Positions 1 through 64,000 of a stretch of DNA of 64,000 nt are shown piece by piece. Every line of letters starts with the position of its first letter. The first letter of the stretch is position 1. Both the position numbers and the translations under genes were made by a program. The DNA is from Isurus oxyrinchus (taxonomy: Eukaryota), in NCBI GenBank assembly GCA_026770705.1, contig JANJGN010000038.1:2542001-2606000 (forward strand), in the 5' to 3' direction. A model generated the notes under the pieces. The model worked only from the letters and a program-made list of their open reading frames with translations. It had not been told where the DNA came from and ran no database searches.

Positions 1-3000
1 AATACTGAAACAGGTTATGGGTTATTATAAACTGAGACAGTCTGAATTGCAGTGAATACTGAAACAGGTTATGGGTTATTAAAAACTGAGACAGTGTGTA
101 TTACAGTGAATACTGAAACAGGTTATGGGTTATTATAAAATGAGACAGTGCGTATTACAGTGAATACTGAAACAGGTTACGGGTTATTATAAACTGAGAC
201 AGTGTGTATTACAGTGAATACTGAAACAGGTTATGGGTTATTATAAACTGAGACAGTGTGTATTACAGTGAATACTGAAACAGGTTATGGGTTATCATAA
301 ACTGAGATAGTGTGTATTACAGTGAATACTGAAACAGGTTATGGGTTATCATAAAGTGAGACACTGTGTATTACAGTGAATAATGAAACAGACTATGGGT
401 TATTATAAACTGAGACACTGTGTATTACAGTGAATACTGAAACAGGTTATGGGTTATTATAAACTGAGACAGTATGTATTACAGTGAATACTGAAACAGG
501 TTATTGGTTATTATAAACTGAGACAGTGTGTATTACAGTGAATACTGAAACAGGTTATGGGTTATTATAAACTGAGACAGTGTGTATTACAGTGAATACT
601 GATACAGGTTATGAGTTATTATAAACTGAGGCAGTGTGTATTACAGTGAATACTGAAACAGGTTATGGGTTATTATAAACTGAGACAGTCTGTATTACAG
701 TGAATACTGAAACAGGTTATGGGTTATTAAAAACTGAGACAGTGTGTATTACAGTGAATACTGAAACAGGTTATGGGTTATTATAAAATGAGACAGTGCG
801 TATTACAGTGAATACTGAAACAGGTTATGGGTTATTATAAACTGAGACAGTGTGTATTACAGTGAATACTGAAACAGGTTATGGGTTATTATAAACTGAG
901 ACAGTGTGTATTACAGTGAATACTGAAACAGGTTATGGGTTATCATAAACTGAGATAGTGTGTATTACAGTGAATACTGAAACAGGTTATGGGTTATCAT
1001 AAACTGAGACACTGTGTATTACAGTGAATAATGAAACAGACTATGGGTTATTATAAACTGAGACACTGTGTATTACAGTGAATACTGAAACAGGTTATGG
1101 GTTATTATAAACGGAGACAGTATGTATTACAGTGAATACTGAAACAGGTTATGGGTTATTATAAACTGAGACAGTGTGTATTACAGTGAATACTGAAACA
1201 GGTTATGGGTTATTATAAACTGAGACAGTGTGTATTACAGTGAATACTGAAACAGGTTATGGGTTATTAAAACTGAGACAGTGTGTATTACACTGAATAC
1301 AGAAACAGGTTATGGGTTATTATAAACTGAGACAGTGTGTATTACAGTGAATACTGATACAGGTTATGGGTTATTAAAAACTGAGACAGTGCGTATTACA
1401 GTGAATACTGAAACAGGTTATGGGTTATTATAAACTGAGACAGTGCGTATTACAGTGAATACTGAAACAGGTTATGGGTTATTATAAACTGTGACAGTGT
1501 GTATTACAGTGAATACTGAAACAGGTTATGGGTTATTATAAACTGAGACAGTGTGTATTACAGTGAATACTGAAACAGGTTATGGGTTATTATAAACTGA
1601 GGCAGTATGTATTACAGTGAATACTGAAACAGGTTATGAGTTAATATAAACTGAGACAGTGTGTATTACAGTGAATACTGAAACAGGTTATGGGTTATTA
1701 TAAACTGAGATAGTGTGTATTACAGTGAATACTGATACAGGTTATGAGTTATTAGAAACTGAGGCAGTGTGTATTACAGTGAATACTGAAGCAGGTTATG
1801 GGTTCTTATAAACTGAGACAGTGTGTATTACAGTGAATACTGAAACAGGATATGGGTTATTAAAAACTGAGACAGTGTGTATTACAGTGAATACTGAAAC
1901 AGGTTATGGGTTATTATAAACTGAGACAGTGCGTATTACAGTGAATACTGAAACAGGTTATGGGTTATTATAAACTGAGACAGTGTGTATTACAGTGAAT
2001 ACTGAAACAGGTTATGGGTTATTATAAACTGAGACAGTGTGTATTACAGTGAATACTGAAACAGGTTCTGGGTTATCATAAACTGAGACAGTGTGTATTA
2101 CAGTGAATACTGAAACAGGTTATGGGTTATCATAAACTGAGACACTGTGTATTACAGTGAATACTGAAACAGGTTATGGGTTATTATAAACTGAGACACT
2201 GTGTATTACAGTGAATACTGAAACAGGTTATGGGTTATTATAAACTGAGACAGTGTGTATTACAGTGAATACTGAAACAGGTTATGGGTTATTATAAACT
2301 GAGATAGTGTGTATTACAGTAAATACTGAAACAGGTTATGGGTTATTATAAACTGAGACAGTGTGTATTACAGTGAATACTGAAACAGGTGATGGGTTAT
2401 TATAAACTGAGACAGTGTGTATTACAGTGAATACTGATACAGGTTATGAGTTATTATAAACTGAGGCAGTGTGTATTACAGTGAATACTGAAACAGGTTA
2501 TGGGTTATTATAAACTGAGGCAGTATGTATTACAGTGAATACTGAAACAGGTTATGAGTTAATATAAACTGAGACAGTGTGTATTACAGTGAATACTGAA
2601 ACAGGTTATGGGTTATTATAAACTGAGATAGTGTGTATTACAGTGAATACTGATACAGGTTATGAGTTATTAGAAACTGAGGCAGTGTGTATTACAGTGA
2701 ATACTGAAGCAGGTTATGGGTTATTAAAAACTGAGACAGTGTGTATTACAGTGAATACTGAAACAGGTTATGGGTTATTATAAACTGAGACACTGTGTAT
2801 TACAGTGAATACTGAAACAGGTTATGGGTTATTATAAACTGAGACACTGTGTATTACAGTGAATACTGAAACAGGTTATGGGTTATTATAAACTGAGACA
2901 GTGTGTATTACAGTGAATACTGAAACAGGTTATGGGTTATTATAAACTGAGATAGTGTGTATTACAGTAAATACTGAAACAGGTTATGGGTTATTATAAA

Positions 3001-6000
3001 CTGAGACAGTGTGTATTACAGTGAATACTGAAACAGGTGATGGGTTATTATAAACTGAGACAGTGTGTATTACAGTGAATACTGATACAGGTTATGAGTT
3101 ATTATAAACTGAGGCAGTGTGTATTACAGTGAATACTGAAACAGGTTATGGGTTATTATAAACTGAGACAGTCTGAATTGCAGTGAATACTGAAACAGGT
3201 TATGGGTTATTAAAAACTGAGACAGTGTGTATTACAGTGAATACTGAAACAGGTTATGGGTTATTATAAAACGAGACAGTTCGTATTACAGTGAATACTG
3301 AAACAGGTTATGGGTTATTATAAACTGAGACAGTGTGTATTACAGTGAATACTGAAACAGGTTATGGGTTATTATAAACTGAGACAGTGTGTATTACAGT
3401 GAATACTGAAACAGGTTATGGGTTATCATAAACTGAGATAGTGTGTATTACAGTGAATACTGAAACAGGTTATGGGTTATCATAAAGTGAGACACTGTGT
3501 ATTACAGTGAATAATGAAACAGACTATGGGTTATTATAAACTGAGACACTGTGTATTACAGTGAATACTGAAACAGGTTATGGGTTATTATAAACTGAGA
3601 CAGTATGTATTACAGTGAATACTGAAACAGGTTATTGGTTATTATAAACTGAGACAGTGTGTATTACAGTGAATACTGAAACAGGTTATGGGTTATTATA
3701 AACTGAGACAGTGTGTATTACAGTGAATACTGATACAGGTTATGAGTTATTATAAACTGAGGCAGTGTGTATTACAGTGAATACTGAAACAGGTTATGGG
3801 TTATTATAAACTGAGACAGTCTGTATTACAGTGAATACTAAAACAGGTTATGGGTTATTAAAAACTGAGACAGTGTGTATTACAGTGAATACTGAAACAG
3901 GTTATGGGTTGTTATAAAATGAGACAGTGCGTATTACAGTGAATACTGAAACAGGTTATGGGTTATTATAAACTGAGACAGTGTGTATTACAGTGAATAC
4001 TGAAACAGGTTATGGGTTATTATAAACTGAGACAGTGTGTATTAAAGTGAATACTGAAACAGGTTATGGGTTATCATAAACTGAGATAGTGTGTATTACA
4101 GTGAATACTGAAACAGGTTATGGGTTATCATAAACTGAGACACTGTGTATTACAGTGAATAATGAAACAGACTATGGGTTATTATAAACTGAGACACTGT
4201 GTATTACAGTGAATACTGAAACAGGTTATGGGTTATTATAAACGGAGACAGTATGTATTACAGTGAATACTGAAACAGGTTATGGGTTATTATAAACTGA
4301 GACAGTGTGTATTACAGTGAATACTGAAACAGGTTATGGGTTATTATAAACTGAGACAGTGTGTATTACAGTGAATACTGAAACAGGTTATGGGTTATTA
4401 AAACTGAGACAGTGTGTATTACAGTGAATACTGAAACAGGTTATGGGTTATTATAAACTGAGACAGTGCGTATTACAGTGAATACTGAAACAGGTTATGG
4501 GTTATTATAAACTGAGACAGTGTATTACAGTGAATACTGAAACAGGTTATGGGTTATTATAAACTGAGACAGTGTGTATTACAGTGAATACTGAAACAGG
4601 TTATGGGTTATCATAAACTGAGACACTGTGTATTACAGTGAATAATGAAAAAGGCTATGGGTTATTATAAACTGAGACACTGTGTATTACAGTGAATACT
4701 GAAACAGGTTATGGGTTATTATAAACTGAGACAGTATGTATTATAGTGAATACTGAAACAGGTTATGGGTTATTATAAACTGAGACAGTGTGTATTACAG
4801 TGAATACTGAAACAGGTTATGGGTTATTATAAACTGAGACAGTGTGTATTACAGTGAATACTGAAACAGGTTATGGGTTATTATAAACTGAGATAGTGTG
4901 TATTACAGTGAATACTGAAACAGGTTATTGGTTATTATAAACTGAGACAGTGTGTATTACAGTGAATACTGAAACAGGTTATGGGTTATTATAAACTGAG
5001 ACAGTGTGTATTACAGTGAATACTGATACAGGTTATGAGTTATTATAAACTGAGGCAGTGTGTATTACAGTGAATACTGAAATAGGTTATGGGTTATTAT
5101 AAACTGAGACAGTGTGTATTACAGTGAATACTGAAACAGGTTATGGGTTATTAAAAACTGAGACAGTGTGTATTACAGTGAATACTGAAACAGGTTATGG
5201 GTAATTATAAACTGAGACAGTGCGTATTACAATGAATACTGAAACAGGTTATGGGTTATTATAAACTGAGACAGTGTGTATTACAGTGAATACTGAAACA
5301 GGTTATTGGTTATTATAAACTGAGACAGTGTGTATTACAGTGAATACTGAAACAGGTTATGGGTTATTATAAACTGAGACATTTTGTATTACAGTGAATA
5401 CTGATACAGGTTATGAGTTATTATAAACTGAGGCAGTGTGTATTACAGTGAATACTGAAACAGGTTATGGGTTATTATAAACTGAGACAGTCTGTATTAC
5501 AGTGAATACTGAAACAGGTTATGGGTTATTAAAAACTGAGACAGTGTGTATTACAGTGAATACTGAAACAGGTTATGGGTTATTATAAAATGAGACAGTG
5601 CGTATTACAGTGAATACTGAAACAGGTTATGGGTTATTATAAACTGAGACAGTGTGTATTACAGTGAATACTGAAACAGGTTATGGGTTATTATAAACTG
5701 AGACAGTGTGTATTACAGTGAATACTGAAACAGGTTATGGGTTATCATAAACTGAGATAGTGTGTATTACAGTGAATACTGAAACAGGTTATGGGTTATC
5801 ATAAACTGAGGCACTGTGTATTACAGTGAATAATGAAACAGACTATGGGTTATTATAAACTGAGACACTGTGTATTACAGTGAATACTGAAACAGGTTAT
5901 GGGTTATTATAAACTGAGACAGTATGTATTACAGTGAATACTGAAACAGGTTATGGGTTATTATAAACTGAGACAGTGTGTATTACAGTGAATACTGAAA

Positions 6001-9000
6001 CAGATTATGGGTTATTATAAACTGAGACAGTGTGTATTACAGTGAATACTGAAACAGGTTATGGGTTATTAAAACTGAGACAGTGTGTATTACAGTGAAT
6101 ACTGAAACAGGTTATGGGTTATTATAAACTGAGACAGTGCGTATTACAGTGAATACTGAAACAGGTTATGGGTTATTATAAACTGAGACAGTGTGTATTA
6201 CAGTGAATACTGAAACAGGTTATGGGTTAATAAAAACTGAGACAGTGTGTATTACAGTGAATACTGAAACAGGTTATGGGTTATCATAAACTGAGACAGT
6301 GTGTATTACAGTGAATACTGAAACAGGTTATGGGTTATCATAAACTGAGACACTGTGTATTACAGTGAATACTGAAACAGGTTATGGGTTATTATAAACT
6401 GAGACACTGTGTATTACAGTGAATACTGAAACAGGTTATGGGTTATTAAAAACTGAGACAGTGTGTATTACAGTGAATACTGAAACAGGTTATTGGTTAT
6501 TATAAACTGAGATAGTGTGTATTACAGTGAATACTGAAACAGGTTATTGGTTATTATAAACTGAGACAGTGTGTATTACAGTGAATACTGAAACAGGTTA
6601 TGGGTTATTATAAACTGAGACAGTGTGTATTACAGTGAATACTGGTACAGGTTATGAGTTATTATAAACTGAGGCAGTGTGTATTACAGTGAATACTGAA
6701 ACAGGTTATGGGTTATTATAAACTGAGACAGTCTGTATTACAGTGAATACTGAAACAGGTTATGGGTTATTAAAAACTGAGACAGTGTGTATTACAGCGA
6801 ATACTGAAACAGGTTATGGGTTATTATAAAATGAGACAGTGCGTATTACAGTGAATACTGAAACAGGTTATGGGTTATTATAAACTGAGACAGTGTGTAT
6901 TACAGTGAATACTGAAACAGGTTATGGGTTATTAAAAACTGAGATAGTGTGTATTACAGTGAATACTGAAACAGGTTATGGGTTATTATAAACTGAGACA
7001 GTGTGTATTACAGTGAATACTGAAACAGGTTATGGGTTATTATAAACTGAGACAGTGTGTATTACAGTGAATACTGAAACAGGTTATGGGTTTTTAAAAC
7101 TGAGACAGTGTGTATTACAGTGAATACTGAAACAGGTTATGGGGTATTATAAACTGAGACACTGTGTATTACAGTGAATAATGAAACAGGCTATGGGTTA
7201 TTATAAACTGAGACACTGTGTATTACAGTGAATACTGAAACAGGTTATGGGTTATTATAAACTGAGACAGTATGTATTATAGTGAATACTGAAACAGGTT
7301 ATGGGTTATTATAAACTGAGACAGTGTGTATTACAGTGAATACTGAAACAGGTTATGGGTTATTATAAACTGAGACAGTGTGTATTACAGTGAATACTGA
7401 AACAGGTTATGGGTTATTATAAACTGAGATAGTGTGTATTACAGTGAATACTGAAACAGGTTATTGGTTATTATAAACTGAGACAATGTGTATTACAGTG
7501 AATACTGAAACAGGTTATGGGTTATTATAAACTGAGACAGTGTGTATTACAGTGAATACTGATACAGGTTATGAGTTATTATAAACTGAGGCAGTGTGTA
7601 TTACAGTGAATACTGAAACAGGTTATGGGTTATTATAAACTGAGACAGTCTGTATTACAGTGAATACTGAAACAGGTTATGGGTTATTAAAAACTGAGAC
7701 AGTGTGTATTACAGTGAATACTGAAACAGGTTATGGGTTATTATAAACTGAGACAGTGCGTATTACAGTGAATACTGAAACAGGTTATGGGTTATTATAA
7801 ACTGAGACAGTGTGTATTACAGTGAATACTGAAACAGGTTATGGGTTATCATAAACTGAGACACTGTGTATTACAGTGAATAATGAAACAGACTATGGGT
7901 TATTATAAACTGAGACACTGTGTATTACAGTGAATACTGAAACAGGTTATGGGTTATTATAAACTGAGACAGTATGTATTACAGTGAATACTGAAACAGG
8001 TTATTGGTTATTATAAACTGAGACAGTGTGTATTACAGTGAATACTGAAACAGGTTATGGGTTATTATAAACTGAGACAGTGTGTATTACAGTGAATACT
8101 GATACAGGTTATGAGTTATTATAAACTGAGGCAGTGTGTATTACAGTGAATACTGAAACAGGTTATGGGTTATTATAAACTGAGACATTCTGTATTACAG
8201 TGAATACTGAAACAGGTTATGGGTTATTAAAAACTGAGACAGTGTGTATTACAGTGAATACTGAAACAGGTTATGGGTTATTATAAAATGAGACAGTGTG
8301 TACTACAGTGAATACTGAAACAGGTTATGGTTTATTATAAACTGAGACAGTGTGTATTACAGTGAATACTGAAACAGGTTATGGGTTATCATAAACTGAG
8401 ATAGTGTGTATTACAGTGAATACTGAAACAGGTTATGGGTTATCATAAACTGAGACACTGTGTATTACAGTGAATAATGAAACAGACTATGGGTTATTAT
8501 AAACTGAGACACTGTGTATTACAGTGAATACTGAAACAGGTTATGGGTTATTATAAACTGAGACAGTATGTATTACAGTGAATACTGAAACAGGTTATGG
8601 GTTATTATAAACTGAGACAGTGTGTATTACAGTGAATACTGAAACAGGTTATGGGTTATTATAAACTGAGACAGTGTGTATTACAGTGAATACTGAAACA
8701 GGTTATGGGTTATTAAAACTGAGACAGTGTGTATTACAGTGAATACTGAAACAGGTTATGGGTTATTATAAACTGAGACAGTGCGTATTACAGTGAATAC
8801 TGAAACAGGTTATGGGTTATTATAAACTGAGACAGTGTGTATTACAGTGAATACTGAAACAGGTTATGGGTTATCATAAACTGAGATAGTGTGTATTACA
8901 GTGAATACTGAAACAGGTTATGGGTTATCATAAACTGAGACACTGTGTATTACAGTGAATAATGAAACAGACTATGGGTTATTATAAACTGAGACACTGT

Positions 9001-12000
9001 GTATTACAGTGAATACTGAAACAGGTTATGGGTTATTATAAACTGAGACAGTATGTATTACAGTGAATACTGAAACAGGTTATGGGTTATTATAAACTGA
9101 GACAGTGTGTATTACAGTGAATACTGAAACAGGTTATGGGTTATTATAAACTGAGACAGTGTGTATTACAGTGAATACTGAAACAGGTTATGGGTTATTA
9201 AAACTGAGACAGTGTGTATTACAGTGAATACTGAAACAGGTTATGGGTTATTATAAACTGAGACAGTGCGTATTACAGTGAATACTGAAACAGGTTATGG
9301 GTTATTATAAACTGAGACAGTGTGTATTACAGTGAATACTGAAACAGGTTATGGGTTATTATAAACTGAGACACTGTGTATTACAGTGAATACTGAAACA
9401 GGTTATTGGTTATTATAAACTGAGACAGTATGTATTACAGTGAATACTGAAACAGGTTATGGGTTATTATAAACTGAGACAGTGTGTATTACAGTGAATA
9501 CTGATACAGGTTATGAGTTATTATAAACTGAGGCAGTGTGTATTACAGTGAATACTGAAACAGGTTATGGGTTATTATAAACTGAGACAGTCTGTATTAC
9601 AGTGAATACTGAAACAGGTTATGGGTTATTATAAACTGAGACAGTGCGTATTACAGTGAATACTGAAACAGGTTATGGGTTATTATAAACTGAGACAGTG
9701 TGTATTACAGTGAATACTGAAACAGGTTATGGGTTATCATAAACTGAGACACTGTGTATTACAGTGAATAATGAAACAGACTATGGGTTATTATAAACTG
9801 AGACACTGTGTATTACAGTGAATACTGAAACAGGTTATGGGTTATTATAAACTGAGACAGTATGTATTACAGTGAATACTGAAACAGGTTATTGGTTATT
9901 ATAAACTGAGACAGTGTGTATTACAGTGAATACTGAAACAGGTTATGGGTTATTATAAACTGAGACAGTGTGTATTACAGTGAATACTGATACAGGTTAT
10001 GAGTTATTATAAACTGAGGCAGTGTGTATTACAGTGAATACTGAAACAGGTTATGGGTTATTATAAACTGAGACATTCTGTATTACAGTGAATACTGAAA
10101 CAGGTTATGGGTTATTATAAACTGAGACAGTGTGTATTACAGTGAATACTGAAACAGGTTATGGGTTATTATAAACTGAGACAGTGTGTATTACAGTGAA
10201 TACTGAAACAGGTTATGGGTTATCATAAACTGAGATAGTGTGTATTACAGTGAATACTGAAACAGGTTATGGGTTATCATAAACTGAGACACTGTGTATT
10301 ACAGTGAATAATGAAACAGACTATGGGTTATTATAAACTGAGACACTGTGTATTACAGTGAATACTGAAACAGGTTATGGGTTATTATAAACTGAGACAG
10401 TATGTATTACAGTGAATACTGAAACAGGTTATGGGTTATTATAAACTGAGACAGTGTGTATTACAGTGAATACTGAAACAGGTTATGGGTTATTATAAAC
10501 TGAGACAGTGTGTATTACAGTGAATACTGAAACAGGTTATGGGTTATTAAAACTGAGACAGTGTGTATTACAGTGAATACTGAAACAGGTTATGGGTTAT
10601 TATAAACTGAGACAGTGCGTATTACAGTGAATACTGAAACAGGTTATGGGTTATTATAAACTGAGACAGTGTGTATTACAGTGAATACTGAAACAGGTTA
10701 TGGGTTATTATAAACTGAGACAGTGTGTATTACAGTGAATACTGAAACAGGTTATGGGTTATCATAAACTGAGATAGTGTGTATTACAGTGAATACTGAA
10801 ACAGGTTATGGGTTATCATAAACTGAGACACTGTATTACAGTGAATAATGAAACAGGCTATGGGTTATTATAAACTGAGACACTGTGTATTACAGTGAAT
10901 ACTGAAACAGGTTATGGGTTATTATAAACTGAGACAGTATGTATTATAGTGAATACTGAAACAGGTTATGGGTTATTATAAACTGAGACAGTGTGTATTA
11001 CAGTGAATACTGAAACAGGTTATGGGTTATTATAAACTGAGACATTGTGTATTACAGTGAATACTGAAACAGGTTATGGGTTATTATAAACTGAGATAGT
11101 GTGTATTACAGTGAATACTGAAACAGGTTATTGGTTATTATAAACTGAGACAGTGTGTATTACAGTGAATACTGAAACAGGTTATGGGTTATTATAAACT
11201 GAGACAGTGTGTATTACAGTGAATACTGATACAGGTTATGAGTTATTATAAACTGAGGCAGTGTGTATTACAGTGAATACTGAAACAGGTTATGGGTTAT
11301 TATAAACTGAGACAGTCTGTATTACAGTGAATACTGAAACAGGTTATGGGTTATTAAAAACTGAGACAGTGTGTATTACAGTGAATACTGAAACAGGTTA
11401 TGGGTTATTATAAACTGAGACAGTGCGTATTACAGTGAATACTGAAACAGGTTATGGGTTATTATAATCTGAGACAGTGTGTATTACAGTGAATACTGAA
11501 ACAGGTTATGGGTTATCATAAACTGAGATAGTGTGTATTACAGTGAATACTGAAACAGGTTATGGGTTATCATAAACTGAGACACTGTGTATTACAGTGA
11601 ATAATGAAACAGGCTATGGGTTATTATAAACTGAGACACTGTATTACAGTGAATACTGAAACAGGTTATGGGTTATTATAAAGTGAGACAGTATGTATTA
11701 CAGTGAATACTGGAACAGGTTCTGGGTTATTATAAACTGAGACAGTGTGTATTACAGTGAATACTGAAACAGGTTATGGGTTATTATAAACTGAGACACT
11801 GTGTATTACAGTGAATACTGAAACAGGTTATTGGTTATTATAAACTGAGACAGTATGTATTACAGTGAATACTGAAACAGGTTATGGGTTATTATAAACT
11901 GAGACAGTGTGTATTACAGTGAATACTGATACAGGTTATGAGTTATTATAAACTGAGGCAGTGTGTATTACAGTGAATACTGAAACAGGTTATGGGTTAT

Positions 12001-14385
12001 TATAAACTGAGACAGTCTGTATTACAGTGAATACTGAAACAGGTTATGGGTTATTATAAACTGAGACAGTGCGTATTACAGTGAATACTGAAACAGGTTA
12101 TGGGTTATTATAAACTGAGACAGTGTGTATTACAGTGAATACTGAAACAGGTTATGGGTTATCATAAACTGAGACACTGTGTATTACAGTGAATAATGAA
12201 ACAGACTATGGGTTATTATAAACTGAGACACTGTGTATTACAGTGAATACTGAAACAGGTTATGGGTTATTATAAACTGAGACAGTATGTATTACAGTGA
12301 ATACTGAAACAGGTTATTGGTTATTATAAACTGAGACAGTGTGTATTACAGTGAATACTGAAACAGGTTATGGGTTATTATAAACTGAGACAGTGTGTAT
12401 TACAGTGAATACCGATACAGGTTATGAGTTATTATAAACTGAGGCAGTGTGTATTACAGTGAATACTGAAACAGGTTATGGGTTATTATAAACTGAGACA
12501 TTCTGTATTACAGTGAATACTGAAACAGGTTATGGGTTATTATAAACTGAGACAGTGTGTATTACAGTGAATACTGAAACAGGTTATGGGTTATTATAAA
12601 CTGAGACAGTGTGTATTACAGTGAATACTGAAACAGGTTATGGGTTATCATAAACTGAGATAGTGTGTATTACAGTGAATACTGAAACAGGTTATGGGTT
12701 ATCATAAACTGAGACACTGTGTATTACAGTGAATAATGAAACAGACTATGGGTTATTATAAACTGAGACACTGTGTATTACAGTGAATACTGAAACAGGT
12801 TATGGGTTATTATAAACTGAGACAGTATGTATTACAGTGAATACTGAAACAGGTTATGGGTTATTATAAACTGAGACAGTGTGTATTACAGTGAATACTG
12901 AAACAGGTTATGGGTTATTATAAACTGAGACAGTGTGTATTACAGTGAATACTGAAACAGGTTATGGGTTATTAAAACTGAGACAGTGTGTATTACAGTG
13001 AATACTGAAACAGGTTATGGGTTATTATAAACTGAGACAGTGCGTATTACAGTGAATACTGAAACAGGTTATGGGTTATTATAAACTGAGACAGTGTGTA
13101 TTACAGTGAATACTGAAACAGGTTATGGGTTATTATAAACTGAGACAGTGTGTATTACAGTGAATACTGAAACAGGTTATGGGTTATCATAAACTGAGAT
13201 AGTGTGTATTACAGTGAATACTGAAACAGGTTATGGGTTATCATAAACTGAGACACTGTATTACAGTGAATAATGAAACAGGCTATGGGTTATTATAAAC
13301 TGAGACACTGTGTATTACAGTGAATACTGAAACAGGTTATCGGTTATTATAAACTGAGACAGTATGTATTATAGTGAATACTGAAACAGGTTATGGGTTA
13401 TTATAAACTGAGACAGTGTGTATTACAGTGAATACTGAAACAGGTTATGGGTTATTATAAACTGAGACATTGTGTATTACAGTGAATACTGAAACAGGTT
13501 ATGGGTTATTATAAACTGAGATAGTGTGTATTACAGTGAATACTGAAACAGGTTATTGGTTATTATAAACTGAGACAGTGTGTATTACAGTGAATACTGA
13601 AACAGGTTATGGGTTATTATAAACTGAGACAGTGTGTATTACAGTGAATACTGATACAGGTTATGAGTTATTATAAACTGAGGCAGTGTGTATTACAGTG
13701 AATACTGAAACAGGTTATGGGTTATTATAAACTGAGACAGTCTGTATTACAGTGAATACTGAAACAGGTTATGGGTTATTAAAAACTGAGACAGTGTGTA
13801 TTACAGTGAATACTGAAACAGGTTATGGGTTATTATAAACTGAGACAGTGCGTATTACAGTGAATACTGAAACAGGTTATGGGTTATTATAATCTGAGAC
13901 AGTGTGTATTACAGTGAATACTGAAACAGGTTATGGGTTATCATAAACTGAGATAGTGTGTATTACAGTGAATACTGAAACAGGTTATGGGTTATCATAA
14001 ACTGAGACACTGTGTATTACAGTGAATAATGAAACAGGCTATGGGTTATTATAAACTGAGACACTGTATTACAGTGAATACTGAAACAGGTTATGGGTTA
14101 TTATAAAGTGAGACAGTATGTATTACAGTGAATACTGGAGCAGGTTCTGGGTTATTATAAACTGAGACAGTGTGTGTTACAGTGAATACTGAAACAGGTT
14201 ATGGGTTATTATAAACTGAGACAGTGTGTATTACAGTGAATACTGTAACTGGTTATGGATTAATATAAACTGAGACAGTGTGTATTACAGTGAATGCTGA
14301 AACAGGTTATGGGTTAATAAAAACTGAGACAGTGTGTATTACAGTGAATACTGAAACAGGTTATTGATTATTATAAACTGAGGCA
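1..14385. repeat. 54-bp tandem satellite, about 266 units, running off the 5' edge of the window
   Basis: The unit AATACTGAAACAGGTTATGGGTTATTATAAACTGAGACAGTGTGTATTACAGTG recurs every 54 bp (starts at 1, 55, ... 541), with few substitutions and occasional 1-2 bp deletions. Confidence 0.98.
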
Positions 14386-14940
14386 GCCTCTATTACAGAA
14401 ATTACCAATACAATATCTGTATTTATATAAACTGAGAAAGGTTATTTTGCAGTGATTATTGATACAAGGCATGGATTAATATAAACTGAGACTGGGTCTA
14501 TTACAGAGATTACTGATACATGCTATTGATTAACATAAACTGAGACAGGGTCTATTACAGTGATTACCGATACAAGGTCTATATTGATATTAAGTTTGTC
14601 AGGGTTTTTACAGGGATTACTGATACAAGGTATTGATTACTATCAACTGAGACAGGGTCTCTTGCAGTGATTACTAATACAATGTTTGCATTAATATAAA
14701 CTAAGACAGGGTCTCTTTCAGTGGTTACTGATACAAGGTATGGATAATATCCACTTAGGCAGGGTTTATTACAGTGATTACTGATACAAAGTCTGTATTC
14801 ATATAAACAGCGGCAGGGTCTAGTGTAGTGATTACTGGTAAACGGCCTAGATTAATATCAACTGCTACAGAACAGGATTGATACTGAGCCCAATTTAATA
14901 AAACTGAAGCGGGGCATAAAGCGATAATCTCTGACACAGC
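14386..14940. repeat. Degenerate edge of the satellite (diverged 27/54-bp units)
   Basis: Cores such as ACTGAGACAGGGTCTATTACAGTGATTACTGATACAAGG persist with increasing divergence. Confidence 0.85.
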
Positions 14941-15744
14941 ACGGAGTGTAAGTCAACCAGGGATAAATCTGGTGTGGAAACAATTGATGCAGGGCTTTGT
15001 GGCATATTGAGAGGGACAGAGAGTAATGCAGTTATAATTAATGCATAAATTGTGTAATATACAGAGAGATAGGGTTTAGTGTTACATCATTAGAAACCTC
15101 TTACTGTGCAATATAATAAGTGTATTAATTTCGAATTAACATAAGCCCCAGCATCACTGATCCATTTGCCAGTGGAATAGCTTCTCCCTAAATATTCAAA
15201 AACATCCCTCACACGTTGGACCATTTCTGATAAACCTATACTCGTTGATGAGGAGAGCAATCCCAGTTTTTTGTTGTGCAGAGAGTGATGGGCAGTGCAA
15301 ACTTAAGTTCCAGGAAATCTTCTGTCTTGTTACTTCGAAATGAGCATTTAACAATCGTTGACACTGTTATATGGGGCCAATGGAAATAAAGTGCACTGTT
15401 ACAACAGAGTCAGGCTAAGACACCGGGCTACAAGGCAACGGATCCCTTACAACTAAATTGATGTGTGTAAGACTGGAGCCTGCTCCTGAACTTTATATAC
15501 ATAGAACCAAATGCTATAATTTCAAAATAGCAACTGCAACATGTCCAGTGCCTTGCATTAGTGGCTCTCATACATGGACAGTAACCACTACTGAACTGAA
15601 AACAGAAAGTGCTGGAAAGACTCAGCCGGTCTGGCAGGGTCTGAGGAGAGAGCAACAGAGTTAACGTTTCGATTCCATTTTGAGTTTATTCAGAGCCACA
15701 ACTGCAGGTTTGAAGCATGGTCAGGTGGGTGATCATTCAGATGT

Positions 15745-16235
15745 GGCGATGGTAATGTCATCTCAGTCTTAGGGAATAGCAGCATCGAGGTAAATTAACT
15801 GGGTAATACAGAGAAGATCAGAAATGCTCCAGGGACATGATTTAAACGCCACGATGGCAGCTGGCGGGATTTCCATTCATTTTATTCACTAAAACCGAAA
15901 CTGGAATAAAATTACTCATTGCATTAATAATCGAACAATCTCATTGTCATGAATTTGCAACTGGTTCACTAATGTCATTCGGGGAGGAAATCTTACCCTT
16001 ACCAGCCTGGCCTACGTGAGGCTGGAGCCCCACAACAACGTGGTTGACTCTTAACGGCCCTTGGAATGGTCCAGAAGACCATTTAGTTGGGTCAAAGCAC
16101 TTCTTGGAAAGTCAAATAAGAGGCGCACGGCACAAACTGCAGCTGTTGAAGGTGTCGGCTCCCCGCCACCTTCTCAAGGGTACTAATTGCAGGACAGTTA
16201 AGGCTGGCCTTGTTTTCGACGTTCACAACAAAAAA
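15745..16235 (+). mobile_element. Decayed shark SINE-like interspersed repeat with a LINE-derived tail
   Basis: Its CCACCTTCTCAAGGG...GCTGGCCTT tail matches the LINE 3' ends at 52.6-53.07 and 61.4-61.76 kb. A related body lies in reverse at ~19.85-20.5 kb. Family assignment is from recall. Confidence 0.5.
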
Positions 16236-19200
16236 CAAATAAAAACAACGGTCAAAGCTTTGTAAACTATTACGGATGCTCTCAATGTAAAGTAAGGCCA
16301 GAAAATCTGGAAACACTCAGCATCATTCTCCGCTGACACTATTTTACAGCTCAGGGGTATCCTGGACCAATACCTAATGCACAACTAACATCACTAATAA
16401 ACAGGTGATCTGGGCTTTTATTACATCTCTGTTGGTGGGAGCTTCCTGTGCACAAATTGCCTCCTGTAGTTCTAACGTGACACAAGAGATTATAATTCGA
16501 AATAAGGTACATCAATGAGGTTAATGAGGTATGTGATTTTGGACCTCCTCAGATGGTGCAATGTGCTGTATAAACACCGAGTTTTTACTAAAAGTGAACA
16601 TGTCAAAACAGATGTGGTGCTGTGTTAGAAAGTCTGAGAAGAATGTGATTAACGGTCATTTCTCTGTTCATTATTTAAACATGTTTATGTAAAAGGGGTT
16701 CATCCTTTCACCAATCGATATTCAGCGGAATAACAGGCTGCTCAGAAATGCTTAATTGATTTAAGCAGCAGAATTTCCAGAAACATTTTTTCTTAAATTT
16801 AATGGCTTCTTTTGTTTAAAATAAATAACATCTGTACCAATTGGTTTTCTGAAAATTGTGTTCAATTCTTATACCATCTGTGAATATTCTTAAAATAAAC
16901 TTGTTTTGCGCTGAACATAATCGATAAGTGACTGTTGATCTGATTCTGCTGCCATGAACACCACTTTGAAACTAGTGAGGCGGTTATGTAAATAAACACA
17001 GAAATAGACGCTTCAGAATAGAATATTGAGCGTCGGAAATACAATAGATGTTTCCCCACCAGCAGAGCATGGAAATAACAACAGAGAGAAATGCAAATCA
17101 CACAAAGGATTCCAGTAATGATTGATAGTTGGAAGATTTCTATAAGTTATGTGATAACAATATAAAGATGTTTTTTGTGTTCAAGACTGGCGAAGCGTCC
17201 TTTGATCCGGTATACAGCAGCATTGAAAATGTGTTTGCGGAGTTTCCTGCATTCTATCCCGCTCTGTCTCCCTTTCTCCCCTATCCCGGGCGTGTCTGGC
17301 CTCTCATTAATTTGTCAGCGTCTGTAACTCATAACGTGAAGTCAGTATCTTATCAAAGATTAATCTCACCCCTATTCATTGACTTTTAACGAAATAGATG
17401 GATGTTCACAGAAGGAACTTAACTCTAAAATGTGTCTGGTTCACTTAACAACATGGGAGTATTTAATGGGACAGTCTAAAGGGAGCACTCCTCTGCAAAT
17501 TAACATTCCTATGTCTTCCTGTGAATGGTATATGGGAAATTGTAGAGGGATCTTTTTTCTGCATCTGATACTGCTGCACCATTCGTGGGAGCATTCGATC
17601 GAATCATGTAGAGGGACCTTTGTCTATCCAGCGCTATACATGTCCTGAGAATGTTTGGTGGGATAGTTTAGAGAGACCTTTACTCTGCCTCACCCAGGAA
17701 TTTACCAATGTAGAGGTAGCTTTACTCTGCGTCTGAACTGTCCCGTGTCTATCCTTAGGAGTGTGTAATAGTGTTTCGGACTCAGTGCATGAAATGGTGT
17801 TCTGGACCGAATCCCTCATCACATGTCAAAATATATTTGGATGTTCACTTGAAGTACTGTAGCCTCAAGGGCCCTGGCACAAAAGCTAGGAAGTGGGATT
17901 AGACTTGATAGATCATTTCAGGCCATTATGGTTAGGGTGTGCACAATGGCCTGTTTCTGTGCTGCAGAAATCTATGATTTTCAGATCCTATGAAGTGCGT
18001 TGAGGTCTCAGAAAGTGTACAGAGGAAGGTAATGAGTTTGTTAACAAGGATCAGGGTCTTTAGTAACAACAATCAATTGGACAAATTGGCAGCATTCTGC
18101 TTGTGATAAAGAAGATTAAGCAGAAACCTAAACGCTTTTTCCAAGATGATGAGAGGTTTGAAAGAGAATTAGCAGAGAACATCAGTTCCTTCTGTTCATT
18201 GTGTCAATATCCAGTGATCATAGCTTCAGAACAAATGTATATATTGGCAGATTTGTAAAAGGGCGATGAAGAGAAATATTTCGCCAGCAACTGGTTCCCT
18301 TTATATTACACCAGATCCTGCCTCAATTATTACTCTTTGAGTTCAAGTCACAGTTCTGGTTTTGCTGAAACCTGTGAAATTTATGGATGCATAATCTGGT
18401 ATTTGTATTTTTATTACACTAGGCTCTGACACAATTAACTCTGTGCTAATCAAGCCTCTGTTTCAGGCCGGCCCCCAAATCTGTTATTAGTCCATTAGAG
18501 CATTTCGCTATTTATATTATATAACGCTCTGTTTCAGTTATTAGTTAACCATACACCATGTCTCTATATGTCGCACTCGACCACGTCTCAGTTATTACTA
18601 TACTAGAACATGTATATGTTAATATAACCCTGGATCCTGTCTCTGTTGTTACTGCACTGGAACTTGTCTCCATTTATGTTTTACATAATTGTTTCTGTTA
18701 AAATTGTACTGGAAGATATATCTCTTTATATTTTACAGTGGGCCCTTTCTCAGTTATTACTGCCCTATACCATGTTTCTGTTAAGCTAACACTTTACCCA
18801 CGCCAGTAAACATTGAATTATATCATGGCAAACGTATTGGAAACTGGTGAGGAAATAGTGAAGTTAACGCGCAGCACAAAACAATGGAAACAGAAACAAT
18901 TTTTTTTTATTGAATTTCATTGAGAATGGAAAGTGTTACATTCCATTCCAAGTGAGAGAGTTACAGATTTATTACGCTCACGTTAGGTGTAGGTACAGTT
19001 TCATTTTCACCGCCTCTTGCACAGATCATCACACACTCCAGTGACGCACAAGTGATCACTTGTCAACAAACAGAGAAAATGGTGGGTAGATGTCCTTTAT
19101 TCTCCATGTGATTTAATCCACTTTCGAACTGAATTCTGAGCGCAGCTAAACTCACTTTGGAATCTAAATAGGCATTTTCCACACAAGAACTTGAAAAAGA

Positions 19201-21052
19201 CGTCCGCATCAAGAAATGTTAACGATAATAGATGATCTGAAATTGCTGGATGGATGGTTCGAAATATAGATAGATAGACTGACAGCCAAACAGACAGGTA
19301 CGCAGCTAGATGGCTTGACAGATAGAGAGACTGAGATACACAACATCTAGCGTAATATATACAGTTTAATGCTAAATAACCTTTTCGGTGGCTCATATGA
19401 TACAAACAGGGAGATGGTCTTGTATAATGTGAAGAGATGTATGCATCAGTGCAATTACTTACTCCAACAGGGCCTAGTGTAAAACACGAATTGAGACTAG
19501 GTCTTTTGCACTGCGATCTGAGACAGAGTCCTGTGTAATTTTAAGGAAGGCATAACCCAGTCGTTATGTATCAGCACCTTTCATGGTCTTAGATACCTCG
19601 ATCAAAGCCCCTCTTAACACCCTCTATTCTAAGGAAAACGATTGAAGATCTCCAAGGTCTAGTAACATTCGGATCAATCTCCTCTTCATCCTCTCTGCGA
19701 CCTTCAAATGCTTTATAAAACAGAGTTCCTGGAATAATTATGTACAATATACATGGAAACACAGTAGGGAGTACTTTAACAAATGTTGTTTTTAATCATT
19801 CACTAGGCTGAAGTATTTATTTATCTCTATTCATCCAGGAGATGTGAGCATCTCTGACACGGCCAGCATTTCCCCCCATGCTCCGCTGTCCTGGAACTGA
19901 ATATCTGGCTAGACATTTTCAGAGTCGGAGGATAGTTAAGAGTGAACCACGTGCTGTGGGCCTGGAGTCACATTTAGGCCAGACTGGGGAAGGATGCATA
20001 TTTACTTCACCGAATGTTCATTAGTGAATCAGATGCGTTTATAACAATAAAAATTGTAACGATCCAGTTCCATTTCCGTTTTTTTATTCATTCATGGGAT
20101 TTGTGCGTTTCCAGCTGAACCAACATTCAATAGCCAAACACAATTGCCCTTGAGAAGGTGTTAGTGAGCAAACCTCTTGTACTGCTGCGGTCCACGTGTT
20201 GTAGGGACACCCACAGTGCTTCTAGGAAGGGAGTTGTATGATTTGGACCCAAGGATAGTGAAGAAACAGGGACTTTCCATTGTTGTTCCTGTGCTTCTGC
20301 TGCCCTTGTTGCCCGGAGAATTGGGGAATATTCCACCACACTCCTGACATGTGCCTTGTAGTTTGTGGACAGGTATTTGCAGAATTCCCAGCTTCCGAAC
20401 GGCTCTTGTCTCAATCGCATTTAAATTCCTCCAGCTGCTGTGGTGGGATTTGAATTCATGTCCCCAGAAGATGAGTCTGGACCTCTGGGCTAGTGATGAG
20501 CACTTGGGACGCTATAACATTCAAGGCTATGGGCCAAGTGCTGGTAAATAGGATTAGGTAGGTAGGTAGGTCAAGTGTTTCTCAAGTGCTGGTGCAGACT
20601 CGATGGGCCGAAGGGCCTCTTCTGCACTGTGATTCTGTGAATCTGTGGCAGAGCTACAGCCAGGTCGTGCCTGAGTTAGAGTCCAGTGTAATGTAACCAG
20701 AGATAGGGCCTGGTATAATTTAAATGGTAAGTTGCTCCAGTGCAGTAATAACTGAAACAGAGCCTGGTTAAAATAAACTTCAACATGGTCCAGTACATTA
20801 AAAACAGGGACAAGTTCTATGAAATATAAACATAAACAATATAGCGCATCAATAACTGAGAAACTGCCTTATGTAACACAAACAGATATTATATGAGGTC
20901 AAATTTCAACAAAGCTTTTTGGAATTTAAACTTAGTTAATTTTGTACATCTGAACTATTAAAAATGCCCTCAATATCAGTAATGGGAAACGTGCATCTCC
21001 CAGACTCATCAAAACACAGCTGACATATAAAGGTACGTTTCGGAAATACATT

Positions 21053-21142
21053 CCCACCCCCCCCTCCCCCCCCACCCCCCCCCCCACCCCCCCCCACCCC
21101 CACCCCCCCCCACCACCCCCCCACCCCCACCCCCCCACCACC
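21053..21142. repeat. Poly-C/(C)nA tract (G-rich on the minus strand)
   Basis: About 90 bp of C runs interrupted by single As. Confidence 0.95.
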
Positions 21143-21424
21143 TTACATGTTTTTTTTCCCAAAGGGACTCCAGATAAAGAGCAAGGTGGTTAACTTTGAA
21201 TCTCCCTCTAAACATTCTCCGTGTGCAGTCATTTTTATTAAACGGCCACGAGAATCATCGACCTGAGCACAGTCAGTAAAGCCAGACGGCATCAACCGAG
21301 GCACAGGCAAAGACACAGACAGTCCAATTAACTGTATAAAATTCTCTGAACGATCTTCTGTGGACATCTCCCACAGCTGAGAAACACGGAACGCAGGCCA
21401 GCGGAAACACAAGAAGAACAACAA

Positions 21425-22195
21425 CAAAGAACAAAGAAAAGTACAGCACAGGAACAGGCCCTTCGGCCCTCCAAGCCTGTGCCCATCATATTGCCCGTCA
21501 ACTAAAACATTTTGTACTTCCGGGGTCCATATCCCTCTCTTCCCATTCTATTCATGTATTTGTCAAGCTGCCTCTTAAACCCCACTATCGTACCTGTTTC
21601 CACCACCTCCTCTGGCAGCGAATTCCAGACACTCACTACACTCTGCATAAAGAACTTGCCCCGTACATCTCTGTAGTTTTCTCCTCTCACCTTAAATCTA
21701 TGTCCCCTAGTAATTGAATCTCCCACCCTGGGAAAAATATTCTGACTATCTACTCTGTCCATGCCACTCATAATTTTGTAAATTTCTATCAAGCCGCCCC
21801 TCAATCTCAGTCCCTCCAGTCAGAACAATCAGAGTTTCTCCAACCTCTCCTCATACCTAATAACCTCCAGATCAGGCAGCATCCTGGTAAACCTCCTCTG
21901 CACCCTCTCCAATGCCTCCATATCCTTCTGGTAATGTGGCGACCAGAATTGCACGCAATATTCCAAGTGTAGGCTAACCAAGGTTCTATACAGCTGCAGC
22001 ATGATTTCCCAGCTTTTATACTCAATACCCCTGCCAATGAAGGCAAGCTTGCCATATGCCTTCCTGACTACCTTATCCACCTGCGTTGCCACTTCCAGTG
22101 ACCTGTGGACCTGTTTACCCAGATCCCTCTGCCTGTCGATGCACTTAAGGGTTCTGCCATTTACTGTATAATTCCTGCCTGTATTAGACCTTACA
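21425..22195 (-). mobile_element. 5'-truncated CR1-type LINE (ORF2 C-terminus plus 3' UTR)
   Basis: Minus-strand ORF fragments LYRTLVSLHLEYCVQFWSPHY, ALERVQRRFTRM and RGGLIEIYKIM...TRGHRFK. The CR1 3' stem GGGCCGAAGGGCCTGTTCCTGTGCTGTA is followed by a short tandem tail. Confidence 0.9.
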
Positions 22196-22199
22196 AACT

Positions 22200-24310
22200 A
22201 AACACCCGCCTGACATAATCATGCTCAATGTTAATACCTTCCCACCAATATCCCCACGCCTGATTGACCCACCAGTGATGGCGGGATATTAGTCGGGAAG
22301 GAGCGCCCCTGGGGGTCCTCAATATTGACTCCAGGAGTCATGAATACTCCTGGCATCAGAACAGGCAACAGTGGAAAATCTCCTTTCTAATTCGAGTTAT
22401 TTCCCCATCTCAACTAATGAATCAGCGGGTCTCCATGTTGAACACAATTCTGGTGAAACCCTGAGAGCAGAAAAGGAAATGGAACTTCAATGCACATCAG
22501 GAAGAATGGCTCGATACCAATACTGACTGAGCTGGCCGAGTCACGAAGGACATATCTACCAGACCGTGCCCCTGTAAGGTGTTGCGAGAACACAAGGAGA
22601 AAACTTACTTGAGAGGGCGCTCATTACTCTACCTGGCACAGATACATCTCTCCACGTCAGTATTGATGAGAGTGTCCATCGCACTTTTCTTTTGGATACA
22701 AAGACCCATCTTCAGACTGAGAGTACCACCCGCGATGTTGTGTGGCATAATCATCGTGCTAAATGTGATAGATTTGAAGAATATTTGGCAATTAAAACCG
22801 TGCGTCAGTGAGGCCATTAGCTTGAGCAACATTCTCATCCCCCCACAATATGCACGTCATGGGATGTATAACCCTCACTCTACCATTAGGATGAAGCCAG
22901 GGGATCAACGGTTGTTCAGTGATGAATTTAGAGCAGTAGACCAGATGCAGCAACAAGAAGATCTAAAAATGGGGTGTCAGCCTGATCAAGCTGTAACATG
23001 GTGAAAAATTGCTGAACAAACCCAATGTGGCCCATTGACCCTCAATCATTGTACTCTCAGCCAGCAGCAACCTGATGGAAGGTGTCATTGACGGAGCAAT
23101 CAAACAGCAGCTCATCAGCAACAAGCTGCTCAACAATGCTCAGTTTAGGTTTCACAAGGGCCTTTCAGTTCCCGACTACATCACGTTGTTGATTTGAACA
23201 AAGGCAAACAGCTAAAGTTCTAATATGAGAGTGAATGCCCTTGACATCAAGGTAGTATTTGACACATTGTGGCGCCAAGGAGCATTAGCAACATTGCAGT
23301 CAATGGCAATCTGGGGGAAACTCATTGGAGTCATACCTAGCACAAATGAAAATGATTGCTGTTGCTGGAGGCCAAAAACCCCACACCAGAGCATCGCTCT
23401 CGGACTTCCTCAGGAAAGTGTCCTAGGCCCAGCCATCCTCAGTTGCTTCATCAATGACCTTATTTCCATAATCTTGTCAGAAGTAGCGATGTTCATGAAT
23501 GTTGGCACAATTTTCAGCATCATTCACGTTGCTTCAGATACTGAAGCCGTTCATGCCTCCATGCAGAAAAAAAAACATTTGGACAATATTAAACCTTTGG
23601 CTGGTGAGTGGAAAGTGACATAACGTGTTACAAGTGCCAGGCAGTGACCATCTCTATCAAGAGAGAATCTAACCATCTCCCGTTGTCATTCATTGACATT
23701 ACCATCGCAGAATCCAACACCAGCAACACTGTGGGGGCCACAGCAGTAAATTAAGTTAACTGAACCAGCAACATATATGAAGAATCTAGAAAAGGTCAGA
23801 GGCAGCACATTGTATGGCGAGCGAAGCACCTCATGTTTCTCCACAATCTGTCCACAATGTCCATGCAATTTTTAGGAAAGTAATTGAATATCTCAGCTTG
23901 CCTGGATCAGGGAAGTTCCAACAAAACACTTGCCGAGCAGGCCCGAGAAACCACATTGTCTTCTCCTAATACTATTTCTTATATTCGGAAGAAGGAAGAC
24001 ACCATGTAGGAAAAATCGTCGCGCCTGATTGGCCACCCCATCCGGCGTTTATAAATCCATTCCCTCCAGCACCACTGCACAAACACAGCAGTGTGCACCA
24101 TCTACGAAATACACAGTGGCAACTCGCCAACTGTTCTTTGACAGCCCGTGCAAGCCCCTGACTACTAACATCTAGAGGATCAAGTGTGACAGACCCATGG
24201 AAAGACCTAGAAGTTCCCCTCAAGGCCAAACACCACATTGGCGTGAAAATATGTTGTTATTTCTTCACTGTCGCTGGGTCAAAACCCTGAAACCCCTATT
24301 TTACAGCAAT
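22200..24310 (+). mobile_element. Decayed LINE (CR1/L2 clade) RT region and 3' end
   Basis: ORF 23225-23623 has degenerate RT motifs ALDIKVVFDTLW and GLPQESVLGPAILSCFINDL. The 3' part (24040-24310) matches the copies at 52.6-53.07 and 61.4-61.76 kb. Confidence 0.75.
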
Positions 24311-24319
24311 GAATCATAG

Positions 24320-26200
24320 GGTCATAGAAATCCACAATACGGAAGAGGGACATTCGTCCCAGAGAACAAGCAGTAATCAGCCTTGTCAACTTTCCAGCTC
24401 TTGGTCTGTAACCTTTTAGGTTGTTTCACTTCAAGTTCTTACAACCCTTTCACATCATGAGTTTTAGATTCCCATCATCCTTTGGGTGAAAACATTTGCC
24501 GTGACCTATTTACTCTAGAATGAAGGGGTTGACAGTACTTTAGCCAGATTTGCTGATGATACCAAAATGGAAAAGGAACCAGGTTCTGAGGAGGACACTA
24601 AGAGGCCACAATGACATATTGGTAAGCTGAGTGATTGTGCTGAAATTTGGCACATGGAATATAAGGTTGGAAAAATATGAGTTTGACTAATTTTGCCGGA
24701 TAAGTCGAAAGGCAACATGTTATTGACTGCAGAATTTTTCGGTGCAGAGAGAACTGCGTGTGTTTGTACACGGATCACACAAAGCATGCGGGCACAGCAA
24801 GGAGTTAGGAAGGCAAAGAAAATAACCTCTTTTATGCAGCATTGTGTTACCTCAGCTTCCTTTGTTCAAAAGTAAACAAACCTAACCTATCCTCCCAAAT
24901 AGCAATCCTCCTGCAGTCGAGGCAATGTCGTCATAAATCTCCGCTGTAACGTTTCTAGCCCAATCAAATCTTTCATATTGTTCCTGGCCCAGGGCTGCAC
25001 CGAACACTCTAACTCGGGCCTAACTATTGTTTTACACAGTTCCAGCAGGACGTCTCAACTCGTATATTCTATGCCTCGGAGAATAAAGGCAAGAATCCCA
25101 TCTGTTTCTTGATCAATTTATCTACCTGTCAAGGCACCTTTACGAATATCTGCATTCGATAGTCCCACTTTACTTCTCAGTGTCGTATCATTCGTGAATC
25201 AGTGGCAGTCACTATCTCAGAATGCGCTGGATGCCGGGGTGCTAAATAAATTTAAGGATGAGAAAGACAGATTTTTAATTAGTAATGGGTTGAAAGGTTA
25301 CAGGGAGAGGATAGGAAATTGGAGTTGAGGCCGAAATGAGATCAGTCATGATCGTAATGAATAGCGGGGCAGGCTCGGTGGGCGGAATTGCCAACTCTTG
25401 CTCCTAGTTCTTATGTTTTATTTACTGTTTATTACTTTATCTTGTTAGCTTTCCTTAAATGCACTACCTTGCAAACATCTCTAAGCCATTCTTATGTCTA
25501 CCTGACTGGTCGATTTCCTGCAGTATACAGCTTTTTGCTCAATTCTTAATCACACAGCCAATTTGTGTGTCATCTAAAGCCTTCTTAATCATGCTCTTTT
25601 CAGTCATGTGCAAGTAATTGATATATGCAAGAAAAGGCAAGTGTCCTATTACTAAGGCCTGGGGGATACCACTCCCGTTTACAGAAACACCCCGTGTCAT
25701 TTACCGTTTGCTTCCTGGCATTGAACCAATTTTGGATTTACCTCGCCGCTTTGCCCTGGATCACATTGGCTTTTAATTTCAGAACCGCTCTGCCATGTAG
25801 AACCTGGTCATTTTAAAATCCATATACACTACATCGAATGCATTGTATCCATCGGCACTCCTTATTATACCTTCAAAACATTTATGCATAATAGTCAGAC
25901 TCGCCCTTCGTTTAACAAATTCTTGCTGTCCAGCTTTGCTTACTCAGTGTCATTCTAAATGTCTCTTAGAATGTTCTCTTTCCAAAACTATTCCCTGCTC
26001 CAAGATTATATTCAGTGTCCTGTAATTACTCAGTCTTATACCTTTCTGCGTTTTGAACAAGCGCACAACGTTAGCTGTCCTGTCGCCCTGTCTCAGTGCC
26101 TGAAGTTGCAAAGGATTATAAAGTCATGGTCATTCCTATGCCGAGGGTACAATTCTGGCGAGCCTTGACATTTATGCATTTTAAAAGGTATTAAACCGCT
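24320..26200. mobile_element. Nested, decayed CR1 fragments in both orientations
   Basis: FADDTK motif (TTTGCTGATGATACCAAA, ~24550, +), a CR1-like 3' end at ~25200-25415 (+), and reverse RT remnants (GTGTCATCT, GGGGATACCACT) at 25560-26100. Confidence 0.6.
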
Positions 26201-28017
26201 TGATACTTTCAAAATGGTGGCAATTCGCCATTTCTAAAGGGGAATTGGGAGTCGGTAGAGATGTTTGACTTAACAACTATTCCAAATCAGTCGATAATAA
26301 ATAAGTAAAACATTAGAGACTGTCTAATGTAATATAAACCATCCATGCCCATCCCTACATTACGCTAGGCCCCTTTTCAGTCATTGCCGCCTGAGGCAGT
26401 GCTGGTTTGGTATGATTCAGGCAAACCAACTTACACTGTTACCCGGTGGCCAATCGTTGCCATTACTGCTATCGTGAAAATGTCGATGTTCGTACTGTTG
26501 TTGATAGAAACGTATCAACAAACAAATTTGCGCTTACATTCTGCTCAACACATTTTTAATGAAAGGGAATTAAATGCTGTGAAAATAACTGAAGAAGCAA
26601 ATCCACATTTGTGGATGTAACTTGCAAACATTAGGAATGATGTGTTTTGTATGATCACACTCACAGACACAAATAGACGCAGATACATATGTTCAGGCTC
26701 GGTCACGCAACCAGTAGCCACGGAAAACGTGAATGTAAAGGCCCTCAGGAGAAACATTCCTTAACATTAAAACACGGTGTACAATAGCCACAGCAGAGAT
26801 TTCCACTAACAGTATAAACTGCAGTGCGCTCTGGCTCACCTTTCCTTCTGCCCCTCAATCCAGTTCAAATTTCCGAGATTGTCATAAGATTCGACCAGAA
26901 CTTTCAACAAAACTGTGACATAACACCAGAGCAATGAGAAATTGTACACAGCTCCTGATGGCTGTGATCAAGACTAAACGTATTTTTCCAACAAAAAAAT
27001 CCATCTTACCACCCAGTCAAATATATGTTCTTTAATTATTATGAAACATACCTCTCCCTTCCTCCTAATATTTATCTAAAACAGAAAACAATACAGTACC
27101 ACAATTACTAACATTGGGAATAGATTAATTTAAACAGAGTGTTCAGTGCTGTCATAACAGAAAATGGGCCTTATTTAACATAAACAGCAATAAGGACTCC
27201 TGCACTCTGAGCAGTCTGGTGCATGAATAACTACGGCAGACCCCGTCGAATATGAGCAGGGAGATGGCCTCATGCAATTTAAAGGTGGGCATAAAATAGT
27301 GCAGAAATAAAGGAGAAAGGGTCTAGTGTAATATAAATAAGGACATGGATGAGTGCAATATAACCAGACACATGCTTCAGTGCAGCAATAACTGAAGAAG
27401 GGCCTAGTGTAAAGGATGGAGTTTATTGCACTAATGTCCGTGACTGGACCCAGAATAATATGGACTAAGACATGGTCAGGTTATGACCTTGCAAAACCCT
27501 TCAGAAACTTGAACACTTCTTTCAAAACATCTCATCTTTCTCTGCACTAGGATGCTATTTCTGTCGCTTTTCCACATAACGAAGACCCTCACCCCGTTCT
27601 GGTAATACCTTCGACAGCATTTTCAGAACCCGAGAGCTCTGCGACATAGAAGGACAAGGACAACAGGTGACTGGGAGCACAAACACCTGCTAGTGCCGCT
27701 CCAAGTCACGCAGAGTATCCTGATTTGGAAATATAGATTTTTTCCTTCGTTGTTATTGAGTCAAAACCCCAGAGCTCCCCTCCCACCAGCACTATTTTTG
27801 GATTTGAAACACACACAAGGCGGCTCACCAACACATTCTCCAGTGCAATTAGGTATGGCTAGTAAATGTCGGCCTTGACAGAAATGTCAAAATCTGAGAA
27901 CGGAGTAGAACTAGCAATAACTGAGTGAAGGTCTGCTGTGGTATAAACATAGACATGCTATGGAGCAGTAATAATTGAGGCAGTGTATGTATGTTTTCAA
28001 GGAAGCAATCGCGCTAG

Positions 28018-28034
28018 CACTGCCATCTGATGGC
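28018..28034 (-). promoter_or_regulatory. CTCF-like motif 4 kb upstream of the V gene
   Basis: The minus strand reads CCATCAGATGGCAGTG against the consensus CCASYAGRKGGCRS. Motif match only. Confidence 0.4.
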
Positions 28035-28859
28035 GAAAGATTGTCATTGATGTTACTGTAAAATGCCTTTATCAGTTATTGTTTCTCATATTAGCGCATC
28101 TGAAAAAAAGCTACAAAGATATACAAGATCATTACATTCTACAGGGGGTGGCAAAGGATAAAAAAATGCAAAGAATTCCATCTGAGTGAAGCTTTGTTGT
28201 GCAAAGAAACATTAGCAAAAGGACAAAGTGGTTCAAACCCTGTTAATTTATATTAATGTATATTTATTGGCGTTAATTGAAGGGAGGAATTTTGATCAGG
28301 GACTGTGTGTGTGTGTGCGCGCGCGTGTGTGTACGTCTGTGTTTGTCTGACTGTATCTCTGTGTGTCTGTTTGTTTACTTGTGTGCCTGTGCTTGTTTGT
28401 CTAAACACATCTATCATAATGTTTTTATGCGAATTCTGCAAAGGTAAATTATTATGTTTTCCTGTTATGACCCAATATTCTACTCCCTTTGATTAAAAGT
28501 ATAATTTTAGGTCCTGTAATAGCCTTAATGTGCATTGATTATCCATTTATTTTGTGCTCATATTTAGATCGCATTGTCCCACCGACCATTCCGTTACCAA
28601 GGCAATGTCTGTCTGTCCTCAGAAATCATTTGGAAAGATGATTAAATCGGAGCATGCATAACGTGTATGAACACATTGTTCTTTGTGACAGATTGCTAGT
28701 TGATCATCAGCGCATAACACGGGACCCTGTAATGATTTCGGCACATTGCAGTAAAAGTGAGAATCTCACTATACTTGAACTGAGATTAATAAAACAGTAA
28801 TTCTCCTGACGTATTATTTCCTTCAGTCAGAAAGAAATCGAATTATATCCAAAAACAAT

Positions 28860-29440
28860 TTGCAACAATATAGCACCTTTAAAGTCGTAAATTGCTCCAA
28901 GCTGACTCACAAGACCATGAACAGACCAGGCTTGACACCGAGTCACATAAGGAGACACAAGGGCAGATGACCATACATTAGGTCAACGATGTAACTTTTA
29001 GCGAGGAAATTAAAGGTGGAGAGAGGGAAAAGGGATTTATGAGTGAATTCCATGGCTTAGGGCCAAGGCAGTAGGCAACAAGTGATAAAATTCACGGATG
29101 CAAAAGATTTGAGAATTCGAGGAGGGAAGGGCTCTCGGAGGGCTATTAGGCTGAAGGAGCTGATAGGGATGGGGATGTTGGTAGTGGGGGCGGAGGCAGA
29201 GGTGGTGGAGGCCATGGAGGGAGTTTAACAACTGTGATAATCTTATTACTGATGCATTCCTTAATCAAGAGCCGATTTTTATCAGGGACAACGGGGTTGA
29301 CGGGCCAACGGGACTTGTGTGCATTAGGGTATGGGCAACAGCATTTGGCTTGAGCTCCTATTTATGGATGGTGGACTCTGAGAGGATGGTCAGGAAGCCA
29401 TTGGAATATTCAGGTCTAGAGGTGACAAAGGGATGGATGG
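28860..29440 (-). mobile_element. Decayed L2-like LINE 3' fragment
   Basis: ATATAGCACCTTTA terminal motif and a purine-rich + strand body typical of reversed L2-type remnants. Recognised from recall only. Confidence 0.4.
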
Positions 29441-31911
29441 GAAGTTTAGTCCACTGTCTTGTTATGATGACCCAGAAACAGGGAATAATCAATTACGTTT
29501 CTGCTCCCATGTCTGTCGGTGTCTTATAGGGCCAGTAACAAGGAATCACTCCGAGGGATTGTGCTCGCTTGGCTGCTTGTGTCATATAAACACAGCAGCT
29601 GGAGATAATGCCCAGGGCTTGTGAATCAATGTGTGTCTGTGTGACTTGGGACCAGCCCCTTGGAATCATTAACAAGACTTGTGATTAACGGGCACTTCGT
29701 ATGAGATAATCCCTGCACCTAGAAGAAATTCCCAGGTTTTGAGCAACTAAACGGTCATCCAGGTTCTGGGGACAATTCCCAGCGTTTATGTTCTCTGCTG
29801 AGTCTGCTAGGCCTACGTGTTTGATACTAATCCCAGGATCTATGCTCCGTGATGCTTCTAATATCCCCCAGTCTCTAGGAATCACATCCAGGGTTTGTGC
29901 ACCCTAGAGCGTCAGGTGCACCACAGGCTCTCGGAATCATTCCTTTGGTTTCTGCCACAATAGCGTCATGCTCTGAGAATCATTCCTAGGATTCACACCC
30001 TGGTACTTCAGAGAGGATACAGGTTCTGGGAATCAATCTCAAGTTATTAATTCATTTGAAATGAAAGTCAATATACCCAATGGAAAAGAACCTGGACTGC
30101 TTGGGCATATTGTTGCTGGGCAGATCTTTGTATAAAAACGCTCCTTTGCGAACACCTGGGTTCTTGTTGCCTTTCTATCAGCGGGCTGGAAACTGATTGT
30201 TGAAGTTTCTGCACAGCAGCCACAGATGTTTCCTGTCAATTGCAATGTGACTTATCGCTCCTCCCTGATGATAGATTTCTGGGATCCTGCCAATTTCTGT
30301 GGAGCAGACATATGGGATGAACGTGTTATTCAACAAACTGGGAATAAATTCATCAGTTAATGAATCGTTAGGCAATGTCGATCTAAATTGTGTTTCTCAT
30401 GAGATGATATTAAGGAAACTGCGTTTTGTGAATGGCATGTTCCAAACAGAATAAATGTGAGATCAACAGTTTGGGATTTTAATTAATTAACGCCAATTTG
30501 ATTGTGATAATTGCGAAGTTCCTTTACAATCCTGTAGAAGGGAATGCCAGCTGAGCTGGTATCACACAGAAACAAAGAACACATTAACTACAATGATACC
30601 AATATTTGATTCCTTAAATAAGTTTCTATTTTACCCAATAACCTGCAGTTGGCAGAGCGACAGCCCCAGTCTGAAGACTGACTGCGAACTCAAATTATTC
30701 ACTGAAATGTTAGTACAATTATAATGGCAGGCTTTATAATTTCATATGTAACCTGTTGGTACAGTTTGTGTTGGCATCTGAAAAGCTGAACTTTAATTGC
30801 ACAATAAATTCAATGATTTCTCTTCCTTGGTGAAAATTAACAACTTTAAAAAAAAATCAAACTCGTGATGCCCCAAATCTCTGAATATAATTTCTGGTTC
30901 AGTGGTTACAGCCTGATCGATATTGTTTTATCTGCATTGCTAAATATCCCCATGGTTTGTGGGATGCATATGTCGCATCAATAAGAAAGCTAGGCACGGT
31001 GATTTAATTCTCAACTAAATAGGGTTCGGCTGGACTATGCAGTCTTACCACACAAACACTCCTTGGTGTAAGTCTCAACGTCTCCCATTTAGAATCGTTC
31101 AGTGTGAAATGAAAGAGCAATATTCAGACTGGTGAACTGAGATCCTGTGGAAAATTGATTCACCAGGAATTGTTTTAAAGTGAAGCTGCACATTTTACGA
31201 TGGATTATATCTGAAATTAAGTGATATTACTCCGAAACATTTCATGTTAGTGGACAAATATCATCGCTTTCTCTGGACAAATATCAGTAACATTTGTATG
31301 TTCTGTCCCACAGGTAGAGAAAAATGGAAATAAGAAAGACTTGCAGTTACACATTGCATTTCACAACCACAGGATACCTTATAGCTCTTCAAAGGCAATG
31401 AAGATTTTCTATTTCTAAATATATAATCAACAACGTAGTGCATGGAAACGTGGCCGTGAATTCACGCACAGCAAGATCCAATACACTGCACTGCGATAAA
31501 TCACCAGATAATCTGATTTTGGGATGTTGCCTGAGTGATAAATATTGGCCTTGGACACAGGGGAGATCTCTCCTGATCTTTGAAATAATTCCATGGGAGC
31601 GTTTACATTCATCTGAGAGGAATTGGACACTTAGCACATGTGAGGTGTTTATTGGGAATGCAAAGATTCGCGCTGAATCAATTTAAAACTGAGGCTGCTT
31701 TGGAAAGAGAGTGTCTCATCCCAAAGCATTAACAGACAATCTAAAAAGATACGTTTGTGGAACACGGAATATTAATGGTTAATAATTGTTTATACAGCTG
31801 GACTCAGACAGGAAAAGAGAGGAGGAGCCAGGCTGTTAACTGGGGGAGGAGAGTGACTCCCATTCTCCAGCTTTGTCTCTCTCTCTCTCTCTCTTATTTG
31901 ACTCGAGCTGG

Positions 31912-31919
31912 TATAAATA
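31912..31919 (+). promoter_or_regulatory. TATA box of the IgH V promoter
   Basis: TATAAATA about 98 bp upstream of the leader ATG at 32010, preceded by a (CT)n tract at ~31876-31893. Confidence 0.7.
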
Positions 31920-32009
31920 GCGGGACGGTTCAGCTCCTGGTTCACAATCCGCAGGTGTCACTGCGACGGAGAGTCACGCTCCCAAGTCAGTTATACCCAG
32001 AGACTGAGG

Positions 32010-32055
32010 ATGGGATTTGCGCTGTGCCTTTGCTTCTTCTTGGCTTACTTCACCT
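32010..32055 (+). CDS. IGHV: IgH V leader exon (MGFALCLCFFLAYFT, phase 1)
   Basis: ATG, a hydrophobic signal peptide and a GTGAG donor at 32056, followed by a 125-bp intron ending in CAG at 32180. Confidence 0.92.
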
Positions 32056-32180
32056 GTGAGTATCCCTGACTGTATAAGTGATACAATAAAGTCTGCTTCT
32101 TGTCTGATATCGTGTTGCTATTTAAGTTCAATGATTTGATTGTTTTCTAATGTAATTACATTTTTTCCATTCGCAAACAG

Positions 32181-32482
32181 ATGTCCAATCCGCCATTGTG
32201 CTGACTCAGCCGGCTGCAGAGACCGCTAAGCCGGGACAATCTCGCAAACTGTCCTGTTCGGTGAGCGGGTTCAGTCTGGACAGCTACTATGTGAGCTGGG
32301 TTAAACAAGTTCCTGGGAAAGGGCTGGAGTGGCTCCTTGCTTACAGAAAACCCTCGGATACCACGTATTACGCGCCTGGAGTCGAAGGTCGAATCATCCC
32401 ATCAAGAACTTCGTCCACAACTTACATTGAGATCAAAAATCTGAGAACCGAAGACACCGCGAGGTATTACTGTGCAGGAGGC
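32181..32482 (+). CDS. IGHV: IgH V exon, germline and unrearranged
   Basis: (Y)VQS-AIVLTQPAAETAKPGQSRKLSCSVSGFSLDSYYVSWVKQVPGKGLEWLL...EDTARYYCAGG has the canonical Cys, Trp and YYC in an open frame, and an RSS follows directly. Confidence 0.97.
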
Positions 32483-32521
32483 CACAGCGAACTGAACAAG
32501 CTCAGAACTTGTACATAAACC
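32483..32521 (+). other. V 3' RSS (23-bp spacer)
   Basis: CACAGCG, 23 bp, ACATAAACC. Confidence 0.93.
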
Positions 32522-32877
32522 ACAGAAGAATAATTACAGCGAATCATAGGTCAGTATTAGCTCAAAATAGGTTAAGAGATGTGTTTGAACCTCGATTGAA
32601 AAGTTACATTTTCCAAGGAAATAAAGTGGTGAATAATAAAAACCAAAAATGACTAACTCTGTATATTAAAGAGCATAGATACCGCTTAGAATGTGCACAA
32701 CTGATGACTAGGAGCCAAATGGAAATATTAACAAATTATTAGGTGAATGGGGATAATTTTAGCCCAAAGTTCTGCTCCTGAGTAAAACTCTTGGATGAAT
32801 TGCAATCAAAATCTACAAACCTTCTGCTGACTGAAAGGTTTTATTTATACACTGACTCACAGTCAGTGTGTGAGAGC

Positions 32878-32957
32878 AGTATTTGTGCCGGCTTGTGTCA
32901 CTGTGTTACTACATTGGGTCACGGTGCTGTGTATAGCGAACTCCTCATACAAATACC
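32878..32957 (+). other. IGHD: D1 segment (32906-32919, TTACTACATTGGGT) with 12-RSS and 22-RSS
   Basis: AGTATTTGT, 12 bp, CACTGTG, then D1, then CACGGTG, 22 bp, ACAAATACC. All three frames are open (LLHW, YYIG, TTLG). Confidence 0.93.
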
Positions 32958-33272
32958 CCAGAGAGGGAGTTTGATCAAATCTGCGATCCGTATCACAGCA
33001 GGAAAATCAAATAAAATAAATATGACCAACAATAAGGGTTTGAAGGAACACTGAATTACGAAAAATGTATAAAAGTCTCCATTTTTTACTAATTTTGATT
33101 GTCTTGCTAAATAGGGGCACAGATGTTAAAGGCATATTTCGGTCCGTTTATAAACATAATGAAAAATTCTAACTGAAATATCACAGTGATGTATTCCTCG
33201 AGTATTCAGTATCAGGTTTCTCAGGCCGCTGTGGATTTGAATCTCTGTATTTCTCATTTAACAGTCCGCCGC

Positions 33273-33342
33273 ATTTTTTGTCATGGTGCGTCTCACAGTG
33301 ATACAACTGGATGGCACAGCCGTTACTGTTAATGCAAAAACC
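33273..33342 (+). other. IGHD: D2 segment (33301-33314, ATACAACTGGATGG) with 12-RSS and 12-RSS
   Basis: ATTTTTTGT, 12 bp, CACAGTG, then D2, then CACAGCC, 12 bp, GCAAAAACC. All three frames are open (IQLD, YNWM, TTGW). Confidence 0.93.
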
Positions 33343-33665
33343 TCATCGGGGCTAATTGATTGCATTTCGGTCGATGCATTTTGTTTTTTTACAATACAAC
33401 CATTTTAACCAAAGCCCAAACTGTGCCTGGAGCTTCCCAATTGACAGGTTTCAAGAGGTGCTAGTGTGTTAATTATTAAATCATTGGCTGCTGCTTTCAA
33501 TGCATGATCATCAGTTACTCTGTGAAATACAGAAAAAGTGTAATTTATAAACTTTAGAAATTCTTTAACAAATTTACTATTTTGATAAAGCAGGTCATGA
33601 TTTTACTCTGCCTCTCCGCTCGGAATTTAAACTAATATTGAATTTCTCCCCTTGTGTGCAGAACT

Positions 33666-33704
33666 GGTTATTGTGTGACCCAGACCAGCGAATGTAACAC
33701 TGTG
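33666..33704 (+). other. J 5' RSS (23-bp spacer)
   Basis: GGTTATTGT, 23 bp, CACTGTG. Confidence 0.93.
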
Positions 33705-33752
33705 ACTATGCTGGCTACTGGGGACAAGGGACCATGGTGACGGTGACTGCAG
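33705..33752 (+). CDS. IGHJ: IgH J segment (YAGYWGQGTMVTVTA)
   Basis: WGxG motif and a phase-1 GTAAG donor at 33753. Confidence 0.97.
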
Positions 33753-35632
33753 GTAAGAAACATGCCTTCATTCTGTGCTGTTGGATTTGCTTCATTGTCT
33801 CATATTTGTTTATTTTAGACATTAATGTGTTAACCGAAACTTTGCATTGGTGGATTCTGTGTTTACAATGTTTCATTTAATTCTGCCGCAAAGGGATTTA
33901 ACAATTGCTTCTCGGCAAAAAAAAAAAACAATGGGAGTTTTAAGGACTTGTTTGAGTGATTTGTCTTTTTTCTGCTGATGAGGTTTTGTGCCTGGCTTAC
34001 TTTAAATATTTGAGTTTTGTTAAAGAATTTGGTGTTTCTACTGCTGCAAGTTTTGTAATCGACTGAAAGTATTGTGTTTAAAAGTGTTGGAAATAAGATT
34101 GTAGACAGGAAACCGAGTGCTATCAAGGTCAAAATGTCTTTTTAAGCTATGGATTTTATAATAAATGTTTGTCATGTTTATTTGTGTTAACTGCGCTGAA
34201 AAATATCAATATAAGGTTGACGAACTTTCACCTTAAATAAGTGAAATGCTACGATAAGTAGGAACAACAGAGTTAACAAATTTCCTGCCAGAATCAGGCT
34301 TAAAATAATACAACTTGAAACATTGTAATGCTGTAATATTCCTCCCCATATTACTAAAGTATACCGTGAAATCAAACAATGCATTAAACATGACCCATCG
34401 AAATACAATTCTTCTGCCATTGTTTCATATTTCTGTTTATTTTAATAAATGACTTGTTCAATGAAAGATGATTTCAGTGCGATGTATTGAGGTTTATTTG
34501 AAATGTTGCATCTGATTCTGCTGAAAGGACTTAGGTAATTAAGCAGTTGTTGGATTCAGTCCCTCGGTGTTCTGATTTGGTGCTAAGTGCTAAGGAGAGT
34601 ATGTGCCTTGGGTTACTTTGAACAGTTAAAGCTCGTGGAACTGTTTGATGATTCTACAACGTGTAATATCGATCACATCAAACATGTGTTGGTTATGTGC
34701 TTAAACCATTGTGAAGGAGGGTTATAGTTACAAAGCAAACAGGCTTTTTAATCAATATTGAAAGATATATTGATGCATTTTTATTTCAGTGCCAATTGCA
34801 GATTGAACAATTAATATTTTGTTTCTGATACTCCTATTTAATACTTGAGGTAATAATGCAATGCTAAAGTACATAACCAGCGAAGTTCAACTGTGATGGG
34901 GAGTTAAATGAATATAACTCAAACGACTATAATGCGACAATATTTCCCAAGATTACAACAATAAAAAATAATATTGTTAGACATTTAGCAGATAATCTGT
35001 GCTATCCACAACAATGCTGCAAAACGCAGCACAATTAATAGCAGCCGGACAAATGCAAAGGTTCCAGCAATTTCCATTCTTTTTTTTTAATATAATACAC
35101 ACTGATCGCACTGCAGTATTTAGTTCAAACAGTGATTTTAAATTAATTGGTTCCTCCCTGGTTTATGCAGGTTGAAAGGTGCTAATTATTTATCAATATT
35201 AAATGCGTTTCAGCTGGCTAATTTAATATATCTGCCGGGTTGTTGAACCTTTGCTGTGCAGCCAAACAGTTCCTTGAATTTTAGCCCATTATCACTAAGC
35301 TAATCTTAAACGGTTTGCAGTTAATGAATTGCTCAATAATACTCAAATTCAAAGAAAGTTCAGAATGCATAAGGCTGGAGATGGACAAACATTGCTATTG
35401 AAGCAGGTTGGCTGAATTATAAATGTAACTTCTGAATTGAAGAACAGCAATGAATCTTGCAGAGCTGTGAGATATCCGGGTTGAATTAAATGGGAGCTAC
35501 CTTTAATTCTCATTAAAATCGTTCTGTTTGCTCGCAGAGTTTCAGTGTCTCGGGTGATGCAAAGGAATTGTTATCTCGCAGTTCTGCATTGATGATTGTG
35601 GATCTTCATTTCAATAAGTAGCATTATATATT

Positions 35633-35830
35633 TAAACAGAAAATGCTGAATAAAACCTCAGCATGACTGGCAGCATCTGTCCATGGAGAAGCAGAGATCT
35701 GAAGAAGAGTCCTACCGATTCGAAATGCTAAGTCTGTTTCTCTCTCCACTGATGCTGCCAGACGTGCTGAGTTTTGCCAGCATTTTCCGTTTTTATATCA
35801 GATTTCCAACATCCGCCGCATTTTATTTTC
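35633..35830. mobile_element. Short Penelope-derived element made of inverted 3' termini, in the J-C intron
   Basis: AAACAGAAAATGCTG...CTCAGCA...CTGGCAGCATC is inverted against GATGCTGCCAG...TGCTGAG...CAGCATTTTCCGTTT. It is similar to the termini of the 56-61 kb element. Confidence 0.7.
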
Positions 35831-38061
35831 ATTATATATTTGAAACTCATTTACGTGTAGATTACGGGAATGGTATATCAAAGCTTGGCTGTATTATTAT
35901 CTAGGGGAGGCTCCGATAATGGCTACAAACGGGCAGGGATACATTAATTATTAAAAATAAAACTGCTGTTGAAATGTGGGATGATATTTAAACTCCAGAG
36001 TCCTGCTTCAGTGACTTGAGGATGATGCACTCCATTTTTTATTACCGATATGAGTACCCGAATAGTGTTTGAACAATTTTAAGCTGCCTACTTATAAATC
36101 TATCATGTGAAATACACGTTTAGAACAGAAGAGCTTTTATGTCGTGCCAACATAATCACAAACATGAAAACTTTACCAGAGTGTAGGTATAGGACCACCT
36201 TCTTATAATTTTTGGTCATCTTAATTTATTAAAAGTAATATAATGTATTTGTCCGAAAGTGTATGGAATTATTTATTTAATTTAAGAAGTGTCACCTTAA
36301 TTTAAATAAGCCTATTATTAACAAGAGACAAATCAGAAGGAGAATAAAATTATTAACAAATTTGGCATAATGGTGTTAAATATCACCAATATGAAAATAG
36401 AGTCTAAGTTCAGTACGAATTCATTACAAAAAAATCTCTCAAATGTGCTGCGCTGAGTCCAGGATTAAAGTTAAAACTCATGGTGGAGAATTTTTTAAAT
36501 TATTTTCAATTAACTTGGAAAGCAACATGTTTCTTAGTCAACTGCCATCAGCTCCATTGGATGTTGCTGTACAATTTAATTAATTATCTTCGTGTTTTGC
36601 CTCAGCAGTTTCCATGATTATATATTAATCTGTAAGTATGTCAGTGAATAATAGGAGTACAGTGTAAATATCTCCCAATTTGTTAAATTCTTGCTCTGTT
36701 ACAATGTCCCTGTTAGAGACATAAATTACCATGAATGTAAATTATTTTGATGAACCTGTTCTCAGCCAAACTAACTCTAAGGCTGTTGTGAAAACTGCAC
36801 ACAGACAGGGAGAAATTAAGGCCCATCAAAGGGAATTTTTCCATTTAGAATCAGAATAATTTCACAGAAGTGACGTGGTCATAAATTTACAAACGTTTTA
36901 ATCTATTCAAACGGATTAATGGATACTGGAGAAATCTATCTTTAATAGACTGATTTTTGCATCGTTAATGTCTGTTCTGTTTCTATGTGTGTGGTCACTG
37001 TGTGGGAATCGGGAGCCTTCTGGCTGTTTGTGAACTTCCTGGTTCATTGTCCTGTAATTCAGGGAATTCATTTCGAACCATTTATTTAAGAAGTTTGTAT
37101 ATCCGAGAAAGGTGCAAATCTGTTCTAAAGTTTGAGAAGGTGCCTCAGAAATCAGATCAGTATTCCAGTTTGTGGAATTCAGAAGGAAAGCAAAATGTAG
37201 AAAGATATTTTTCTGTTCAGTGTTTGCTGTATCAGAGCCGGTGGTTTGTTGATGGTCCAGTCTAAGCACAAGTTTTAACTAACAATGCGGAATAGAGGGC
37301 GTTTTAGAATGCATCCCACCATTACTGTTCCTGAAATACAGCGCTTCACAGGACTGTGCAAAGAGACTTTTAGTATAATTCACTTGTTCTGTATCTGACA
37401 TGAGAGTGTTGGCATTGTCAATGGTCAAGGAACTTTAACCACTATCAAACATATTAATTGCTCCGAATTAGATATGTAAAAGTAAATGCTTAAATTCCTC
37501 CAATGAAGTAGCAGATCGTTAATTTAACGTACATTTCATTCTTAAAAAAAAGCTAAGTTTGTGATGAAGGCTTGATGATTAAACATTTTCAATATGAGAT
37601 AATATTTGAATCAGATTGGCCTGATCTAAAGCTCAATTTCAGGACAGTTACAGGAAGTGACGGTAACGTTACCTTCTGCGATATGATCGAATCTGAAAAT
37701 AAATTGAGCAACTTAAATGGACATTATGGTGCCTTACCCCGTGTCTCATACAAACTACGGTGGGAAGGAAAGCTGGAAAAATATGAGTTTAACTTAACTC
37801 AATGCACAACCTGATTCCAACTGCCCGAAGGACATTTGATGAACTATCAGAGAGGCAGTTTTACTCTTGTTCCAAGGGCTTTACTAGGGCTGTGGGTTTT
37901 ATGTGGAACTTCAATGTTCTTCTATCTTGTATCTAATCAGTACAGTCTGTGAACTGTAAACATTTGATTATGTGGTGGAGATGAAACACCTTTTTCTGGA
38001 CATGTATCTATTCATGCATCCATTTTTCATCCAACGATGCAAAGATCGATATATTGAATGG

Positions 38062-38470
38062 TCTATCTATCTATCTATCGATCGATCTGTCTTTCTACAT
38101 ATCTGTCTACCTGCCTATCATGTCTATCTGTCTATCTCTCTCTCTCTCTATCTTCTATCACTCTCTATCTCTATCTCTTTCTATCTCTCTCTCTCTCTAT
38201 CTATCTATCTATCCAACCATCTGTTTCTCTGCCTGTCTCTCTCNNNNNNNNNNNNNNNNNNNNNNNNNNNNNNNNNNNNNNNNNNNNNNNNNNNNNNNNN
38301 NNNNNNNNNNNNNNNNNNNNNNNNNNNNNNNNNNNNNNNNNNNNNNNNNNNNNNNNNNNNNNNNNNNNNNNNNNNNNNNNNNNNNNNNNNNNNNNNNNNN
38401 NNNNNNNNNNNNATTTATCTATCTACCGATCTCTTTAACTCTCTATCTATCTATCTATCTGTTTATCTAA
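38062..38470. repeat. (CTAT)n/(CT)n microsatellite spanning a 169-bp assembly gap (N 38244-38412)
   Basis: Read directly from the sequence. Confidence 0.95.
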
Positions 38471-39257
38471 CCAAGATAGCTGATAATAATTGATTATTTG
38501 TAAACATCATTGTGCATTGGCAAATTTGGAGAGTTAATTCAGAATTGTGATAGACCGAAAGCTAACTATCCATGCTATCAAATAGTCTCATTGAACAATT
38601 CTGGGTCATGCTTTATAAAAGTGCTAAAAAATTGCCTGTAAGTAATGAAACTAGTCGATCCACCCGTTGGAGTTACATAATCTTTAGAGCAAATGCTGCC
38701 AAGCATCATCCAAGTTTATCCTCTGAAAACGACAACGTGTTGATCATGAAACTAGAATAGATTTGTGTAATAACCCCTCTGGCTCACTGATGTCCTTCCT
38801 GGAAGATAATCGGCCATCCTGGCCCAGAGATAGCTAACTGTTTCTGTATTACAATAGTCATTTGCTGGTGATAAGAGGTTGATAGTAAAATACTTTAAGC
38901 GAGAGCTCATTGGAAATAATGTGGAAGCGTGTAAAGTGAAAGTGTTTGAGGAATGATTGATGTTTTCTTCAATAGAGGAGCAAGGGCTGGAGGAAGCCCA
39001 GGTTACAATATCCCGTATTTAACTCGCAATTATGTGGCCTCATGTAAAGTATTTCCCTTTTCCGACTTGTGCAACATCTTGTGTACAAGACTGGCCATCA
39101 TGGCAGCGTGTCCTGTCGGGCATATCAACTCCTAAATGCAGTTTATTACCAGGATATTTTGGAAATTAATTATATCAATATTAAACTTCGAACAATTTGC
39201 TTATTTCATAATCACGAATCACATTTTTAAGTTGTTCAATTGACTCTTAATTCGCAG

Positions 39258-39557
39258 TGACACCGTCTCCCCCCACCCTCTACGCTCTGCTCTCCTCCTG
39301 TGAACAAGCAAACACTGCCGGCTCCATCACCTACGGCTGTTTGGCTGCGGACTACTCCCCCGAAATCACCAGCGTTTCCTGGAAGAAAGATCAAGAGACG
39401 ATCACAGCTGGATTGAAGACTTACCCATCAGTACTGAACAAGAAGGGAACCCACACCCTGAGCAGCCAGTTAACCATCACCGAATCAGAGGTGGGAAGCA
39501 GCACAATCTACTGCGAGGTTCGAAGGAGCAACTCGGTCTGGCAGAAGGAAATGCCAG
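39258..39557 (+). CDS. IGHM: IgM constant exon Cmu1
   Basis: CAG acceptor and GT donor, both phase 1. (V)[16 protein letters not shown]...GCLAADY...SVSWKK...[10 protein letters not shown]...YCEVRR matches shark Cmu1 and includes the N-terminal Cys expected for light-chain linkage. Confidence 0.96.
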
Positions 39558-39689
39558 GTTCGTGTTGTGGGATGCACAGGGCGGCAGTGGCGGGGCTGGG
39601 TGAAGGGTGAACGTGGTCAGCAAATGAGTTATGTTCAAATTCTGCATCACATGGGTTAGAATGGATTGAGAATATTGTGTATAGTTCAG

Positions 39690-39925
39690 GTGCCCATATC
39701 ACACTTAGTGCATTGTGGATACCTGTATTCTCCACATCACACTTAGTGTGATATGTACAGCTGTGATTTCCGCATCACAGTTATTGTACTGTAGACAGTT
39801 TTTTCTTCCACATCAAAATGTAGTGTACTGTGTATAATTAGGACCTCCACATCATAATAGGTGTATTGTGTGCAGTTATTCCCTCCAAATCATATCGAAT
39901 ATACCATATGTAGTTCTGGTTTCCA
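39690..39925. repeat. Degenerate ~37-bp minisatellite (about 6 copies) in the Cmu1-Cmu2 intron
   Basis: Recurring CTCCACATCACACTTAGTG...TGTG core. Confidence 0.6.
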
Positions 39926-39929
39926 TGTA

Positions 39930-40395
39930 AGGAAAATGCTACAGGGGCGTTGCAATCGGAGCTAAACTATTTACAAGGACATTACCAGAGCTGATAGATT
40001 ACTTCTGTCATGTAACTGCGAACAGGTTGGTGGTCAATTCTCTACAAAATAAAAAATTGTGGTGTGACCAAATAAAGGTCCTCAGACTTCTGAAATAATT
40101 TGATACATTAGACAAGAATTAGAGCTCATGTTTACAACAGAATGTTAAAAAGAAACGATTGGCTATTCTGAATCTTTACACAAAGAGTGAGCAGAATGTG
40201 GGAATTCCTGTAGGTGAGATGTTACCGAAACTCTGTTCAGGGGAATCTTAATAGATACATGAGGGAGATTGTAAGGGAGGTATTTTGTTTTCTGCTGAGA
40301 GGTGAAATAGGGCGAGAGGATGTTCCTGTGGATCCTAAACTCCAGCATTGTACTATGGGGCCGGTTGGCCTGGTTCTGTCCTGTGGATTTTATGT
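39930..40395 (+). mobile_element. Decayed CR1 3' fragment
   Basis: Remnants of CR1 C-terminal and 3' UTR motifs (TTTACACAAAGAGTG...GAATGTGGGAATTC; ATGGGGCCGGTTGGCCTGGTTCTGTCCTGT). Confidence 0.5.
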
Positions 40396-40467
40396 AATTA
40401 GTTTTACAGTTTTTAATTGTTTGGTTTGAAGCAATTTTAATTCCAAATAATATATATTTTCTTGCAG

Positions 40468-40779
40468 TTATTGTGGTGCATCATCCGACTGTTCTGCTCA
40501 CCGTGAGCCCCAGTGAAGAAATCACAAGCAGCAGATTTGCAACCATCGTCTGTTCAATCATTGATTTCCGTCCAAATTCAATCAAGGTGAAATGGCTGAA
40601 AAATGGACAAGCCATGGCCTCCGGCTTCGTCACCTCTCCCGGCTTTGAAGTGAACAGGAACTTCTCGGCGACCAGTCGGTTGACAGTCCCCGCTGGGGAC
40701 TGGTTCAGTCACACGCTCTATACCTGCCAGGTCACTCATAAAAGGGTCACCCAAAGCCGAAACATCACCAAACCTGAGG
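40468..40779 (+). CDS. IGHM: IgM constant exon Cmu2
   Basis: TTGCAG acceptor and GTAAG donor. HPTVLLTV...[18 protein letters not shown]...WLKNG...[11 protein letters not shown]...YTCQVTH...RNIT. Confidence 0.96.
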
Positions 40780-41289
40780 GTAAGAGACACAACCGGAGGA
40801 AGTTCAAGGCCATTCTTGGTGTCAATCTCTTCCAAGCCAAGAAATATTTTGGAATGATTAAACGTCAGAGATTGTGTCCCATTTGCCAACTTGCCCATTT
40901 GTGTTTCCTTCCAAAGGAAACAAGAACACACTAAAGAAATCCTTTCATTTATAAAGCGCCCTCCCCAGCATCAGATTCTCCCAAACCACTTAGCAGCCAA
41001 TGAATGACGGTGGAAATGTGCTCATTGTGGTAAAGTAGAATATTCAGCAGCGATTTGCTGCACAACAGTCACCAAGACCCTGGGACATGATGCTGACAGG
41101 ATTTATTTATTTATTTTTTGATTTCATTCTGTTTGTTCAGGTGCACATGTTGTCCAGGAAATAGACACACTTCAGCTCAGCATTTCGAACGTTTTCTTTT
41201 CATTTTTATTTCAAATTTCCAGCAATATTTGGCTTCTAGAACTAAAGAATATTATTGGATTTGCTGTTGGGGAGAGTTAAACTAACTCA

Positions 41290-43315
41290 GGAGGAGCGTG
41301 GGAACAACGAGAGAATTTCAGCATGTAATAGCATGGATTCTGGGAGAGGCAGCTAACTCTAAAAGAGGGAATAGTCAGTTAATAGGCGGAGTCAGGATAA
41401 GGGAGCAAACAATGAATTCTAAATTAGCGTTGCACTGCATGTATGTGCATGCATGGAAAATAGTTAATAAAATTTGGGAGTTACAGGCACAGATTGCCTT
41501 TTGGGATTATTATGATAGGGTGATAACGGAGACCTAATTTAAGGAAGGACAGAATTGGGTGATAATTAGTTCTAGTTACAAGATGTTCATAAAAGACAGG
41601 AAAGGACACAAACTGGAGGCGGGGTCGTGGTGGCGTTTTTGTTTAAGGAGAGTATTTCAGTACTGGCGAAAAATAATGTGTCAGGCGATTCAAGGACAGA
41701 ACCAATTTGGCTGGAGCAAAGGAATAAGAATGGTGCAATTACATTGCTGGGTGTAATGTATAGACCGCAATAGCTAGTGGGAAGATGGAGAGGAGCAAGT
41801 AAATAACAGAGAGTTGTAAATATCATCGAGTAGTCATAACGGAGGGGGAAGGGTACATTACCCGAATACATACTGGGATAGTAGTACTGTAAGGGGCAGT
41901 GAGGGAGCAGCATTCCTAGATCATATTCTGGAGAATTTCCGACAGCAGTGTGTGTCCAGTGCAAGGAGAAAGGAGGCACTGCTAGACCTGGTTCTTGGGA
42001 ATGAGGTGGGCCAAGTAAAGAAACTGATAGGAGGGGAGCATTTAGGGGACAGTGATCATTGTATCATCAGGTTTAGGATGACGGTGGAAAATGACATTGA
42101 TCAATCCAGGGTAAGAGCAGCCAACTGGCAGAGAGCAGACTTCAATGGGGCAAGAATGGGGCTGGGCCTGATAGACTGGAACCAAAGGTTGGTGGGAAAA
42201 ACAGTAGCTGAACATTGGGCTAACTTCAAAGAGAAGATGGTTTTGGCACAGTCTAAGTATGTTCCCTCAAAAGAGAAGGGCAGGAGAAACAAGTCCAGAG
42301 CTCCCTGGATGGCAAAGGAGATAGAAATTAAGTTAAGGAAGAAAAAATGTCTTACAACAGGTGTCTGGTAGCAAATACATTTGAGAACCAAGCTTAATTC
42401 AGAAGTTTCAGAAAGGATGTGTAAAAGCAAATACGAGAATCAAAGAGGGATTATGAAAAAAATACTGACAGCTAACATAAAAGGAAACCCCAAGGTATTC
42501 TATAAGCATATCAATCGTAAAAAGGTTGTAAAAGGAGGAATAGACCGATTAGGGATCAAAAAGGGGATTTACACATAGCGGCAAGAGGCATGGCTGAGGT
42601 GTTAAATGAATACTTTGCAGCTGTCTTTACCTACGAGGTAGATGCTGCCCAGGTTATGGTGACAGAGGAGGAAACTCAGTCACTAGAAGGGTTTGAAATT
42701 GCTAAGGATAAGGTATTGCATCAGCTGTCGGCTCTTAAAGTGGATAAGTCTCCGGGACAGGGTGATATTCGTCTAAGAGTATTGAAGGAAGTGAGAGTGG
42801 AATTGCAGAGGCACTGACAATAATCTTTCAGCGTCCCCTGCATTTGGACGAGGTGTTAAAGGACTGGAGAATTGCAAATATTACGCCCCTGTTCAAAAAA
42901 GTTTGTAAAGGTCTTCCCTGCAATTACAGACGATTCAGTTTAACTTCGGTGGTGGGGAAACTTCTAGAAACAATTATTCCGGATGGAATTAATATCATGT
43001 GGGATAATGTAGATTGATTAGGAAGAGTCATCATGGATTTATTAAAGGAAAATCCTGTATAACTAACTTGCTGGAGTTTATTCAAGAGGTAACAGAGATG
43101 GTTAATGAGGGCAAGGCCGTTGATATGGTCTATTTGGATTTCCAAAAGGCTTTCGACACAATGCCACACAACAGACCTGTGAGGAAAGTTATAGATGATG
43201 GACTTAAAGGGACAATAGCTAACTGGATAAATATTTATATATATAAATGATGTAGATCTTGGTTTGCAGGGGGCAATTTAAAGGATTGTGGAGGATGCAA
43301 AACTTGGGAGAATTT
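41290..43315 (+). mobile_element. Decayed CR1 LINE (endonuclease and RT remnants) in the Cmu2-Cmu3 intron
   Basis: Fragments ALLDLVLGNE, EHLGDSDH, APWM, KGNPKVFYKHI, AEVLNEYF, HGFIKGKSCITNLLEF and DMVYLDFQKAFD, with many stops and frameshifts. Confidence 0.9.
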
Positions 43316-44383
43316 GGAGAAAGGTGACGTCACACTGACAAAGCAGGCATTCCTGGGCCTTAACAGTTGATGTTGAAGTTGGTGCCTCCCACAATACAAT
43401 ACTCACCCAGTACTACATTGCTGGTATCAACTACACTTGTGTTCAAACATCTGGAGTGGGGATTGAACCCATGTTCTTTCTGAATCAGAATCCCCCGGTG
43501 TCCAGGATTCCATTAGCTCACAAAACACGGTGACATTTTGTTCAAAAGTTGGACAGTGAGTGGGGAGTCAATGCTTTTAGTTTTACCCGAAATTGATTGT
43601 GGGTAGAATCGGTGTCTGCAGGCCTTTACTGGTAATTGCCCACGACTTCAATTCTGACAATGATGTGCACTTTATTTCTGCTGCTGTTTTCAGACTGGGC
43701 AGCGCTGACAGCAGTTTGCATAGTCTCGGCTGCATTTCTTTGAGTACAATAGCCTAATGAGTGATCGAATTGCAGTGTTTCGGTTAATTAATAAAGTGGG
43801 GAGAAAATGCTTAGTCCTCCAAATTAGAGATAGGAAAATAGTGAGGAAGCCGATTTTGGCAACATTTTCCTCACACTGTGAAATATTATCACTTTCATTT
43901 TCCCCAAGAATTTCTGAGGCTGGGAATCAATTGACATTTCAAAAAAAGAGATTAACTTTTTTTTTTGAAAATGTTATCGCACATGACAGAACGGGGAGGA
44001 TAAATGGGGTTAAGGCACACATTATTCTTACAGAGAGACATAGAGAGCTGAATGGTCTCCTCCTGTGCTGTTAGCATCTATCATTCTCTGATTCCTTGAT
44101 TTCGGGACGAGTGATATTCTGTCTGTAAGACAGATTGTACCTGAATTTATTCACATTGTTGGACCGGCATTTGGTTTAGTCATTCCCACTGGTTCTGGCT
44201 GGAAATACACAGGGAATGTAATGGAGTCTCCCGGAATTATTGCAAGTCATTGACCTTCAAACAATGAAGGCGTTAACAGGGCAGGGGGAGATCAGGTAAA
44301 TATTCCTGTCGTGAGAGTGAAAGCTGAATACCGGATTTCTGATTCTGATGATGTTTTGGTTGACATTCATTTCTGCTTCACAG

Positions 44384-44689
44384 TTTCCGACTGCAACGAC
44401 CCCGTAATTACTCTACAGCCGCCGCCAATAGCACAGGTCTTACTGGAGGCGACAGTGACCTTAACCTGTATCGTGAGTAACGCCCCTTATGGAGTCCTCG
44501 TGTCCTGGACACAAGAACAGAAGCCTTTGAAATCAGAGATTGCTGTCCAGCCGGGCGATGATCCTAACAGCGTGGTCAGCCACCTGAACATCTCAACACA
44601 AGCCTGGCTGAGTGGGGCTGAGTTCTACTGCGTGGTGAGCCATCAGGATCTGCCGACTCCTTTAAGAAATTCCATCCACAAGGAAGAAC
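44384..44689 (+). CDS. IGHM: IgM constant exon Cmu3
   Basis: CACAG acceptor and GTGAG donor. (V)[13 protein letters not shown]...[16 protein letters not shown]...SWTQEQK...[13 protein letters not shown]. Confidence 0.96.
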
Positions 44690-45187
44690 GTGAGTGGTGA
44701 GAATGAATCAATAAGTGAGAGAGTGTGCAAATTCCCAGTGTAAGTTTAAGAACCAATAATGAATGCACAATGTACTAATGAGCAAGTCTGATTGGCAATT
44801 TCACTAACTATAACCCCTTGATCCGTAAATGATGCATTTAAGTAGTAAATTCATATTTAGGTGAATGAACAAGAAACTGTGCTGCAGGGTTTGATTATAT
44901 AATGTGGGAGGAGCTTGGTGTGGAGTTCAGACACCAGTACAGAGCTGTTCGGCTGAATGGCCTGTTACTGTTACTGATGAAACTTTCCAGTCCAATCCCG
45001 CATATTCTCAGAGTGAATGATTGCATGCACATCTGCTCCGATCTAGAAAGCCGGTCAGACCCCAAAGTGGAAAATGGAGATCTTGAAAAGTCAAAACAAA
45101 ACACATTTCTCTCACATCTAACCACTGGTGTCATTGTCCCTGGAATTCTCCAGTTTTTTTTTGACATTTATTGTCAATTTTTTGCAG

Positions 45188-45579
45188 CTAAATATCCGCG
45201 GGAACCGTCCGTCTCTGTCCTCCTGCCCCCGGCTGAAGATGTCTCCGCTCAGAGATTCATCTCCCTCAGCTGCTTAGTGAGAGGTTTCTCCCCCCGAGAG
45301 ATCTTCGTCAAGTGGACCGTCAATGACAAGCCGGTGAATCCGGGGAACTACAAGAACACCAAGGTGATGGCGGAGAACGGCAATAACTCCTTCTTCATGT
45401 ACAGCCTGTTATCCATTGCAGCGGAGGAGTGGGCCAGCGGCGCTTCTTACTCCTGTGTGGTGGGACATGAAGCCATTCCCTTGAAATTCATCAACAGAAC
45501 GGTTGATAAATCCAGCGGTAAACCGAGTTTTGTGAACATTTCCCTTGCACTGATGGACACCGTTAATTCATGTCAATGA
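45188..45579 (+). CDS. IGHM: IgM constant exon Cmu4 plus secretory tailpiece
   Basis: TTGCAG acceptor. [14 protein letters not shown]...[16 protein letters not shown]...[11 protein letters not shown], then the tail [20 protein letters not shown] with an NIS sequon and penultimate Cys. An internal donor G|GTAAA at 45517/45518 serves the membrane form. Confidence 0.97.
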
Positions 45580-45615
45580 GAATCTATCACTTACTTTTCG
45601 AACTTTAGTAGAAAT

Positions 45616-45621
45616 AATAAA
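45616..45621 (+). terminator. Poly(A) signal of the secretory mu mRNA
   Basis: AATAAA 37 bp after the stop, with T-rich sequence downstream. Confidence 0.75.
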
Positions 45622-46559
45622 GGATATTCCTCCAATTGTGAATTAAATACACAGCCACTTAATTAATTATTTTTTTCCAGTTTTGCTAATGTTAAGCCTG
45701 TTTAGTTGATGTCGGGAATTTACAGGTCTCAGACCCGAGTCTTGTGCAATCCGTGCCCCCAGCTCAGATACACCCTGGGTTAGAGACAGAATAAAGCTCA
45801 TTCATTACAGAATTCTGTAAAGTTACTTCACCAACTTGCCCCTCGCTGAGGTGAATTCTGACCATTTCCCACTAGCACACACAGTAGCAGCATTTAGATC
45901 CCATTGTTCCTGCTTCACTTTTCGTCCATCCATTCAAACTTCTACCAGCCGGATGTTGCCACATCGCACCCACTGGGAACTGAAGTGAGGGTCACAAGGG
46001 AAGGTGAAATCTATCTCGACTTAGCCAGCATAGAAATGGGGGAGGGCATTAGTTAACGCAATGCACCTGCACATCCCAACACAGATAACCGGAGTGGAAA
46101 TTGTTTAGCCAACGAGAGAGAGTGGAGAGGGGAACATTAACTCACTAACCTCCCAATCCCAGTCACAGAGGGTTTAGAAGTGAACAGCTGTCTATGATAT
46201 GAGTTCAGATACAAGGCGGCTTCTAGCTTCCTGCACTCAGATTGTAATCTTCAATCATGGCAAACATATCATGGCAAATCATGGCAAAGTGATGTTTTGA
46301 AATGATTTTCAATCTCTTGTTCTTGTAAATCACAAGTTGCCAATGATTTTTCATAATCCAAATCTGAACTGCTGTTTCCATCCTTCCTGTTTTTCCGGTA
46401 ATGTTTCTAATGTTTCTGGGGAACCTCTGTTTAATTGTTGCATTCTATCGCTTGATGTCACATTGAACCCCAAAGAAAACACATTCATACATAGAATGGC
46501 GATTGTGTTCTCCATCGATCATACCTTCACTGTCAGGCCACGTTATTGATGTTCAGTGA

Positions 46560-46804
46560 TACAAGAAACAACATAATACACACACACACTGACATAAGCT
46601 CATAAACACACACACACACACACGGACTCACATGCACACACAGAAGCACACACAAGCACGCGCACATACTCACACACACATTGACAGAAACAATGCAAGT
46701 GCACGAGTACATAACAATACACACATAAACACACACATGCACACATACACACAGGCAAAGACAGACAGACACACACCCTGGCACAAGATCACACGCACAC
46801 ACAG

Positions 46805-46835
<31 letters not shown>

Positions 46836-48011
46836 CATATACACACACATATACACATACAGACAAAGACAGGCTCACACACACCCTGGCACAAGATTAC
46901 CTACACACATGCACACTCACACACACAAAACAAAGACACACACACAATCTGACACCAGATCTCTCTCTTTCTCTCTCTCACAGACAAATGCACACAGCGA
47001 CACAGAGATACAAACACATGCATACACAACCAGTGATAGGAAAATGCACACACAATAGTACGTAAAACATACACACATACACACACCCAAACACCCACAC
47101 ATACACACACACAGACAAAGACACTGTCACACACACCCTGGCAAAAGATCACAAACGGACTCACACACACACAACAAAGGCACACACCCCATCTGAAACC
47201 AGATCTCTCTCTCCGTCTCTCACAGACAAACACACACAGTGACACACACATGCACTGAAACCAAATTGCATACAAACACGTACACAAAGGCAGGCACACA
47301 CACACAAACATGAACAAGCACACACATCCACATGAACACACACATACACACACACACGCACACACACACACTCCCGCGTGCACTGGATCATGCTCACATG
47401 CTCGAACAAATCAACACAGAAGACATACACACATGCAGACAAAAACACGCAGACAGACACACACACACACATACACACACACACACACATACATAAACAG
47501 GCAAACACATCCACACACAAACACGCACACGCAACATTGGATCATGCCCGAACACATAAACAAAGGCTGACATAAACACAGTGAGAGAAAAGCACACGGA
47601 CAGGCACAGATGCACATATAAGCACACACACACATACGTAAACAAGCACACACATCCCCACACACACACTAACATCCACACACACACACAAACGCACACA
47701 GGCTTTGACACAGACATGCACACACAGACGCACTTACAGACACACAAACACATGCATATATGAACACACATACAGTTATGCACAGATATACACACATTCG
47801 GGCACACATGCAGGCAGACAGATGCACACACACTAACACATCCACTGGATCATACACATATGCCCGAACAGATAAACACAGACTGGCATTGACACAGACA
47901 GACAAAATTACACAGACAGACACAGAGGCACACACGCATGCATGCACATACACAGACACACACACAAACATACAAACATACATAAACAAGCACACACATT
48001 GACGCACACAC

Positions 48012-48054
<43 letters not shown>

Positions 48055-48854
48055 AACGCACTCTGATAGACACACACAAACACAGGCATGCGCACACACA
48101 CACACTCACACATGCATAAACGAGCATACATACAGACATACACCGACATCCACACATTCGTGCACACACTCAGGCAGATAGACACACACACCCACCCACT
48201 GGATCATGCACACTTGCCCGATCACATAAACACAGACTGACATTGACACAGACAGACAAAAGCACGCACCCAGACACAGAGGCATCACACACACACACAA
48301 AAGCATATGTAAACAAGCACACACATCGCCATACACACACACACATTCACACACACACACATTCACACACACACATTCACGCACACACACATACACAAAC
48401 ACACACACATTTGGATAGATACAAACCCACAGACATTGAAGCAGACATGCACACACACATGCACTTACAGACACACACACATACACACACACACACACAC
48501 ACATGCATACATGAGATCGCATACAGGCAAAACAGAGGTACACACATTCGAGCACACAAGCAGACAGGCAGACAGAGACACACAGAAGCACACATACATC
48601 ATAAAGAGAAACACACACTCACACACATCCAGACACAAGATCACACACACACATACGCAAACACACACACAATCACAGAGGCATATACACAAACTCGCAC
48701 ACACATATTCACACAAACACACACACACACAAACACATGGACGCATACACACAAAAACAAATTGAGTCACACGATCAAAACACACAAACACACATGTAAA
48801 CGCACACCCACACACTGATAAAATACACACACAAACACACACACAGGCAGAAGA

Positions 48855-48898
<44 letters not shown>

Positions 48899-49188
48899 AA
48901 ACATGCATAGGTACACAGAAACAAACACACAGGTTCATGCGTAGGCACGGGAAAAGTGGCACACGTACACAAACACGTGCAAGCATGCATGGATACATAG
49001 GCAGGCATACATGCACACACACATACACATGCATACACAAGCACAAGCATACATATACACACAAACCAGCACACAGACACATATACACATAGCCACACAC
49101 ACAAGCACACAAGAATGCACATGCAAACACAGACCCACACAATGATAAACATGCACAGGCATACACACACAAACAAACTCACACTCAC

Positions 49189-49244
<56 letters not shown>

Positions 49245-50220
49245 GAGTACACATATACATAGAAAATATGCAGACATGCAACTCACAGGAACACACAACA
49301 CATATGCACAGATGCAACCTCACACTCAGAAATATACACTCACTCTCGACAAACAGACACACAGGCAGACACATTCACGCACAAGCAAGCACCTAAAAAT
49401 GCAGATATCCTCTCACACACATGCACACACAGTCACACACATGCAAACGGTTGTGAGCAAACACACAAACACACATGCATGGATGAACTCAACACACACA
49501 ATTACACATATACACAACCCCATAAACAGGCTCAGACAGGTCCTGTAAGTTTGTACATGAACATGTTCATTACTGTGCTTCAACGAGCACAACAATATAG
49601 AATTAAGGACACACTATCATGCACAATAGTGCACATGCATAGGCATTTGTACACACACATTAAAAATCGACAAACGGGTACACAGACAAATAGATGAACA
49701 GACAGTAACATTTTCACAAACATAGTGCAAGAAACAACGATGAATACATCCACGCACTCACATTAAAACAAACATATATAAACACACGCTTTAGTAAACA
49801 TAGATACGTAAATATACATTAAGACAAAGCTAGAAACATCCAAGAACACATAACGGCACGCCTCAACATACTCACACGCTCGTGGGGGCACAATCATTAA
49901 CATATCAAACATAGAACATAAAAAGGCACAATATCAGATATATTAACAGGCATGGACGTAAATAAACTCCTTAACACAGACATTAATAAGTGGACATAAA
50001 CATCAACGCATACAGACACATTAACAGACTGATACACATTCATTTACAAATGAACAAATATACACACAAAGGCGGGCCACACATAAATAAGCATATCAAC
50101 ACTCATGCCACATGAACACACACATCAACGCTCATACAACAGGGCACACAAACACAGTTAAAGGCAGAGCAAGAGATACTCGTGCACATATACGCAAATA
50201 TTTAAAAAACACAAAGGCAA
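46560..50220. repeat. Cryptic (CA)n-rich low-complexity tract with internal duplicated modules
   Basis: About 3.6 kb of CA-rich sequence. Modules such as CACACACCCTGGCACAAGAT (3x) and TGGATCAT (4x) recur. Confidence 0.95.
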
Positions 50221-50810
50221 ATGCCAGGCTAAAGACGAAAGTATATTTTAAATCTATTTTTTTAAAGGACACATCTTCCAAAAATTTCTAGGAGCACATA
50301 AAGACCCAGGAGACAGGCTGAAGCAATGTTCTTAATCATGAACTGATTTAAGTTAATTATGTGCCAAACATTACCACCACAAATAAACAAACAAGATCAA
50401 AATTCACAAAAGATAGCTAACAGAGTTCAGAGTCTTGGAATTAATAGCTATCAGTACTTATCATTAAAATAATTGTGATCAATTAGCAAACCTCCTGCAA
50501 TTTCCACCATAATATAATCCAGTGATAGGTCGTACTAAATTCATCCAAAATAAACTGGCATCGAAGGAATAAAAACACATTTTCCAGTAGGGGCAGGATG
50601 AGAAATGTAAAGTGAGAGCAGCTGTGGAGTTAGTAACAGACAGAGATTGTTGAGAGTCACTTATTCATTAACAGATATGCATTGAAAACTTAATTACTGA
50701 ACAGATCAAAAGCTTGAGGAAGATACAATAGAATTAATATATTAAAAAAACGGTAAGACACCCTCGATTAATAAGAATACAATTAAAATTTCTCGGTTAT
50801 ATCCCTGTAG

Positions 50811-50938
50811 ATTCCACAGACCGCATCTGGATTGAAGACAATGAGGACGATAACGGGAACATCTGGACAACCGCTTCCACATTCATTGTCCTGTTCTTCC
50901 TGAGCATTTTCTACAGCACTGCCGTCACTCTGGTGAAG
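50811..50938 (+). CDS. IGHM: IgM transmembrane exon TM1
   Basis: TGTAG acceptor and GTGAG donor. (D)STDRIWIEDNEDDNGNIWTTASTFIVLFFLSIFYSTAVTLVK contains the conserved antigen-receptor TM motif. The exon is absent from the ORF track. Confidence 0.97.
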
Positions 50939-51078
50939 GTGAGAAGATCCAATCCACTAACACTACAATCTGACAGAAGCGGTTTGAAAACTTTCTAAAT
51001 ATTTGAACAATTAAAGACTATAACATAAATGCACCAGATCATAAACATCTGCTTCATTATTTTCTCCCTCTTTTACAG

Positions 51079-51087
51079 ATCAAGTGA
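51079..51087 (+). CDS. IGHM: IgM transmembrane exon TM2 (IK*)
   Basis: Polypyrimidine tract and TACAG acceptor, then ATC AAG TGA. Confidence 0.9.
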   Translation: MK

Positions 51088-52574
51088 TCGGTTGAACTTG
51101 GACCCCGTAGCTTTTCCTCAGCTGTTCATTAAATCTCTGTATTTCAATTTAAAATATGTTCTCTTAATGATCCCGAATCTGTGACCGAACCTCTAACAGT
51201 ATTTCTGTGATCCTGTAAGAAATGTGCGAAATGGTAATGGTTGTAATGTAATTGTAGCATCTAATTTCCCTGGAATTAGGATTTCAATTTTAATTAAATA
51301 ACTTCTCTCATTCCTTATTCACTATTGCCCCCTTCCCTTTCCGTTGAGCTGCTGTTTTCTTTTTCTGATCTATGTTCCAGTGGTACATACAGTTTACCAA
51401 CTCAGAGCGCATATGGACTCAGAGCGCATGTGTTCTGTTCCCAACGTGACTTCAGGAATTATATTCACTTCTGTTAACTTTAAAATAAACTTTCCTGTAA
51501 AATATTCTCTCAAATTACTAATAAATCTGGAATGAAAAGTGAACTAACTGTGACTTTGCTGAATTCCTTTCTCCAAGGCCCATCGACACTGCTCCATTTT
51601 CCCTATTGCACATTTCTCTCAGTTTTACCAGTCCTGTCTGGGATCTGTTTCCACCCATCGCCCCATCCGTGTAAGGAGACCTTTACCTCTGTTTCTGGCA
51701 ATTGCCCGAGGCGGAATGAATGAACAGGGAGGGTCACCTCGGCGATTTCACTCTGGACGGTCACAGTCACATGTCTGGCAATTCCAAACTGTAGGGTTCG
51801 GCTTCATCGGAGGCTGATATAGGACAGGAAATTGGAGCATAAAACGCCCTTTACAATGCCCCATCAAACACTCCCACGGTTGGTGCAGCCAGGATCAGGA
51901 ACAGGGTAAAGATCCCTCTGCATTGTTGGATTAAACACTTTGAAGGTGGGGATGCCACAGGCTAGTTTTTGACACAGGCAGAATAAGGAGCACAAACCAA
52001 TGGGTGTATCCAGGGACTGAAGCGTATCTGGCACTGATATATTATTAAGTACAACTCCTGCAAATTATTACAGAGCTTTAGGTCTCTTGGACATACCTGG
52101 GGGGACAAAACTGCGAAAATGCTCAAAGATGGGGTTCAATGTTATGCAGCAAGTAACCATAAACATGAGGCTTGTTCCCAGACTCTGGGGCCGATCGGAT
52201 ACTGAGACACTGGCTTCACATTTTCTGTTAAATACACAAACAGACATAGCCCACACGTCGCCCTGCCCCACCCCTTTCTGTTAAGCATGTACACGTCCTT
52301 ATTCCGGTAAACACACATTGACTCTCCACTTCCACCTTTTCTGTTAAATCCATTAGCCCTGTCATTTTCCCTTATGCTTCGATAATGAATCGTATTCCTG
52401 ATCAGCTCAGTCGTACTGATACTATCTCCCTGAACTCACTGAACATCACCCCAGGGATCCGTTCTCCCTGCTCCATTCCCTCTGATACCAATTTCCTGAA
52501 CTCACTGAACATCACCCCAGGGGTAAACACAGAAAGCGCTGGAAAGCTCCGCAGGTCTGATAGCATCTCCAGTT

Positions 52575-53075
52575 ATCTCCACTTGCCTGGGTGAGCGCGG
52601 TTCCAACAACACATTAGAAGTTCGACACCATCCAGCACAAAGTCGCTCAATTGTTGACAGCTCATCTACCAGCTTCACCATTCACTCCCTCCACCACCGC
52701 CGCACAGTAGCAGCAGTGTGTGCCAATTACTAGATGCACTGCAGGAACTCATCAAGGCTCCTTCGCTAGCACCTTTCACACCCACGACATCTACCATCTA
52801 GAAAGACAAGGGCAACAGATACATGGGAACACCACCACCTGGAATTTCCTTCAAGGGCACTCACCATTTTGACTTGGAAATGTATCGCTGCTCCTTCGCT
52901 GTCGCTGGGTCAAAATTATGGATCTCCCTTCCTAACAGCACTGTGTGTGTACCTGCACTACATGGACTGTAGCGGTTCAAGAAGGCAGCTCACCATCACC
53001 TTCTCAAGGGCAATTACAGATGGGCAGAGAAATGTTGGACTCACCAACGAAGCCCACGTCCCGTGAAATAATAAT
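52575..53075 (+). mobile_element. LINE (CR1/L2 clade) 3' fragment
   Basis: Aligns by eye with 24040-24310, 27600-27880 and 61420-61765 (TGACTTGGAAATAT...GCTGGGTCAAAA...CCTTCCTAACAGCAC...CACCTTCTCAAGGG). Confidence 0.75.
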
Positions 53076-53869
53076 AAATAATTTTCTAACTGATCATTGG
53101 GAATAGAAAAGCCGATTCTTGGAAACAAAATGGACAGCCTGATATCACTTTGTAAACAATAGAAAACAACCCAATAGTTATTAATAAATAGTTGCAGTAT
53201 TAAACTATCTGCAATTAAAATGCAGGAACACTTTGGGATTTAACACATTCACTGAGGGCGGAGATGGGCTGAAGGTTATCACTGAAGTTAATGTAGGGGA
53301 ATTATTCTTTATTCAGTTTTTTATTCAGAAAAGCGTTATTAGAAAATCGGAGATTTAAAGGAATGGGCAATTTCCCAGAGACAGAGAGACAGAGGGAGAG
53401 AGAGAGAGTTCAATAAGTTTCAGTGAGTTAGACTCTGTCTCAGGGAGAGAGATGACAGACATTAAGTAAGTGTGCTGACAAACATGCACATCTTAGCAAA
53501 GAAATGGTCAGTATCACATGAAATTCTAAACAAGAGCACAACAGAATGTATTACAAATAAATATTTACGATATTAGGCGATCTGTAGTTACAGGTTGAAT
53601 AAGAGAAAATAAAAAAAGCTGAAACATTCTGGTGAAGATAAATCTTTTATCTTTGCAGAATGATATAGCATGATTTCATTTAACACAGACACACACAAAA
53701 GGTGATGTCTCATATGTAATTCTGTTGGCTGTAATGCAAATTAATATGAGGAGCTGCTTGGAACAACCAGTCAATGGGAAACCTCTAGTTTTAGGCCAAA
53801 GTGAGAGGCCCATTTCTAACTCAACATCCACTTTATAGAGACATAGACAAGTGAATTAACAACAGAGAC

Positions 53870-55135
53870 AGAGGTTGGTGTGGTAATTACTGAGACAGGG
53901 CCTAGTGCAATTTAAGCAAAGACATTACAGGTGCAGAAATAATCGAGACAGCATCTAATGTTACTTAAGCAAAGATGTGACTGAGTGCACGAATAACAGG
54001 GATGGGGACAAGAGCTATATTAACATGGACAGGGTCTACTGCTATAATAGCGGAGACGGGATTACAGGGCCTGGATCAATATCAAGTGAAATAGGGCAGT
54101 TATTACAGGCACAGGGCCTAGAGTAATTGCTTCCTAGAGAGAGTCTAAGTCGTAATAATGGAGACTGCTGCCAGTGTAAGAGAGACAGGTATGATGTCGT
54201 GGAGTAAAATCAGGGAAAGGGAGAGTGGAATAGAAGCAGAGACAGAGGTACAAAGACAAAGCCTCTGCAAAGACAGGATTCATTTTAATTGAAAAGACAG
54301 ACAAGGTCGTGTGTGATACAGGCTGATACAGAATCTAGTGTAACTTGTTCTGAAATGGTCTAGTGGAATATAAATGCAGACATGATTGAGTGTGTTATAA
54401 GCAGGGCCGCGATTAGTGGAACATAAGTGAGGCAGTGCAGTGTGTAATAATAATTGAGACAGGATCTTGTGTAATACGAACCTGCCTATTGTAGCAATAA
54501 CACAGACGGGATCCAGTATAAGAAAACTGATACACGGTCTAGTGGAGCTTCACATAATCCAGCGCTCTTTGTAATATAATCTGACACAGTGTCTGGTGAA
54601 TTAAATACCTGCAAAGGTATGAGATTAATAAAAACGGGGACATGCACTAGTACAGCAATAAGAGAGTAATGGTATAGGACAATAACAACAGAAACAGGGA
54701 ATTGTGTGATATGAATGGAGGAATGTATTGGTGCAGCATTACCTGAGACAGGGTCCAGTTTGACAGACAGGTGGCAGATTCTACTGGAGTAATAGCTGAG
54801 ACAGAGTCTTGTTAAATGCAAGTAAAAACATGTTCCAATTTTCTATAACCAGAGACAAGCTCTAGTGCAGTGACAACTGGGGCATGGCTTATTGTAACTT
54901 CAACCGAGACCTGCTTCAGTGCAGTCATGACTGAGATAGTGCCAACTGTATTGTGGCCCTAGCCCAGTACATAAACAACTGAGACTGAGCCAATTACAGA
55001 AACAACTGATAGATGACCTTCTCTAATATGATTAGAGACATGTCCTAGTGTAATAGAAATAGAAACGGCGTCTAATTTAATATGAACAGGGACAGTGGCA
55101 AATGCAGTAAAAATTGAGACAGCGCCTGCTTCATG
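53870..55135 (+). repeat. Highly degenerate ~27-bp tandem array related to the 5' satellite
   Basis: Recurrent (TAA)CTGAGACAGGG(T/C)CTAGTG(T/C)AAT motif, e.g. at 53890, 54452, 54742, 54795, 54930 and 55112. Confidence 0.75.
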
Positions 55136-55156
55136 TGATGTGAGCAATCACAGTTA

Positions 55157-55172
55157 CACTGCCATCCACTGG
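55157..55172 (-). promoter_or_regulatory. CTCF-like motif 3' of the Ig cluster
   Basis: The minus strand reads CCAGTGGATGGCAGTG, and its context is homologous to the 28018 motif. Motif match only. Confidence 0.3.
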
Positions 55173-55260
55173 TCAATCTTTGCTATTACAGGTGTTGCGA
55201 AAATGTCGATTACATCTACTGTTTCTGAGATCAATGGTTAAAATCCGAAATAATGGAAAA

Positions 55261-55342
55261 CGTAGTCGGCAGGATTTGAACCTGCGCGGGGTAACCCCAA
55301 TAGACTTCGAATCCATCACCTTAACCACTCGGCCACGACTAC
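55261..55342 (-). tRNA. tRNA-Ser, anticodon CGA (possibly functional; several non-consensus bases)
   Basis: Reverse complement GTAGTCGTGGCCGAGTGGTTAAGGTGATGGATTCGAAGTCTATTGGGGTTACCCCGCGCAGGTTCAAATCCTGCCGACTACG: 82 nt, long variable arm, intact acceptor stem, A and B boxes, and a TTTT terminator immediately 3'. Confidence 0.85.
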
Positions 55343-56046
55343 AGACCTGGAGAGTAAATCATATATATTTCATATATGAAATCATAGAATAGTTACAGCA
55401 GAGAAAAAGCGTCTTCTTCCTACCCTGTCACTGCAACAACCCAGCCTTTTCCCCATAACCCTGCAATTTATACTGTCCCTCCTCGTTCTCCCTCCCAAAC
55501 TGGGAATGAAAGAGAGAGAATGAAAGAGGAAGAGAAGTGATGGGTTTTCTAGATCTCAGGCAAAAGAGACTTCAGGAACAGTTCATTGTGACAGTTCACA
55601 CAGCAACAAGAAAACAGCATTCCCTGAGGAGGGCCAGGAGTGGGAGCGTGTTTAGTTCAAACACAGAAGACTTGTTCAGCCAATAACAGCATCGGATCTG
55701 TTAGACATATACATGAAGTGAACAGTGAGGTGAAATAGTGCCACAAGCTGCGGATGTGCAACTTTCAATTTCCAAGACCCACCATCCTCATCAATGCACC
55801 TCCTCTGAAACTTTCAAGGTCAATGTTGATCCTTTATAAGGTGCCGTTCCCAGAACGAGACACAGTCCTCCAGGTGTGACCTAACCAGGGCTTTGTATAG
55901 CTGCAGCAAACCTTTCCCTCTTTCCTATAACAGCCTCTGTAACAGGTTGTATAGACAGAGGGATTAGATTGTATCGATCCAATAAGAAAAATAAGGAGAT
56001 GCTTCATCAAACTAAAATTCCTTTTGAAATTCCATTTGAAATGAAC

Positions 56047-56061
56047 TTAATTTTTTCGAAA
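56047..56061 (+). repeat. Target-site duplication, left copy (TTAATTTTTTCGAAA)
   Basis: Identical 15-mer at 60959-60973. Confidence 0.85.
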
Positions 56062-58445
56062 CAAAAACAGAATTACCTGGAAAAACTCAGCAGGTCTGGC
56101 AGCATCGGCGGAGAAGAAAAGAGTTGACGTTTCGAGTCCTCATGACCCTTCGACAGAACTTGAGTTCGAGTCCAAGAAAAGGTTGAAATATCAGCTGGTT
56201 TAAGGTGTGTGTGTGGGGGGCGGAGAGATAGAGAGAGAGAGAGGTGGTTGTGTAGACAAACAAGCAGTGATAGAAGCAGATCATCAAAAGATGTCAACGA
56301 CAATGGTACAATAGAACACATAGGTGTTAAAGTTAAAGTTGGTGATATTATCTAAACGAATGTGCTAAGTAAGAATGGATGGTAGGGCACTCAAGGTATA
56401 GCTCTAATGGGGATGGGGAGAGCATAAAAGATTTAAAATAATGGAAATAGGTGGGAAAAGAAAAATCTATATAATTTATTGGAAAAAAAAGGGGGAAACA
56501 TAAATGGGGTGGGGATGGGGGAGGGAGCTCTCGACTTAAAGTTGTTGAATTCAATATTCAGTCCGGAAGGCTGTAAGGTGCCTAGTCGGAAGATGAGGTG
56601 TTGTTCCTCCAGTTTGCGTTGGTCTTCACTGGAACAATGCAGCAAGCCAAGGACAGACATGTGGGCAAGAGAGCAGGGTGGAGTGTTAAAATGGCAAGCG
56701 ACAGGGAGGTTTGGGTCATTCTTGCGGACAGACCGCAGGTGTTCTGCAAAGCGGTCGCCCAGTTTACGTTTGGTCTCTCCAATGTAGAGGAGACCACATT
56801 GGGAGCAACGAATGCAGTAGACTAACTTGGGGGAAATGCAAGTGAAATGCTGCTTCACTTGAAAGGAGTGTTTGGGCCCTTGGACGGTGAGGAGAGAGGA
56901 AGTGAAGGGGCAGGTGTTACATCTTTTGCATGGGCATGGGGTGGTGCCATAGGAGGGGGTTGAGGAGTAGGGGGTGATGGAGGAGTGGACCAAGGTGTCC
57001 CGGAGGGAGCGAGCCCTACGGAATGCCGATAAGGTGGGTGAAGGGAAGATGTGTTTGGTGGTGGCATCATGCTGGAGTTGGCGGAAATGACGGAGGATGA
57101 TCCTTTGAATGCGGAGGCTGGTGGGGTGATAAGTGAGGACAAGGGGGACCCTATCATGTTTCTGGGAGGGAGGAGAAGGCGTGAGGGCGGATGCGCGGGA
57201 GATGGGCCGGACACGGTTGAGGGCCCTGTCAACGACCGTGGGTGGAAAACCTCGGTTAAGGAAGAAGGAGGACATGTCAGAGGAACCGTTTTTGAAGGTA
57301 GCATCATCGGAACAGATGCGACGAAGGCGAAGGAACTGGGAGAATGGGATGGAGTCCTTACAGGAAGCGGGGTGTGAGGAGCTGTAGTCGAGGTAGCTGT
57401 GGGAGTCGGTGGGTTTGTAATGGATATTGGTGGACAGTCTATCACCAGAGATTGAGACAGAGAGGTCAAGGAAGGGAAGGGAAGTGTCAGAGATGGACCA
57501 CGTGAAAATGATGGAGGGGTGGAGATTGGAAGCAAAATTAATACATTTTTCCACGTCCCGACGAGAGCATGAAGCGGCACCGAAGTAATCATCGATGTAC
57601 CGGAGAAAAAGTTGTGGAAGGGGGCCGGAGTAGGACTGCAACAAGGAATGTTCCACATACCCCATAAAGAGACAGGCATAGCTGGGGCCCATGTGGGTAC
57701 CCATAGCCACACCTTTTATTTGGAGGAAGTGAGAGGAGTTGAAGGAGAAATTGTTCAGCGTGAGAACAAGTTCAGCCAGACTGAGGAGAGTAGTGATGGA
57801 TGGGGATTGTTCGGGCCTCTGTTCGAGGAAGAAGCTAAGGGCCCTCAGACCATCCTGGTGGGGGATGGAGGTGTAGAGGGATTGGACGTTCATGGTGAAG
57901 AGGAAGCGGTTGGGGCCAGGGAACTGGAAATTGTTGATGTGACGTAAGGTGTCAGAGGAATCACGGATGTAGGTGGGAAGGGACTGGACAAGGGGAGAGA
58001 GAAGGGAGTCAAGATAACGAGAAATGAGTTCTGTGGGGCAGGAGCAAGCTGAGACGATCGGTCTACCGGGGCAGTTCTGTTTGTGGATTTTGGGTAGGAG
58101 ATAGAAGCGGGCCGTCCGAGGTTGGGCGACTATCAGGTTGGAAGCTGTGGGAGGGAGATCCCCGGAGGAGATGAGGTCAGTGACGGTCCTGGAAATAATG
58201 GCTTGATGTTCAGTGGTGGGGTCATGGTCCAGGGAGAGGTGGGAGGAAGTGTTTGCGAGTTGACGCTCAGCCTCTGCGATGTAGAGGTCAGTGCGCCAGA
58301 CAACAACAGCACCACCCTTGTCTGCGGGTTTGATGACATTGTCAGGGTTGGACCTGAGAGAATGGAGTGCAGTAAGTTCAGAGAGAGACAGGTTAGAATG
58401 GGTGAGAGGAGCAGAGAAATTGAGACGACTAATGTCGTGCCGACA
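56062..58445 (-). mobile_element. Penelope-like retroelement (Neptune-like), 5'-truncated; left arm of the palindrome
   Basis: Open frame with IKPADKG, FYLLPKIHK, GRPIVS, GVAMG, YIDD, a Cys-rich linker (CPCKRCNTC) and GIY-YIG (VYCIRCSQCGLLYIGET...RFAEH). Confidence 0.95.
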
Positions 58446-60958
58446 TTTTTCTCCCTCCACCTGGACCCCTCCCTCTGGATTCTTACCTTCTCTTGATCTT
58501 TCCATTGAGAACTGTCGGCGCGACATTAGTCGTCTCAATTTCTCTGCTCCTCTCACCCATTCTAACCTGTCTCTCTCTGAACTTACTGCACTCCATTCTC
58601 TCAGGTCCAACCCTGACATTGTCATCAAACCCGCAGACAAGGGTGGTGCTGTTGTTGTCTGGCGCACTGACCTCTACCTCACAGAGGCTGAGCGTCAACT
58701 CGCAGACACTTCCTCCTACCTCTCCTTGGATCATGACCCCACCACTGAACATCAAGTCATTGTTTCCAGGACCGTCACTGACCTCATCTCCTCCGGGGAT
58801 CTCCCTCCCACAGCTTCTAACCTGATAGTCGCCCAACCTCGGACGGCCCGCTTCTATCTCCTACCCAAAATCCACAAACAGAACTGCCCCGGTAGACCGA
58901 TCGTCTCAGCTTGCTCCTGCCCCACAGAACTCATTTCTCGTTATCTTGACTCCCTTCTCTCTCCCTTTGTCCAGTCCCTTCCCACCTACATCCGTGATTC
59001 CTCTGACACCTTACGTCACATCAACAATTTCCAGTTCCCTGGCCCCAACCGCTTCCTCTTCACCATGAACGTCCAATCCCTCTACACCTCCATCCCCCAC
59101 CAGGATGGTCTGAGGGCCATTAGCTTCTTCCTCGAACAGAGGCCCGAACAATCCCCATCCACTACTACTCTCCTCAGTCTGGCTGAACTTGTTCTCACGC
59201 TGAACAATTTCTCCTTCAACTCCTCTCACTTCCTCCAAATAAAAGGTGTGGCTATGGGTACCCGCATGGGCCCCAGCTATGCCTGTCTCTTTATGGGGTA
59301 TGTGGAACATTCCTTGTTGCAGTCCTACTCCGGCCCCCTTCTACAACTTTTTCTCCAGTACATCGATGATTACTTCGGTGCCGCTTCATGCTCTCGTCGG
59401 GACTTGGAAAAATGTATTAATTTTGCTTCCAATCTCCACCCCTCCATCATTTTCACGTGGTCCACCTCTGACACTTCCCTTCCCTTCCTTGACCTCTCTG
59501 TCTCAATCTCTGGTGATAGACTGTCCACCAATATCCATTACAAACCCACCGACTCCCACAGCTACCTCGACTACAGCTCCTCACACCCCGCTTCCTGTAA
59601 GGACTCCATCCCATTCTCCCAGTTCCTTCGCCTTCGTCGCATCTGTTCCGATGATGCTACCTTCAAAAACGGTTCCTCTGACATGTCCTCCTTCTTCCTT
59701 AACCGAGGTTTTCCACCCACGGTCTTTGACAGGGCCCTCAACCGTGTCCGGCCCATCTCCCGCGCATCCACCCTCACGCCTTCTCCTCCCTCCCAGAAAC
59801 ATGATAGGGTCCCCCTTGTCCTCACTTATCACCCCACCAGCCTCCGCATTCAAAGGACCATCCTCCGCCATTTCCGCCAACTCCAGCATGATGCCACCAC
59901 CAAACACATCTTCCCTTCACCCACCTTGTCGGCATTCCGTAGGGATCGCTCCCTCCGGGACACCCTGGTCCACTGCTCCATCACCCCCTACTCCTCAACC
60001 CCCTCCTATGGCACCACCCCATGCCCACGCAAAAGATGTAACACCTGCCCCTTCACTTCCTCTCTCCTCACCGTCCAAGGGCCCAAACACTCCTTTCAAG
60101 TGAAGCAGCATTTCACTTGCATTTCCCCCAAGTTAGTCTACTGCATTCGTTGCTCCCAATGTGGTCTCCTCTACATTGGAGAGACCAAACGTAAACTGGG
60201 CGACCGCTTTGCAGAACATCTGCGGTCTGTCTGCAAGAATGACCCAAACCTCCCTGTCGCTTGCCATTTTAACACTCCACCCTGCTCTCTTGCCCACATG
60301 TCTGTCCTTGGCTTGCTGCATTGTTCCAGTGAAGACCAACGCAAACTGGAGGAACAACACCTCATCTTCCGACTAGGCACCTTACAGCCTTCCGGACTGA
60401 ATATTGAATTCAACAACTTTAGGTCGAGAGCTCCCTCCCCCATCCCCACCCCATTTATGTTTCCTTCCCCCTTTTTTTTCCAATAAATTATATAGATTTT
60501 TCTTTTCCCACCTATTTCCATTATTTTTAAATATTTTAAAATCTTTTATGCTCTCCCCACCCCCATTAGAGCTATACCTTGAGTGCCCTACCATCCATTC
60601 TTACTTAGCACATTCGTTTAGATAATATCACCAACTTTAACTTTAACACCTATGTGTTCTATTGTACCATTGTCGTTGACATCTTTTGATGATCTGCTTC
60701 TATCACTGCTTGTTTGTTCACACAACCACAACCCCCACCCACCTCTCTCTCTCTCTATCTCTCCGCCCCCCACACACACACCTTAAACCAGCTTATATTT
60801 CAACCTTTTCTTGGACTCGAACTCAAGTTCTGTCGAAGGGTCATGAGGACTCGAAACGTCAACTCTTTTCTTCTCCGCCGAAGCTGCCAGACCTGCTGAG
60901 TTTTTCCAGGTAATTCTGTTTTTGTTTTGGATTTCCAGCATCCGCAGTTTTTTTTGTT
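58446..60958 (+). mobile_element. Penelope-like retroelement (Neptune-like), 5'-truncated; right arm with the longer 3' end
   Basis: Same motifs, ORF open to 60486. The 3' UTR ends GATTTCCAGCATCCGCAG followed by a T-rich tail. Confidence 0.95.
60826..60864 (+). ncRNA. Minimal type-I hammerhead ribozyme motif with a variant core, in the PLE 3' UTR; mirror copy at 56122-56160 (-)
   Basis: AGTT-CTGTCGA-A-GGGTC-ATGAG-GACTC-GAAAC-GTC-AACT: stem I AGTT/AACT, stem II GGGTC/GACTC, GAAA core and a GUC cleavage triplet. Confidence 0.65.
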
Positions 60959-60973
60959 TTAATTTTTTCGAAA
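60959..60973 (+). repeat. Target-site duplication, right copy (TTAATTTTTTCGAAA)
   Basis: Identical 15-mer at 56047-56061. Confidence 0.85.
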
Positions 60974-61419
60974 GCTGCGTAAGAATCCCCAGTCTAGCTC
61001 TTCATGTCACTGCGTCAGGGGAACTTTGTTAATGTTCACACACTGAGCATGGACACGGCAGCAGCTCCTGCGCCTCTTCCAATATTGTTTTTCGTAACTC
61101 AGAGTTTTCGAAAGGGAATTGGATAATGACTTGAAAGGGAGAAAAACGATCAGGATGATGGAGAAAGAGAAGGAAATTGAGACTAATTGGAAAGAACATT
61201 GTAAAAAACTGATATTGATATGATGGTTTAAATGGTCTCCTCGCACACTCTGCCATTTTGTGATGACAACACCAGATTAATTTGATGACAACATTTCTAA
61301 ATTTGTCAACCGAATTCCATTTCTGTAAAACAAAGATGCAAAGTGCGGCTGCAGGACCTCACAGTTTAACATAGTGTGCAGGTGCCTCTGGCTTTGTCAG
61401 GTATTGTTCTGTAGGGGAA

Positions 61420-61765
61420 TGGTTATCACATGTGCATGGAATCACCAAGCCTCCTTAGACAGAACCTTCCAAGCCCACGACAATTACCATCTAGAAAAAC
61501 AAGGGCAGCAGATAGATGGGAACACGACCACCTGGAATTTCTCCTGCAAGGCACTCACCCTCTTGACTTGGAAATATGTCGCTGTTTCTTCACTGTTGCT
61601 GGGTCAAAATCCTGGAATTCCCTTCCTAACAGCACTCTGGGTGTACCTACACAACAGGGACTGCTGCGTTTCAAGAAGGCAGCTCAGCAGCACCTTCTGA
61701 AGGGACAATGGGATGGGCAATAAATGCTGGCCCAGCCAGCGAAGCCCATATCCCGAGAATGAATT
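61420..61765 (+). mobile_element. LINE (CR1/L2 clade) 3' fragment
   Basis: Encodes FFTVAGSKSWNSLPNS...FKKAAQQHLLKG and is the same family as 52575-53075. Confidence 0.75.
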
Positions 61766-62272
61766 ACAAACTGTCTGCAGAATTAATCATAAATCTTCTT
61801 CTCATCCGTGTCACTCAAAGTTATTTTAGTTGCAAACATTCACTAAATTTGGAGTCTGAAATGGAACAATCATTGACCAATTTGATGACACCGTTGTTTT
61901 CTGGGTCTTTGTCTCTCCTTAGGCCTCTGTCACTCTCGGTGTACATGTCTGTGTGTGCTCCTCTCTGTGTGTCAATGTGATTCAGTCCCCTGAGGGGTTG
62001 TACACATTTTTTCCCACCACAAACGTTTTACACATTGGTTGTGCAGCTTCACATTACAATGTAACAGAGAAAAGTATCAAGATGAAAGAGGAATTTGCAA
62101 TGTTCTTGCATCCCATTTCTTAAGCTCTGCGTTTGCTCTGATGCCATTCCCAGCTGTGGTACCAAATTCCAGCTCTTGCTCCATTCATTCTGGTAAAGGT
62201 GATATGCAGGATTTCTGCATGTTCTATTACTCAGGGTCAGCCCAGCACTTCGCCAAGGTTATTAAATCACTG

Positions 62273-62344
62273 CTCCTTCATCAGGAATTGAACCCACGCC
62301 CTGACTATGAAAGCGCAGAATCCTAGCTATTGGGCCACCAAGGA
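62273..62344 (-). pseudogene. tRNA-Glu(TTC) pseudogene
   Basis: Reverse complement TCCTTGGTGGCCCAATAGCTAGGATTCTGCGCTTTCATAGTCAGGGCGTGGGTTCAATTCCTGATGAAGGAG: a Glu body with broken stems. Confidence 0.75.
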
Positions 62345-63547
62345 AGGTGCTCACAAGCCTCACAACCTGGGTAAGCCATGCTGTCTGTGCCTTTTATTTT
62401 CATTTCCGACCTCTTTCATTAGAGGAACGTTTCTCCCCCAAATTGACACGTTTATATAAAACACAAACAACATCCATTGTCAGACAGTTCCGGGTTGTTA
62501 TTGGGTCCTTAAGCGACAAAGAGAAAATAATCCAACTCTCCTGTTGCTCAGCGGGTTCCAACAGCAGTGTTTTTTTATCTGAATATAAATGTAAAATATA
62601 ATTTAACAACTGACCAACCAGGTACCTACAAATCTATGAAATTATTGGATCAAATAGACCCGTTAATGATTCCTTCTTCCTCAGCTCCGCAGTGAGTGAG
62701 ACAGGGAAAAGCAGAAAAGCAGCAACATTCCGGCCCCGCACTCTCCAATCACCCGCTGCCAGCAAACAGATACACTCACTTTCCTGAGTGTTTATTCTGT
62801 GAAATGGTGAAGGGCGAATCTAAGACGCTTGTAATATACTGCGCTCAGTTAATATCCACCAACAAACAGGAACAAGGCGGCTTTCCTCTCACTTAAAAGG
62901 GCAAGTTTTGATAATGCTTCTGCATTAATAACTTATATTGATAAAGTGCATTTAATCTGTTGAAACGTCACAAGGCGTCCCCCGTGAATATTATATAATA
63001 AAGTGTGACACCGAGCCTCATATTCGATCAGAATACTAAAAGCTCGGTCAAAGGGGGAGGCTTTAAAAACTGTCTTAAAGGAGGAAAGTATCGATTTAAT
63101 GTTCCAGCTAACAGCAATAGTTCTTCTCATTGGTGAAAGAAGTCTCCCGTGTTCAACCTAAACAGACCAATTAGTCGGAGAAAGTTCTGTCTGGTGAAAA
63201 GATCGGGAATGAAAAATAAAAGTGGAAAGTAACCTCTAAATGCCAAATGTCAAACCTTTCTGGTACTTTCCCTTATGTCTCATGACTGGGGATCGGCGCT
63301 TCCATTGGCCCACAGCGAATAGGGTGGAGGGTTTGGAAATTGAAAGTTACGCATGAGCAGCTTGTGGGACTATTTCACCTCACTGTCGATTTCATGTTCC
63401 AGCTCACAGAAACCGTTGTTTTCATTGGCTGAAGAATTCGTTTGTGTTTAGGCTAAACAGGCAGTTTTGTGGTGAAAGAGATCTGAACTGAAACACAATA
63501 GGCAAAAGCAGCGTAGATAAGCCAAATCGAAAAGCATTTTGATCGAT

Positions 63548-63619
63548 TCCTTGGTTGTCTAGTGGTTAGGATTCGGCGCTTTAAGCACCACGGCCCGGGT
63601 TCGATTCCCAGTCAGGAAA
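63548..63619 (+). pseudogene. tRNA-Glu-derived pseudogene with the anticodon mutated to TTA
   Basis: TCCTTGGTTGTCTAGTGGTTAGGATTCGGCGCT-TTA-AGCACCACGGCCCGGGTTCGATTCCCAGTCAGGAAA, with C-A mismatches in the acceptor, anticodon and T stems. Confidence 0.8.
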
Positions 63620-64000
63620 TTAAGGTTTGTTGAGTGTGGTCAATTTCTATTTGCGAACAGCTCCACCGAGAGTTAAAAGCTTAGCCTCACAGCAAGAAAT
63701 ATCACACTTCGAATAAGTCGCGAACAAACAGAAAAGAAGAAGGGCTGGTTGCAAGGCGAAATATCGGTGGCAGAAGGATGAATGTTACTGTCTCCTATCT
63801 GCACCGGCACAAATATCCCTTCTGATCAATCAACTCCGCTTTGAAAGCAGCGCGCCGGGCCCAATGGGCTTTTTCTATGCTGTAATTATCTATAATGTTA
63901 TGTTTCCCAACACCACCAACACTGCCTTTTTATAACCCACTCTAGATAGTGCGCTTTCTTACCTTGTATTCGGCTCGTCTGAAACCGAAACACGGAGCAA

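Follow-up and report, generated by a model that had tools for sequence, protein, structure and literature searches.

The window, i.e. the entire stretch of 64,000 nucleotides that was analyzed, carries on its plus strand one complete and intact Ig heavy-chain cluster in the order leader-V-D1-D2-J-Cmu1-4-TM, with open frames throughout and AG/GT at every splice border. The promoter/5' region (approximate limits 31785..32009), featuring a TATA-like TATAAAT near 31912, precedes a phase-1 leader exon of 46 nt (32010..32055) with a GT donor. In public contigs (runs X1 and X5), this exon is spliced to position 32181 (skip of 125, GT..AG), and the joined leader and V exons encode MGFALCLCFFLAYFTYVQS. 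The V exon (32181..32482), of which FR2 reads WVKQVPGKGLEWLL and FR3 spans 28 residues from R to C, was assigned by comparison and trees to the VHII (lambda1113-type) family of the IgW clan and is followed by an RSS with a 23-bp spacer (32483..32521). D1 (32906-32919; with its signals 32878..32957) is flanked by a 12-bp RSS on the 5' side and a 22-bp RSS on the 3' side, and IgM-like DNA begins about here. D2 (33301-33314; with its signals 33273..33342) possesses a 12-bp RSS on both sides, the 3' heptamer CACAGCC being non-consensus, and the D1-D2 spacer is not inverted. A 23-bp RSS leads into a mu-type J (33705-33752; with its signal 33666..33752) encoding WGQGTMVTVT. The resulting signal order, V23-12D1-22-12D2-12-23J, spans 1.3 kb.

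Downstream of J follow Cmu1 (39258..39557), a family-specific type as judged by its identity to catshark and horn shark, Cmu2 (40468..40779) and Cmu3 (44384..44689), both placed by contig joints and tree, and Cmu4 with the secretory tail (45188..45579), placed by its open frame. J and Cmu1-4 represent a single open frame up to the secretory tail, ending in SCQ-stop. The join of Cmu4 to the TM1 exon (50811..50938) appears as a loose end in one X5 contig, and the TM2 exon (IK-stop; 51079..51087) was predicted from the sequence. As in elasmobranch IgM miniclusters, one V, two D and one J with compatible RSS lie within ~2 kb, and four Cmu exons, a secretory tail with penultimate Cys and TM exons are present; the constant exons, J and D number are not those of an IgW gene. 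The parts named in the initial annotation are where it had put them, and the motifs it quoted are correct.

Further elements were observed in the window. An AC-rich simple repeat of ~3 kb (46500-49700) lies between Cmu4 and TM1, and LINE fragments occur in the Cmu2-Cmu3 intron at ~41.8-43.1 kb. Moreover, a long open frame on the plus strand (58285-60483) with reverse-transcriptase-like and GIY-YIG-like motifs, presumably of Penelope type by these motifs, has a related copy, in inverted orientation, at about 56.3-59 kb.

V segment identity and the VHII family

A single gene of the horn shark Heterodontus francisci, lambda1113 (GenBank accession Z11776, as printed in PMC2191167), was described as the sole member of a second VH family (Hinds-Frey et al. 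1993, PMC2191167). Counted by eye, codon by codon, from Fig. 5 of that paper rather than computed, 80/96 aa and 244/287 readable nt (83% aa, 85% nt) are identical between the window V and lambda1113, with no gaps and equal length (96 codons each); seven of the 16 residue differences fall in FR1. The marks of this family, VHII, as given in that paper, are +3 nt in CDR2, -6 nt in FR3 and ~61% identity to VH-I. Both length marks are present in the window V, and the window-type V family shows 60.5% nt identity to VH-I, which fits the published value. Furthermore, the by-eye value of 85% nt lies above the >70% nt to lambda1113 expected of VHII, whereas VH-I membership would call for >70% nt to the main mu VH and a 30-residue FR3 instead of the 60.5% and 28 residues found. 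Together with the grouping with IgW in the trees, this finding bears out the earlier placement of the V outside the main IgM VH family. Because the identity to lambda1113 and the family marks fit, the window V is, by sequence comparison, the orthologue of the monotypic horn-shark VHII gene, a possibility raised in the initial annotation. By the standard set there, novelty of the V itself is gone; the V family has been known since 1993, as a single odd horn-shark gene.

As judged from protein identities, the cloudy catshark (S. torazame) carries a VHII-type V beside Cmu: scyTo_0014239 contains a V with 82% identity and scyTo_0014240 a Cmu whose Cmu1 shows 84% identity to the window, and the two bear consecutive accessions (GCB60864/65) and have contigs of equal length. 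In a search of representative sequences, the best V was horn-shark IgW W26 (65%), none being closer, and a PDB search showed solely engineered or mammalian V among the 60 matches listed. A further S. torazame gene model, scyTo_0020250 (P0034), combines a VH-I-like V with a VHII-type Cmu1; VHII-type Cmu1 is therefore not exclusive to VHII.

Within this genome, at least 47 VHII-type V were detected (36 open at 90-100% identity, 11 more partial or frameshifted), these counts being lower bounds with the best 150 of 700 candidates scored. A search with Cmu1 yielded 49 matches of >=90%, one broken match of 84%, and 61 full and one split match at ~61-72%. For each of the 47 V, a partner Cmu1 of >=90% lies on the same strand at a distance of 6.7-11.6 kb, with 14 pairs on contig C38, seven on C42 and six on C49. 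The family of the window gene thus numbers at least 47 clusters, and the gene is not an isolated oddity, a point missing from the initial annotation. Lower-identity Cmu1 were located on C26 and small contigs, adjoining ordinary VH-I V, and the VHII clusters and the ~62 ordinary IgM clusters reside on different contigs. Compared over 3.3 kb with 29 other loci, the window cluster is >=99% identical to five and 83-91% identical to 18 of them; part of the copies counted may be duplicates from haplotypes or the assembly.

VHII clusters are interleaved with IgNAR-like genes. An IgNAR-like exon (best full-length PDB match shark IgNAR 4q97, E 5.8e-39) is present in 11 copies, five of them on C38, where three sit between VHII clusters. 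IgNAR-like C1 exons between VHII IgM clusters were also noted on C38, C42, C100 and C126 (e.g., L059-L060). For the four species examined in PMC12227049, as far as the part consulted describes them, isotypes occur without intermingling.

Several variant loci were recorded. Three family members are joined in the germline (L102 and L104 at C38:9523108 and 11193079, L023 at C20:77085712), two with D1 and D2 fused (V-DD-J) and one with V and D1 apparently joined. Eight V are split at a similar place in FR2 (C544, C132, C506, C523, C358, C502, C342, C336) with Cmu1 11-12 kb away and a frameshift visible in L064, representing an amplified pseudogene subfamily. On the ordinary-IgM contig C26, a broken VHII-type Cmu1-3 (L057-L058, C26:5907549; 84%, with a stop codon) and two germline-joined VH-I VDJ genes with identical CDR3-J (L047, L048; C26:27178450, 24432881) were found.

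Moreover, a second IgW-clan V family lies amid ordinary IgM clusters (L044 at G000:C140:224728, L066, L086, L087, L092, L095; further copies on C26, C151, C152 and C210). Its members combine a V with a single D (12/12) and a J of mu type, their promoter is homologous to the VHII promoter, and no C exon was found within ~22 kb (C140) or ~39 kb (C26) downstream. This family may have arisen by another capture, or may be what is left of the donor lineage. Downstream of it, short single-exon V-J genes of VNAR-like length with joined CDR3-J are located on the minus strand (L068-L069, G000:C26:38746800-38766600), where another V-type exon is present.

Transcripts, CDR variety and constant region

Four runs guessed to be RNA (four of the 16 listed, none of which is registered as RNA), from four studies and from the same or closely related organisms, were represented by assembled contigs. 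Run depth is concentrated on the exons, and the joints fit leader-V, J-Cmu1 and the C exons. One X4 contig comprises V (five differences from the window), a 36-letter junction, J and Cmu1 (seven differences), and an X3 contig features a different V-J junction. The VDJ-Cmu contigs are about 98% like the window, and the result holds for the family rather than for any single copy. VDJ-Cmu transcripts using this V, which the initial annotation had proposed to look for, are represented at family level: the VHII family undergoes rearrangement and splicing to a Cmu type of its own, either in this organism or in close relatives. Joining of V to J-mu/Cmu in genome and contigs also distinguishes it from TCR-associated Ig-like V (TAILV), the trees described below having been calculated without TAILV sequences.

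Germline CDR variety is low in the family, the 36 V comprising six CDR1 and six CDR2 types vs 28 CDR1 and 29 CDR2 types in 38 VH-I V, a set fetched non-randomly from ~62 clusters. In the published figure (PMC2191167), the CDR1 of lambda1113 is identical to that of 19/36 family copies, one scan base being unreadable, and its CDR2 is 9/10 identical to that of 22/36. Purifying selection on the family CDRs was not shown by pN/pS (0.80 for 28 distinct V vs 0.77 for 36 distinct VH-I V), and low CDR variety may only reflect recent expansion.

The constant region is of mu type, the window Cmu domains being 72-88% identical to horn-shark Cmu and about 28-41% to IgW C. Cmu1 shows 84% identity to catshark scyTo_0014240 and 81% to horn shark vs 69-73% to the VH-I-type Cmu1 of the same genome; the latter type constitutes a derived clade of its own (99/99), with members from four species. 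Cmu2 groups with its catshark partner (85/91). Cmu3 and Cmu4 of VHII and VH-I type are 90-93% alike in this genome, whereas their identity to the catshark orthologue is 73-83%; the Cmu3 and Cmu4 trees, which lack resolution, do not establish that the two IgM types have exchanged 3' exons.

Origin of the V segment

The 36 family V share on average 65.5% aa / 70.2% nt with five IgW V vs 49.2% aa / 60.5% nt with 38 VH-I V, and are nearer to IgW than to VH-I in each of FR1, CDR1, FR2, CDR2 and FR3. In this genome, FR3 measures 30 residues from R to C in ordinary mu V and 28 in IgW V, in line with the two-residue difference given in the initial annotation. In the alignment, this short FR3 with a turn of the P/F-S.[RTE]SS.T type is common to VHII and galeomorph IgW V.

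In a V tree of 53 rows with identical family rows merged, the family and the catshark V (100/99) are sister to galeomorph IgW V (96/94), Heptranchias and ray IgW fall outside these, and the family groups with IgW V at 85/93. A leader+V tree of 40 rows, including five family V, supports IgW+VHII (99/96) and VH-I with ratfish IgM (100/97), and its forks nesting VHII inside IgW reach only 88-91% bootstrap; some rows in the trees were called IgW from a reading of their C regions. Placement of VHII in the IgW clan is well supported by identity and bootstrap, and its derivation from within IgW only moderately so.

The DNA from the D1 segment on resembles that of IgM clusters. Window positions 32864-33900 align at 67-69% over ~1 kb, spacers included, with VH-I (C26-type) clusters, in one piece in 8/15 fetched C26-type loci and partially in most others, and none of five IgW loci aligns with this region outside V and J. 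IgM-like DNA hence runs from the D1 RSS (32864) through J into the intron. This alignment and the Cmu identities agree with the earlier view of the two D, J (WGQGTMVTVT) and C exons as mu-type. Upstream, neither IgW nor VH-I DNA aligns with the leader intron or the V-D1 spacer, and the join was not located by non-coding DNA; intron and spacer, like the promoter, score at chance against the IgW clusters of C88. With a local score of 76-85 (z 14-18), the promoter is homologous to its counterpart in the second IgW-clan V family (C26/C140), and it shows no homology to IgW (C88) and VH-I promoters (score 19-30, z <3). Of the IgW-like leader noted initially, the protein stands (MG...LC), whereas the exon DNA matches IgW at 25/46 positions and mu at 26-28/46, and so is no nearer to IgW.

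The window cluster is an intact IgM minicluster of the VHII family, whose V probably came from IgW by an old germline transfer onto IgM D-J-C. A promoter-leader-V piece of an IgW subfamily would have replaced the V of an IgM cluster before the split of horn sharks, catsharks and this lineage, and the unit would subsequently have been copied many times in this lineage. In each cluster, RAG would join V-D1-D2-J within the cluster, as established for shark clusters (PMC2435157, PMC5192425, in the parts consulted). The predicted product is ordinary four-domain IgM, secreted or membrane-bound, with near-invariant germline CDR1/CDR2 and diversity arising mainly from CDR3 and mutation. Such an origin would be the germline version of somatic IgW/IgM V exchange; exchange of IgW V and IgM C in somatic cells was reported for nurse shark in the part of PMC4279169 consulted. 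Germline joining occurs in sharks, as in the three joined copies here, and such editing is therefore heritable.

Rather unlikely, although the best surviving alternative, is a relict origin, with two V clans in use in early elasmobranch IgM and VHII as sister to all IgW V, in which case no transfer within galeomorphs would be required. In AU tests run on the short alignments, an IgW V clade without the family was not rejected (p 0.074 in the V tree, 0.235 in the leader+V tree). The window Cmu1 moreover resembles that of horn shark and sawshark, outside the derived VH-I-type clade, and no non-coding DNA links the V end to the present IgW clusters of this genome, which also speaks against the transfer. 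Both ML trees, however, nest VHII inside IgW V beside galeomorph IgW, with which it shares the short FR3 and its turn, and VHII was not seen among the ray, squalomorph shark and ratfish matches, a weak point given the sparse protein searches. Germline exchange and an ancient lineage had both been offered in the initial annotation; transfer from IgW is likely the better account as far as the ML trees go, the AU tests not favoring it.

The initial annotation had also called FR1 mu-type, and a V composed by gene conversion within the exon (mu-type FR1, IgW-type FR2/FR3) would account for FR1 codons 7-11 (QP.[AS]ET), which match mu V where catshark and horn-shark VHII have QSASVT, and for three further mu-like sites nearby in the window's V subgroup. 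FR1 as a whole, however, shares 63.5% aa / 68.7% nt with IgW V but only 50.8% / 61.0% with mu V, and its mu-like sites are broken up by non-mu sites without a continuous tract. FR1 as a mu-derived block was rejected overall, the patch reflecting at most late micro-conversion or convergence in this lineage, and a conversion mosaic is very unlikely. As FR1 is not mu-type overall, the simplest reading would therefore put the mosaic join at 32.5-32.86 kb, past the V RSS but ahead of that of D1, and not inside V.

Hardly credible, finally, is the published proposal (PMC2191167) that lambda1113 escaped gene correction once its D1-D2 spacer had been inverted, so that VHII would be a drifted VH-I gene of convergent IgW likeness: although the AU tests leave a clade of family and mu V standing (p 0.255 in the V tree, 0.064 in the leader+V tree), the higher IgW identity in every V region and a D1-D2 spacer colinear with VH-I clusters argue against it, and the lambda1113 layout 12-D1-12/23-D2-12 occurs in 0/36 family loci scanned. 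In most of these loci, D1 is followed by a 22-bp RSS and D2 is preceded by a 12-bp one, the exceptions being the three germline-joined copies and a few with signals under the scan threshold or off the fetched stretch. With no inversion here and yet 85% nt identity to lambda1113, the V diverged before the inversion and independently of it, and the latter looks horn-shark-specific; drift as an effect of inversion is largely refuted.

Significance and comparison with known systems

Accounts of shark IgM commonly present a single VH family spread over many clusters and treat lambda1113 as a minor exception due to an inversion. If the transfer reading holds, lambda1113 would represent an old subclass common to three shark lineages, comprising 49 of ~112 Cmu1 matches here, the inversion explanation would be overturned, and much of the IgM repertoire of some sharks would escape VH-I primers. 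The subclass would owe its origin to exchange of V between isotypes, a kind of event also proposed for IgNAR (PMC12227049). In the literature found, the expansion, wide conservation, separate location, lack of inversion and IgW origin of VHII have no match, and no report links lambda1113 to IgW V or describes an expanded VHII; the IgW affinity may nevertheless be in print.

A further proposal, made tentatively and at less than even confidence, is that galeomorphs possess a second, overlooked IgM subclass with an IgW V fixed in the germline, a natural-antibody CDR specificity and its own region shared with IgNAR, accounting for >40% of IgM clusters here. If true, this subclass would be the inherited counterpart of somatic IgW-IgM switching, and retention of VHII across three shark orders with CDR1/CDR2 almost unchanged would suggest a conserved natural-antibody specificity. 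A concrete V with conserved germline CDRs is available, for which a ligand can be sought.

Nurse-shark IgM VH all share >75% nt according to the part of PMC2435157 consulted, and this species seems to be without VHII, which may be a reason why reviews ignore the family. IgM1gj of nurse shark, as described in reviews, is likewise a distinct IgM subclass, but is germline-joined and devoid of Cmu2, whereas the window cluster is unjoined with all four Cmu exons.

Elasmobranch IgW V (horn shark W26 P83907, Carcharodon XP_041031595, Triakis, Carcharhinus and C88) are 56-68% identical in aa to the window V. Five V on C88 (65-67%) are accompanied by three D and a WG[ST]GTFLEVTS J, and in the one C88 cluster whose C region was retrieved, the constant exons are of IgW type and match those of Carcharodon at 95% identity. 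The C88 FR2 is 95% identical to that of the window, and IgW V have the 28-residue FR3 and MG...LC leader in common with it. D number, J, C exons and D-J spacer DNA of the window, in contrast, are mu, IgW C1 being ~29% identical.

Ordinary VH-I miniclusters (nurse shark Groups 1-5; C26-type) agree with the window in layout, RSS, J, tail and TM and share D sequences with it, one D1 being identical in some copies; they differ in V (49% aa), Cmu1 and Cmu2 (69-75%) and promoter. The VHII cluster of horn shark, finally, shows the same V-D1-D2-J-Cmu order and is expressed. As described there, lambda1113 is present in one copy with an inverted spacer (12D12-23D12) and was read as drifted VH-I, whereas the window family comprises at least 47 copies with canonical 12D22-12D12 signals, on contigs of its own and interleaved with IgNAR-like genes.
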